From positions 1 to 35,785 of the forward strand of contig JAZDMS010000009.1 of NCBI GenBank assembly GCA_043800705.1: a DNA stretch of 35,785 nucleotides. The letters run 5' to 3'. How positions within the stretch are numbered: position 1 is the stretch's first letter; the number at the start of each line of letters is the position of its first letter. The position numbers were made by a program, and so were the translations under genes. Under the pieces are notes generated by a model. It saw only the letters and a list, made by a program, of their open reading frames with translations, had not been told where the DNA came from and searched no databases. The DNA comes from Candidatus Altiarchaeota archaeon. GTDB taxonomy: Archaea; Altiarchaeota; Altiarchaeia; IMC4; SCGC-AAA252-I15. This document shows positions 1-35,785 of this stretch, piece by piece.

Positions 1-57
1 GCATCCCGTGTATTTCTCCTTGTGTATGTCCAGTCCGCAAAACAACTGCTCCATCAT
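1..57 (-). mobile_element. IS110-family (DEDD) transposase/recombinase, 5' end only (runs off window)
   Basis: Minus strand from 57 reads MMEQLFCGLDIHKEKYTGC, matching the IS110 N-terminal G(I/L)D(I/V/L)HK motif that carries the first catalytic Asp. SD GAGGTGA lies just upstream. Only 19 codons are visible and the ORF is not in the track. Confidence 0.7.
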
Positions 58-225
58 TTTCACCTCGTAAAGGGGCTTAATCTTGGTAAAAAGCCCCATA
101 TATTATTTGCTCAAAGAAAAAGTTCTACTACCATCACGTTATCTGTCCCTGGGCGACAAGCCCAGGGTCCGAGCCCGCAGGCGAGGAAGTACGACGAGGG
201 CAAAACCCAGAAAAATATGCATATT
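58..225 (-). ncRNA. Structured non-coding left end of the IS110 element, candidate bridge RNA region
   Basis: Lies upstream of the transposase start. Hairpins CCCTGGGC-GACAA-GCCCAGGG (147-167) and GGGGCTT-N12-AAGCCCC (72-97). IS110-group elements are known to encode bridge RNA in the left end. Boundaries are uncertain. Confidence 0.4.
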
Positions 226-249
226 AATGGGAAAATTTAATAAACACTC

Positions 250-720
250 ATGGCTTCCGTTAAGTGTCCTGAATGCTCAAAAGAGATGATTGAAGGATTC
301 GTTTTTGCTCAAAGTAGTGGAGAAGGTGGAATTCCTGGTCTTTATTGGCAAAGTAGAAACGAGAAAAAAACAACTTGTTTGTCTGGAAATAATGTAAGAC
401 CTCAGAGTTCAGATGCATTCAGATGCGACAAAGACAATATGATTACATTCAACTATATCGGAAATGTTATGAAGTCTCCAATCATCAAATGCCCTGAATG
501 CAGTAAGGATATGCTTCCTGGAAAAGTTTATCCAATTGATGATATTTCAGATGTTGGTGTTTGGTGGAAAGAAAAAGATTCGAATGAAGTAAGGGTAGAT
601 GCTGTAAAAGCAAAATCATCGATTTTCCAAATGATATTCGGATTATCTAACGCGAAGAGTTCTATGTCAAAAAAGGCGTTCCATTGTGAAAATTGCAAAA
701 TAGTAAGCTTTCAATATTGA
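250..720 (+). CDS. AT-rich protein with two tandem zinc-ribbon units (PF20097/DUF6487-like)
   Basis: Two repeats: KCPECSKEM..G..W..AFRCDKD..F.Y and KCPECSKDM..G..W..AFHCENC..F.Y. Visibly lower GC than neighbouring genes. Confidence 0.7.
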   Translation: MASVKCPECSKEMIEGFVFAQSSGEGGIPGLYWQSRNEKKTTCLSGNNVRPQSSDAFRCDKDNMITFNYIGNVMKSPIIKCPECSKDMLPGKVYPIDDISDVGVWWKEKDSNEVRVDAVKAKSSIFQMIFGLSNAKSSMSKKAFHCENCKIVSFQY

Positions 721-763
721 TGTTTCGCAAATAGTTTTGCCCGAGTCGTATTGCAGATAACAA

Positions 764-816
764 CGATTACCCGCAGTTGTTGCGGGTAATCGGCCTGTTT
801 GGGTGGGTTACCCGCA
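764..816. repeat. 12-bp perfect inverted repeat plus a third copy of TTACCCGCA (terminator or protein-binding site)
   Basis: CGATTACCCGCA-GTTGT-TGCGGGTAATCG at 764-792; TTACCCGCA again at 808-816. Confidence 0.7.
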
Positions 817-934
817 ATAAATGGGTTGTTTTCTGGCGCTCTCTCTTTGTGTATTCTTTAGGCATTATCTTGGTTTTCTGTGGTTTTTGTTTAATATCTT
901 TGGTTGATTATAGGTTAATGTTTGAGGTGTTTTT

Positions 935-1156
935 ATGAAGGATGAGGTCAGGAAGGTGTTGGAGAAGGTGCGTCCGATGTTGCAGGCTGACGGCGGCGAC
1001 GTCGAGTTGGTGGATGTCGGCAAGGACGGCGTGGTGAAGGTGAAACTCAAGGGGGCCTGTTGTGGGTGTCCTATGAGTCAGATGACGCTCAGGCATGGGA
1101 TCGAGGTGACGCTGAAGAAGGAGGTGCCTGGGGTTAAAAAGGTAGAGGCTGTCTGA
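935..1156 (+). CDS. NifU C-terminal domain (Nfu-type) Fe-S carrier protein
   Basis: VRPMLQADGGDVELV..VKLKGACCGCPMSQMTL is the NifU-C signature with CxxC. SD GAGGTG upstream. Confidence 0.95.
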   Translation: MKDEVRKVLEKVRPMLQADGGDVELVDVGKDGVVKVKLKGACCGCPMSQMTLRHGIEVTLKKEVPGVKKVEAV

Positions 1157-1212
1157 GTTGCGGCCGCGTCTTTTATTGTAATAATTGAATATTTTATTCC
1201 TTAGTGGTTGGT

Positions 1213-4200
1213 ATGGTTTCTAAGATACGCAAGAGAGACGGCAAGACGGAGAAGTTCAACAAGCAGAAGATCGCTGAGGCGATCCACAAGGCCATATCGT
1301 CCGTCGAAGGCAGGGACGGTGAGACTGCGGAGAAGCTTGCGGACAAGGTTGTGAAGGCTGTCGACAGGAAGTTCAAGGAAATTGTCCCCACCGTCGAAGA
1401 GGTCCAGGACGTCGTCGAGGAGACGCTGATGGACAGCGCCGAATCCGGCGTCGCCAAGGCCTACATACTCTATCGGGAGGATCGGAAGAAGATAAGGGAG
1501 GCCAAGTCGCTGATGGGCGTCGACGACGACATCAAGCTATCACTCAACGCCATCAAGGTGCTCGAGAAGAGATACCTCATGAAGGATGATGAGGGGCGGG
1601 TCATAGAGACTCCGGGGCAGATGTTTCAGAGGGTCGCCGGCAACATAGCCCAGGCCGACCTGTTGTACGACAAGGACGCGGACGTAAAGAAGACCACCCG
1701 GGAGTTCTACCAGATGATGTCGACCATGGAGTTCATGCCCAACAGCCCCACATTGATGAACGCCGGCCGCGAGCTGCAGCAGCTTAGCGCATGTTTCGTC
1801 TTGCCGGTCGAGGATAGTATGGAGAGCATATTTGAGGCGATAAAGAATACTGCGTTGATTCACAAGAGCGGCGGGGGGACTGGGTTCAGTTTCTCGAAGC
1901 TGAGGCCCAAAGGCGACATTGTGGCGTCGACGTCCGGTGTGGCGTCTGGGCCGCTGTCTTTCATGAACGTCTTCAACGCCGCGACGGAGGTAATTAAGCA
2001 GGGTGGGACGAGGAGGGGCGCGAATATGGCGATTCTAAGGGTCGACCACCCGGATGTTTTGGAGTTCATAGTCGCGAAGGAAAAGGAGAACGTCCTCAAT
2101 AACTTCAATATCTCCGTCGGGTTGACGGAGGACTTCATGAAGGCGGTTGAGTCCAACCAGGAATACGACATGCTCAACCCGAAGAGCAGGAAGCCTATGA
2201 GGAGGATCAGTGCGAGGACGGTCTTCGACCTCATTGTGACGATGGCGTGGAAGAACGGGGAGCCTGGGATCGTGTTCCTCGACAGGATAAACAGGGACAA
2301 TCCTACGCCATTCCTCGGGGAGATGGAGTCGACAAATCCGTGCGTGAGTGGTGATTCGTTAGTGTCCACATCGAATGGTTTGTTGCGGATGGATAAGATT
2401 GCTGAAAGGTTCGGAAACGGAGGAGTGGGGGCCGTGACTGATTGCAGGGTGCCGAAACCGCTAGAAAACGGCAGTGGTATTCTCCTCCAGGTTCAGGAGG
2501 CGGGTGTCGAGCTGAATCAGGTCTCTAAGGCATGGTGCAGTGGGGTGAAGGAGACTTATAGGCTCGTCACAAAATCCGGTTATGAGCTTACAGCCACGTC
2601 AGACCATATGATTCTCACAACTGGCGGATGGTTGGAGCTTCACGATATTGTGCCGGGGAAGCATGCGGTTTTGATACAGGCTGGTAGTGGGTACTTCAAC
2701 AAGGACACAAAAATCGGCTTCGTTGTCGAAGACGATTATAAAGGCGGCAATGGCAGGAGCTACCGCCATAATTTCCCCAAGACATGGTCTAGGGAGCTTG
2801 GTCAGGTTCTGGGATGGCTTGTCGGAGATGGCTGGCTAAGGGAGGGGGACGCCGATCGGAGGGTCGGTTTCACATTCGGCTCTGATGACTCGGAGGTTTT
2901 GGAGTATTTGAAGCCCGTATTGGACGGCATGTATGGACGCGATGTGAAGGCGGTTATCCGAAAAGGCGGCGTGATACATCTCAGCTATCATGGAAAATAC
3001 TTCGTCGACTACTTTAAGAAACTTGGTGTACGGGGTGTCGGTTCAGCGGAAAAAACAGTTCCTGAAACGCTCTACTCAGCGACGGAAGAGGCTGCTATCG
3101 GGTTCCTGCAGGGTTTGTTCACCTCTGATGGGACTATCCGGGATAATCCTAAATCCAACAGCTCATGGATTGCTCTGACATCAAAGAGCAGACATTTATT
3201 GCGGGGCGTGCAGCTACTTCTTCTGAATCTGGGCATCAAAAGCCAGATTTTAACTAGGAGCAGGCCGCCCAGAACGGGGTTGTTCGAGTATACGGATAAA
3301 AGCGGGCAAGTGAGACTGTATGGATCGGATGGGGTGCTTTTCGAGTTGGGGATATTCGGCGAAAGCAGAGAATTGTTCAGGAAGCGTATAGGTTTCATCA
3401 GCAGGCGCAAGCAGGAATCCCTCGACAACATACGGTTTAAGACGTTCAGGAAAACAGACTGGAGCGATGAGGTGCTGTTCGTCGAGAAATCAGGGCAAAT
3501 TGCGGTTTATGATTTGACCGAACCATTGACGCATTCGATGATAGTCAACGGCATAGTAGTTCACCAATGCGGCGAGCAGCCGCTTTTGCCGTATGAGGCG
3601 TGCAACCTCGGTTCCGTTAACCTCTCCAAGATGGTGGACGGCGGCCAGATCAACTACAAGAAACTCAGGCGGGTTGTCCATGTCGCAACCCATTTCCTCG
3701 ACAACGTCATAGACATGAGCAAGTTCCCCTTGGACAGGATAGAGAAGATGGTGAAATCCAACCGGAAGATCGGTTTGGGGGTCATGGGCTTCGCGGACAT
3801 GCTCGTCGAATTGGGGATACCCTACAACAGCGACCGGGCCGTTGAGGTGGGCCGGGAGGTTATGAAGTTCATAGACGGGGAGTCCAAGGCGACGTCGGTC
3901 GAATTGGCGCAAAAGAGGGGTTCGTTCCCCAACTTCAGAAAGAGCGTCCTGCCGCAGAAGGGGCTCAAGCAGATGAGGAATGCGACGACCACGACGATCG
4001 CGCCGACGGGGACGATCAGCATCATATCCAACTGTTCGGGCGGGATCGAGCCGCTCTTCGCCATCTCATTCATCAGGAACATCCTCGACAACACGGAGAT
4101 GCTCGAGGTCAACCCAATATTCGAGCGGATCGCAAGGGAGCGGGGCTTCTACAACGACGAGCTGATGAGGAAGATCGCCAAGAGGGGGACGATACAGGAT

Positions 4201-4572
4201 ATAGCGGAGATACCGGAGGATGTGCGGAAGGTCTTCGTTACGGCACATGACATCTCGCCGGACTGGCATATCCGGATGCAGGGGGCGTTCCAGGAAAGCA
4301 CCGACAATGCTGTGTCGAAGACTGTGAATTTCGCGAATCACGCGACGACGGATGACGTACAGAAGGTCTATCTGCTCGCGTATCACCTTGGCTGCAAGGG
4401 AGTGACGATCTATAGGGACGGCTCCAGGAGCAATCAGGTCCTGAACATAGAGGCTGTGAAGAAGTCGGCGGCTTCGCAGGAGAAATGCCCTGAATGCGGG
4501 GGGAGCATGACCGTCGAGGAGGGCTGCAGCACGTGTCACAACTGCGGGTTCTCCTATTGCAGCGCAGCATAG
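1213..4572 (+). CDS. nrdJ: Adenosylcobalamin-dependent (class II) ribonucleotide reductase with N-terminal ATP cone, intein-containing
   Basis: ATP cone (IRKRDG..FNKQKI), FMPNSPTLMNAG, QLSACFV, GGTRRGANM, NP/CGEQPL split by an intein, TIAPTGTIS, KGVTIYRDGSR and a C-terminal CxxC..CxxC. Start at ATG 1213, or GTG 1204. Confidence 0.97.
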   Translation: MVSKIRKRDGKTEKFNKQKIAEAIHKAISSVEGRDGETAEKLADKVVKAVDRKFKEIVPTVEEVQDVVEETLMDSAESGVAKAYILYREDRKKIREAKSLMGVDDDIKLSLNAIKVLEKRYLMKDDEGRVIETPGQMFQRVAGNIAQADLLYDKDADVKKTTREFYQMMSTMEFMPNSPTLMNAGRELQQLSACFVLPVEDSMESIFEAIKNTALIHKSGGGTGFSFSKLRPKGDIVASTSGVASGPLSFMNVFNAATEVIKQGGTRRGANMAILRVDHPDVLEFIVAKEKENVLNNFNISVGLTEDFMKAVESNQEYDMLNPKSRKPMRRISARTVFDLIVTMAWKNGEPGIVFLDRINRDNPTPFLGEMESTNPCVSGDSLVSTSNGLLRMDKIAERFGNGGVGAVTDCRVPKPLENGSGILLQVQEAGVELNQVSKAWCSGVKETYRLVTKSGYELTATSDHMILTTGGWLELHDIVPGKHAVLIQAGSGYFNKDTKIGFVVEDDYKGGNGRSYRHNFPKTWSRELGQVLGWLVGDGWLREGDADRRVGFTFGSDDSEVLEYLKPVLDGMYGRDVKAVIRKGGVIHLSYHGKYFVDYFKKLGVRGVGSAEKTVPETLYSATEEAAIGFLQGLFTSDGTIRDNPKSNSSWIALTSKSRHLLRGVQLLLLNLGIKSQILTRSRPPRTGLFEYTDKSGQVRLYGSDGVLFELGIFGESRELFRKRIGFISRRKQESLDNIRFKTFRKTDWSDEVLFVEKSGQIAVYDLTEPLTHSMIVNGIVVHQCGEQPLLPYEACNLGSVNLSKMVDGGQINYKKLRRVVHVATHFLDNVIDMSKFPLDRIEKMVKSNRKIGLGVMGFADMLVELGIPYNSDRAVEVGREVMKFIDGESKATSVELAQKRGSFPNFRKSVLPQKGLKQMRNATTTTIAPTGTISIISNCSGGIEPLFAISFIRNILDNTEMLEVNPIFERIARERGFYNDELMRKIAKRGTIQDIAEIPEDVRKVFVTAHDISPDWHIRMQGAFQESTDNAVSKTVNFANHATTDDVQKVYLLAYHLGCKGVTIYRDGSRSNQVLNIEAVKKSAASQEKCPECGGSMTVEEGCSTCHNCGFSYCSAA
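2341..3567 (+). mobile_element. 409-aa intein with LAGLIDADG homing endonuclease, inserted at the RNR active-site NP|CGEQ
   Basis: Begins CVSGDSLV after ESTNP. Block B LTATSDH; endonuclease motifs LGWLVGDG and FLQGLFTSDG; block F VYDL. Ends NGIVVHQ followed by +1 Cys (CGEQPL). Confidence 0.95.
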
Positions 4573-4588
4573 GGTTTGGAGGAGGAAC

Positions 4589-5173
4589 ATGCCATTGAAT
4601 AAGCGCAAAGGCCTCGTGCACGTTTACACGGGAGACGGGAAGGGGAAGACGACGGCATCGGTCGGCCTCGCACTGCGTGCCGTCGGGCACGGGATGTCCG
4701 CGTATATGATACAATTTCTTAAGGGTGGGGGGCATTCTGGCGAGGCCATAGCGGCTGAGACCGTATTGTCCGAGAGGTTCAAGGTCAAACAGTTCGGGAA
4801 ATCATGCCCCTATAGCCAGGAGATGAGGAAGGGGACGATGCAGTGCGGCAACTGCAAGGACTGTTTCCTGTCGAGGAAGGAGGAACGGGAGAAGGTTGGT
4901 GAGGCGCTTGATCTGGCTGAGAAGACGGTATCGTCGGGGAAATACGACGTCGTCATATTGGATGAGGTGAATAATGCCGCCAGCAGGAAGCTTGCGTCCA
5001 TTGCCAGGGTACTCAAGATAATCAACTCGAGAAAGCCCCACGTCGAGGTCGTACTGACCGGTAGGAACGCTCCCAAGGAGCTTATAGAGGCGGCAGACTA
5101 CGTCACCTTCATGAAGAAGGTAAAACACCCGTTTACGAAGGGGATACGTTCAAGGTACGGGATAGATTATTGA
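4589..5173 (+). CDS. cobO: ATP:cob(I)alamin/corrinoid adenosyltransferase (CobA/CobO/BtuR family) with Cys-rich insertion
   Basis: GLVHVYTGDGKGKTTA, QFLKG, ILDEVN, VLTGR, ADYVT, KHPF..G..GIDY. SD GGAGG upstream. Confidence 0.95.
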   Translation: MPLNKRKGLVHVYTGDGKGKTTASVGLALRAVGHGMSAYMIQFLKGGGHSGEAIAAETVLSERFKVKQFGKSCPYSQEMRKGTMQCGNCKDCFLSRKEEREKVGEALDLAEKTVSSGKYDVVILDEVNNAASRKLASIARVLKIINSRKPHVEVVLTGRNAPKELIEAADYVTFMKKVKHPFTKGIRSRYGIDY

Positions 5174-5259
5174 CAGGGGCCGTTAATCGGGTCTATTGTG
5201 GGTTTATTCGGGTTATTTATAGTGGTCGGAGGCTATCATTTATCCCTGGGTGGTATTTC

Positions 5260-6075
5260 ATGGATTTTACGGCGTTGATGAACGAGCCCAACGGCATGGT
5301 CCTGCTGTTGGCGCTGTTCCTGGGCGGGCTTCTGCTTCTTGCAGGTCTTTTAGCCGTCGTTTTGACCATTATGGGGTTAGCTTTAGCGTTGGTTTTCTTC
5401 AAGACGAGGCAGATAATCATCCCTGAAACGACCCTTTTCATCCTCAACCTGCTTGAGGTTCCGATCCGTTACATGCTCTGGGTAATGGGGATAGAGGAAG
5501 ACATAGTCAGCAGGATGATAGTCGAGGTCAGGAATGCACTATATCGAGACAGGTTCGCAGGAACGCCCTATGCGGAACGGGCGGTATTCATCCCCCAGTG
5601 CCTGCGAAGCCCCAATTGTCCCGCTCCGTTGACGGCTGAGGGGATAAGGTGCCTCAATTGCGGCAGGTGCGGTATTGGAAAGATCAAAGAGGAGGCTGAA
5701 TCATTGGGTTATATGTTCTTCCTTGCCCCGGGGGGCTCCCTCGTGAAGCGGATGGTGAAGAAATACAGGCCGAATGCTGTTTTGGGAGTCGGATGTCCCA
5801 TGGAGGTTGTGGAGGGAACTGCGAAGATGGCTGCATATGGCCTGCCTGTGCAGGGTGTCTTGCTTGAACGCGACGGTTGCGTCGACACCAGGATTGACGT
5901 GGTCAAGCTGATGGAGAAGCTGAAGTCCGACAAATCGCACGGCAGATATTCGATTGAGAAGGACCCTGACCTGCTCAGGAAGGCCGTCCAGATATCGCAG
6001 CTTTGGGGCGGTGGCAAACCGTCTGATGTAGAGGTCGTTTCCGCGAAAAACACCAATAAGGGGGGCAAATGGTAG
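5260..6075 (+). CDS. DUF116 family membrane-anchored Cys-rich protein
   Basis: N-terminal hydrophobic helix; PQCLRSPNCPA..CLNCGRCGIG, PGGS, GVGC, GCVDT. ATG 5260 preferred over TTG 5170. Confidence 0.88.
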   Translation: MDFTALMNEPNGMVLLLALFLGGLLLLAGLLAVVLTIMGLALALVFFKTRQIIIPETTLFILNLLEVPIRYMLWVMGIEEDIVSRMIVEVRNALYRDRFAGTPYAERAVFIPQCLRSPNCPAPLTAEGIRCLNCGRCGIGKIKEEAESLGYMFFLAPGGSLVKRMVKKYRPNAVLGVGCPMEVVEGTAKMAAYGLPVQGVLLERDGCVDTRIDVVKLMEKLKSDKSHGRYSIEKDPDLLRKAVQISQLWGGGKPSDVEVVSAKNTNKGGKW

Positions 6076-6137
6076 ACTGGGTGGTTTTTTAATCTCCCGT
6101 CTTATTAGTTTAGACTATTGATATGAGGTAATATACT

Positions 6138-6338
6138 ATGCCAACAGAAGTGAATGCGGACAAGTGCATCGGCTGCGGCGCGTGCGCGAGCGTATGCCCC
6201 GCCAGCCCAAACGTGTATGAGATGGCTGACACGATGAAGGGGAAGAAATCTCAGGTGAAGCACAAGGATGCCTGCATAGAATGCGGGGCTTGCGTAGCAT
6301 CATGCCCTGTAGAGGCCATAAAGATGGTGCGGATATAA
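6138..6338 (+). CDS. 2x[4Fe-4S] ferredoxin
   Basis: CIGCGACASVCP and CIECGACVASCP motifs; SD GAGGT. Confidence 0.96.
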   Translation: MPTEVNADKCIGCGACASVCPASPNVYEMADTMKGKKSQVKHKDACIECGACVASCPVEAIKMVRI

Positions 6339-6367
6339 ATCCTCAACTACGGTCAATCCGGGTTTAT

Positions 6368-6685
6368 ATGATGGAATCTAAGGAAGAGGCAAAGAAGGAG
6401 CTATCAGCTCTAATCAAATCATATTCGATGGTTTCCTCCATAGTAGTGGAGCTGCGGGACGAGGGCACCTTGAACCCCCACGACTGCGACAACATACTCG
6501 GCCACCTTAAATCCGGGCTCATAGAGGACGTCCTCATGTATACGAGGTCCTACCTCACCCAGGACAACGAGAAGAACGCGCTGAAGACCATGTCCGACTA
6601 TCTGATTGTGAAAAAATCGCTCGAGGGAAAGAACCTCAAACCCGAGGATATAAAGGACATCCTGTCGATATTCTTCAAGAAATAG
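6368..6685 (+). CDS. Hypothetical helical protein (~105 aa)
   Basis: Open frame with host-like codon usage filling the gap after the ferredoxin. Start placed at ATG 6368. Confidence 0.7.
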   Translation: MMESKEEAKKELSALIKSYSMVSSIVVELRDEGTLNPHDCDNILGHLKSGLIEDVLMYTRSYLTQDNEKNALKTMSDYLIVKKSLEGKNLKPEDIKDILSIFFKK

Positions 6686-6722
6686 CCCCCCCTTTTATCC
6701 AGAAAAATACAAGTATACTATC

Positions 6723-7439
6723 GTGGCCTTTTTGGACCTTTTTTTAGCGGCTGTGTTGCTGATCCTGCTAGTCATAGCCGCCAGACTATACGTCAAGACA
6801 GAGCCCAAGCAAGTGGTTTCCCCGCTCAAATGCAGGCCCCCCGTCCCGATAAAATGGGAGGAGCCGATATTGTCGGAATATCAGCCGATAGCGGACGCCT
6901 TAAAGGCTTCGATAGACCTCATGAAGCGGGATTTCTCCAGCGAATTCCTCCAGGAGCTGGAAAACGTCTACGTCTCCGCGCGATTCTCAGATGTTTCGAT
7001 CGGGAAGGAGAACGGCATGATGGCCGAAAAGGGGGTTGCATTGGCCGAGGCCGGAAAATCCCTTCAAGAGCTGGGGGCGAGGCTGGATTGCCTCAAGTCG
7101 GTGACCGGATCCACGGACGATGTCCAGTCGATAATCGCGGACAAGATAGTCGACTACCTCATCGAATCCAAGAACAACCAGCGGGAGGTCATAGACTTGG
7201 TCGGGGAAATGTTCGCCATCAACGAGCGCGGATTGGAGGACCTGAAGAGGAACGGCCCAAGGCTGGCCGCAACCTATCTCAGAGCCGAAGACGCCGCGAA
7301 GAAGATGGCGCTGAGGACCGGGATACACGACAGCCTCGACAGCGCGGAGAAGTATCTCATAGCAAGCGGTGAGAAATACGACTCCCTCAAGGCGGAGTCG
7401 GCGAGGCCGCCGGGTGCGAAGAAAGCCAGAACTGCATAA
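6723..7439 (+). CDS. Hypothetical N-terminally membrane-anchored, helical/coiled-coil protein
   Basis: Hydrophobic N-terminus (FLDLFLAAVLLILLVIAA) followed by an amphipathic helical body. Confidence 0.75.
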   Translation: MAFLDLFLAAVLLILLVIAARLYVKTEPKQVVSPLKCRPPVPIKWEEPILSEYQPIADALKASIDLMKRDFSSEFLQELENVYVSARFSDVSIGKENGMMAEKGVALAEAGKSLQELGARLDCLKSVTGSTDDVQSIIADKIVDYLIESKNNQREVIDLVGEMFAINERGLEDLKRNGPRLAATYLRAEDAAKKMALRTGIHDSLDSAEKYLIASGEKYDSLKAESARPPGAKKARTA

Positions 7440-7510
7440 CCTGTTTTTATTTGCTAATGGCAGGACGAGCCAAAAAATGTAGTGCCTAAAATCCGGTTTA
7501 ACCGTTTCTT

Positions 7511-8593
7511 TCAGTTGTTTTTCCCATCGTCGGATTCGCCTTTTTTCCCGTCTTTGTCCTTGTATCCGATGAATTGCCGGTATATCGCCTTTGCGCCACT
7601 CTCCTCCTGGTCCTTGGCCTCTGGATTCTCTCCTGACTTGGGCAGGGGTGTTTTGCCTTCTATCTCCTTGATGGGTTGTTCGCCCCTGAGCATCTCTCCG
7701 AGGGCGCCGGCTCCGCTCAGTATCCCGCTGGCCTCCATTGGCATGAAGATCTTGGTCGCCTTCCCGTCCGCCATCTTCCCGAGGGCTTCGAGGTATTTTA
7801 TCATCAGGATGTCTCGTGTCGGCCTGCCTTCGTGTATGGCGCCGAATACCTTGGATATGGCCTTCGCCTCCCCTTCGCTTATGAGGACGAGCTTCTTCTT
7901 CTCAGCCTCGGCGACGGTCTCGATGGCCTTGGCGTGCCCTTCGGCGGAGAGGATATTCGCGGCCTTCTGCCCTTCTGCGCGGAGTATGTCCGATTGTTTT
8001 ACGGCTTCCGCCTCGAGGACTACGGCCCGCTTCGTCCGTTCGGCCTTCATCTGGCGGCTCATGGCGTCGACTATGTCCTTGGGGGGTGCGATGTCCTGCA
8101 TCTCGACGCGGGTGACCCTGACGCCCCATCTGTCGGTTATTTCGTCGAGTGTCTTTCTGAGCTCCAGGTTCATCTTGTCGCGGCTTGCGAGGATGTTGTC
8201 GAGGCTCATGTCGCCGATGATGTTCCTGAGCGTCGTCTGGGCTAGTTTGCTTACCGCCTCCTCGAACATGGCGACGTTGTACATGACCCTGAACGGGTCC
8301 ATGACCTTGAAATATATGATCGCATCGACAGTCAGTGCGACGTTGTCTTTGGTTATGACCTCCTGCGGCGGCACCTCAATGACAGCCTCCCTCATATCGA
8401 CCCTGTAGACGTATTCGATGAATGGGATGATTATGGTCAGGCCGGATCCGAGGGTGCGGTTGTATTTGCCGAGCCTTTCGACGATTCCGCGCTCGTATGG
8501 GCGGATGATTATCACCGATTTTATGGCAAAGACCGCCATGACAAGTGCGAAGAAGACGAATAGCACGAAATTTATGTCGATCAGTGAAGCCAT
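7511..8593 (-). CDS. SPFH/band 7 (stomatin/QmcA-like) membrane protein
   Basis: TM helix, GIVERLGKY, PPQEVITKDN, LRNIIGDMSLD, WGVRVTRVE, QMKAER and an Ala/Glu-rich coiled coil. Confidence 0.95.
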   Translation of the reverse strand: MASLIDINFVLFVFFALVMAVFAIKSVIIIRPYERGIVERLGKYNRTLGSGLTIIIPFIEYVYRVDMREAVIEVPPQEVITKDNVALTVDAIIYFKVMDPFRVMYNVAMFEEAVSKLAQTTLRNIIGDMSLDNILASRDKMNLELRKTLDEITDRWGVRVTRVEMQDIAPPKDIVDAMSRQMKAERTKRAVVLEAEAVKQSDILRAEGQKAANILSAEGHAKAIETVAEAEKKKLVLISEGEAKAISKVFGAIHEGRPTRDILMIKYLEALGKMADGKATKIFMPMEASGILSGAGALGEMLRGEQPIKEIEGKTPLPKSGENPEAKDQEESGAKAIYRQFIGYKDKDGKKGESDDGKNN

Positions 8594-8856
8594 ACGCTAA
8601 ATCATATATCCTGGCAGCTATAAATCCCCCGTAAAAGGGCTGTTTCTGCCGCTGCCTCTCGCATTGGGCGTATTCCATCCGGGCAGCATCATATGCCCTC
8701 TTATGCGTATCATATCCCTCGCCCGCGCGGTCGACCCTTTTTCGCTTTCCCGTCCGCCCAGCTTCCGAATACCCGAAGTGACCCCCCTCCCGGTCGCCGC
8801 TTTTTTCGTTTTTAAGTTACCTATCATATATGTTAGCAGGAACCTGTGTGGTCATC

Positions 8857-9126
8857 ATGGGAAAAAGACTCTCTGAATTGTATGGGATGGATATTTACAC
8901 TGTAAAGGCGCAATACGTCGGGAAGGTCGAGGATGTCATCTTGAACCTGGATAAGGGCGAAGTCATGCGCCTTTGTCTCAAAAGCTTCAGGGGCGGGAGC
9001 ATCTCCAGCGACGATGTGCGGAAGGTCCTGCAGGAGGACAGCATCAGCTACGACGACGTCGTAGAGGTCGGAGACATCATCCTCATACAAAAGGCGCCTG
9101 CCGCTCCGAAGACCAGGGCTGCATAG
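8857..9126 (+). CDS. Archaeal PRC-barrel domain protein (CdpB-like)
   Basis: LSELYGMDIYT..YVGKVEDVIL..ISYDDVVEVGDIILI is a typical stand-alone archaeal PRC barrel. Confidence 0.88.
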   Translation: MGKRLSELYGMDIYTVKAQYVGKVEDVILNLDKGEVMRLCLKSFRGGSISSDDVRKVLQEDSISYDDVVEVGDIILIQKAPAAPKTRAA

Positions 9127-9149
9127 GCAAACGACTGCCACCTCATTTT

Positions 9150-9998
9150 ATGGACTTATCCGACGTTTCAGAAATCCTTGAGGCTGCGCTACGCGAAGAC
9201 GTCGGATCAGGAGACGTCACAGCGGCATTTACCCCCAACCGGTGCATAAGGGCAGAGATAACTGCTAACTCGTCAGGGGTCATATCAGGGCTGGAAGAGG
9301 CGATACTCCTGTTCAAGAACCACAAGGTAGCTGCCAAGGCGCACGTCAAGGACGGCGCATCTGTTGAAAAAGGCCAGAAGGTCCTCACATTGGAAGGCCT
9401 GGCACGCGACCTGCTGCCCGTCGAGCGAACCGCATTGAACTTCATATCCCGGATGAGCGGCGTCTCGACCGCGACGCGCGAATACGCTGACGCGCTGAAG
9501 AAGCACGGTTCCAAGGCGAAGATAGTAGCGACGAGGAAGGCGACGCCCGGCCTCATGCGCCTGGAGAAGAAGGCGGTCAAATTGGGGGGCGGCCTCACCC
9601 ACAGGATGGGGCTCTATGACATGATCCTAATCAAAGACAATCACCTTCTCCTTTACGGGGGCGACGTCGGGGCCGCCTTGGCGGATGCGATGCGCGCCAA
9701 AGGCGGGCTGAAGGTGGAGGCCGAGGTCGAAACCGTCAAAGACGCCGTCCTTGCGGCGGAGGGAGGGGCTGACCTGATAATGTTCGACAACATAGGTCCA
9801 TCGGACATCTCCGAGGCCATCAGGATACTGAAAGAGAAAGGCCTTAGGAAAAAGATCCTCCTGGAGGTGTCTGGCGGAGTCACACTCGGAAACATAGGCG
9901 AATACGCCGGTTTGGATGTTGACTGGATATCGTCCGGGAGGCTTACCACCGCTGCTCCCTGGCTGGACTACTCGCTACACATATTGAAAGAAAAATGA
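9150..9998 (+). CDS. nadC: Nicotinate-nucleotide pyrophosphorylase (quinolinate phosphoribosyltransferase)
   Basis: ALREDVGSGDVT, ERTALN, TRKATPG, HRMGLYDMILIKDNH, EAEVE, MFDN, EVSGG. Confidence 0.96.
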   Translation: MDLSDVSEILEAALREDVGSGDVTAAFTPNRCIRAEITANSSGVISGLEEAILLFKNHKVAAKAHVKDGASVEKGQKVLTLEGLARDLLPVERTALNFISRMSGVSTATREYADALKKHGSKAKIVATRKATPGLMRLEKKAVKLGGGLTHRMGLYDMILIKDNHLLLYGGDVGAALADAMRAKGGLKVEAEVETVKDAVLAAEGGADLIMFDNIGPSDISEAIRILKEKGLRKKILLEVSGGVTLGNIGEYAGLDVDWISSGRLTTAAPWLDYSLHILKEK

Positions 9999-10111
9999 AC
10001 ACATGCAGGTTCGAGAAGGGCAGGCCGTGCAATTCGTCGTGCATAGCCTTCGACATTTCCACCCGGTCGTGCAGGGCGCAGGGCGGCGGGGCAGGGGCGT
10101 TCAGGCGCTGA
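9995..10111 (+). CDS. 38-aa four-cysteine microprotein (not in ORF track)
   Basis: ATGA overlap with the nadC stop; MNTCRFEKGRPCNSSCIAFDISTRSCRAQGGGAGAFRR; fills the gap before the convergent gene. Confidence 0.5.
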   Translation: MNTCRFEKGRPCNSSCIAFDISTRSCRAQGGGAGAFRR

Positions 10112-10130
10112 ATCCCTGGCGTCGCATATT

Positions 10131-10688
10131 TCAGACGCAGCACCCTACCCTGGTGCAGGTCTGTTGCGCTGGCATAAGGATGCCTTCGTCCGAAAGGAAG
10201 AATTCGCCCATTATCGCCCCGTCTTTGTCCAAGGCTGTGATATACCATCCGTCCCGTCCGTATTTCTCCTTGGTTGTCCTGTGTTTCACGAATATCCTGC
10301 TGCTCCATCCAACCCAGTCGCAGCCCCAGATGCCGAAGCATTCTCCTCCGGTCTCCTCCGAGTATAGCGTCTTGAGTCTGCCAAGGTTCTCCTTCACCTT
10401 GTAGACTGCATCCTTTACGGATTCAGCCTTGCCTGCGTTTAGTGAGACATTTATCGTCCCGCCCGAGTATGTGGTCATGTTGTCGCCATACTCCAAAACG
10501 CAGGGTAGGACCTGGAAACTCCCCGGAGGCGGTTCCATCACCGTGATCTCCTCGTTGAATATCAGCTCCGGCGGAATGCCCGGCAGTTCTATCGGCTGAG
10601 GCTCATACCTGACGCCTGCACTGTAGGCTAAAGCAAGAATGATTGCGAGAAAGATGACCGCTGCCATGGCAAATACGGCCTTTTTCAT
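10131..10688 (-). CDS. Hypothetical secreted or membrane-anchored Cys-containing protein
   Basis: MKK plus hydrophobic signal or anchor; six Cys including a C-terminal CTRVGCC. Confidence 0.7.
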   Translation of the reverse strand: MKKAVFAMAAVIFLAIILALAYSAGVRYEPQPIELPGIPPELIFNEEITVMEPPPGSFQVLPCVLEYGDNMTTYSGGTINVSLNAGKAESVKDAVYKVKENLGRLKTLYSEETGGECFGIWGCDWVGWSSRIFVKHRTTKEKYGRDGWYITALDKDGAIMGEFFLSDEGILMPAQQTCTRVGCCV

Positions 10689-10762
10689 ATGTAATGTTTG
10701 TTCTGGCGATTATTAAGCGCGGACTAGGCGGTGAAAAAGGCGGCATATCCATTTTATCGGCT

Positions 10763-11752
10763 TCAAGCCACTACTGTCTTCGTCGCTGCCTTCCTGAGCC
10801 TGTTCATGACTGCGAGGCCGAGGCCTTTTTCAGTCGTTGCTTCCGCGATTATGATGTCCGCTCTTTCCTTGTCGTATTTTCTCATTAGTCCGTAGAGCTG
10901 AGCAGCCGTCCGGGCCTGGGTTTTGCCTTTGGCGCCGATGATGCGGGCCTTCTTCCCCTTGGCCGTGTATCCTGCCGCAAGTTCCATCGCCTTTGCCGCG
11001 ACGTCTTTCTCTTCGCCCACGACGAGGATGAGTCTGGCCTTCGGCGCGTAGTGGCGGTATTTCATACCAGGCGACCGGGGCTTCTTCTCGTTTTTTGAAG
11101 GCTGGTGGACCCTGACGTCCTTGAGGATCCTCCTTATCTGCTCTACCGTGACTGCGCCGGGCCTCAGGATAGTCGGAGTCTTCGTTGACATGTCTATGAC
11201 TGTGGATTCGACGCCGATTCTTGAGGGCCCTCCGTCGATGATGGCGTCTATCTGTCCGTCTAGGTCATTCTTGACGTGTGCTGCGGTAGTGGGGCTCGGC
11301 TTTCCTGAAGAGTTCGCCGACGGGGCGGCTATGGGGACGTTCGCCTCCCTCAGGAGGGCGAGGGCTACCGGATGGTCAGGCATCCTTAATGCGACGGTGT
11401 TCAGTCCCGCGGTAGTCTCCTTCGGGACTGAACCGTCCTTAGGGAGTATGATGGTTAGCGGACCGGGCCAGAACTTTTTGGTCAGCCTAATCGCCTTCAG
11501 GGGGAACCTTTTTACGAGCCTCTTCGCATCCTTTACGGAGGCTACGTGGACGATCATCGGGTTGTCTCTGGGTCTTCCCTTCGCCTTGTAGATTTTACGT
11601 ACTGCCTTGGAGTTCAATGCGTCGGCTCCGAGTCCGTACACGGTCTCCGTCGGGAATGCGACGAGGCCGGCCGAGGTGAGGATATTCGCGGCCTGGGAGA
11701 TCTTTGCCTTGTCGGGGTTTTTTGAATCTACCCTTATGAACCGCGTTTTCAT
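10763..11752 (-). CDS. sua5: Threonylcarbamoyl-AMP synthase Sua5 (YrdC + SUA5 domains)
   Basis: VAFPTETVYGLGA, KGRPRDNP, FWPGPLT, AAPSAN.SG, GVESTV, PGMKYRHYAP, NRLRKAA. Confidence 0.97.
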   Translation of the reverse strand: MKTRFIRVDSKNPDKAKISQAANILTSAGLVAFPTETVYGLGADALNSKAVRKIYKAKGRPRDNPMIVHVASVKDAKRLVKRFPLKAIRLTKKFWPGPLTIILPKDGSVPKETTAGLNTVALRMPDHPVALALLREANVPIAAPSANSSGKPSPTTAAHVKNDLDGQIDAIIDGGPSRIGVESTVIDMSTKTPTILRPGAVTVEQIRRILKDVRVHQPSKNEKKPRSPGMKYRHYAPKARLILVVGEEKDVAAKAMELAAGYTAKGKKARIIGAKGKTQARTAAQLYGLMRKYDKERADIIIAEATTEKGLGLAVMNRLRKAATKTVVA

Positions 11753-11791
11753 GGCAGTATATTGTCCCGCCAGCGAGAAATAGGCGCCTTT

Positions 11792-11950
11792 CTACGGTCC
11801 GGTGAAGCCGCACTTGGTGCACCTGTATTTGGCTGCCAGCGTCCTGCAGGATTCGCACCTGATAATGGTCTCCATGGAGCAGCTTGGGCATTTGAATTCG
11901 CTGTACCTGAACACGGCCTCCTTGCCGCAGCTTGAGCATTTCTTAACCAT
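11792..11950 (-). CDS. 52-aa archaeal zinc-ribbon protein, DUF1610/HVO_2753 family (not in ORF track)
   Basis: MVKKCSSCGKEAVFRYSEFKCPSCSMETIIRCESCRTLAAKYRCTKCGFTGP: four CxxC motifs and the characteristic CGFxGP end. Confidence 0.93.
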   Translation of the reverse strand: MVKKCSSCGKEAVFRYSEFKCPSCSMETIIRCESCRTLAAKYRCTKCGFTGP

Positions 11951-12186
11951 GGTCTATAATTACGCCCTCGCCCTTTAAGAATGCTGGATATGGCAAAAAT
12001 GGCGGTCTTCTGGGGGTATCTGGCAAGGCGACAGTTCAGCGGGCGCCGACATTCCTGCCTGTTTTATCGGGCCTCATGGTCGGCTGGGTTACGTTTGCGA
12101 TCTGGTGGGCCTGCTGAGGGAGATAGAGGACGAGGCGTTGGAAAAGGCCGCTATACCGGTGGGTTCGGGTTTTTAGCGGCTGCGGG

Positions 12187-12209
12187 AAGTATGTCATGCA
12201 AGTATGTCA
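12187..12209 (+). repeat. Two direct AAGTATGTCA boxes at 13-bp spacing
   Basis: AAGTATGTCA at 12187-12196 and 12200-12209. GTATGTCATGC is identical to 15546-15556. Confidence 0.7.
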
Positions 12210-12415
12210 CTGAATAATCGGCGGGATTCTGCGGCCTACATGTCATTGTGGTGCTGTGGGGATGTTCTGCGGGCCTTTGTGGGTTTGGGGGCCGGAGGCG
12301 GGGGTGTGGTGATTCGACGCCGCAAGGCAGATGGTCAAGTCCATGCTCGAATTCGATCCGCCTTTTACAGCGTATTTAATCGGCTTTGATGTAGAGTTAA
12401 GGGAGGAGTCCAAAG

Positions 12416-13723
12416 ATGGTTGGCGAAGCTAAGGCGGGGGATAAGGTAGAGGTCATGTATCAGGGGAAAACGCATGTCGGCATCCTGATGCAGCGTCCTG
12501 GTCTGGCCCCTTCTGGCATCGTCACGTTGAAGCTCGCAAGCGGCTACGACATCGGCCTCGTGGAGTCAAAGGTAGAATCAGTCCGCGTCCTTGAGTCTTC
12601 GATGGCAATGAAGCGGCATACCGGCGGCGACGTCTCTTCGGAACCTTCCCTGCCGACGGTCTCGATACTCTCGACGGGCGGGACAATAGCGTCCAAAGTA
12701 GACTACAGGACCGGGGGGGTCTACGCGGCGTCGAGCGCATCCGACCTTCTGGAAAGCATGCCTGAACTCAGCCGGCTGGCCAATATACGGACTGATTCGG
12801 TTATGAACGTCATGAGCGAAGACATGAACCCGAAACTGTGGGTCAAGATCGCGCATGCTGTGGCAAAGGAACTCAACGGGGGCGTAGACGGCGTCGTCGT
12901 CACGCACGGAACCGATACGATGGGATACTCCGCCGCGGCCCTCTCCTTCATGCTGAGAGGTCTTGGCAAACCGGTGGTGTTGACCGGCGCCCAGAGGTCT
13001 ACCGACCGGGGGTCTGCGGATTCGTTCCTAAACCTCGCGTGTGCCGTCGCTTTCGCAAAATCCGACTACGCCGGCGTCTATCTTGTCATGCACGGCAGCA
13101 TGTCCGACAGCTTCTGCCTCGCCCACAGGGGTACAAAGGTCCGGAAGATGCACACCACCCGCAGGGACGCCTTCAGGTCGGTCAACTCGTCCCCGGTTGC
13201 GAGAATACTCCCTGACGGGAAAATAGAGCCCCTCTCGTCCGGCCTTCCGCAAAGGTCAGAATCCACTGTGTCGGTCGATGCAAACCTCGAGGAAAAGGTG
13301 GCTCTGGTAAAGGCATATCCCGGGATGGATCCGGGCATACTAGACTACCACCTCAAGAAGGGGGTAAGGGGTGTAGTCATCGAAGGGACTGCGTTAGGCC
13401 ATGTCCCGACCACCATCAAGGAGACATCGCTCATCCCGGGAATAGAAAAACTCATATCCTCCGGTGTGCTCGTGGCAATGACTACCCAATGCCTTTTTGG
13501 CCGGGTCAATCCGTACGTATACAGCAACCTAAGAGAAGTCTCCTCCAAGGGAGTCGTCTACTGCGAGGACATGTTGCCTGAAACCGCGTACGCCAAGATG
13601 ATCTGGGCACTTGGTAAGTCACGGAATGTGCAGGCGGCGAAGTCCTTGATGCTTCAGAACATCGCAGGCGAGATCACAACCCGGACCGAAGCTGACGAAT
13701 CGTCAGCTGACTTAATGTTGTGA
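12416..13723 (+). CDS. gatD: Glutamyl-tRNA(Gln) amidotransferase subunit D
   Basis: GatD N-domain (LKLASGYDIG) plus asparaginase-like STGGTIASKVDYRTG, HGTDT, GAQRSTDR, KMHTTRRDAF, DMLPETAY. SD GGAGG. Confidence 0.97.
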   Translation: MVGEAKAGDKVEVMYQGKTHVGILMQRPGLAPSGIVTLKLASGYDIGLVESKVESVRVLESSMAMKRHTGGDVSSEPSLPTVSILSTGGTIASKVDYRTGGVYAASSASDLLESMPELSRLANIRTDSVMNVMSEDMNPKLWVKIAHAVAKELNGGVDGVVVTHGTDTMGYSAAALSFMLRGLGKPVVLTGAQRSTDRGSADSFLNLACAVAFAKSDYAGVYLVMHGSMSDSFCLAHRGTKVRKMHTTRRDAFRSVNSSPVARILPDGKIEPLSSGLPQRSESTVSVDANLEEKVALVKAYPGMDPGILDYHLKKGVRGVVIEGTALGHVPTTIKETSLIPGIEKLISSGVLVAMTTQCLFGRVNPYVYSNLREVSSKGVVYCEDMLPETAYAKMIWALGKSRNVQAAKSLMLQNIAGEITTRTEADESSADLML

Positions 13724-13746
13724 CTTACTTTTGGCTCATTTGATTA
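13708..13746 (-). repeat. TGACTTA box array at the gatD 3' end; imperfect inverted copy of 15511-15553
   Basis: TGACTTA at 13708 and 13721, degenerate TGGCTCA at 13732. TGTGACTTACTTTTG (13719-13733) is the exact reverse complement of 15529-15543. Confidence 0.8.
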
Positions 13747-13836
13747 TGCGCAGAAGACCATATCCTCCCTATTGGAGATGTATGCGAACGCTCCTGCGCT
13801 TAATGGTAAAAACTACGGCATTTAAGACGCAGATAT

Positions 13837-13998
13837 CTATCCTTTGAGTTTTGTGATGACTTCCAGGAGGTCCTTCAGGCTGTCATAGATAATGAAACTG
13901 TTCCTGAGCTTTTCCGCATCGCTCTCTCCGAGTGCGTTGAGCTTCTTAAGCTTCACATACTGTTCATCAGTCAACGTCACAAGAACCTTCTTACTCAT
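13837..13998 (-). CDS. 53-aa ribbon-helix-helix (CopG-like) DNA-binding protein (not in ORF track)
   Basis: MSKKVLVTLTDEQYVKLKKLNALGESDAEKLRNSFIIYDSLKDLLEVITKLKG: alternating beta strand, helix, GxS turn, helix. SD-like GGTGTGAT and TATA-like TTTATATA upstream. Confidence 0.8.
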   Translation of the reverse strand: MSKKVLVTLTDEQYVKLKKLNALGESDAEKLRNSFIIYDSLKDLLEVITKLKG

Positions 13999-14006
13999 AT
14001 CACACC

Positions 14007-14036
14007 AGATAATATATTATCTACAAGATATATAAA
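14007..14036 (-). promoter_or_regulatory. Perfect 16-bp palindromic operator plus TATA box of the RHH gene
   Basis: AGATAATATATTATCT at 14007-14022; TTTATATA on the minus strand at 14029-14036. Confidence 0.65.
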
Positions 14037-14174
14037 TAAGATATTTACCGCCCATCTAGGGATACTATATAGCTACTCCTAATATATTCTCCCGGATATC
14101 TATTGGTTATAAATCTGCAGGCTATGTGAGAGTTGGTTATATCGCATTTTCAGACTGAATTAAAAATTCATGAC

Positions 14175-15356
14175 TTATTTTTTTGCCAATAATCGTCGTG
14201 CATTGTCTGAAAGCGTATAAACATACTGTAAACGGCCTATACGACTTTCTTTCCCCCTTCTGACAATGACGGGATAGGGTACGTTCGGCTTTCTTGCGAC
14301 TTCCATCTTGTTTAGGCCGCGTAATTTCCTGATCAATGATCCGATGCTTCTGATGTCCTTCTTCAGCGTCTCAGACAGCTCAGAGATGCTCAGCGACTCA
14401 TGTTCCAGAAGAAGGTTTACGATGTCCTGCTGGGTGGGTGACAGCTCGTTCATGAATCCATAAATCCCTTCCCTTTTGGCTAAGATGGGCTCTTCCGCCA
14501 ATTCCTCTGCGGATTCTTCCCCTGCGTCGTCGGCTTCGTCGGCAGGCTGGGCAACATCTCTTACGGGCGGAATCTGCTCAAGCCTCCCCAGGACGCTTTC
14601 GACGAAGTTGGTGTCGACCGACTCTATCCCCTTGGCAGCACACTCCTCGATGACCTTCTGGCCGTTCTCGAGAAGCTGCCTCGGAACCTGTGAAGATGAC
14701 TCGCAGAGCCTCCTTAGGCCGTCTTTCGTAAACGGGGCTATGCTTCTTCCCCCCGCCCATTCGATTCGTTCCTTGACCAACTCCTCCAGGTCCTCCAGCT
14801 CAAAGGCCCTCAGCCTTATAGACTTGGATTTGCGGTCCCGGAAGCTAGTTTCTGCCGTTATATTGTCTTCCAGGCCAGGCAGGCCGAGGAATATCATGAA
14901 TAGGTTGTCTGCGCGGTCATTGAGTATCCTCAGCCATTTGAAGATATCATTGTCGTAATCCTGGGCCTCGTCGAATATGAGGAGCATCTTTTCGGAGCCA
15001 AGACTCTTCTGCAACACCTCGCCGAATGAGGTCCGGTCCGGGTTGAAAAACAGCCTCTTATACACAGGGAGGGCGTTTTTTATCCTCCTCATCAGGACCT
15101 CGACAGGTTCGTAGCTGTTGAAGGCCACTACATATCCGATGCTTGCTGGCTTTTCCATAACCAGCTGATTCATGAATGTGGTTTTCCCGTAGCCTATAGG
15201 GGCTGTGATAACCATAATCCTGTCCCAGCCCCCGATACATTCACGGACTTCATCATACTCCTCCATTCGCCCTATGATGGGTATGTCAAGTGATGTGGAT
15301 TTGATGAACGGGCTCTTGGTCCATCCCAATTTCCTGTAGTATTCTTCTCTATCCAT
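14175..15356 (-). CDS. AAA+ ATPase (ExeA/AAA_22-like) with acidic linker and C-terminal winged-helix domain
   Basis: YYRKLGWTKSPF N-terminus, Walker A APIGYGKTT, Walker B LLIFDEAQ, Arg-finger region SFRDR, sensor-2-like VPR, acidic linker, then LSPTQQDIVNLL..LSISELSETL..IGSLIRKL..YVYTLS (wHTH pattern). Confidence 0.88.
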   Translation of the reverse strand: MDREEYYRKLGWTKSPFIKSTSLDIPIIGRMEEYDEVRECIGGWDRIMVITAPIGYGKTTFMNQLVMEKPASIGYVVAFNSYEPVEVLMRRIKNALPVYKRLFFNPDRTSFGEVLQKSLGSEKMLLIFDEAQDYDNDIFKWLRILNDRADNLFMIFLGLPGLEDNITAETSFRDRKSKSIRLRAFELEDLEELVKERIEWAGGRSIAPFTKDGLRRLCESSSQVPRQLLENGQKVIEECAAKGIESVDTNFVESVLGRLEQIPPVRDVAQPADEADDAGEESAEELAEEPILAKREGIYGFMNELSPTQQDIVNLLLEHESLSISELSETLKKDIRSIGSLIRKLRGLNKMEVARKPNVPYPVIVRRGKESRIGRLQYVYTLSDNARRLLAKK

Positions 15357-15360
15357 TTGC

Positions 15361-15556
15361 TAAATCAATTTGATTTTAATCATTAAAAAACCAAAAAAAG
15401 GAGTCAAAAAATGATTCATGGACTTATCATGACTTATATTCTTGACTTAAAATTTATTGGGTTAAAAAGATTAATTCACCATATTTTTTCCGAAAAAATA
15501 AAATCAAAAAGTAAGTCAAAGTGAGTCACAAAAGTAAGTCACATTGTATGTCATGC
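15361..15556. promoter_or_regulatory. AT-rich region with inverted arrays of TGACTTA/TAAGTCA boxes (origin- or centromere-like)
   Basis: Left: GGACTTA 15420, TGACTTA 15430 and 15443. Right: TAAGTCA 15512, TGAGTCA 15522, TAAGTCA 15535, TATGTCA 15547. An AT-rich spacer between them contains the palindrome TATTTTTTC-C-GAAAAAATA (15482-15500). The repeats are certain; the function is inferred. Confidence 0.7.
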
Positions 15557-15726
15557 TATTTACTCCTAAACCCCAGAATACCTCAACATTCCTGTTGTAG
15601 ATGAATGCGAGATGTGCTGTTTAAGGATAAATACTCCGGCATTTGGGCTGGAGATATTTAATATATCCATGAGCGCATAATACAACTCCGTAGCCCGGAT
15701 TTAGATTGTAATTCACTGGCGGAAAA

Positions 15727-16938
15727 ATGTTTGTTGGGATCGACGACACTGATTCGGTTGACGGCATGTGCACCACATACCTTGCCGCAAGACTATGCCT
15801 CAAACTAGGGGTGAAAGAGACCCCCTGCCTAATCAGACTGAACCCGAACATCCCATACAAGACCCGGGGCAACGGAGCGGTCGCATTCAAGACCGAGAAG
15901 CGGCACAAGAAGGAAATCCTCTCCTTTGTGAAAAAGAACTCGATGCTGGATGACCCTAAGACGAATCCCGGCGTCGTCTTCCTTGGAGACGAATCCCGCT
16001 CCCCCATGCTCCAAGAATTCTATCGACGGGCCGTCTCGGAACACGTCACCATCGAAGAAGCGGAAACAGCCGCATCATCAGCCCGGGCAGAATTCCATAA
16101 GTTCAAGAACGGGAGGGGGATCATAGGAGCCCTCGCAGCGATCGGCTTCACCGGAGACAGGACCTATGAGATCATCGCCTACAGGGACCGTGCGAATTGG
16201 GGTCAGCCGGCAAGGAAAATAGACCTGGAATCGGTCCGCAGGATGGACAGGGAACTGTACCCGAAGGTATTCGACAACATCGGCGCGGACGGAAAAAGGA
16301 TCCTAATAACCCCCAGAGGACACGACCCGATATTCTGTGGAATACGGGGAACATCCGAGGATGCGGTGAACGCAGCATGGGATATGGTGAAGCCGCTTGA
16401 AGCGATAGAGCTCGTTCAGGTATTCGCGACCAATCAGGCCACCGACGCCCACCTGAGGCGAAAAGGCATCGGCGAGCTGAAGCCCTATGATTGTGCAATC
16501 GTCACCGGCAGGGTAATCTCTAAACCGGGGACGGTGGCCGGAGGCCATACGATCTTCAGGCTCGAAGACGATACCGGGGCGATAGACTGTGCTGCATATA
16601 AGAAGTCCGGCAGCTTCCGAAAAATTGTAGCCAACCTAGAAGTCGGCGACAAGGTATCCGCATATGGGGGGCTGGGAAAATACCACAAAACACTTAACCT
16701 GGAGAAAATCGAGGTCTTGTCTCTTAGCATCAGGGAGACTGTGGAAATCCCGTCCTGTTGCGGAAAGAACATGACATCAACTGGGAGAGACGGGGGATAC
16801 AAGTGTAAAAAATGTGGCAAAAGAATAAGTCACAAGGAAGTCAAAGTAAGTCACGGTTTTGGGGCTATTTCCCCAGGCACATACGATGTGCCTCCTGGAT
16901 CTAGAAGGCACCTTAGCAGACCTGTTTTCCTCCGGTAG
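15727..16938 (+). CDS. tiaS: tRNA(Ile2) agmatinylcytidine synthetase
   Basis: GIDDTDS.DGMCTTY, LIRLNPNIPYKTRGNGA, GRGIIGALAA, TNQATDAHL, OB fold (GGH..CAAY..LNLEK), Zn ribbon, RRHLSRP. Confidence 0.96.
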   Translation: MFVGIDDTDSVDGMCTTYLAARLCLKLGVKETPCLIRLNPNIPYKTRGNGAVAFKTEKRHKKEILSFVKKNSMLDDPKTNPGVVFLGDESRSPMLQEFYRRAVSEHVTIEEAETAASSARAEFHKFKNGRGIIGALAAIGFTGDRTYEIIAYRDRANWGQPARKIDLESVRRMDRELYPKVFDNIGADGKRILITPRGHDPIFCGIRGTSEDAVNAAWDMVKPLEAIELVQVFATNQATDAHLRRKGIGELKPYDCAIVTGRVISKPGTVAGGHTIFRLEDDTGAIDCAAYKKSGSFRKIVANLEVGDKVSAYGGLGKYHKTLNLEKIEVLSLSIRETVEIPSCCGKNMTSTGRDGGYKCKKCGKRISHKEVKVSHGFGAISPGTYDVPPGSRRHLSRPVFLR

Positions 16939-16939
16939 G

Positions 16940-17170
16940 GTGTGAAGATCATCGGCTGTCGTTCGATCCGTTGGCAGGTTGTTTAGTCCTGGCATGATCT
17001 CTCATTGTGTGAAGATCATCGGCTGTCGTTCGATCCGTTGGCAGGTTGTATAGTCCTGACATGATCCACCATTGTGCGAAGATCATCGGCTGTCGTTCGA
17101 TCCGTTGGCAGGTTGTATAGTCCTGGCATGATCCACCATTGTGCGAAGATCATCGGCTGTCGTTCGATCC
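16940..17170. repeat. 67-bp tandem repeat, 3 full copies plus a partial 4th
   Basis: GAAGATCATCGGCTGTCGTTCGATCC starts at 16944, 17011, 17078 and 17145. Units are near-identical with no unique spacers. Confidence 0.95.
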
Positions 17171-17653
17171 CGCCATTCTGGTGTCGTGTTCGCCGAATAT
17201 CCTCTCCATCCTCTCCTCCTTCGTAGGCTTCCTTGTCATGAGGCTGTCTCCGCCGGCATTTGTCAGGCGTAGCGCGACCCTATTGCAGTCGTAGATGCTC
17301 AGGAAATACAGGATCGACACCGCCAGGAATATGGCATAGGCGGCATACTGTAAGGGCATCAGCGAGTAATTGACGACTGTCTCGGTAGGGAATATAAGCA
17401 TCTCCAATCCCACGACCAATAAGGCGCCGGCCACAAAGACGGCTGTTGACAGAAAGGCCTTCTTTTTATCTCCCAGATAGACATACCCAGCGCCCACGTA
17501 TCCGAAAACGATCTGCAGAAGGACCGCATACAACCGGTTCCCCCCGCCCCGACGGACCCTCTTAGGCCCGACGATATCCTTCGCTATGCAGTCGTATTCC
17601 GAAGACCTCTTTACGGGAGTGGTCCCGTCGTCGCTCATTCCAGGAAGGCTCAT
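17150..17653 (-). CDS. Hypothetical membrane protein (TM2-like motif)
   Basis: AVLLQIVFGYVGAGYVYLGDKKKAF followed by two more TM helices. Confidence 0.75.
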   Translation of the reverse strand: MSLPGMSDDGTTPVKRSSEYDCIAKDIVGPKRVRRGGGNRLYAVLLQIVFGYVGAGYVYLGDKKKAFLSTAVFVAGALLVVGLEMLIFPTETVVNYSLMPLQYAAYAIFLAVSILYFLSIYDCNRVALRLTNAGGDSLMTRKPTKEERMERIFGEHDTRMAGSNDSR

Positions 17654-17696
17654 GACAATCCTCGTGTCTTCCCTATTATGCGGGCGTGTTTAAATC

Positions 17697-18899
17697 CTAA
17701 CCTAGACCTAGATAATAGGAGATCGTCGGGACTAGGAGTACGCCCATCAGGTGGGTTCTGCTGACCCCTGAGAGGATGGGCAGAAGGCCGACTGCCGTGC
17801 ATACGAGCGCGACGAGGATTCCGAACAGGCCCGTGAATGCATAGACCAGCGCCAGGACGAACATGATGACGCCCGCTGACATCAGTCGGTGGTCCACCAT
17901 CCCGTAAAAAACCGAAGCCCTCCTGCCGATCTCCATGTGCAGGTGGGCGGCGAAGAATGCGACAAGACAGAAGACGCCGACGAATAGCGTGAGCGTATCC
18001 GCGTCCAGTTCAAGCATCCTCCCGAGCATCACCGACATCCCGCTCCTGCCGTTGCCGATGATGTAAAGCGCGGCAAGGGAATACAATGAATCCGATGCCT
18101 GGATGGCGGCGACTGAAACCAGGAACCCCCTCTGGCTCGCGCCGAACACCCCGCTCATCAGTATCCCCACCTGTGACGGGCTCATCGCCGGCAGCAATCC
18201 GACTACAGCCCCGCCGACCGCCCCAAGTAGACCGCCGCCGACGATTTCGGCATCGACTTTCGTCGTGGAATATCTCTCCTGCGGTATGTTCGCCTCGGAC
18301 ACCATAAGCGAATATACGAGGCCGCTCACGCCGAACAGGCCGGAAAAAACCGGGAACAGGACATACGTTGCCGACATCCCCTCGATCCCCAAAGTCAGGA
18401 CGCCGACGCAGCCTGAGAGGAGGAAAATGACGGCTGCCCACATCTTTCCCCCTCCCCTCTCACGTAGGATCAGAATCAATGACGCGGCTCCGATGACATA
18501 GACGACGAACTCGCGCAGCTGCCGATAGAACATCGGCACGATTATTATCATCGGGACAAGAAGCGTAAGCCCAAAGACAAGGCCGATGAGGCATCCGTAG
18601 CATGTCAGCTTGACAGCATCCAATCCCCTTCCGGCAAGCACGAGCCGATGGGCGGGGAGTATGCTCAAGGCTGTGCCTTCGTCCGGCACGCCGAGGAATA
18701 TGCCTGGGATGAAATCCAGGAAGGTGTGGGTCACGCTGACCCCGACCATGAAGACTCCGAACCCGACCACGTCCAAGCCGAACCTCGAATATAAGCCCAG
18801 TCCGATGAGACAGACCGTATTCACATGGAGCCCCGGAGTCAGCCCGGTGACTACTCCGACCGCGCAGCCTGCCAACGCATAGACCAAATATTCAAGCAC
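17697..18899 (-). CDS. TctA/DUF112-family membrane protein (archaeal type)
   Basis: GVVTGLTPGLHVN, HTFLDFIPGIFLGVPD, LPAHRLVLAGRG, FSGLFG, VSRTHLMG. Start placed at GTG 18899; the ORF is open to 18962. Confidence 0.9.
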   Translation of the reverse strand: MLEYLVYALAGCAVGVVTGLTPGLHVNTVCLIGLGLYSRFGLDVVGFGVFMVGVSVTHTFLDFIPGIFLGVPDEGTALSILPAHRLVLAGRGLDAVKLTCYGCLIGLVFGLTLLVPMIIIVPMFYRQLREFVVYVIGAASLILILRERGGGKMWAAVIFLLSGCVGVLTLGIEGMSATYVLFPVFSGLFGVSGLVYSLMVSEANIPQERYSTTKVDAEIVGGGLLGAVGGAVVGLLPAMSPSQVGILMSGVFGASQRGFLVSVAAIQASDSLYSLAALYIIGNGRSGMSVMLGRMLELDADTLTLFVGVFCLVAFFAAHLHMEIGRRASVFYGMVDHRLMSAGVIMFVLALVYAFTGLFGILVALVCTAVGLLPILSGVSRTHLMGVLLVPTISYYLGLG

Positions 18900-19063
18900 A
18901 ATAGGAAGCCGAAGCCAAACCCTATAAATCGGTATAGTGCACAATAGTACTACAATCTTCACATGCTTTCATCGCAGACATGACCCCCTATTGCTCCTAC
19001 CACTGAGCCTGATGCTTTTCTTCTACTGCGACCATACTGTAACCCCACCTGGGTGATTTTTCC

Positions 19064-19369
19064 ATGGAAGATGAAAAGCGTAAAAGGGAAATGATTAAGC
19101 GCCTCGGCAGGATGGAAGAGATGCTGTCAGCAGGCGAGAGGAAAAAGATAAAGCAGGTCGCCAAGGAGAAGCAGGACGCAGATGAGGTGGAAACGGCCAA
19201 GTCGAAGAAGACGATGTACGAAGTCGGCACGACATCCTATGAGATAACCCAGCGGCTTAAGCGGATGGAGGAACTGGAGGCTCTAGGCAGATCCAGCCAG
19301 AGCAGACAGGCAAAAAAGGACCTATGGGCCAAACTGTCAGATCAGGCAAAGAAGAGATATAGCCAATAA
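19064..19369 (+). CDS. Hypothetical highly charged helical protein
   Basis: K/E/R-rich 101-aa ORF with SD GGGTGA upstream; weak internal repeat RLGRMEE / RLKRMEE. Confidence 0.75.
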   Translation: MEDEKRKREMIKRLGRMEEMLSAGERKKIKQVAKEKQDADEVETAKSKKTMYEVGTTSYEITQRLKRMEELEALGRSSQSRQAKKDLWAKLSDQAKKRYSQ

Positions 19370-19537
19370 CGTTGATTACCTGTTGATTCTCTAATTTTCC
19401 ATATTTTTTTTTATTTAATCGCTTCAGGGTCCCATCTCCCACCAATTACTACCTCTAGTATCAATATAATTAAATATCTAAATCTTTAGTTATTTAGATA
19501 ACTAAAAACTTACATACATCAATCAATCAATCATTGT

Positions 19538-20152
19538 TTAATTTATTAGTTGTTTGATTATTGCATGGAACTCATCTTCTTCCATGTCCGGCCTGTTCCT
19601 AACATAGTACCCATTTCCTATCCTCGTAAACCTGCAGCCGAAGCTGAAATAGGGTACGGTGGTGCTTTTTCCGTCGCGGAAAACATCCACTTCGCTTTCA
19701 GGGATCCCGGATTCGTTACATTCCGTCAGGGTGTCGTCATCCTTGTCGAATATCCAATGATATGCGACTATGCTTCCCGCATCGACGTAATCCCTCGCCA
19801 ACTTGTCGAATATCGGCCCGCTCCAGTTGCAGTGTTCGCAGTCGGAGCGGCCGTACATCCTGATCACAGGCTTCCCGTCTATCCTACAGATCGGACGATG
19901 TGTATCCTGAAATGTCATAATCAGCGGATCCAATGTCGTGGACGTGGTCAAATAAGGTCCAATATCCGGGATCATAGCCGAAGAAGCGAGTGTAGCCGTA
20001 GTCGTCGACGGAACCGCATATGCGAACTCGTCGCCTGTCGTGGTCGTGGGCTCGGGAAACGATGTCGTCGTGGTCGTCTCCAAGCCGGCGTCGGGGCCCT
20101 GAACGCACCCGCAGACTAACAGGACGACGATGAGCGCCCAAAAAAATCTCAT
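19538..20152 (-). CDS. Thioredoxin-fold secreted or lipid-anchored protein with Thr-rich linker
   Basis: Signal ending LLVCGC (lipobox-like), TTTTT linkers, CEHC motif and a cis-Pro-type TVP. Confidence 0.8.
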   Translation of the reverse strand: MRFFWALIVVLLVCGCVQGPDAGLETTTTTSFPEPTTTTGDEFAYAVPSTTTATLASSAMIPDIGPYLTTSTTLDPLIMTFQDTHRPICRIDGKPVIRMYGRSDCEHCNWSGPIFDKLARDYVDAGSIVAYHWIFDKDDDTLTECNESGIPESEVDVFRDGKSTTVPYFSFGCRFTRIGNGYYVRNRPDMEEDEFHAIIKQLIN

Positions 20153-20256
20153 ACGAAACAAACGTTTTTCAACCATATAAATCCTCGGGCTCCCCGGGCA
20201 GCATCCCCCATTTTTTACCTTTGCGGAACAATACCTATCGGTCCAAACGTATTGAG

Positions 20257-22449
20257 ATGAAAGTCCAAAAGAGCAACAAGCAGCTGGTGAGCTTTAACCG
20301 CAACAAGATCATACAGACATGCATGTCCGCGGGGTCGACGTTGAAGCTAGCGTCCCAGATAGCCTCCGAAGTCAAGGGCGAAGGATACGGTGGCATGACG
20401 ACCGACGAGATACGGATGCGCGTCTACATAAAGCTCAAGAAGATCAACCCCGACATGGCGGAACAGTACGTCTACCGCTCCAACATGAAGGTCCGGACGT
20501 CTGCGACCGTCGTCGAACCCTTCCTGTCATCGAAGATCGTGGACTCCCTAGTGAACGAGACATTCGTCGATAGGTCCTTCGCCGAAGCAGTGGCTAAGGA
20601 GGTGGAGAAGGAGCTTGGCAGGATGCGGCTTAACTACGTCACCGCCCCGCTGATTAGGGAGATAGTCAACGTCAAATTGCTAGAACATGGAATGGAGTCC
20701 GTGAGGGCGAGGTATACGCGTCTTGGGATGCCGGTCTACGACGTGAAGAAACTTCTGGAGGAGGGTTCAAAGGACATTGCCCAGTACAGCCCGGAGGCGG
20801 TTCACAGGGTGATGAGCGACCAGATCGCGCGCGAATACGCGCTAATAAACATTCTGCCTGTGGACATAGCCGACGCCCACATGTCCGGCCAGATACACAT
20901 ACATGACATCAGCCATTTCTCTCTGAGGCCGACGACCTTCTCCCACGACCTTAGGTTCTTTCTGAGGCGGGGGCTGACGGTCGACGGAAGCGGGGAATAC
21001 ACGGCGACCGCCGGCCCGGCGAAGCATCCGCAGTCCGCCTTCATGCACGCGCTCAAGGTCATGGTGGCCGGGCAGACGGAATGCTCCAGGGAGCAGTATA
21101 TCGAGGACTTCAACGTCCTTCTTGCGCCGTACGTCGTCGGCCTGGGCTACAACGAGGTCAAGCAGCTAGTCCAGACTCTGTTCTACGAGGTCTCCCAGAC
21201 ATCCGTTGGCAAAGGGGGGCAGGCCATATATGCGGCCCTCGTCTGCGACACGTCCGTTCCGAAGTACTTGACGGACATGGACGCGGTGCAGCCCGGCGGA
21301 AAGGTCCAGAAGGGTGTGTGCTACTCGGACTACTCGGGGGAGGCTCAGATGATATTGGATGCGATGCTCGACGTCAGCCTCGACGGCGACTTCCTGCGCA
21401 AGCCCTTCATCTACCCGAAACTTCTCCTGAACGTCATACGCATGCCGTCGGACGGGATGATGCAGAAGATATCAGACCTTTCCATCAGCTTCGGGGCGCC
21501 GTATTTCCTGAACACCGGCAAACACATGCACGGGCACCGGCGCGGATCGATACAGCATGTGACCATCAACCTCCCCCAGGTCAGCTACAAGAAGGGGGGC
21601 AACCTATTCGAAACCCTTGATAATAGGATGAAGAATGCCTTCGAAGTCCTGCTATTGAAGAAGACGGTGATGGAGAAGAACCTGGAGAGGAATCTCCTCC
21701 CGTTCCTAAAGCAGAAGGCCGCGGGCCTCAGGTACTACAGCCCCGAAAAACAGGGCTACACGATATCATACAGCGGCCTGAACGAGTTGGCTCTGTTGGA
21801 GACGGGGTATGATCTTCGCTCAAAATCCGGGGCGAGGTTCGGCAAGAAGGTTTTGAAGTCGATGATGAAGACGGTCGAGGGCTTCAGGCGGGAGAGCGAC
21901 CTGGATTTCATCCTCTCCGGGACCCCGAAGGGGATATGTTACGCAACGTTCGCGGCCCTCGACGCCGCGAGGTTCGGGGACAGGGCCAAGGTGAACGGGG
22001 GAGGCAGCCCCTACTACAGTAAGACCCATTATGTGAATGGAAAGAACCTCTCCGAGAAGCTCAGGATCGAGGGGCGGTTCAACAGGATTCTCAACGGAAG
22101 GACCCTGACTCACATCAGGCTCTCCGAGAGGGTGCAGGACGACGGCGACCTGTCCGGGCTGATATGGAAGCTCCTTGAGCGCAAAGACGTCGGATATTTC
22201 ACGTTCTCTCGCGCCCTCACCGTCTGCGGAAGGTGCGGCCACGTCCAGACGACCATCGCAGGAAAATGCGGGAAGTGCAGAAGCCGCCAAGTCAGCGTCT
22301 GGAGCCGGGACACCGGCCACCTGCAGAACATACGGACCTGGAGCCCGGCCAGGCGGCAGGCGTTCGTCGACGAATACAGGTACGACGCGAAAGGAAGAGG
22401 CCTGAGACTGTCCGCCAAGCAGGCCAACCTTATAAAAAACTACGGCTGA
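20257..22449 (+). CDS. nrdD: Anaerobic (class III) ribonucleotide reductase homologue with two ATP cones; catalytic residues appear degenerate
   Basis: Two ATP cones, TAPLIREIVNVKLLEHG, YTRLGMPVYDV, ADAHMSGQIHIHD, KPFIYPK, TINLP, CxxC..CxxC and SRDTGHL at the glycyl-radical loop position. Confidence 0.85.
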   Translation: MKVQKSNKQLVSFNRNKIIQTCMSAGSTLKLASQIASEVKGEGYGGMTTDEIRMRVYIKLKKINPDMAEQYVYRSNMKVRTSATVVEPFLSSKIVDSLVNETFVDRSFAEAVAKEVEKELGRMRLNYVTAPLIREIVNVKLLEHGMESVRARYTRLGMPVYDVKKLLEEGSKDIAQYSPEAVHRVMSDQIAREYALINILPVDIADAHMSGQIHIHDISHFSLRPTTFSHDLRFFLRRGLTVDGSGEYTATAGPAKHPQSAFMHALKVMVAGQTECSREQYIEDFNVLLAPYVVGLGYNEVKQLVQTLFYEVSQTSVGKGGQAIYAALVCDTSVPKYLTDMDAVQPGGKVQKGVCYSDYSGEAQMILDAMLDVSLDGDFLRKPFIYPKLLLNVIRMPSDGMMQKISDLSISFGAPYFLNTGKHMHGHRRGSIQHVTINLPQVSYKKGGNLFETLDNRMKNAFEVLLLKKTVMEKNLERNLLPFLKQKAAGLRYYSPEKQGYTISYSGLNELALLETGYDLRSKSGARFGKKVLKSMMKTVEGFRRESDLDFILSGTPKGICYATFAALDAARFGDRAKVNGGGSPYYSKTHYVNGKNLSEKLRIEGRFNRILNGRTLTHIRLSERVQDDGDLSGLIWKLLERKDVGYFTFSRALTVCGRCGHVQTTIAGKCGKCRSRQVSVWSRDTGHLQNIRTWSPARRQAFVDEYRYDAKGRGLRLSAKQANLIKNYG

Positions 22450-22487
22450 CGGAGATACTTAATCCCCTGCGCCCTAGGGGGTGAACA

Positions 22488-23765
22488 GTGAACACCCAAA
22501 GATACCAGTCCTGGGATAGTCCCCGCTGCCAGATACTGAAGTCGATGGCGAAGGCCAGGCCGATGAGCAGGCAGATGTGCCTCCAATGCAAAGGCGGCCG
22601 TCTATTGTGCGGCCATCGGTCGTGTCCGCTTCTTGCGAAGATAGACCTGCAGAATCCCGTGCAGGAGCGCCTCAAGGAGGAGATGTTCGGGCCTTCCACG
22701 TCGGTGTTCGTCGGCTGGAAGGACTATCCGAGCGTCTACGTCGGGCCGATGACCGCGGTGGACCGGGAAGGGATCGGCGTATTGGACAATCCGGGCGAAT
22801 GGTACGGCCTCGGGTTCGACGACATCGTCGGGATGCGTTCGATGCTTGTGCGCGGCAGGCAGAAGCATCCCGTGGGCGAGCGCAGCCCGTTCGTGTCGAA
22901 GATGCAGGAGCTCGCGCTCTCCGTCAGGCCGGTGGACGTAGAAACTCACTACACGAAACGGCCGCATTTCAGCATGTCGTTCTCCCCCGTGAGCCAGCCG
23001 ATGGGGGCGTCCGGGGAGATAAGGAGCGTCGACATAGTCGACAACCCGGTGATTCCGCGCAAGGTCGACCACGTGGTCAACGACGAACTTCCCGCATCCG
23101 AGCAGATATCCACCCTCTTCGACCGCAGCTTCGACGTCTACTATCTCTCCAACGTCCTGTCATCCGGCGTACTCGGACAGTCGGAATCGAAGCGGATGGT
23201 CCCGACGCGCTGGGGCATAACCGCGGTCGACGACATGCTCGGCCGAAGGCTCATGAAACGGATAAGAGACCACCCGGAGGTGTCGGACTACGAGGTCTAC
23301 TCGAACACGTACCTGGAGAACCACTTCGAGATACTCCTCATCCCCGGGGCGTGGGAGTTCGAGCAGTTCGAGGCATGGAGCCCGAACACCCTCTGGACCA
23401 TGTCATACGATTCCCCTGCCATCGTGGCGGAGCATGAGGCGCACAAGGGCAGATGGGACTACGCCTACAACGAGGGCGGAGGATACTATGCGGGGAGGTT
23501 CGCGGTAGCGGAGGCCTTGGACCGGATGAGAAGGCAGGCGAGGGCAATCGTATTCAGGGAGATCTACGACGGCTACATCATGCCGGTCGGCGTGTGGGAA
23601 GTCAGAGAAAACGTCAGGAAGGCGATGGAGAAGAAGCCTAACAGGTTCGCGACACTGAAGGGGGCGCTCTCGGACGCGGGCTCGAGACTCATCATAAACA
23701 TCCGCAAATACGCGGAAAAATCCCAGATACTCAGGCAAAGGAGGATAACGGACTACCTGAGATGA
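22488..23765 (+). CDS. nreA: Nre family archaeal DNA repair protein (DUF650/DUF651) with C-terminal PIP box
   Basis: CLQCKGGRLLCG..CP, VFVG..YPSV.VGP, MVPTRWGITAVD, GGYYAGR, PVGVWEVRE and PIP box QRRITDY. Confidence 0.95.
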   Translation: MNTQRYQSWDSPRCQILKSMAKARPMSRQMCLQCKGGRLLCGHRSCPLLAKIDLQNPVQERLKEEMFGPSTSVFVGWKDYPSVYVGPMTAVDREGIGVLDNPGEWYGLGFDDIVGMRSMLVRGRQKHPVGERSPFVSKMQELALSVRPVDVETHYTKRPHFSMSFSPVSQPMGASGEIRSVDIVDNPVIPRKVDHVVNDELPASEQISTLFDRSFDVYYLSNVLSSGVLGQSESKRMVPTRWGITAVDDMLGRRLMKRIRDHPEVSDYEVYSNTYLENHFEILLIPGAWEFEQFEAWSPNTLWTMSYDSPAIVAEHEAHKGRWDYAYNEGGGYYAGRFAVAEALDRMRRQARAIVFREIYDGYIMPVGVWEVRENVRKAMEKKPNRFATLKGALSDAGSRLIINIRKYAEKSQILRQRRITDYLR

Positions 23766-23840
23766 TATCCGGAATCGGCGCATCGGACGGTCTGCAATGC
23801 CGTGTACCCGCATATTAGGTTGTCCTTCCAGTTGGTGTAT

Positions 23841-26333
23841 ATGCCCGCGCTAAGGGAGAATAAAGGCAATCCCCATAAGCCCCTTGAACTTTTTGTCCAT
23901 ATAGACGAGCGCAGGGACGCGCAGTTGGACCGTGCGTTATCGGGTATGGCCCCTCTGGCTTCGCATCCATTTCTTCGAGACCACGTCAAGGACGTCCTGG
24001 GCAGGATAGGCGCATCCGAGCTCGAGAGCCTCGGACGCAACTTGCACGGGCAGGAAGGGACGAGAGGGGTGGGGGTCAGCATCTTGGCATACCTTTCAGA
24101 GAACAGGCATGAGGAGCTTGGCGCAGGCAGGACGCAGGAGCTGAGGTCGCTCCTCGCTGGAGAGGACCATCGACATGTCGAAGAATACGAGCATACCCTC
24201 CATCAGTACCTTGAAATCAGATCTAACGGATTTTTTCTGGATGAGGGGCGGAAAGTCGTGGCCCAGGATGCGACCGAAGAAGTCAAAAAAGGCGGTCTGA
24301 GGATGGATCTCATCCTCGGGGGCGAAGAAGATAAACCAAGCTATTACGTGACCGGAGTCGGTGCCGGTAGCGTCTCGTTTTTCGAGATCGGGCCCGGGGG
24401 GGACAGCGCGAAAATGACGGTCGCGGACTCTGACCGGCTCATGCAGCTTGTTACGGGGGGCGGCTACCGTGCATATCAGGTGACTGACGGGCGGGGCAGG
24501 TATTACACGGATGTTGTCGAAAACAGGCAGAGATTCATGTGGGATCCGCTCGATTCGGAAAGGGATTTGGGGCTGACGAGGGCGGCTGCAGCAGGATTGA
24601 ACCGGGGAGAAAAAGTCAGGGATGCCGCCTTGGATTTGGATCTTATGGGCGAGCGCCTGCTCATAGCCGCAGGGAGGGAGGAATCTAAATATCAGCAACC
24701 GCGGTGCAGGCTGCTTACCGATGTGGAAAAGGACCCGCGCGGTGACGGATATCTCAGGCTGACGAACGTGAGAGTCGCGGAAATTTTAGGGCCGAACGGT
24801 TCCGTGACGCCGATCGGGATCAAGACGCTCCTCGACTCATTGAACGGGGAGACGCTCGTCTGCAGGTCGGCCGAATCCCGTTCCAAACCGGCACTCTTGA
24901 CGCGGGAAATATCCCCCCATCTTCGCGGATACGACATCACGGAAAGGATAGGCTCTGAGGGGTTCTCTCCGGGGATGGTCATCACCGGGTCGGATGAGCG
25001 AATCTCATATGGGGTAGAATATCCGAAGCCGGTCGCATACATCGCCGGCAAAAGCGGGGATACATTCGATGTCCTTGCTTTCGAAGCGGACGGGGTTAAA
25101 CGTTACCGTAACATGAGGGCGGAGGACTTGAAAGCCCTTGTCGAAGCCGGCAGCGGCAGAAGGGTGTATCAGCCCCTTGACATCAACCAGCACACGATGG
25201 AACGCAGCAGGGGCCGGCTCGCCAGGCGGGAAATGACGGAAGAGCTTGTATTGGGGATGGATGACGAAATTCGAAGAAGATTGGATTCCGGGAATACGGT
25301 ACGGCTCAGGCTGAAGGGATTCGTCGACAATTCCGGGGAAATATGTTCGGTGGGGCCTGCAACGAGGCGTTCGGTGTGGGACAACTCCGGATTCGATGCG
25401 TCCGTCGAACTAAAAAAATCGGGTGCCGGAACATATACTGTCTCCAAATTCGAACTGGAGCGGATCACTCACGGGAATATCACCCTAAACCAGGCCATTC
25501 ATTTGGTCGGCTCATTCGAGGATCATCAAGTCTCCGTCCCCGAAAAATATGCGGGCTCATATGTGCCGTCCGCGGCGGAAAAAAATGATTTGGGAACGGA
25601 TTATGAGGGGCGCGCAAGACACTTCAATGTCCGAATGGATGGAGAGACACTATGTTGCCGGAGGCTGAACGCCCAGGAAGTAGACCCAGAATACCTTAAT
25701 CGGTTGAAGGGCATGGAAATCGAAAGGGAGGCAGATTTCGGCCAGGTAAGGTTTCCCAACGCCACTGGCTGGAGGGGCAGATATCTCGGCGGAGGGGAGG
25801 AAAAGGACATATTCCTAGTAGTCGACGATAAAAACCGGGCATTTTCAATGGTTTTCAGGGACCTAGAGTCCGCCAAAATCAACCACCATGGAACAGACGA
25901 CTTCTACTCGATCGGATCCGTCGCAACCACCGTCAAAGTAAAGGGCGAACTCGGAGAAAAGACCGTCATCAGGGGATTCCAGGTCAGGGAATACGAGCAC
26001 GGATACTCGGGGGGCGAGATACCCTTCATAGAGGGGGCCAAAGGCTGGCGGATGCGTTCGCTTAACGCAGTCGCTTCTATTCCTCACCGTCTGGTCGGGA
26101 GTTTCATGGCATACTGGGAGAGGAAGAAGGTCCTAGATTCCCCACACGCCCACTACCGCCCTGAGGAAACCCACTCCGGCAATTTCATGGTCGTCGAATC
26201 AGACCGCCGAGTGGACGAATTCGGCAGAAAGTATCGGATTCCCCTGCCTGTGATAAGGAAAGGGAAAGACGGCAGAAGCGGGCTGACACTCAGATGGTAT
26301 GATACAAGAGCCCTCGAACTGACAGAATACTGA
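23841..26333 (+). CDS. Large hypothetical protein with an internal ~230-aa duplication and a possible degenerate kinase-like C-terminus
   Basis: Uninterrupted ~830-codon ORF (start ATG 23841 or GTG 23802); no family recognised with confidence. Confidence 0.7.
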   Translation: MPALRENKGNPHKPLELFVHIDERRDAQLDRALSGMAPLASHPFLRDHVKDVLGRIGASELESLGRNLHGQEGTRGVGVSILAYLSENRHEELGAGRTQELRSLLAGEDHRHVEEYEHTLHQYLEIRSNGFFLDEGRKVVAQDATEEVKKGGLRMDLILGGEEDKPSYYVTGVGAGSVSFFEIGPGGDSAKMTVADSDRLMQLVTGGGYRAYQVTDGRGRYYTDVVENRQRFMWDPLDSERDLGLTRAAAAGLNRGEKVRDAALDLDLMGERLLIAAGREESKYQQPRCRLLTDVEKDPRGDGYLRLTNVRVAEILGPNGSVTPIGIKTLLDSLNGETLVCRSAESRSKPALLTREISPHLRGYDITERIGSEGFSPGMVITGSDERISYGVEYPKPVAYIAGKSGDTFDVLAFEADGVKRYRNMRAEDLKALVEAGSGRRVYQPLDINQHTMERSRGRLARREMTEELVLGMDDEIRRRLDSGNTVRLRLKGFVDNSGEICSVGPATRRSVWDNSGFDASVELKKSGAGTYTVSKFELERITHGNITLNQAIHLVGSFEDHQVSVPEKYAGSYVPSAAEKNDLGTDYEGRARHFNVRMDGETLCCRRLNAQEVDPEYLNRLKGMEIEREADFGQVRFPNATGWRGRYLGGGEEKDIFLVVDDKNRAFSMVFRDLESAKINHHGTDDFYSIGSVATTVKVKGELGEKTVIRGFQVREYEHGYSGGEIPFIEGAKGWRMRSLNAVASIPHRLVGSFMAYWERKKVLDSPHAHYRPEETHSGNFMVVESDRRVDEFGRKYRIPLPVIRKGKDGRSGLTLRWYDTRALELTEY

Positions 26334-26381
26334 CGCTGCTTCTGAGGGCCGCTAGCCGGATGCGGCTGACGACATCGGAGG

Positions 26382-26435
26382 AAAATAAGAAAGAAAAAAA
26401 TCCTGTGGGGGAATGATCCCCCACCTCAGTTTTTT
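26382..26435. terminator. Bidirectional terminator-like hairpin between convergent genes
   Basis: GTGGGGGA-ATGA-TCCCCCAC (26405-26424) with an A-run on the left and a T-run on the right. Confidence 0.65.
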
Positions 26436-26442
26436 GTCCCGT

Positions 26443-27006
26443 CTATGGCCAGAGGCTTACCCTCATGTCGGTCATGACGTCTGGCGTCGTGAACTCGATG
26501 ATGGTCGCCTGTCCTACGCGGGGGACTACTTTCAGCCTGACTTGGGCGTTCTCTGTGATGTTGTTCGTCGAAGCAAAGTTGACCTTTATTACGTCTCCCC
26601 TGCTCAGGTAGCCTGGCTCGTAGTCCGGACCCTGTTTGACGTAGGCGACGCCGTAGTTGATGGTCGTGTAGGCCGTGCTGCCGGAGAAGTCCATGTTCTG
26701 CGAGGTCGTGGACGTGTCCATGATGAGTACCGTGTTGTTCAGGTTCATGGACTCGCTGCCAGACTGCAGCCTTAGAAGCATCTCAAAGCTTTCAATGGTG
26801 TGTCCGCTCGTTGCGTCGGTCGCCATGACGGATACGGCTTCAGCGCCTGTTGAGACGCCTTCTTCAGCCTGTCCGCCCGTGACGAGCGCCCTTTGTTGTA
26901 AGCTGCCTGCCGTCGATATCAGCACTGCAGCCGCTACTGCCGCTACCAGGATCACTGCAATGAATATTATCAGTGTCCCGACTCCCATACTTCCTTTGTT
27001 TTTCAT
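26443..27006 (-). CDS. flaB: Archaellin (archaeal flagellin)
   Basis: Class III signal MKNKG|SMGVGTLIIFIAVILVAAVAAAVLISTAGSLQQRA; GSESMNL, L.RGD, F.TP. Start placed at ATG 27006. Confidence 0.93.
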   Translation of the reverse strand: MKNKGSMGVGTLIIFIAVILVAAVAAAVLISTAGSLQQRALVTGGQAEEGVSTGAEAVSVMATDATSGHTIESFEMLLRLQSGSESMNLNNTVLIMDTSTTSQNMDFSGSTAYTTINYGVAYVKQGPDYEPGYLSRGDVIKVNFASTNNITENAQVRLKVVPRVGQATIIEFTTPDVMTDMRVSLWP

Positions 27007-27216
27007 TTGTTTTTCACCTATTTTTGCCTTTGCCGTATTAGGTTTCCCCCCTAAAACAGACACTGGAGGCTTATTATAATTACCTATTTATCCTTCGTCC
27101 ATAAAAAGGGCATATTTACTGTTTGATCCGGTTTTTATCGGCTTTCAACTTTTGCGGGTATTCTGCCAACGTCAGATGGTCCGTCGCCCCGGCGGCCTTG
27201 ACTCCGATGTGCGCGG

Positions 27217-27414
27217 CTATGGGGCTGCATTAAGCGCCCATCTCTCGCAGTTTCGTATGCAGAGCTCCGGAAGTATCTCTGAGCTGAGTTCGAGGCCGAG
27301 CCTCATCCTCATCTTGCACATGCTCGTCGTATCGCACTCCAGCGGCTTGCCGTAGACCTCCTCATACATCCTGTCGCAGGCACGGATATGCCTCAAAACC
27401 GATTCGTCGTCCAT
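27217..27414 (-). CDS. 65-aa Cys-rich hypothetical protein
   Basis: Five Cys; starts 1 nt after the stop of the upstream 45-aa ORF; GGGAG upstream. Confidence 0.6.
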   Translation of the reverse strand: MDDESVLRHIRACDRMYEEVYGKPLECDTTSMCKMRMRLGLELSSEILPELCIRNCERWALNAAP

Positions 27415-27415
27415 T

Positions 27416-27553
27416 TTACGCCAACTCCCTTAAAAGGGCGGCGACTATCAGGAGGCAGAAGGCGCCTGCCATCTGCCCCACCTGAGCCGCCACAGACTCC
27501 TCGACTTCGGCCCTTACCATCCCCCCCACCATGTTCACATAAGCATCTTCCAT
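27416..27553 (-). CDS. 45-aa microprotein with C-terminal hydrophobic stretch (not in ORF track)
   Basis: SD GAGGTGA 5 nt before the ATG; MEDAYVNMVGGMVRAEVEESVAAQVGQMAGAFCLLIVAALLRELA. Confidence 0.6.
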   Translation of the reverse strand: MEDAYVNMVGGMVRAEVEESVAAQVGQMAGAFCLLIVAALLRELA

Positions 27554-27658
27554 GGCTGTCACCTCTTTCATGCCGGGTCATGGTGATACGGGCCCGCACA
27601 TCTCACAATCAACCATTGACCCGTCCATATTAAGAACAACAGCACACGTTAGGGCCAA

Positions 27659-27735
27659 AATAGGGTAACAGTAGTGGGAACCGATATTCGACGGTTTAAT
27701 AGGGTAACTAGTGGGAACCGATATCCAACGTCTTT
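27659..27735. repeat. Imperfect ~39-bp tandem duplication in a divergent promoter region
   Basis: AATAGGGTAACAGTAGTGGGAACCGATATTCGACGGTTT followed by AATAGGGTAACTAGTGGGAACCGATATCCAACGTCTTT. Confidence 0.85.
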
Positions 27736-27759
27736 AATGGGTCATGATAAATAGCTACT

Positions 27760-28416
27760 ATGTCCAAGCATTTGGCATTGTCCGCGTTGCTGGTCGCGTT
27801 ATCCCTGGCAGCCGGGGCTTTCCTCTACCCCCAGATGCCAGATTCCGTGGCCTCCCACTGGGGCGCAGGCGGAGCTGTCGACGGCTACATGCCGAAGGCC
27901 TGGGGGGTGTTCATGCTGCCTGCCATCACGGCCGTGCTACTTGTCTTATTCGCTGTCATCCCCGTCATCGACCCCCTTCGGGACAACATCGAGGCCTTCA
28001 GGGGTTACTTCGACAACTTCATACTCCTGTTTGCGTCGTTCATGACTGCGATTTACCTGCAGACACTCATTTGGAACCTCGGCTACAGGATAAATCCCAT
28101 GATCGTTATATCCGCCGGCCTATTCGCGCTCTTGTACTACACCGGCATCATGCTGGAGCACGCCAAGAGGAACTGGTCTATCGGCATCAGGACGCCGTGG
28201 ACTCTCTCAAGCGACGCGGTATGGGTGAAGACACACAAGGCAGGGGGCAGGCTGTTCAAGGTATGTGGCATCCTGGCGCTCGCAGGCGTATTCGCTCCGC
28301 AATTTGCGCTCATCCTTATACTGGCCCCCGTCCTGCTGACGGCGGCATACGCGACCGTATACTCATACATTGAATTCGGCAAGGAGCGGAAAAAATCGGG
28401 AGCCAAGCCTACGTGA
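27760..28416 (+). CDS. SdpI/DUF1648 family membrane protein
   Basis: YPQMPDSVASHWGAGGAVDGY, IPVIDP, KRNWSIGIRTPWTLSSDAVWVKTHK.GGRLF. Confidence 0.93.
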   Translation: MSKHLALSALLVALSLAAGAFLYPQMPDSVASHWGAGGAVDGYMPKAWGVFMLPAITAVLLVLFAVIPVIDPLRDNIEAFRGYFDNFILLFASFMTAIYLQTLIWNLGYRINPMIVISAGLFALLYYTGIMLEHAKRNWSIGIRTPWTLSSDAVWVKTHKAGGRLFKVCGILALAGVFAPQFALILILAPVLLTAAYATVYSYIEFGKERKKSGAKPT

Positions 28417-29905
28417 ACTTGTCGACGAGGCTCTTCAGAAGCAGGAGGCCTGGGTATATCTCGATCCTGCCGACCCACATCGCGAGTATGATGTTGAGCT
28501 TCCCGGCATCCGGCATATTGTACCACGCGTCGCCGGATATCACCGTCATGCCGCCGTTGCCCATGGCGGTCATCATAGTCGAGATGCTTTCTATGCCGGC
28601 GTAGCCGAGGAACATGAGCGCCATCGACATGCCCATGACTATGAACAGGTATACTGCGCTGTATCCTATGATGGTGATGATGTCGTCCCTCAGTATCTTA
28701 TGGTCCACCCTTATGAGGAGTATCGCGCTCTTCGGGAGTATGAGCTTCTTGAGGCTGTAGTGGACTGCCTTCAGCATGACGATAAACCTGATGACCTTGA
28801 TCCCCCCTGCAGTGCTCGAACTCATGCCTCCGACATACATTAGCCCTATCATCCAGATCTTGGCGAAATCGGGCCACTGCCCGAAGTCCATGGTGGAGAA
28901 TCCGCAGGTGCTCATGCCTGATACGACGAGGAACACCGTCTTCCTGCCCACGTCGAGCACTGACTCCGTGTCGAGCCCTGCGACCTCCTTGCCCCAGACC
29001 GAAGCCATGACGGCGATTATGGAGAAGACCAGTATCGCTGCGAAGTATTTCACCTCCTCGCTTTTAAGCGCCGAATACCCGCCGTTGAACAGGTGATAGT
29101 GTATCACATAACTGGTCATCCCAAGCAGCATGAGAACGACGAGGACGGCCTCTATTGGAAGGCTGTCGAAGTATGCGACGCTCGAATGGGTTCCGAGCCC
29201 GCCGGTCGACACGGCGGCCACCCCGTAGTTGAAGGCGTCGAATAACCCCATCCCCGCGATATAGAGCATCACGACCCCGAAGAGCATGTAGAGCGCGTAG
29301 ATCTTCCACGATTCCACGATGGTCTGCCTTATCCCGGGCTTGATCTTGTGTATCCCTATGTCGGAGTAGCCTATCGCCAGGCTCGAGCCCTGCAGCATCA
29401 CCATCATGCCGAGGGAAATCATCCCCAAGCCGCCCATCGCCTGAGATATGCCCCTGTAGGCCAACAGGTCGCGGTCGAAGCCGCCGTATTCCCTTATCAT
29501 GGAGAAGCTCGACGTTGTCCAGCCGCTCATGCTCTCGAAGAACGAGTCCACCGGACCGAAGGCTCCGCGGATGAGAAACGGCAGAGCACCGACGAGGGCG
29601 ATGATGGTCCAGGCCAGGACGACGGTCATCATTATGTTCTTCGTGTTGGGGACGGCAGAAAACCCCAGAACCCTGAACAGGCGATGCAGGACGTATAGGA
29701 TAAATGACGGGACGATAAAGGCCCAGGAACGCGAAGCGACGGCCGAGAGGCCTAGGCCCCACACGTCGTATATGGTTACCGCCAGGGGCAGGAGCATGAC
29801 GAGGCTCAGCACCCTGAGTATTGCGGAAAGATCCTTCAAGGACACCCTTATGTCTGCCAAGCTTATGGCATAAAAGCTGCTTTTCACCTTAGGAACTACT
29901 CCCAC
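28409..29905 (-). CDS. trkH: Trk potassium uptake membrane subunit
   Basis: FFESMSGWTT, AVSTGG, STCGF, GGMSSSTAGGIKVIR, MGNGG, MWVGRIEI. Confidence 0.95.
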   Translation of the reverse strand: MGVVPKVKSSFYAISLADIRVSLKDLSAILRVLSLVMLLPLAVTIYDVWGLGLSAVASRSWAFIVPSFILYVLHRLFRVLGFSAVPNTKNIMMTVVLAWTIIALVGALPFLIRGAFGPVDSFFESMSGWTTSSFSMIREYGGFDRDLLAYRGISQAMGGLGMISLGMMVMLQGSSLAIGYSDIGIHKIKPGIRQTIVESWKIYALYMLFGVVMLYIAGMGLFDAFNYGVAAVSTGGLGTHSSVAYFDSLPIEAVLVVLMLLGMTSYVIHYHLFNGGYSALKSEEVKYFAAILVFSIIAVMASVWGKEVAGLDTESVLDVGRKTVFLVVSGMSTCGFSTMDFGQWPDFAKIWMIGLMYVGGMSSSTAGGIKVIRFIVMLKAVHYSLKKLILPKSAILLIRVDHKILRDDIITIIGYSAVYLFIVMGMSMALMFLGYAGIESISTMMTAMGNGGMTVISGDAWYNMPDAGKLNIILAMWVGRIEIYPGLLLLKSLVDKFT

Positions 29906-30291
29906 ACGATCTTCTTCGCTATGTCCATGGCGGCTCTGTGTTCGGGAGCTATTATGTTCGTTATGCCCGCTTCGGTGAACATGGGTATGAAATCCGGCTC
30001 ATGGACCCTGGCGACGGCCTTCTTCCCCTTCTTAAGGGCCAGAAGGCAGACGAACAGGTTCAATTCGTCGTTGTTGGCTACGGCGACGACGGCGTCGACG
30101 TTGTCGAAGTCGGCGCGCTTGAGGATATATAGTTTGCTGCCGTCTCCTTCGATTACGTTGACGTGCTTCATCTCGTCCCTTATCCTGAAGCATTTGTCCG
30201 GATTCTTCTCTATGAGGGTTATTTCGTGCTCCGGCAGCGCCTGCGCTATGTGCCTGCCCATCGTGCCGCCGCCGACTATGAGAATGCGCAT
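29896..30291 (-). CDS. trkA: TrkA N-terminal (RCK_N/KTN) single-domain protein
   Basis: MRILIVGGGTMG, LIEKN, GDGS, D..N, ARV, PE; overlaps the trkH start. Confidence 0.9.
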   Translation of the reverse strand: MRILIVGGGTMGRHIAQALPEHEITLIEKNPDKCFRIRDEMKHVNVIEGDGSKLYILKRADFDNVDAVVAVANNDELNLFVCLLALKKGKKAVARVHEPDFIPMFTEAGITNIIAPEHRAAMDIAKKIVWE

Positions 30292-30334
30292 TTAAACCCT
30301 ACTCCAATAAGAATTAACCTCGGAGATATATAAG

Positions 30335-31129
30335 ATGCCATCGGTGGAATACGACATGGGAGACCTAAACCACCTCCTCGGAAAAAGGTACGAACCCGAC
30401 TACCTGAAGCAGGCGATACCCATGATGGGCGTCGACCTCGAACGCCTGGACGAGGAGAAGATTGTCCTCGAAGTCTTCCCTAACAGGCCGGACATGCTCA
30501 GCATCGAGGGTTTCGCAAGAGCCCTCAAGGGATTCCTCCAGATAGAATCGGGGTACAAGGCCTATGCGGCGGAGCCCTCCGGCGTGGAGGTCCTCATAGA
30601 TCCGTCCGTCGACGACGTGAGGCCGAACGTCGCGGCAGGCATAGTATCGGGGGTCGAAATGGACGATTACACCGTCAAGTCAATTATGGGGATGCAGGAG
30701 AAGCTGCACCTGACCCACGGCAGGAACAGGGCGAAGGTGGCGATCGGAGTGCATGACCTGGACAAGGTGAAGCCGCCGTTCACATACAAGGCCGTCGACC
30801 CGAAGTCGGCCACGTTCGTGCCATTGGACACAGATGAGCGGATGAGCCTCTACCAGATAATATTGAAGCACCCGAAGGGGAAGGACTACGCGTGGACGCT
30901 GGATGGGAAAAAGAAGTATCCCCTCTTCGTCGACTGCATGGGGGAGGTGCTGTCGTTTCCGCCGATAATCAACGGGGAGCTGACGAAGCTGACGGAATAC
31001 ACGAGGAACCTCTTCGTCGAGATGACTGGGACCAGCCAACAGGCCGTGGACACGGCGCTGAACATAATGGTCACATCACTCGCCGACAGGGGCGGCAAAA
31101 TCCAGACCGTCCAGATGAGGCGAAAATAG
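30335..31129 (+). CDS. pheT: Phenylalanyl-tRNA synthetase beta subunit, N-terminal half only (B1 + B3/4 editing domain)
   Basis: EVFPNRPDMLSIEGFARAL, QEKLH.THGRNR.KVAIGVHDL, FVPL, HPKG..Y, VLSFPPIINGELT, NLFVEMTG. Stops at 264 aa. Confidence 0.88.
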   Translation: MPSVEYDMGDLNHLLGKRYEPDYLKQAIPMMGVDLERLDEEKIVLEVFPNRPDMLSIEGFARALKGFLQIESGYKAYAAEPSGVEVLIDPSVDDVRPNVAAGIVSGVEMDDYTVKSIMGMQEKLHLTHGRNRAKVAIGVHDLDKVKPPFTYKAVDPKSATFVPLDTDERMSLYQIILKHPKGKDYAWTLDGKKKYPLFVDCMGEVLSFPPIINGELTKLTEYTRNLFVEMTGTSQQAVDTALNIMVTSLADRGGKIQTVQMRRK

Positions 31130-31189
31130 GGGGCATTTTTATACCCCCTCACAGAATATTGGATAGACAATCTTTTGAGGTGATTTTGT

Positions 31190-31366
31190 ATGCGTTATGT
31201 ATCAGCGGTCATCATTGCGATGTTCGCAGGGTTTATCGTGATGTACCTGCCGTCGAACGTGCAGCTGCCGGTCGCCTTAGCGATGATGATGTTGTCTATA
31301 TTCATCAACGAAGCCACGCTCCTGCACAGGATAGAAGAACTGGAAGGCAAGCTCCTGAAGAAATAA
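31190..31366 (+). CDS. 58-aa two-TM microprotein with short coiled-coil tail (not in ORF track)
   Basis: SD GAGGTGA upstream; MRYVSAVIIAMFAGFIVMYLPSNVQLPVALAMMMLSIFINEATLLHRIEELEGKLLKK. Confidence 0.75.
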   Translation: MRYVSAVIIAMFAGFIVMYLPSNVQLPVALAMMMLSIFINEATLLHRIEELEGKLLKK

Positions 31367-31509
31367 GGGCTCTCCATCCAGGGCCACGATCCTTTTTTCC
31401 CTAAGCATCAGCCTGGGCTATCCCGGCGGTTTTACGAAGATCCGGCTATAAAAGTTTTGGGAAGAAAAAGAAAGATTCCGGGGGAGCGCTCCTCCCCCAA
31501 ATGCTTGGA

Positions 31510-31884
31510 TTATGCGTATTTCTCCGCCATGTCGCCTATCATGGGCAGCTTGTACTTCTCGCCCTTGAAGGCCTTGTACATGAGGAATATCCACGCGCCG
31601 AACAAGCCGACCAGCAGGACCAGCGAAATCGGCAGCATGCACAGCGCCAGGATGCCGCCCGTGACCGCTGACAGGATTGTGCTGACTATCATCCATCCGA
31701 CCATGACTATCCACAAGCCGACCGCGAAGATCGTCGCCTGGACGGCGTGGAAGAGCACGAATTTGTTCCCCTTATCCTTGTACACCACATACAGCACGAT
31801 GCTCGACAGCGGGGCCAAAAAATACGCCAAAGCCGCCATGAGATTGTCGTCGCCTGCCTTTGTTGTTGCCTTAGTCTCAGCCAT
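31510..31884 (-). CDS. DUF4870 family membrane protein
   Basis: NLMAALAY..FVLFHAVQA..YKAFKGEKYKLPMIG; SD GAGGTG. Confidence 0.9.
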   Translation of the reverse strand: MAETKATTKAGDDNLMAALAYFLAPLSSIVLYVVYKDKGNKFVLFHAVQATIFAVGLWIVMVGWMIVSTILSAVTGGILALCMLPISLVLLVGLFGAWIFLMYKAFKGEKYKLPMIGDMAEKYA

Positions 31885-31974
31885 TTTTTTTATCACACCT
31901 CGATTAGATTAAGCGCATATCCCGGCCGCGGACGACGATATTCCTATTATCCGCGGACGCCGCAAAAACACGCC

Positions 31975-32445
31975 TTATAGTAATCGTCGGCGTCGTATAA
32001 AAACCATCCAATCCGACAGGATGCCGTCAAATACGGGGATCAGATAATACGGGACGACCGAACCAAATATAACTCCCGTAACCAGCCTGAGGGCGTTGTT
32101 GCTCTCCCTGAGGCCGACAAACTGGGTTGCGCCGTCCAATACCAGTGGCAAGGCGGCGGCGATGATTATATGCCTGCCGGGGACCTTTTTGTCGGATAGG
32201 ACGGCGTAAAGGATTGTCCCTGCGAGGATGCCTGCGTATATCCCGAAGCATCTGGCGCAGACTGGCGCCTGCACGCCCCAGAGGAAAAGGCTCCGCTCAG
32301 GAAGCTGATGGCAGAACGGGGAGAATACGGCCGCGGCAAACCCGCCGGCCCATCCCGTCCCGCAGGACACCATATACGGCGGGACTATGGTCAAGGAAAA
32401 GAAGAAAAGGGACAATATCAGGAAAATCGCATACGCTACCCTCAT
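31975..32445 (-). CDS. DUF2085 family membrane protein
   Basis: CHQLPERS..PVCARCFGIYAG..DGATQ..RESNN.LRLVTG. Confidence 0.92.
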   Translation of the reverse strand: MRVAYAIFLILSLFFFSLTIVPPYMVSCGTGWAGGFAAAVFSPFCHQLPERSLFLWGVQAPVCARCFGIYAGILAGTILYAVLSDKKVPGRHIIIAAALPLVLDGATQFVGLRESNNALRLVTGVIFGSVVPYYLIPVFDGILSDWMVFIRRRRLL

Positions 32446-32446
32446 A

Positions 32447-32929
32447 TCATTTCCTTGAGTATGCGACGTAAAGGACCCCCCCTAATGCGCCGAAAAACAC
32501 CGACAGGGTCAATGAAGTGACCGCGGCGAAGAACGAAGCGGCCGTGGAGCTTAATCCGGTCAACCCGAAGAGCCCCGGCTCAACGGTCGAGACGACCTTG
32601 GAGCTTATCATGTTCAGGAGCAGGCCGATGAGGAAGCCGAGGCCGTTCACGACGATTGCGTAGACCGCGCCGAATATCCCGCCTGCGGCGGCGCCGATCT
32701 TGTAATCCGGCTCCCCGACCTTCTTCCTAAACAGATAAGCCGCAGCCGCGCCTCCGCCTATTATCCACAGGCAGCAGACGGACAGAATGAACCTCATCGG
32801 CCTTGAAAACTCCCCCACACTCGGTACAATGACCGCGACTATCGACGGCAGGGCCTGCAAAATCCCCACCAGCATCCCGACAACCACGCCGACCATGGCT
32901 GCAGGCAATGCAACTGCCTTGTATTCCAT
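32447..32929 (-). CDS. Gly-rich 4-TM membrane protein with CCLW motif
   Basis: VCCLWIIGGG, GAAAGGIFG, FGALGGVLY; paralogous to 33008-33505. Confidence 0.8.
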   Translation of the reverse strand: MEYKAVALPAAMVGVVVGMLVGILQALPSIVAVIVPSVGEFSRPMRFILSVCCLWIIGGGAAAAYLFRKKVGEPDYKIGAAAGGIFGAVYAIVVNGLGFLIGLLLNMISSKVVSTVEPGLFGLTGLSSTAASFFAAVTSLTLSVFFGALGGVLYVAYSRK

Positions 32930-33007
32930 TCTACCCTAATATTATCGCGACGGCATTAAAAATCACCCGGCAATGGGGGCTGAACCGGACCGTTCCGGGT
33001 GGCATCA

Positions 33008-33505
33008 TCATATCCTGCCAAGCTTCGCCATCTTCTGGGAAGGCTTTGCGGGCTCTGAGGATTCTATCGATACGGCGTACAGCACCCCACCGAATGCGCC
33101 GAACACTATCCCTAAAAATATGTTCAAGAGGACTACGAGCGTGCTGCCTAGCATGCTGAATCCTAGCTTCAGCCCGAGGATGTCGAGGATACCGGTACCA
33201 GTCACACCGCGGACGGCGACCCCCCACCCCAGCAGGTTGAGGGGTATCCTCACTAAAAAGGTCGCGACATTCACGGTTATGCCGTAGACTATGCCGAATA
33301 TGGCCCCTACAAGGGCGGCCTCCACCGGCTCGATCGTGTTGTCCCTGCGGCAGGCAAGGTATGTCGCAGTGAATCCACCGAGGATTATCCAGAGGCAGCA
33401 GATGTTTGGGAACATGAGGACCGGGATAGAACTCATCACCCCCACAGCGACCCCTAGGATGGCGCATGAGATGAGGATGGTCCTCGTGTCAAATTCGCCC
33501 CTCAT
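33008..33505 (-). CDS. Gly-rich 4-TM membrane protein with CCLW motif (paralog)
   Basis: ICCLWIILGG, AALVGAIFG, FGAFGGVLY. Confidence 0.8.
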   Translation of the reverse strand: MRGEFDTRTILISCAILGVAVGVMSSIPVLMFPNICCLWIILGGFTATYLACRRDNTIEPVEAALVGAIFGIVYGITVNVATFLVRIPLNLLGWGVAVRGVTGTGILDILGLKLGFSMLGSTLVVLLNIFLGIVFGAFGGVLYAVSIESSEPAKPSQKMAKLGRI

Positions 33506-33580
33506 AGTACCTATCTATGTCGGCGCCGATTAAAAACCCTGGCATTTAACCTGCCATAAACAAATGATTAGACGGTCCAC

Positions 33581-35785
33581 ATGAGGATAAACCGCGTCGA
33601 AACGAAGGCCTACACCATCTCGGAAGGGGCTGAGGAGGCCGCCCTCAGGCACTTCAAGGAAAGGGCCTCCCAGATGGAGACGGATTCCAAAGGGACTGTG
33701 AGCCAGGAACTCACCTACCACTACAGCCCGATAGCGGTCCTGTCCGCTGTAAAATACGACAAGGACGGAAAGGGAATCGTCATAAGCGGAATGGAGAACA
33801 GCTTCCATGTCGGCCTACATGACGCATACTTCTACATTTTCAAGGAGAATAATGTGCGCGAGTCGGTGAAGGAAACCATCATCCCAAGCTCCGACGTCCA
33901 GATAGAGCGCCTCGACCTTTTATTGAAAATATCCACGCTTTCGCCGAAGGCCCTGCAGACCATGGGCTACCTTCTGGACAATGGCACGACATTCTTTGAT
34001 AAGCTGGACATGCCGACCCAGACGGCGGCGAAGGAGCTTTCAGGCAGAAAATACGCGGAAATCTACCGGTCGGTCGACAAGGAGGGAGACTTCATGGCGG
34101 TCTTCAGGGAGATTGTGGAATTCCAGCCCGTCACGCCGCTTTGGAAGGTTAAGCCGATGCTGCCCGCCCCACGCTTCATGAGCACGAGATACAACCTCTC
34201 CATGATGCTACGTTCTGGGGACGTGGTCGAAGACGAGGTGGAGCTGGAGAAGATCGGCCACGCCCCGGAAAAGATCGGATACATCCTCTCGACGCTGTTT
34301 AACTGCCAGCTGAAACTGGACAGGATAGTGTATCTGCCGTACATCTCCTGCACCTTCAGCTGGCAGGGGAAGCAGGCGATTGAGACACGGTACATACCCT
34401 GCTTCAAGAACGCAAATGCGAAGAAATATCTGAAGCCGAAGAAACTCAGGACCATAATGCTTGGCACGAAAGGCCACGGCCTTGAATCGATCCCGTTCGA
34501 GGACGTGACGATAAACTTCTCGAACGTCGCAGGCATGGAGGACGTGAAGAAGCGCCTGCGCGAAGGCATAATCTACCCCATCGCCCACCCCGAGCTGTCC
34601 AAGGAGTTCGGCACAAAAGGCGGCGGCGGAGTCCTCCTCTACGGGCCGCCCGGATGCGGCAAGACCTACATCATGAGGGCTGCGGTCGGGGAGGCGGGTG
34701 TCAACTTCTACACGGTCGAGATTCCGGACATCATAGGCGACGACCCGGAGGCGTCCTCAAAGAAGCTGGATGAGGCCTTCAACGAGGCGAGGCAGGGCGC
34801 CCCGTCGATTGTGTTCTTCGACGAGATCGAGGCGCTGGGCGGGGCGAGGAAGGCCGGCCAGAGAGGTTCGGAGCACAGGATGGTTAACCAGTTCCTGACC
34901 GACATGGAGGGTGTGGTCGCCTCCAACGTCAACGTCCTCATAGTCGGCTCGACCAACGCGCCATGGGACATGGACGCGGCGCTTCGCCGAAGCGGCAGGT
35001 TCACGAACCAGATATTCATCCCCCCGCCGGACATGGAATCCAGGACCCAGCTCTTCAAGCTGCACGTAAAAGGCCGCCCGATTTCGCCCGACGTCGACTT
35101 GGGGAAGCTGGCGGAGCTGACGGAAAACTATTCGTCCGCGGACATCACCGCTATCTGCGAGGAGGCGGCGAAGATCCCCTGGAGCGAGAGCGTCCACGGC
35201 GGCGCGAAGAGGGACATATCGATGGCCGACTTCCACAGCATACTGGACCAGAGGGAATCGACGATAATCCCATGGCTCAGGGTGGCGGAGAAGCAGCTTC
35301 GGGACTCGGGCGAATCCGACCTCTTCCCCGAACTAGCGGACTACGTCTTCAAGAGGGCTGGCGGGATAGAGATGGTCTCGCAGCCGAAGCTCAAGTTCAA
35401 GGACGTCGGCGGACTCGACGACGTCAAGGAGGAGATAAAGAACAAGATAGTCTACCCCCTCAAGAACCCCGAGGCCGCGAAACAGTACGGGCGCAAGCTC
35501 GGGGGAGGAATGCTCCTATACGGTCCGCCGGGCTGCGGTAAAACCTACATAGCCAAGGCGACAGCGGGGGAATGCGAGGCATCATTCTTCAACGTGAAGA
35601 TAACCGACCTCCTGTCCCCCGAGGAGGGCGTCACCGAGAAGCGCCTCCACAGCATCTTCGAGCGGGCTGGCCGCAATACGCCGGCGGTCATCTTCTTCGA
35701 CGAGATCGACGCCGTCGCCGGGCGGCGTTCGTCCGCGGAGGGCGGTCCGGAGCGCAGGCTCATCAATCAGTTCCTGACGGAGATG
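33581..35785 (+). CDS. Tandem classic-clade AAA ATPase (CDC48/Vps4-like modules) with unrecognised ~300-aa N-domain; 3' partial
   Basis: Frame is open from ATG 33581 to the window end, hence absent from the ORF track. Two modules: FSNVAGMEDVK..LLYGPPGCGKT..FFDEIE..STNAPWDMDAALRRSGRF and FKDVGGLDDVK..LLYGPPGCGKT..FFDEID. Confidence 0.92.
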   Translation, partial: MRINRVETKAYTISEGAEEAALRHFKERASQMETDSKGTVSQELTYHYSPIAVLSAVKYDKDGKGIVISGMENSFHVGLHDAYFYIFKENNVRESVKETIIPSSDVQIERLDLLLKISTLSPKALQTMGYLLDNGTTFFDKLDMPTQTAAKELSGRKYAEIYRSVDKEGDFMAVFREIVEFQPVTPLWKVKPMLPAPRFMSTRYNLSMMLRSGDVVEDEVELEKIGHAPEKIGYILSTLFNCQLKLDRIVYLPYISCTFSWQGKQAIETRYIPCFKNANAKKYLKPKKLRTIMLGTKGHGLESIPFEDVTINFSNVAGMEDVKKRLREGIIYPIAHPELSKEFGTKGGGGVLLYGPPGCGKTYIMRAAVGEAGVNFYTVEIPDIIGDDPEASSKKLDEAFNEARQGAPSIVFFDEIEALGGARKAGQRGSEHRMVNQFLTDMEGVVASNVNVLIVGSTNAPWDMDAALRRSGRFTNQIFIPPPDMESRTQLFKLHVKGRPISPDVDLGKLAELTENYSSADITAICEEAAKIPWSESVHGGAKRDISMADFHSILDQRESTIIPWLRVAEKQLRDSGESDLFPELADYVFKRAGGIEMVSQPKLKFKDVGGLDDVKEEIKNKIVYPLKNPEAAKQYGRKLGGGMLLYGPPGCGKTYIAKATAGECEASFFNVKITDLLSPEEGVTEKRLHSIFERAGRNTPAVIFFDEIDAVAGRRSSAEGGPERRLINQFLTEM

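Follow-up and report, generated by a model that had tools for sequence, protein, structure and literature searches.

An AAA+ ATPase Gene amid Phased TAAGTCA Boxes: A Candidate Chromosome-Maintenance Site in Altiarchaeota

Introduction

Orc1/Cdc6 specifies the known archaeal origins, with WhiP in this role at one Sulfolobus origin, and archaeal segregation systems are few. Iteron plasmid origins combine a Rep protein with direct repeats of roughly 22 bp upstream of rep, and Rep proteins are not known to carry an AAA+ ATPase. RHH proteins serve as centromere binders in partition cassettes (ParR/parC, ParG/parH, omega, SegB). Here a locus from an Altiarchaeota MAG (2,003,634 bp, 43 contigs) is compared with these systems. 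The window, by which we mean the whole stretch of 35,785 nucleotides that was analysed, is all of one contig (C21). It contains an AAA+ ATPase gene and a small RHH-like gene amid copies of the heptamer TAAGTCA. Whether the genome also has a canonical cdc6, a question raised by a reading of the sequence alone, is answered by the one found on another contig (C26), which scores 64.9 bits to the Cdc6_C winged helix (PF09079). A literature search found no published description of the ATPase/heptamer module.

Results

The locus and its boxes

The module has a conserved order: gatD on the forward strand, the RHH-like and ATPase genes on the reverse strand, the boxes, and tiaS on the forward strand. 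The genes flanking the RHH-like/ATPase pair are gatD and tiaS. The features of the locus, in window coordinates, are as follows.

12190–12209, + strand: two degenerate boxes, both GTATGTCA, with starts 13 bp apart, upstream of gatD
13615–13621, + strand: lone exact box (GTAAGTCAC) within the gatD coding sequence
13708–13727, − strand: two exact boxes at 13-bp spacing, overlapping the end of gatD (final codons and stop)
13837–13998, − strand: gene for the 53-aa RHH-like protein, downstream of the ATPase gene on the same strand
14171–14177, − strand: exact box, its TAA serving as stop codon of the ATPase gene, from the exact-match search
14175–15356, − strand: gene for the 393-aa AAA+ ATPase, from the AAA_22 match and the predicted fold
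15420–15449, − strand: cluster 1, three boxes (one mismatched), spacing 10 and 13 bp
15450–15511, no strand: AT-rich spacer between two clusters of opposite orientation
15512–15553, + strand: cluster 2, four boxes (two mismatched), spacing 10, 13 and 12 bp
16826–16853, + strand: three boxes (one mismatched) within tiaS, in the variable linker that follows the zinc ribbon's last CxxC

The sequence-only reading had listed ten exact copies of TAAGTCA/TGACTTA, and all ten lie where it placed them (13615+, 13708−, 13721−, 14171−, 15430−, 15443−, 15512+, 15535+, 16826+ and 16847+); a count bears out its impression that the window has no other. Dinucleotide shuffles of the window gave a mean of 2.33 boxes and a maximum of 8, and 0 of 100 reached 10. 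The genome holds 52 copies in total, 10 of them at the locus, and the four genomic copies of the 9-mer GTAAGTCAC are all inside it. No second site in the genome has at least two exact boxes in 150 bp within a cluster of at least four with at most one mismatch. Across the genome this heptamer is uncommon (rank 148 among the 2688 with two G/C), a rarity that the Markov expectation attributes to its sub-words. Outside the locus 42 copies were seen and 33 expected under the Markov model, and therefore the pattern is local enrichment with no specific depletion elsewhere. The genome-wide count that the reading had proposed thus finds the heptamer enriched at the locus and not frequent in the genome.

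Over the whole window, one-mismatch copies show no enrichment (53 matches at up to one mismatch, 60.7 expected). The seven that had been listed all exist, but only those at 15420, 15522, 15547 and 16837, which are in register with exact boxes, and the 13-bp pair at 12190/12203 are credible. This last pair may belong to the box family, its spacing fitting the 13-bp rule; we infer its membership only, since copies of this kind are frequent across the window. The 10–13 bp spacing reported earlier is confirmed. Cluster 1 lies directly upstream of a presumed ATPase promoter, placed by a TATA-like sequence, and cluster 2 between a second TATA-like element, likewise a putative promoter, and tiaS. The pair at 13708–13727 occupies the convergent junction of gatD with the RHH-like gene, where most orthologous loci have a box. 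The box at the ATPase stop codon recurs at one orthologous locus (L010), and another (L012) has a box near that stop. Exact boxes occur in the tiaS linker in 6 of 13 genomes, and since they fall in two different reading frames within this variable linker, we conclude that selection acts on the DNA. The window carries no integrase or other mobile genes and no transposase partner for the ATPase; the 26 ORFs scanned include no secretion genes.

Conservation across the order

The module was found in 15 of the 49 genomes of the order. Repeats beside orthologous ATPases, for which the sequence-only reading had suggested a search, are present at every orthologous locus. Eleven such loci, 2.8–4.2 kb long, hold 6–11 exact boxes each at 35–56% GC, and every orthologous ATPase–tiaS intergenic region carries arrays (20–32% GC, 15–108 bp between clusters). 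The pattern TAAGTCA-N4-8-TAAGTCA occurs in 13/15 genomes with the ATPase vs 4/34 without it; one of these four, G013, has this very locus, truncated by the end of a contig. In all, 17–24 boxes extend over 3–4.5 kb, including coding sequence in two frames. The outlying boxes mostly point outward (37 of 48), with 21 on the − strand and 8 on the + strand to the left, and 16 on the + strand and 3 on the − strand to the right.

The ATPase is 55–72% identical among 10 genera, with intact genes and strict synteny. In one genome without the ATPase (G035), gatD and tiaS are adjacent, with 258 bp between them. Where the module is present, GC content dips to 0.44–0.48 across it from 0.55–0.58 in the flanking DNA; from both observations, the module looks inserted between the two genes. 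As far as sequence comparison can show, its place in one Altiarchaeales clade is between gatD and tiaS, and its inheritance has been vertical since. Because 34 of the 49 genomes have no orthologue, the module is not generally essential.

Paralogous subfamilies

Two paralogous ATPase subfamilies have boxes of their own, GTTGACA in g15 and TTGCAGA in g24, and both keep the 13-bp phasing. The commonest same-strand spacing is 13 bp in all three subfamilies (13/30, 9/17 and 2/3). At g15, the 10-kb bin of the locus holds 24 copies of GTTGACA vs 6 in the remaining 114 kb; seven direct repeats, in units of ~22 bp that alternate 13 and 9 bp, abut the ATPase start codon. Similarly, seven copies of TTGCAGA lie upstream of g24. 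The recognition helices differ between the subfamilies. The box word changes with the subfamily while the phasing stays, and therefore protein and box would form a cognate pair. Comparison shows the RHH-like/ATPase operon and the TAAGTCA boxes, at the level of sequence, to be one cognate protein–DNA module.

The neighbours differ among subfamilies, being gatD/tiaS, trp genes or cdc6, and the module itself is the only conserved target. Immediately downstream of the g24 paralogue, in the same orientation, is a second cdc6. In G036, a paralogue is found beside a second cdc6 and a fragment that we read as transposase-like. A gene named ScpB-like, from our own reading of its N-terminus, lies 2 kb from the g15 paralogue. 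Neither g15 nor g24 paralogues have an RHH neighbour, and hence the system does not always include the RHH protein. Of the cis site with dedicated binding proteins that had been proposed, the unique chromosomal site and the cognate ATPase stand; the RHH protein as a constant partner does not.

The ATPase and the RHH-like protein

The ATPase had been read as an AAA+ protein with a C-terminal wHTH. Its AAA part is above threshold (AAA_22, E 2.4e-12, 47.7 bits, cut-off 27); the winged-helix match is below it (HVO_A0114, E 3.8e-4, 20.6 bits, cut-off 27.6), and a winged helix appears in the model. The predicted model (pLDDT 76.8) comprises an AAA+ core, a lid, a disordered acidic linker (260–299) and a C-terminal winged helix (300–391), with three helices, which may or may not correspond to the initiator-specific insert (ISM) of Orc1/Cdc6, between the strand at 75–79 and the Walker B strand at 124–128. 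Walker A (GYGKT) and Walker B (FDEAQ) are invariant across 12 orthologues. Further matches are pepcterm_ATPase (E 2.2e-11) and, for the AAA part, the phage 'DNA transposition protein' family phrog_296 (E 2.4e-13), and the C-terminus weakly resembles Lrs14, Sta1, ArsR-type regulators and Csa3. The nearest language-model and structure clusters contain DPANN archaeal AAA_22 proteins and bacterial ExeA-like proteins, and relatives are named 'ExeA' in source annotations. Neither a type II secretion context, among the 26 window ORFs scanned, nor a peptidoglycan-binding domain in the protein was found.

An Orc1/Cdc6 build with an ExeA/AAA_22-like sequence had also been foreseen, and both sides of this hold. 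In a Foldseek search of the PDB, ranks 1–5 are Cdc6/Orc1 chains (408–447 aligned columns, TMq 0.43–0.49), the top full-length solved structures being 7jgr_G (E 3.2e-11), 2qby_A, 1fnn_A and 1w5t_A; TM-scores are modest (0.43–0.51), with RuvB and RFC close behind. The comparison with Orc1 that had been proposed therefore has Cdc6/Orc1 as the best solved-structure matches, and the predicted model has the overall base, lid and winged-helix fold of that family. Membership in Orc1/Cdc6 by sequence was ruled out: a profile search gave no Cdc6_C (PF09079) match in the ATPase, and hhalign of 12 ATPases vs five Cdc6 of the same clade gave a probability of 2.1% (E 0.023), over the generic AAA core only.

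The 53-aa protein is 60–83% identical in 11 orthologues. Its earlier assignment as RHH is weak, with RHH_3 matched in 4/12 family members (best E 0.051) and RHH_5 in 1/12 (E 0.015). The monomer model (pLDDT 72.5) has a coil at 1–10 and helices at 11–19 and 27–52. Foldseek found 0 matches for it at E≤0.001, and the RHH proteins PrpA and ParD2 at E 3–8.

Skew and chromosomal position

Strand-independent GC3 skew changes sign 6–17 kb from the boxes in 4/6 contigs, its origin-versus-terminus polarity being uncalibrated. In G023, G020 and G006 the orientation-corrected skew turns from + to − close to the locus. Distances from the boxes to the change points are 8.6, 16.7, 6.4 and 16.0 kb, and 0, 0, 0 and 10 of 300 permutations reached the observed F. 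The change is not at the boxes themselves: in G023, the GC3 skew of every ORF at ~90.8–98 kb is below or close to zero, as it is in the far flank. Cumulative G−C peaks near the locus in G023, G020, G006 and G016, and G is coupled with T at third positions in G023. By the bacterial rule, a cumulative G−C maximum with G–T coupling marks a terminus, not an origin. In G000, G014, G024 and the single-contig G026 the skew is too small for calibrating polarity, and gene-strand bias is weak (298 ORFs toward the locus, 262 away). Most cdc6 contigs have no skew switch, and no repeat array accompanies the canonical cdc6 of G000 in the 2.4 kb examined. Because related genomes share synteny, the position evidence amounts to roughly one observation.

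Discussion

We put at roughly 0.7 the probability that the module is an undescribed chromosome-maintenance site rather than ordinary gene control. The complex, not a regulon, is read as its function, because the module itself is the only target conserved across subfamilies. Within this class, an origin-like site ranks first, though short of even odds; a centromere-like site is less probable, and a terminus-linked site is unlikely. We tentatively favour an initiator/iteron-type module that the chromosome captured from an extrachromosomal replicon and that would serve as an accessory or lineage-specific origin-like loading site. For an origin we count the pairing of protein and box, the Cdc6/Orc1 fold, the opposed clusters around an AT-rich spacer, the g24 paralogue beside cdc6, the cdc6 of G000 with no array in the 2.4 kb examined, the inserted look of the module and the skew change nearby. 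Against it we count the skew change off the boxes, its terminus-like sign and uncalibrated polarity, the modest TM-scores, the exclusion from Orc1/Cdc6 by sequence, the 34 of 49 genomes with no orthologue, and boxes that overlap likely promoters as plain operators would.

In the mechanism that we propose, the ATPase's own C-terminal winged helix probably reads the heptamer, because the RHH-less paralogues keep arrays and their recognition helices differ. The box geometry would be head-to-tail pairs 13 bp apart in units of ~22 bp, and because of it ATP-bound AAA+ protomers may be arrayed along a single face of the DNA, forming oligomers on the clusters that flank the AT-rich spacer. Outlying boxes at the operon 3′ end and in tiaS, mostly pointing outward, could be drawn in by looping or spreading. 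The complex may also repress its own operon, since cluster 1 overlaps the putative ATPase promoter.

Alternatively, the locus may be a centromere-like partition or anchoring cassette, a reading to which we give somewhat less credence than to an origin. The arrays would be the centromere, coated by the RHH-like protein, the winged helix or both, and the ATPase would be the NTPase partner that positions or segregates the region, the complex autoregulating as in parC-parM-parR, parH-parF-parG, delta-omega and SegAB. The order of cis arrays, NTPase gene and small RHH-like gene, a promoter region flanked by two box clusters, a single site per genome and its position a few kb off the skew boundary all agree with this, as does the ScpB-like gene near the g15 paralogue. 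Nevertheless, the g15 and g24 paralogues keep arrays with no RHH neighbour, the RHH assignment is weak, and the nearest folds are initiators and clamp loaders, not ParA/ParM. No AAA+ protein of this kind is known as a partition motor.

It is rather improbable that the module is an ordinary autoregulated, NTP-dependent wHTH regulator with an RHH co-repressor at divergent ATPase/tiaS promoters and nothing more. For it speak cluster 1 beside the ATPase's TATA-like element and cluster 2 between tiaS and the second such element (both presumed promoters), the weak likeness of the C-terminus to known regulators, and the boxes at a single locus. Against it stand 17–24 boxes spread over 3–4.5 kb and into coding sequence in two frames, the conserved 13-bp phasing with 37 of 48 outlying boxes outward, neighbours that vary by subfamily around a module that is the sole conserved target, and a position near the skew boundary.

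A terminus-linked site, where outward box groups and a winged-helix protein form polar fork barriers or a terminus organiser as in tus/TerB and rtp/TerI-II, is unlikely. The cumulative G−C maximum in four genomes, the G–T coupling in G023 and the two opposed groups of outlying boxes speak for it. The skew polarity is uncalibrated, however, and the skew change lies 6–17 kb outside the box field, so that under such polarity one fork would cross all the boxes. Known terminator proteins have no ATPase. We also count against this reading that termination in Sulfolobus is reported as stochastic fork collision (PMC3020120). It is very improbable that the module is what decay has left of an integrated plasmid or virus, or an addiction-type cassette, and does nothing for the cell today: the inserted look and low GC, the phrog_296 match (E 2.4e-13) and the G036 paralogue beside cdc6 and the transposase-like fragment are outweighed by strict synteny, intact genes (ATPase 55–72%, RHH-like 60–83% identity, 10 genera), exact boxes kept at 35–56% GC, a window free of integrase and other mobile genes, and comparative data that point toward purifying selection together with site-specific binding.

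It is conceivable, and no better than doubtful, that this clade defines a replichore boundary by an undescribed protein family, either a new initiator with its own origin beside Cdc6 or the first site-specific archaeal terminus or centromere protein of this kind. At the same doubtful level, an ExeA-like AAA+ ATPase with an Orc1/Cdc6-like build would read phased arrays, and sister subfamilies would have re-tuned its winged helix to other heptamers. A single-copy conserved module that unites an initiator-like fold, an iteron-like site geometry, three co-varying specificities and a place near a skew boundary gives this uncultured lineage a candidate for a new chromosome-maintenance system that can be put to the test. 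Even as a mere autoregulator it would be an unusual, AAA+-driven one.

Comparison with known systems

ExeA, TniB, MuB and TnsC-type AAA_22 ATPases are the best sequence-family matches, yet the ATPase described here lacks a peptidoglycan-binding domain, has no partner transposase in the window, and adds a winged helix at its C-terminus and a box array of its own. Tus/Ter and RTP/Ter share a gene beside its own opposed sites, outlying sites in two opposed groups and a terminus-like skew sign; the module differs in having an ATPase and a skew change outside the box field. RHH partition cassettes are alike in the order of arrays, NTPase and small RHH-like protein, and in short repeats in two clusters around a promoter. 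They differ in that the NTPase here is an AAA+ protein with its own DNA-binding domain, which rules out a partition NTPase of the ParA/ParM type, and in that the paralogous systems have no RHH protein.

Iteron origins resemble the module in the ~22-bp direct repeats that abut the gene start in g15, in arrays overlapping the module's own promoter, and in a winged helix as the likely reader. Unlike them, the module's protein has an AAA+ ATPase, and the module is chromosomal and vertically inherited, with extra boxes over 3–4.5 kb. From Orc1/Cdc6-ORB it departs in lacking a Cdc6_C match, in an hhalign probability of ~2% against the clade's own Cdc6, in the presence of a canonical cdc6 as well, and in a box that is a 7-mer in 13-bp pairs and that we take to be unlike an ORB. 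It is like Orc1/Cdc6 at oriC in the AAA+ base, lid and C-terminal winged helix of the model, for which these are the best solved-structure matches, in a gene beside opposed repeats that flank an AT-rich stretch, and in a paralogue (g24) that adjoins a true cdc6.

A local field of heptamer boxes

The ten exact copies of TAAGTCA/TGACTTA (the box) that a sequence-only reading had picked out in the window were all recovered at their positions, and its remark that there were no others was borne out, with 0 further copies in the 35.8 kb. Dinucleotide shuffles of the window held 2.33 boxes on average and reached 10 copies in none of 100. The window is the complete contig C21 of the source genome assembly (G000; 2.0 Mb, 43 contigs, completeness 87.6%), and counting the heptamer genome-wide confirmed the proposed local enrichment: one fifth of the 52 copies fall inside the 3.2 kb of the locus. 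The longer word GTAAGTCAC has four copies in the genome, all of them in the locus, and no second cluster with two or more exact boxes was found in the G000 genome. The heptamer is rare genome-wide, with 42 copies observed outside the locus versus 33 expected from sub-words. Because sub-word composition accounts for this rarity, genome-wide avoidance was rejected, and the signal is local enrichment. The seven one-mismatch copies reported earlier all exist, but their kind is at chance level in the window (53 versus 60.7 expected), and only those in register with exact boxes, together with the 13-bp pair at 12190/12203, deserve weight. Other close TAAGTCA pairs, which could be secondary sites or chance, occur beyond the main locus at C14:105335 and 105458 of G000 and in three relatives (G016:C3:442799 and 525179; G006:C10:14502; G023:C6:27534).

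The genes at the locus are as follows.

12416-13723, plus strand: gatD
13837-13998, minus strand: 53-aa RHH-like protein
14175-15356, minus strand: 393-aa AAA_22 ATPase
15727-16938, plus strand: tiaS

GC content is 0.44-0.48 over the two small genes and the intergenic region, and 0.55-0.58 on both sides. Rfam and tRNA scans of the window gave no matches. A 67-bp tandem repeat (3.4 copies, 95% matches, window 16940-17170) begins 2 bases past the tiaS stop and reaches into the 3' end of a TM2-domain gene; it has no further copies elsewhere in the genome. The window also encodes a class II-type ribonucleotide reductase of 1122 aa (1204-4572), carrying an intein with a LAGLIDADG domain, and a second, anaerobic NrdD with an Nre gene (20221-23765). 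The xerA gene is located on a different contig from the ATPase locus.

Conservation of the module in Altiarchaeales

Orthologues of the ATPase, at 55-72% identity, are present in 15 of the 49 genomes of the order. The family of the window contributes the source genome and 13 of 20 others, a second family its one genome, and the remaining five families none of their 27. Assembly cuts account for at least two of the absences: the contig of G013 terminates within the box array beside tiaS and that of G005 starts within the final 26 codons of the ATPase gene. Assemblies break inside the locus, in the box array or the ATPase gene, in G013, G005, G008, G011 and G036:C186; the arrays may be hard to assemble or strain-variable.

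Wherever the contig extends far enough, the gene order is identical, with gatD facing the RHH-like and ATPase genes and tiaS diverging from the latter. Repeat arrays were indeed present at the orthologous ATPases, with 6-11 exact boxes per 2.8-4.2 kb in each of 11 loci, and exact boxes are kept despite a genomic GC range of 35-56%. The ATPase-tiaS intergenic regions (132-370 bp, 20-32% GC) all contain two clusters with an AT-rich gap between them. Outlying boxes recur at the convergent gatD/RHH junction and at the ATPase stop codon, and 37 of 48 point outward. Boxes lie inside tiaS in six of 13 genomes, in a poorly conserved linker after the zinc ribbon, where they are read in two different frames, so that it is the DNA sequence of the heptamer that is maintained. 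Among the genomes of the order, 13 of the 15 that have the ATPase contain the pattern TAAGTCA-N4-8-TAAGTCA, as do 4 of the 34 that lack it. Comparison shows a single site per genome, selection on DNA and a conserved geometry. Judged by sequence, the RHH-like gene, the ATPase gene and the boxes are a conserved, cognate protein-DNA module.

Paralogous ATPases with boxes of their own

Two genera, g15 of another family and g24, carry paralogous ATPases, and these provide the strongest evidence for a cognate pair. The g15 paralogue (G024, G028 and G042) is 378 aa long and 22-25% identical to the ATPase by alignment and tblastn. Its neighbours differ from gatD and tiaS, being trp genes, a methyltransferase and a ScpB-like gene. 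The heptamer GTTGACA has 24 copies in the 10-kb bin of this paralogue versus 6 in the other 114 kb of the contig; seven direct repeats reach the start codon, and others lie within neighbouring coding sequence. In the G024 field (L120, G024:C9:91700-100500; also L117 and L130), 13-bp pairs of GTTGACA are found inside a trpE-like gene, and the gene whose N-terminus looks ScpB-like is 2 kb downstream of the paralogue. The g24 paralogue in G036 (386 aa; L118, G036:C78:1-8000) is preceded by an AT-rich region with seven TTGCAGA boxes. A second Orc1/Cdc6 gene follows this paralogue directly on the same strand, the main cdc6 of G036 being situated elsewhere in the genome. The same 8.9-kb contig also bears a repeat-rich partial ORF and an apparent transposase fragment.

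The commonest same-strand neighbour spacing is 13 bp in all three subfamilies (13/30, 9/17 and 2/3), followed by 21 or 9 bp, so that two boxes make up a unit of about 22 bp. The box word thus co-varies with the ATPase at fixed geometry, each subfamily having a heptamer array of its own, and the three winged helices have different putative recognition helices. From this co-variation, the boxes are predicted to be read by the winged helix of the ATPase itself. Neither the g15 nor the g24 gene has an RHH-like gene next to it. The 444-471-aa ExeA-like paralogues of the f1 genomes (L115, L116 and L119) have no upstream arrays and were treated as a different family.

Sequence and fold of the two proteins

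The ATPase had been taken as ExeA/AAA_22-like and not canonical Cdc6, and profile searches agree, with AAA_22 at E 2.4e-12 and no Cdc6_C match. It matches TIGR03015 at E 2.2e-11, with a score far under the cut-off of this model, and phrog_296, 'DNA transposition protein', at E 2.4e-13. Membership of Orc1/Cdc6 by sequence was rejected, hhalign against five same-clade Cdc6 proteins also giving a probability of only 2%. Among 1.84 billion representatives, a profile search found 13 proteins at E<=1e-30 and 316 at E<=1e-10. Public sources label the relatives only 'AAA ATPase' or 'ExeA', and in language-model clustering the closest groups consist of uncharacterised AAA_22 proteins from DPANN archaea. 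Searching PDB sequences with the ATPase, its profile and the RHH profile returned nothing meaningful. A defence-system reading was dropped, PADLOC giving weak wHTH matches only.

The AlphaFold model of the ATPase (pLDDT 76.8, pTM 0.60) has an AAA+ core and a lid; residues 260-299 form a disordered acidic linker and residues 300-391 a winged helix. In the structural comparison that had been proposed, its best full-length matches among solved structures are Cdc6 and Orc1: Drosophila and yeast Cdc6, S. solfataricus Orc1 on origin DNA (2qby_A, E 1.1e-9), P. aerophilum Cdc6 and A. pernix ORC2. TM-scores are modest (0.43-0.51), with RuvB and RFC close behind. No transposition ATPase is among the best 50 structure matches listed, and matches in a viral fold library were confined to generic clamp-loader and AAA proteins. 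Conservation of the 53-aa protein among orthologues is high. Its assignment as RHH is tentative: weak RHH_3 matches in 4 of 12 proteins hint at such a nature, but the monomer model has no strand and no significant fold match.

Position relative to strand asymmetry

GC3 skew (G-C skew at third codon positions) was computed per strand for ORFs, which removes the transcription-linked part. In the relative G023 (contig C1, 159 kb), mean skew is positive in the seven scorable 10-kb bins between 10 and 90 kb, the eighth being positive in plus-strand ORFs alone, and it is negative in each of the five bins between 90 and 140 kb, a stretch that includes the boxes (98 kb). For G020 (C61, 104 kb), skew is positive at 0-40 kb and negative at 60-104 kb, with boxes at 55.5 kb, and G006:C1 follows the same pattern more weakly. 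A single-change-point fit with 300 permutations of F gave the following.

Single change points in GC3 skew near the boxes (genome; change and distance from boxes; permutations reaching the observed F)
G023; plus to minus, 8.6 kb; 0/300
G020; plus to minus, 16.7 kb; 0/300
G006; plus to minus, 6.4 kb; 0/300
G016; plus to minus, 16.0 kb; 10/300
G014; not significant; 69/300

The module is near a boundary of strand asymmetry, not on it. The cumulative maximum in G023 and G020 falls just past a Band7 gene, at the edge of the synteny block containing the locus. Because the genomes share synteny, this position is effectively one evolutionary observation; by our own estimate, a random locus would come this close to one of two boundaries with a chance of a few per cent. 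The skew sign gives a cumulative maximum, and in G023 G couples with T. Under the bacterial rule, which is uncalibrated in this lineage, the two together would mean a terminus; archaeal skews are often not simply tied to replication, according to a 2026 survey (PMC12999951). The skew of G000 itself is weak throughout, too weak for use. Gene orientation is near balance (298 versus 262). In the single-contig relative G026, GC3 skew stays within about +/-0.09 and shows no pattern over 20 of about 70 possible 20-kb stretches.

No skew switch was found at cdc6 flanks, apart from a weak opposite one in G016. Skew seems uneven along the chromosome, since its strand-independent size varies from 0.006 to 0.18 over the first 20 kb of G023 contigs C2-C21 and the cdc6-bearing contigs of G023 and G020 are both almost without it. 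No repeat array was found in the 2.4 kb examined at the canonical G000 cdc6. One exact TAAGTCA lies 27 bp upstream of its start (C26:12536; L013), and it was set aside as a conserved site, not being kept as an exact box in four other genomes examined. A 14-mer at the G023 skew switch, TTGTAGTGCCTAAC (L029:10469-10615 and eight other loci), was rejected as a site-specific element because it is dispersed, with 11 copies in 9 of 131 loci, in G023, G006 and G017; an inexact copy is found next to the box array of G036. The 14-mer may represent a small element, either mobile or regulatory.

Origin and possible working of the module

The G035 genome, without the ATPase, has gatD next to tiaS on the same strand, with 258 bp between them. 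This adjacency, together with the GC dip over the module, suggests that a 2-kb module was inserted between the two genes in the clade ancestor and that boxes later spread into neighbouring gene ends.

We propose that winged-helix protomers would bind box pairs 13 bp apart and that the AAA+ domains would oligomerise with ATP over the phased units. The two oppositely oriented clusters, which bracket the AT-rich spacer, would overlap the ATPase promoter and produce autorepression, and the mostly outward-pointing outlying boxes could join through looping or spreading. Since the module itself is the only target conserved between subfamilies, the function would be the complex and not a regulon. Our first choice, at a probability of about 0.35, is an initiator of the iteron type; the Orc1/Cdc6-like build, the AT-rich-spacer layout, the iteron-like period, the adjacency to cdc6 in G036 and the insertion history all argue for it. 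Somewhat less likely is a bolder proposal, put forward tentatively, that the ATPase marks a replichore boundary, either as a new archaeal initiator or as a protein of a terminus or centromere.

Alternatively, the module may be a centromere-like cassette, which fits its order of array, NTPase and RHH as well as its offset from the skew boundary; we consider this unlikely, though the nearest rival to an initiator. That plain autoregulation is the whole function is more doubtful still. For a terminus-linked role, the skew sign and the opposed box groups are suitable, but the offset from the skew boundary is not, and we find it improbable. An inert relic, set beside boxes kept by selection, is hardly credible.

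Relation to known systems

Literature on Altiarchaeota origins, on archaeal ExeA-type or winged-helix ATPases with repeats and on TAAGTCA in archaea, supplements being outside its scope, yielded no description of the module. Its ATPase fails the sequence tests for Orc1/Cdc6. The module differs from partition systems in having no ParA or ParM NTPase, and from ExeA and transposition ATPases in lacking their context. The defining families of initiator-iteron systems and of centromere cassettes do not include it, yet it is to these two that its working can be likened.

Follow-up and report, generated by a model that had tools for sequence, protein, structure and literature searches.

What reads the two opposed arrays of short repeats that separate tiaS from a divergently oriented AAA+ ATPase gene in an Altiarchaeota genome, and what are the arrays for? 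Both genes lie in the window, the 35,785-nucleotide stretch of DNA that was analyzed as a whole, in which the first-pass annotation had marked an origin-like core. The locus couples a conserved box with an AAA+/winged-helix ATPase that is likewise conserved and with a tiny putative partner protein, and it poses the question of whether a non-Orc AAA+ protein assembles on short phased boxes in archaea for self-control, origin firing, or chromosome organization. We know of no cultured, genetically tractable member of the Altiarchaeota, and a full-text literature search, with most matches judged by their entry alone, turned up no description of this ATPase family, of the box, or of an Altiarchaeota origin. 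Our analysis predicts that the arrays are conserved, locus-specific binding sites, which the adjoining ATPase most likely reads through its C-terminal winged helix. That they form an iteron-like self-operator at the divergent tiaS/ATPase promoters is a proposal to which we give about an even chance of being right.

The elements listed in the first-pass annotation, namely, three boxes in the TGACTTA orientation, an AT-rich spacer, a 9-1-9 palindrome, and four boxes in the TAAGTCA orientation, are all present at the positions it had given, and the spacings it had read within each array were reproduced (Table 1). On the plus strand, the boxes of the right array read TAAGTCA (15512), TGAGTCA (15522), TAAGTCA (15535), and TATGTCA (15547). 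Left of the two arrays, 64 bp separate the start codon of the ATPase gene from the nearest box. The spacer probably carries core promoter elements, and its palindrome may consist of two back-to-back BRE/TATA-like elements; no counterpart of the palindrome was found at the three other loci whose upstream regions were compared (L001, L002, and L004). Folded as single-stranded DNA, the spacer performed no better than shuffled sequences (z = 0.09) and had no excess hairpin stability. A tRNA scan and an Rfam scan gave no match, and a sigma-70 promoter scan was disregarded as inapplicable to archaea.

Table 1. Positions of the genes, boxes, and intervening elements of the locus in the window
Feature	Position	Strand	Details
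Two TATGTCA boxes	12190..12209	-	13 bp apart (12190, 12203); about 215 bp upstream of gatD
Three exact boxes, gatD 3' end	13615..13727		13615 minus; 13708 plus; 13721 plus, overlapping the gatD stop codon
53-aa conserved small protein	13837..13998	-	Downstream of the ATPase gene in 5/5 genomes
Exact box on ATPase stop codon	14171..14177	+	PWM score 18.3
393-aa ATPase (P0001)	14175..15356	-	ExeA-like N-terminal motif; AAA_22 ATPase and lid; linker 259-298; winged helix ~300-393
AT-rich stretch abutting ATPase ATG	15357..15399	-	TATA-like TTTTAATGATTAAAA at -37 to -17; promoter placed by eye
Two decayed boxes	15400..15418		GGAGTCA 15400-15406; TGATTCA 15412-15418
Left array, three boxes in TGACTTA orientation	15420..15449	+	GGACTTA 15420-15426; TGACTTA 15430-15436; TGACTTA 15443-15449; spacings 10, 13
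Spacer between opposed arrays	15450..15511		62 bp; 80.6% A+T
9-1-9 palindrome within spacer	15482..15500		TATTTTTTC-C-GAAAAAATA
Right array, four boxes, TGACTTA form on minus strand	15512..15553	-	Spacings 10, 13, 12
tiaS (tRNA-Ile2 agmatidine synthetase), divergent neighbor of ATPase gene	15727..16938	+	
Secondary cluster, three boxes in 3' coding end of tiaS	16826..16853	-	TAAGTCA, GAAGTCA, TAAGTCA; spacings 11, 10

The simplest explanation, that the arrays are functionless chance repeats in AT-rich promoter DNA, draws on the composition of the region (15400 to 15556 is 72.6% A+T) and on the window as a whole, in which boxes with one mismatch are not enriched (53 found versus 60.6 expected). 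The local counts argue against it. Four exact boxes and eight boxes at no more than one mismatch lie between 15400 and 15556, where dinucleotide shuffles of the same region contain on average 0.06 and 0.93, respectively, and none of 5,000 shuffles reached either observed count. Exact TGACTTA is also overrepresented in the whole window (10 versus 2.4 expected; at least 10 in 0 of 100 shuffles), and all 10 copies fall within 13615 to 16853. Because there is no window-wide excess at one mismatch, the box signal is one of local clustering. The box and its order moreover recur at all three of the other upstream regions, which refutes the chance reading and leaves it vanishingly improbable.

That recurrence emerged from a search of genome contigs, which identified four further loci (L001 to L004). 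L003 is truncated at the 5' end; upstream regions were compared among the window and the three others. The ATPases of these three loci are 58 to 61% identical to that of the window, and the order tiaS, intergenic region, ATPase gene, 53-amino-acid open reading frame (ORF), and gatD is common to all four; L003 retains the ATPase gene, the small ORF, and gatD. Sua5, QRPTase, TctA, and NrdD occur in the neighborhood of the locus, which is flanked by housekeeping genes in every Altiarchaeota genome inspected. The constant gene order and neighbors indicate a fixed chromosomal neighborhood and not an island.

The box anatomy claimed for the window likewise holds in other genomes, with TGAC[T/G]TA boxes, often followed by C and T-rich bases, between tiaS and the ATPase gene at L001, L002, and L004. 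Read toward the ATPase gene, these loci have one or two inverted boxes, three direct boxes, an AT-rich spacer (54 to 95 bp, about 72% A+T), one inverted box, one or two direct boxes, and the ATG; L004 has mostly TGACGTA boxes. When the four intergenic regions are aligned, the right array of the window matches the three-box array of L001, L002, and L004, and its left array matches the single postspacer box of L001 and L002 (TAAGTCA in the orientation of the ATPase gene). The rough counterparts of the window's two decayed boxes are those of L001 and L002 that precede the ATPase ATG by 22 and 9 bp, and the AT-rich stretch between the decayed boxes and the ATPase gene is absent from the other loci.

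Boxes are not confined to the intergenic region. We trained a box matrix on the main arrays alone and used it to find nontraining sites. In the window, it recovered further strong sites: three in the 3' coding end of tiaS, one on the ATPase stop codon, three at the gatD 3' end, and two upstream of gatD (Table 1). Over the five genomes, 15 such boxes lie in the 19.0 kb of four-gene blocks (tiaS-ATPase-small gene-gatD) versus 3 in 56.1 kb of flanks, a 14.7-fold ratio of densities (binomial p = 4e-7). The boxes inside tiaS lie just past the zinc-ribbon CxxC. L001 and L002 carry boxes at the equivalent position in other codon phases and with other encoded residues, and the 3' end of tiaS in L004 shows, by eye, two one-mismatch G-variant boxes. 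The protein segment concerned varies by genome (ISHKEVKVSH, VSHGGIMSRKVSR, and IRSHEIKSREV), and this variability, together with the differing codon phases, indicates that the boxes are kept as DNA and not as protein. L001 (7540, 7547) and L003 (1333, 1365) also have box pairs where the small gene and gatD converge with their 3' ends.

Judging from the records in the protein collection, the ATPase family is confined to Altiarchaeota-type entries. Of its 79 relatives there, 78 share 38 to 80% identity, one outlier stands at 28%, and the named ones are Altiarchaeota or Altiarchaeales records. In the family alignment, mean column identity over the ATPase is 55%, and the winged helix is the most conserved part. 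G55, G57, K58, T59, D129, R175, R197, and R226 are invariant in the family, which, given the roles such residues would play, fits an active, oligomerizing AAA+ ATPase. Pfam returned AAA_22 (2.4e-12) and AAA_14 alone, with neither Cdc6_C nor any other Cdc6/ORC family at an E value of ≤0.001, and no Orc1/Cdc6 model of NCBIfam matched at an E value of ≤1. NCBIfam did match ExeA-like TIGR03015 over residues 47 to 260 (2.2e-11), at 43.7 bits versus a cutoff of 324.5. This is not the full-length, above-cutoff match that defines an ExeA/GspA protein (COG3267; TIGR03015-like), and the C terminus is a winged helix; the ATPase is related to ExeA/GspA at the superfamily level only. A MuB-like "DNA transposition protein" family was matched in PHROGs (PHROG 296; 2.4e-13), and by sequence the protein belongs with the ExeA/MuB-like members of AAA_22.

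More distant comparisons gave a similar picture. The family profile met no ORC/Cdc6 chain among PDB sequences at an E value of ≤10, its best match there being the helix-turn-helix (HTH) of an archaeal Lrp/AsnC-type regulator, and it matched the PF0864 HTH at 7.5e-4. Sta1, Lrs14, and HVO_A0114 were weak winged-helix regulator matches, those from NCBIfam falling at residues 300 to 390. Among 9,243 remote relatives at an E value of ≤0.001, 113 were scanned: AAA_22 was present in 109, a Penicillinase_R winged helix in 26, and HTH_24 in 10, while ORC-CDC6-like was matched weakly by 28, and Cdc6_C was absent from the 25 families listed for them. The Atlas groups the ATPase with archaeal, often DPANN, AAA_22 proteins of 350 to 390 amino acids and, by structure, near ExeA-family clusters. 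Plasmids yielded only bacterial ExeA-like genes as relatives (23 to 30% identity), a phage search found none, PADLOC defense families gave two weak winged-helix matches only, and the matches in a viral fold library were of the generic clamp-loader and AAA+ kind.

The fold of the whole chain points in another direction. In the AF2 model (pLDDT 85.3), an AAA+ core with lid is joined by the acidic, disordered linker (pLDDT below 50) to a winged helix with a long hairpin, a predicted sequence-specific DNA-binding domain, and by eye, two to three helices between core strands 2 and 3 resemble an initiator-specific insert. Whole-chain Foldseek searches against the PDB ranked Cdc6/Orc1 first (Drosophila Cdc6 at 1e-11, Pyrobaculum Cdc6, and Sulfolobus Orc1-1), and the 43 PDB matches listed comprise 27 ORC/Cdc6 chains, 11 RFC-type loaders, 4 RuvB chains, and 1 plant resistosome, with RFC and RuvB entering from an E value of about 1e-9. 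Modeled alone from five sequences, the winged helix (a weak model, pLDDT 67.5) had MarR/ArsR/Lrp-type matches at E values of at least 0.01; there was no Foldseek match at ≤0.001 and no Orc chain among the matches listed. The ATPase has an initiator-type AAA+/winged-helix architecture, yet it is not Orc1/Cdc6 by any sequence test.

The 53-amino-acid protein encoded downstream matched no Pfam family. It is 71 to 96% identical across 28 clusters, 10 of which, as the records suggest, lie on the same contigs as ATPase clusters, and its strand-helix-helix pattern would be ribbon-helix-helix-like. The gap between the ATPase gene and the small gene measures 136 to 216 bp and holds the most AT-rich DNA of each locus, so the two genes probably form separate transcripts.

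Box positions relative to start codons bear on the operator for the divergent promoters that the first-pass annotation had offered as its alternative. At all three of the other loci they fit it. Boxes before the ATPase ATG start at 31, 22, and 9 bp in L001 and L002 and at 37, 27, and 14 bp in L004, one box starts 42 to 49 bp before the tiaS ATG at each locus, and a TATA-like element, placed by eye, lies just upstream of the first ATG-proximal box. Because the TATA-like elements of other window genes stand about 30 to 45 bp before their start codons (also by eye), the boxes of these three loci would lie on or just past core promoters, which is where archaeal repressors usually sit. The window itself does not conform: its arrays are detached from both start codons, at 64 to 197 bp from the ATPase ATG and 174 to 215 bp from the tiaS ATG. 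Some 55 bp of extra AT-rich DNA lies between the decayed boxes and the ATPase ATG, the right array stands 170 bp from tiaS, and a TATA-like element (by eye) is nearer to each ATG than the arrays are.

Under the self-operator proposal, each ATPase protomer would contact one asymmetric box, and the 40-residue disordered linker would allow the winged helices to reach boxes 9 to 13 bp apart in either orientation. The AAA+ bodies would then oligomerize, presumably in the ATP-bound state, and the assembly would occupy both sides of the AT-rich spacer with its core promoter. Transcription of the ATPase gene, and probably of tiaS too, would be shut off or tuned in a negative feedback. The extra boxes at the tiaS 3' end, the gatD 3' end, and the ATPase stop codon would raise the local density of sites and could permit looping. 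Variable spacing and the use of both orientations suit such a tethered monomeric reader, and L004 pairs its changed box with a changed ATPase wing (NRRVDVY versus GR-QYVY), although this is one case only. Other observations sit less easily with self-control. The small neighboring protein is an alternative candidate reader; about a dozen boxes, with clusters in coding DNA 1 to 2 kb away, far exceed what a simple autorepressor needs; and so conserved an AAA+ ATPase must do more than control itself. In addition, the window keeps seven boxes despite their detachment from the start codons, a hint that their role may not depend on overlap with a promoter.

Were the small ribbon-helix-helix-like protein to read the boxes, the arrays would be its operator and the ATPase gene just one of the genes under its control. 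Arrays of short repeats, both direct and inverted, are typical targets of ribbon-helix-helix dimers (examples are the omega heptads of pSM19035, ParR iterons, and MetJ boxes), and the small protein equals the boxes in conservation and is always present in the locus. However, cooperative ribbon-helix-helix arrays usually need fixed spacing, whereas box spacing across the window and the other loci ranges from 7 to 18 bp, and the box is asymmetric. The strand of the small protein (KKIMVTL) is also identical in L002, with TGACTTA boxes, and L004, despite the change of box and of ATPase wing in the latter, a single comparison that speaks against the small protein as reader. We regard this explanation as quite unlikely. 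Still less favored, and in our view very unlikely, is a centromere-like or chromosome-organizing site, in which the ATPase and the small protein would act as a two-part machine that assembles over a box-rich domain of some 4.5 kb and serves in segregation or in compacting the DNA locally. Its appeal lies in the resemblance to parM-parR/parC, parF-parG, and archaeal segA-segB, in which an NTPase gene is followed by a small-protein gene and repeats lie upstream; here, the ATPase gene is followed by the small-protein gene in five of five genomes, with repeat arrays upstream. The conservation of the small protein and its suggested sharing of contigs with the ATPase add to the resemblance, boxes extend into the coding DNA of the entire block as parS sites do, and the AAA+ part matches a family like MuB, which polymerizes on DNA. 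But the ATPase is an AAA+ protein of the AAA_22 group and neither a ParA (deviant Walker) nor a ParM (actin-like) NTPase, the small protein falls in no Pfam family, and the gap between the two genes makes separate transcripts probable.

The reading put first in the first-pass annotation, a replication origin, would involve an initiator other than Orc: the ATPase would load on the opposed arrays, melt either the spacer or the DNA past the end of its own gene, which is even more AT-rich, and recruit MCM. The promoter boxes would then serve only the autoregulation common to initiator genes that are linked to origins. We consider this unlikely. It is rather unlikely, too, that Altiarchaeota possess a chromosomal replicator undescribed in archaea, with an ExeA/MuB-like AAA+ initiator that would use its tethered winged helix on DnaA-box-like arrays of a 7- to 8-bp box flanking an AT-rich unwinding region, beside or instead of an Orc1/Cdc6 origin. 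The part of the claim that stood up is the anatomy, with inverted boxes around an AT-rich stretch in the window, L001, L002, and L004, and the AAA+/winged-helix neighbor, whose best whole-chain fold matches are Cdc6/Orc1 and whose core has, by eye, helices like an initiator-specific insert. The persistence of the window arrays away from start codons also favors an origin, as do box clusters on both sides of the ATPase gene, which call to mind the bipartite oriC around dnaA in Bacillus, and the presence of ribonucleotide reductases and Nre nearby. The layout parallels ORB2-DUE-ORB3 of Sulfolobus oriC1, and Sulfolobus oriC3, which uses WhiP, provides a precedent for a non-Orc initiator (both as given in the consulted part of PMC12141716). 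If true, this would be the second archaeal chromosome origin with a non-Orc initiator, after WhiP, and it would bring a bacterial-style box architecture to an archaeal origin. What did not stand up is likeness to Orc1/Cdc6 in sequence or to origin recognition boxes, unique instability, and a skew extremum. The ATPase matches ExeA-type and MuB-type models and no Orc1/Cdc6 model by sequence (Pfam, NCBIfam, or family profile versus PDB), its winged helix taken alone resembles MarR/ArsR/Lrp regulators in the weak model, and RFC and RuvB follow Cdc6/Orc1 in the whole-chain fold list. No canonical Orc1/Cdc6 (Cdc6_C; TIGR02928-type) adjoins the arrays by sequence, and scans of 6 + 24 ORFs in the window and 29 locus ORFs revealed none. 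Supplementary Table 1 of PMC12680538, whose method starts from Pfam profiles, scores Cdc6-1 as 1 and leaves Cdc6-2 blank for two Altiarchaeota genomes; a canonical initiator is therefore probably encoded elsewhere. Matches to an ORB-core 11-mer, a weak test for ORB or mini-ORB elements, numbered 7 at two mismatches versus 9.5 expected, with none near the locus.

Nearest-neighbor calculations bear out the expected duplex destabilization at the arrays, but two other 100-bp stretches of the window, 19462 to 19561 and 13988 to 14087, are less stable than 15421 to 15520, which ranks third. Likewise, the spacers of L001, L002, and L004 are among the less stable stretches and the least stable at no locus; the 50-bp minimum of stability at each falls in the gap from the ATPase stop codon to the small gene. 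The skew extremum anticipated at the arrays was not found, the cumulative GC-skew minimum between 12 and 23 kb lying at 20248, at another divergent gene pair. GC skew follows gene strand (positive in 14 of 16 plus-strand genes and negative in 12 of 15 minus-strand genes) and is uninformative on an origin at the scale of the window. In the consulted part of PMC8755723, replication indices are discussed for bacteria only. The number of boxes, their 4.5-kb spread, and their survival away from start codons nevertheless keep both the origin and the centromere-like readings viable alongside the self-operator.

Known systems offer parallels to the self-operator and to its rivals. At bacterial oriC/dnaA, arrays of DnaA boxes are read by the HTH of the oligomerizing AAA+ protein DnaA, which also represses dnaA. 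The Altiarchaeota locus is alike in its short, asymmetric, opposed, and roughly helically phased boxes on both sides of an AAA+ gene, but it belongs to another domain of life, the ATPase has no DnaA sequence match, and an unwinding element here would stand between the arrays and not beside them. Partition centromeres with small ribbon-helix-helix binders include parC/ParR of R1, omega of pSM19035, and SegAB of Sulfolobus. They too have repeat arrays in two orientations flanking the promoter of an NTPase gene with a small strand-helix-helix gene downstream of it, and the site doubles as an operator; the NTPase here, in contrast, is an AAA+ protein with its own winged helix, and the locus is chromosomal, between housekeeping genes.

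In archaea, the nearest layout is that of Sulfolobus oriC1, where ORB2-DUE-ORB3 lies beside orc1-1 and one protomer binds per box with defined polarity (PMC12141716, in the part consulted). Both sites have inverted boxes flanking an AT-rich stretch beside an AAA+/winged-helix gene. The boxes described here, however, are 7 to 8 bp long, number about a dozen, and are not ORB-like, and the protein is ExeA/MuB-like by sequence and not Orc1/Cdc6. Saccharolobus Orc1-2, a noninitiator Orc1 that regulates transcription through DNA binding and its ATP cycle (PMC9738581, in the part consulted), shares the AAA+ plus winged-helix architecture and offers a precedent for an Orc-type protein as regulator. 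Orc1-2 differs in that it is a genuine paralogue of Orc1 and acts globally on many promoters, whereas the boxes described here are so far confined to their own locus and the family is ExeA-like. With ExeA/GspA and MuB/TniB-type AAA_22 proteins, the ATPase shares an N-terminal W..PF motif, the AAA_22 core, and a lid with a PR sensor motif. It differs from them in lacking both a membrane or peptidoglycan-binding part and a transposase neighbor and in carrying a winged helix, predicted to be sequence specific, with putative cognate box arrays.

In the three loci L001, L002, and L004, which belong to other Altiarchaeota and carry a related ATPase gene, the lowest duplex stability per 50 bp falls in the interval between the ATPase stop codon and the downstream gene for a 53-amino-acid protein (3/3 loci), and the corresponding interval of the window ranks second among its least stable 100-bp stretches. 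The small gene may have a strong promoter in this DNA; alternatively, the DNA may be a better unwinding candidate than the AT-rich spacer between the opposed box arrays.

Boxes also occur outside the main arrays. Two TATGTCA boxes, 13 bp apart, lie within a GC-rich gap of 476 bp located 5' of gatD, where the only open reading frames (ORFs) are short and doubtful; an Rfam scan of this gap gave no match, and similarity to the other loci was absent. A strong TGACGTA box within tiaS is found at a matching position in L001 and L004, scoring 17.5 and 17.1, respectively, with the box matrix trained on the main arrays only. The DNA at this box encodes GKYVK (read by eye), and the motif may be conserved through the encoded protein and not as a site.

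Coordinates of features in the window and the related loci
Feature	Window	Other loci	Remark
Class II-type ribonucleotide reductase, large subunit	1204-4572		Contains intein with LAGLIDADG endonuclease domain
Gap 5' of gatD	11940-12415
TATGTCA boxes	12190, 12203
ATPase stop/53-aa gene interval	13999-14174	L001, about 7304; L002, about 7222; L004, about 7455
TGACGTA box in tiaS		L001, 4792; L004, 4790
67-bp tandem repeat	16940-17170		3.4 copies, 95% matches
TM2-domain ORF	17150-17653
843-aa ORF	23802-26333		Immediately 3' of Nre gene

The tandem repeat begins directly 3' of the tiaS stop codon and runs into the TM2-domain ORF at that ORF's 3' end; no counterpart was found in L001 to L004. The 843-aa ORF matched no Pfam family at an E value of ≤0.001. 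Around the ATPase gene (positions 13500 to 16000), G+C content is 0.44 to 0.48 compared with about 0.55 elsewhere in the window, and it is low despite a gene order common to five genomes.

Follow-up and report, generated by a model that had tools for sequence, protein, structure and literature searches.

A conserved class III ribonucleotide reductase homologue of Altiarchaeota lacks the catalytic hallmarks and is a candidate nucleotide sensor or regulator

Ribonucleotide reductases (RNRs) are among the best-studied allosteric enzymes, and an intact class III homologue without its active-site cysteines raises the question of what such a protein does. The gene considered here lies in a 35.8-kb window from an Altiarchaeota archaeon (the whole stretch of DNA analysed, 35,785 nucleotides). 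The original prediction, made from the sequence, described a catalytically dead NrdD paralogue kept for an allosteric, nucleotide-sensing or scaffold function. Features of the locus are collected in Table 1.

Table 1. Coordinates of the degenerate nrdD, its motifs and the neighbouring genes in the window
Feature	Position	Strand	Basis or remark
nrdJ, class II adenosylcobalamin-dependent RNR with ATP-cone and one intein	1204..4572	+	NCBIfam
cobA/BtuR-type corrinoid adenosyltransferase, adjoining nrdJ	4589..5173	+	PF02572, 3.8e-57
TctA-family transporter gene, upstream syntenic anchor	17697..18962	-	Pfam TctA, 8.4e-44
Degenerate nrdD (type A)	20257..22449	+	730 aa, with a pair of ATP-cones ahead of the NrdD barrel and a zinc ribbon plus glycine loop at the C-terminus
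ATP-cones 1 and 2 (residues 1-75 and 76-160)	20257..20736	+	Pfam
NxN flap remnant (residues 168-181)	20758..20799	+	ENAN replaced, two alignment columns missing
HxHD triphosphate-binding motif, kept	20896..20907	+	H214 in 22/24; H216 and D217 in 24/24
Thr227 replacing the strand active-site cysteine (RPFC to RPTT)	20935..20937	+	Alignments, including T. maritima NrdD
Specificity-site elements, kept	20971..21228	+	Hairpin 239-256; Y310/E311/Q314 helix; loop 2 G320-G321-Q322
Finger-loop stump (residues 415-430), loop with thiyl-radical cysteine deleted	21499..21546	+	26-column gap
TPKGIC for canonical TPAESC, loop glutamate gone	21922..21939	+	A558K and E559G, both 24/24
Zinc ribbon and glycine loop RDTGH	22225..22320	+	C657, C660, C671, C674 and G687 kept
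nreA	22488..23765	+	Nre_N 6.9e-88, Nre_C 2.9e-33 (Pfam); 38 nt downstream of degenerate nrdD

Two start codons are available, ATG at 20257 (730 aa) and TTG at 20221 (742 aa), and homologues start at the position of the ATG. The reading frame is intact, and the strings quoted in the original prediction (HIHD, PYFLN-TGKHMHGHRR-GSIQHV and RDTGH) are present. Pfam placed NRDD (PF13597, 6.5e-88) over residues 176-705 and the ATP-cone (PF03477, 1.7e-16) over two stretches. The top Foldseek matches of the AlphaFold model (pLDDT 79.9) were the NrdD structures 9dca, 8p2s, 4coj, 4u3e and 1hk8 (TM 0.63-0.70), and PF13597 and Foldseek together identify the barrel fold of NrdD and glycyl-radical enzymes. 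The cones, the barrel and the four cysteines of the zinc site are thus retained without a frameshift, as had been proposed. A Protein Atlas search with the protein returned ordinary NrdD clusters only. A defence-system or phage origin was rejected, since PADLOC gave no defence-system match; the window contained no Rfam family and no tRNA.

The nearest relatives form a clade, here called type A, of 29 Altiarchaeota representatives of 90%-identity clusters (P0001-P0029), which are 52-74% identical to the query. On TIGR02487, the NCBIfam equivalog, the window protein scored 286.1 bits against a cut-off of 326.35, and it fell under the cut-off of each of eight NrdD equivalog models. In a direct comparison on TIGR02487, type A proteins scored 286 and 283, versus 540.1 and 540.9 for the canonical controls P0030 and P0038.

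Catalytic positions were mapped by alignment to the solved NrdDs 8p23 and 9d3x via P0030, whose RPFC cysteine, YQCC finger loop and RITGY glycine fall on matching residues of both structures; the canonical finger loop corresponds to the MGCR cysteine of 9d3x. Both active-site cysteines are absent, in agreement with the original prediction. The HIHD motif (residues 214-217) is followed by RPTTFSHD at 224-231, where the cysteine of T. maritima NrdD pairs with Thr227; across type A this column holds T, S or I, never C. At the site of the deleted finger loop, residues 415-435, 26 alignment columns are missing relative to 35 of 35 canonical relatives (P0030-P0064), and the model drops below pLDDT 50 at residues 426-428.

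The losses extend beyond the cysteines. The NxN flap, whose motif and role over the substrate are defined for P. copri NrdD in the available text of PMC11226230, is reduced from ENANLQ to K-D-I-A-Q with a two-column gap in the window and in all 7 other type A loci; here, too, the model falls under pLDDT 50 (residues 171-181). Also gone is the loop glutamate, a residue whose role the same text describes for Glu581 of the P. copri enzyme. The glycine loop RDTGH (residues 684-688) departs from the glycyl-radical motif R-[IV]-x-G-[YFW], although Gly687 is kept in 24/24 type A proteins (column counts for type A are out of 24 proteins): Ile is replaced by Asp in 22/24, and Tyr by His in 21/24 and Asn in 3/24. 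Tyr712 is called highly conserved and functionally linked in the available portion of PMC11226230. The original prediction had overlooked the flap and the change from PAES to PKG that removes the loop glutamate, and had given RDTGH without naming the loss of the tyrosine after the radical glycine as a hallmark.

The protein might still be an RNR or another glycyl-radical enzyme that combines the retained glycine with a different cysteine. Gly687 and the zinc ribbon do not vary, HxHD is kept, and Cys276 and Cys561 each occur in 21/24 type A proteins. However, these two cysteines are not invariant and are found in canonical NrdD too, so neither is a replacement. The only invariant cysteines (24/24) are the four of the zinc site, and a substitute active-site cysteine was rejected because no other cysteine is invariant among the 24 proteins. 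The deletion of the radical-carrying finger loop in 29/29 members, the missing flap, loop glutamate and glycine-adjacent tyrosine, the absence of a reductant-like thioredoxin gene (below) and the scores under all eight equivalog cut-offs make continued radical catalysis highly improbable. With both cysteines gone, and with them the flap, the glutamate and the tyrosine named above, the protein would be incapable of known class III chemistry. Judged from its sequence, it is very probably dead as an RNR.

A functionless relic decaying into a pseudogene would also lack these residues, and sister lineages have shed catalytic modules piecemeal (type A the finger loop, another the glycyl-radical domain), which recalls such decay. 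The pattern of conservation argues otherwise. Strand-cysteine loss and the same finger-loop gap were found in 29/29 type A proteins, so they reflect neither chance nor assembly error. The glycine was kept in 27 of the 27 members whose C-terminus is present, within the context R/K/S-D/S-T/S-G-H/N. The frame is intact in all eight type A loci examined, each from a different genome, and in the 29 cluster representatives. Values of dN/dS were 0.10-0.23 in 12 of 28 pairs, dS being saturated in the other 16, while pN was 0.20-0.33 versus pS of 0.57-1.0 in all 28. Mean column identity within type A is 67%, 25 sites are newly fixed (below), and 6 of 8 loci have a conserved, T-rich, promoter-like box ahead of the gene. 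Between the window and loci L001-L004, NrdD is 67-71% identical, next to 68-73% for the neighbouring NreA and 69-71% for B3_4. By these substitution patterns the gene is maintained by purifying selection, and orthologues share the losses at dN/dS below 1, a check proposed with the original prediction. A relic is thus extremely improbable, and the protein is almost certainly functional in some way. It shows both features that define a pseudoenzyme, namely homology to an enzyme family with catalytic residues lost and purifying selection across species.

The genomic setting bears on whether the gene is a paralogue. The slot TctA - NrdD - NreA - TrkH/TrkA - B3_4 is common to the degenerate and canonical NrdD of Altiarchaeota, and the gene is the positional orthologue of canonical Altiarchaeal NrdD. 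A second NrdD locus, a possibility raised by the original prediction, was found in none of 7 type A assemblies (incomplete MAGs, scanned with two peptide patterns). Given the shared slot and the lack of second loci, a paralogue beside an active NrdD was rejected; of the proposed "catalytically dead paralogue", the first part stood and the second did not.

The gene is placed directly upstream of nreA, as originally pointed out, and nreA is probably co-transcribed with it. The arrangement recurs in 7 of 8 type A loci (the window counted) and in 6 of 7 loci of a second degenerate form, type B, with gaps of roughly 20-70 nt. Such proximity favours a structural role, for example as scaffold or partner in NreA/PCNA repair complexes or of the class II reductase NrdJ, in which nucleotide binding would have no signalling function. 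However, canonical and truncated forms hold the same position, so the adjacency is ancestral and does not set the dead form apart; at L005, a type A locus, nreA is missing from this place, and the strongest constraint falls on nucleotide-binding modules and not on a new surface. We consider the scaffold role rather improbable.

The original prediction had also pointed to the absence of an adjacent activase gene. Indeed, no NrdG-like ORF was found in the window (35 ORFs by Pfam, and a CxxxCxxC scan). However, no NrdG-type activase (Fer4_12) adjoins nrdD at canonical Altiarchaeal loci either, so the absence carries no weight and was rejected as an argument for a dead enzyme. Radical-SAM ORFs at canonical loci comprised a generic one abutting a thioredoxin gene (L017) and a BATS-domain one 2.3 kb off (L010); an NrdG-like (Fer4_12/radical-SAM) gene stood beside nrdD only in Methanocella (L030). 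A thioredoxin-like gene follows canonical NrdD in 9 loci, and was absent from all 7 type A and all 7 type B loci and from the window. Of 45 thioredoxin-like homologues, 8 lie on canonical-NrdD contigs and 0 on degenerate-NrdD contigs, the contig assignment being inferred.

What remains of the protein would fit nucleotide binding. The function of HxHD in binding triphosphate is given in the consulted part of PMC11226230, which, together with 8p23 alignments, was used to map the specificity site. The four zinc cysteines are present in 24/24 type A proteins, and K5, K17, Y71 and R74 are invariant. Mean identity in cones 1 and 2 is 0.68 and 0.78 in type A versus 0.49 and 0.68 in canonical NrdD; in residues 521-640 and the glycyl-radical domain it is 0.48 and 0.49 versus 0.75. 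Sites conserved in canonical NrdD and relaxed in type A number 0 in residues 1-160 and 28 in 521-640. Specificity-site and cone-2 columns are equally conserved in type A, type B and canonical NrdD. In sequence terms, it is the ATP-cones, the specificity-site elements and HxHD onto which constraint has shifted. The roof glutamate of cone 1 is replaced by Val in 21/24 type A proteins, so this cone may bind differently or not at all.

A further 25 sites are conserved in both groups yet switched between them, and these concentrate in former active-site motifs (N275E, G278R, G279E, A558K, E559G, I685D). This pattern resembles a remodelled pocket and not decay, and could reflect a neofunctionalised non-radical nucleotide enzyme, such as a (d)NTP hydrolase under allosteric control that uses the retained HxHD and the new charged residues (N275E, G278R, G279E, S283E, A558K, I685D, F591H and Tyr to His688). 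However, no hydrolase family matched the protein in Pfam or NCBIfam, and the new charges may merely fill the space of the finger loop. We regard a new enzymatic activity as unlikely.

If the gene does not make deoxynucleotides, another source is likely encoded in the same window. A class II enzyme, NrdJ, which the original prediction had overlooked, scored 1029.5 bits on NF006417 (cut-off 961) and 735.9 bits on TIGR02504 (cut-off 400). Its intein is located in the NPCGE finger-loop motif. The adjoining corrinoid adenosyltransferase gene scored 150.8 bits on TIGR00708, under the cut-off of 167.75. NrdJ is likely the working dNTP source. Homologues of NrdJ were found on contigs of 253,456 and 536,761 bases, which we infer to be two other type A contigs.

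Together these observations suggest an enzyme turned sensor or regulator, its radical chemistry lost and its nucleotide-sensing parts kept. The gene product is somewhat more probably than otherwise a descendant of the class III RNR of Altiarchaeota that has given up catalysis and acts as a nucleotide-binding sensor or regulator; for the function taken by itself, nucleotide sensing or regulation stands at about an even chance. In the type A clade the radical machinery has been taken apart and the downstream thioredoxin-like gene is missing; cones, specificity-site hairpin, loop 2, HxHD, zinc ribbon and barrel remain under purifying selection, and the B12-dependent NrdJ can supply dNTPs. In the proposed scheme, ATP/dATP and dNTPs would bind at the retained allosteric sites, and a triphosphate perhaps at the remodelled former active site. 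The protein could then report on or regulate the nucleotide pool without turning nucleotides over; candidate output partners are NrdJ, nucleic acid and NreA, a repair protein. The retained allosteric parts would fit the sensing role of the original prediction. Several features sit less easily with a sensor: the invariant Gly687 and conserved glycyl-radical domain are unexplained by a purely sensory role, type A has no HTH or other output domain, and the roof glutamate of cone 1 is mostly Val.

Comparison with related proteins places the type A form among several degenerate NrdDs. Classification of 191 proteins was done by fast alignment, so that counts for distant representatives are approximate. 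In a tree built without the trait columns, type A and the grouping of types A and B each received support of 100/100. An AU test rejected a clade of type A with canonical NrdD (p = 0.003), a grouping chosen after the first tree had been inspected. The NreA tree likewise separated canonical-linked from degenerate-linked loci (96/93).

Canonical Altiarchaeal NrdD, with its CC finger loop and PAES glutamate, is 38-44% identical to the window protein and shares its fold, two cones, HxHD, specificity-site hairpin, loop 2, zinc ribbon and genomic slot. It differs in possessing the finger loop with the thiyl cysteine, the strand cysteine, the NxN flap, the loop glutamate and the thioredoxin-like gene, in having Tyr where type A has His after the glycine, and in not scoring under the TIGR02487 cut-off. 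We take this canonical form to be thioredoxin-type, NrdD2-like (the subtype name of Wei et al. 2014). Type B, found in other Altiarchaeota (about 690 aa; P0066, P0074, P0080 and others, with loci L008, L009, L014, L016, L019, L020 and L023), resembles type A in forming one clade, in nreA synteny, in keeping the cones, HxHD and loop 2, and in scoring under the TIGR02487 cut-off. However, its losses are the reverse: the finger loop is kept, mostly cysteine-free, while the entire zinc-ribbon and glycyl-radical domain is gone.

A separate clade comprises Asgard forms from Promethearchaeota and Jordarchaeia/Freyarchaeota. By Pfam, 9 of 9 proteins tested (P0147, P0165, P0171, P0173, P0188, P0155, P0167, P0225, P0218) join a degenerate NRDD to a winged helix and a single ATP-cone. 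Like type A, they are NrdD-derived, lack both catalytic cysteines and keep the zinc ribbon and an ATP-cone. Unlike type A, they have a DNA-binding domain (DUF7347, HTH_20, ArsR) at the N-terminus, where type A has cone 1, and are much more degenerate: the glycine is mostly lost too, a full HxHD is absent, and loop 2 is lost or replaced, with GG in only P0167 among the nine Pfam-confirmed proteins. By analogy, this architecture speaks for regulation. In a broader and rather doubtful reading, archaea would have repeatedly converted the anaerobic RNR into a nucleotide-pool sensor, types A and B being early stages without HTH and the Asgard winged-helix fusions end-stage transcription factors. The cones and specificity site would then read ATP/dATP and dNTPs and signal to NreA repair or the class II reductase.

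The bacterial nrd repressor NrdR offers a functional analogy only, as an ATP-cone and zinc ribbon without catalysis. It has about 150 aa, with an N-terminal zinc ribbon followed by one ATP-cone, versus 730 aa with an RNR barrel here; no NrdR model was among the protein's 10 NCBIfam matches, and profile and architecture alike place it outside that family. The accessible part of PMC11226230 names the S. coelicolor NrdR cone as one structural neighbour of the cone in NrdD. Betaherpesvirus R1 homologues, HCMV UL45 and MCMV M45, are RNR large subunits kept without reductase activity, according to the excerpted text of PMC5469499; they differ in being class I, viral and repurposed for host cell-death signalling, and are unrelated to class III or archaea. 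The sections seen of a glycyl-radical enzyme review (PMC13450708) and an RNR phylogeny (PMC9531940) make no mention of degenerate NrdD. The full-text literature searched, with subscription journals outside its scope, contained no description of it, and we found no report of a conserved non-catalytic form of class III RNR.

Several records annotate degenerate proteins as "anaerobic ribonucleoside-triphosphate reductase". Because of such annotation, an anaerobic dNTP route independent of B12 may be attributed in error to Altiarchaeota and Asgard archaea when their metabolism is reconstructed. The type A proteins provide a natural experiment in which the allosteric apparatus of NrdD has been separated from its chemistry. 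To our knowledge, archaea lack NrdR. If type A proteins bind nucleotides, they would offer these organisms a route to dNTP-pool sensing and might connect the supply of dNTPs with NreA-dependent repair; should the repeated-conversion reading be true, the gene in the window would belong to an undescribed class of RNR-derived regulators.

The degenerate nrdD gene of the window lies in one long open reading frame, in which a start at ATG 20257 agrees with the N-termini of homologues and yields a protein of 730 aa (P0001). Pfam assigned an NRDD domain to residues 176–705 (6.5e-88), together with two ATP-cone stretches. All eight NCBIfam NrdD equivalog models matched the protein, each with a score below its curated cut-off; the best, TIGR02487, gave 286.1 bits versus a cut-off of 326.35, and two canonical Altiarchaeal NrdDs used as controls reached 540.1 and 540.9 bits. 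The AlphaFold2 model (input alignment of 24 sequences; mean pLDDT 79.9, pTM 0.73) had solved NrdDs of S. thermophilus, P. copri, T. maritima and phage T4 as its top Foldseek matches (target-normalised TM 0.63–0.70). Its low-confidence regions were the flap remnant (171–181), the specificity-site hairpin (243–249), loop 2 (317–322) and the finger-loop stump (426–428).

Coordinates of features in the window
Feature	Position	Strand	Basis
Degenerate nrdD, long ORF	20221..22449	+	ORF listing of the window
Class II adenosylcobalamin-dependent RNR (NrdJ)	1204..4572	+	NCBIfam
Corrinoid adenosyltransferase gene, directly after nrdJ	4589..5173
Predicted lipoprotein, divergent from degenerate nrdD	19538..20176	-
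T-rich box (CATTTTTTAC-like)	~20209..20219
843-aa ORF, between nreA and flagellin-like gene	23802..26333	+

In a phmmer alignment, Thr227 stood opposite the strand Cys (the second active-site Cys) of T. maritima NrdD, and RDTGH opposite RIVGY. In P0030, the closest canonical relative, the RPFC Cys, the YQCC finger loop and the RITGY Gly match the corresponding residues of the solved structures 8p23 and 9d3x. Across 64 aligned sequences, the strand Cys was gone and 26 finger-loop columns were missing in all 29 members of the window gene's clade (type A, P0001–P0029), and both parts were present in all 35 canonical proteins (P0030–P0064). These alignments bear out the original prediction that both active-site Cys are missing and that the glycyl loop reads RDTGH; the retention of the ATP-cones and the zinc site was likewise correct, with the four zinc Cys found in 24/24 type A proteins. 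The losses extend beyond those predicted. An excerpt of the P. copri NrdD paper (PMC11226230) gives the NxN flap, the loop Glu and the Tyr after the radical Gly as further NrdD hallmarks. In type A, the flap is substituted, with two alignment columns absent; PAES has become PKG (A558K and E559G, 24/24 each); and the Tyr is replaced by His (21/24) or Asn (3/24). The HxHD triphosphate motif and Gly687 (24/24) are retained.

A radical enzyme that is still active could point to this Gly and to the zinc site, but we regard it as highly improbable: beyond the four zinc Cys, no Cys is invariant among the 24 type A proteins. The most frequent ones, Cys22 (22/24), Cys276 and Cys561 (21/24 each), were rejected as replacements, the last two because they also occur in canonical NrdD. 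Of eight testable features that define a working NrdD, the window protein falls short on five and therefore should not be filed as one; its sequence marks it as a pseudoenzyme derived from NrdD.

A scan of species-representative genomes with two peptide patterns returned 30 loci, assigned by motif state to type A (7; L001–L006, L015), canonical (16) and a second degenerate form, type B (7; L008, L009, L014, L016, L019, L020, L023). The order TctA(-)/NrdD/NreA/TrkH-TrkA(-)/B3_4 is common to all three. The position directly upstream of nreA was found in seven of eight type A loci (window counted; L005 is the exception), but is not peculiar to them: NreA directly follows NrdD in 6/7 type B loci and lies within 3 kb downstream in 5/16 canonical loci. 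Within these incomplete MAGs, the two patterns revealed no second NrdD locus in type A assemblies; together with the shared gene order, this speaks against the suggested paralogue. In a quick tree of 78 rows, type A and A+B each formed one clade (SH-aLRT 100). A careful tree of 33 rows, built without the finger-loop and C-terminal columns, supported both clades at 100/100 and made P0066, a type B protein, the sister of type A (96/96). A clade of type A with canonical NrdD, a grouping chosen with the first tree already known, was rejected by the AU test (p = 0.003), and the NreA tree separated canonical-linked from degenerate-linked loci (96/93). On synteny and phylogeny, the degenerate NrdD is an orthologue, not a paralogue, of canonical NrdD.

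Several side observations were made at these loci. The T-rich box, 45–55 nt 5' of the start codon, is kept in six of eight type A loci (window, L001–L004, L015) and may be a candidate archaeal TATA element of degenerate nrdD. In the lipoprotein, a Thr-rich linker is combined with a thioredoxin-like C-terminal region containing CxxC; its counterparts are limited to the closest type A loci (L001–L004). Pfam, NCBIfam and PADLOC gave no match to the 843-aa ORF and the Protein Atlas no useful lead, and the ORF was not at the same position in any of the 30 related loci. Tandem canonical NrdD pairs occur in L017 (5794..10583) and L021 (2153..6990), one copy reading RPFCFSHD and the other RPFCENHD; the former is followed by the thioredoxin-family gene described below.

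Type B proteins (~690 aa; P0066, P0074, P0080, P0082 and others) occupy the same syntenic place. They lack the whole zinc-ribbon/glycyl-radical domain, whereas type A keeps its C-terminal domain; conversely, the finger loop, deleted in type A, is kept in type B, mostly Cys-free. The NxN flap is lost in type B, and one or other catalytic Cys survives in some of its proteins. Given these Cys and the type A C-terminal domain, the common ancestor of both types probably still had all parts. In the simplest story, a single event would have made catalysis dispensable, and the modules would then have eroded independently.

Selection was compared in eight genes (window, L001–L006, L015; 28 pairs). All eight were intact, pN was 0.20–0.33 versus pS 0.57–1.0 in every pair, and dN/dS was 0.10–0.23 in the 12 pairs with finite dS, the other 16 being saturated; the absence of frameshifts and the shared losses with dN/dS < 1 were as anticipated. 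Identity to L001–L004 was 67–71% for the degenerate NrdD, 68–73% for NreA and 69–71% for B3_4. The gene is, by these substitution patterns, under selection and not decaying, and a relic without function, for which the lost hallmarks might speak, is scarcely credible.

Mean identities within type A were 0.68 and 0.78 for cones 1 and 2 (canonical, 0.49 and 0.68), and 0.48 and 0.49 for residues 521–640 and the glycyl-radical domain (canonical, 0.75). Among sites conserved at ≥90% in canonical NrdD, none was relaxed in residues 1–160, versus 28 in 521–640, 13 in 301–420 and 12 in the C-terminal domain. All groups alike conserve the specificity-site hairpin, the Y310/E311/Q314 helix, loop 2 (G320-G321-Q322) and cone 2; the cone 1 roof Glu is Val in 21/24 type A proteins. 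A scaffold for NreA or NrdJ acting independently of nucleotide would fit the neighbourhood of nreA, but with these nucleotide-site elements conserved it seems quite unlikely. Another 25 sites are conserved in both groups with different residues, concentrated in former active-site motifs (N275E, G278R, G279E, S283E, A558K, E559G, F591H, I685D). This pattern could suit a non-radical enzyme with a new activity, built on HxHD and the charged residues among the switched sites, a reading that appears rather unlikely.

The NrdJ of the window scored 1029.5 bits on NF006417 (cut-off 961) and 735.9 bits on TIGR02504 (cut-off 400). This class II RNR could be the reason why loss of NrdD catalysis was possible. 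Homologues without the intein (78–82% identity) were found on contigs of 536,761 and 253,456 bases; these lengths equal those of the type A contigs of L004 and L003, respectively, which suggests that the two genes are co-located there. NrdJ itself (P0296) contains a LAGLIDADG intein of 409 aa (residues 377–785) precisely within the NPCGE finger-loop motif, so that the +1 extein Cys is the catalytic thiyl Cys; across the exteins, identity to the intein-less homologues is 79%. Inteins usually end in His-Asn, and the His-Gln terminus found here is unusual. A thioredoxin-family gene (121–123 aa; PF13192, CPxC) directly follows canonical NrdD in nine loci (L011, L012, L013, L017, L021, L024, L025, L026, L028); it was found in 0/7 type A loci, 0/7 type B loci and not in the window. 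Of 45 database homologues, eight were on contigs matched in size to canonical NrdD contigs and none on contigs matched to degenerate-NrdD contigs.

By every sequence criterion the window protein is non-catalytic; it is orthologous and selected, its allosteric modules are preserved and an alternative RNR is present. We propose that the degenerate NrdD would bind ATP/dATP and dNTPs and report the state of the nucleotide pool. This sensor model does not account for Gly687, which is invariant, or for the conservation of the C-terminal domain. Its likeness to NrdR is a functional analogy only. Class I offers a precedent in HCMV UL45, described as an inactive R1 homologue (PMC5469499); no mention of a degenerate class III RNR was found in full-text searches of the open literature or in passages of two reviews/phylogenies.

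Among 191 NrdD-like proteins of 560–830 aa, typed on a fast alignment that makes counts approximate for distant sequences, both Cys and the Gly were present in 90 and at least one was missing in 101. Two groups without both Cys and mostly without the C-terminal domain (P0135, P0138, P0143, P0144, P0150; P0158, P0177, P0178) fall elsewhere in the tree, suggesting that further losses occurred independently. In a separate clade, with source names from the Asgard archaea (Promethearchaeota, Jordarchaeia/Freyarchaeota), a strongly degenerate NRDD domain is joined to a single ATP-cone and an N-terminal winged helix (DUF7347, HTH_20 or ArsR), an architecture confirmed by Pfam in 9/9 tested proteins (P0147, P0165, P0171, P0173, P0188, P0155, P0167, P0225, P0218). 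In these nine, the full HxHD is absent, loop 2 is lost or replaced (GG only in P0167) and the zinc site is kept. Several of the fusions carry the annotation 'anaerobic RNR', and with 333.9 bits P0147 exceeds the cut-off of TIGR02487. An analogy rather than evidence where the window protein is concerned, the independent joining of a dead NrdD to a DNA-binding domain is the strongest hint obtained that proteins of this kind may act as regulators.
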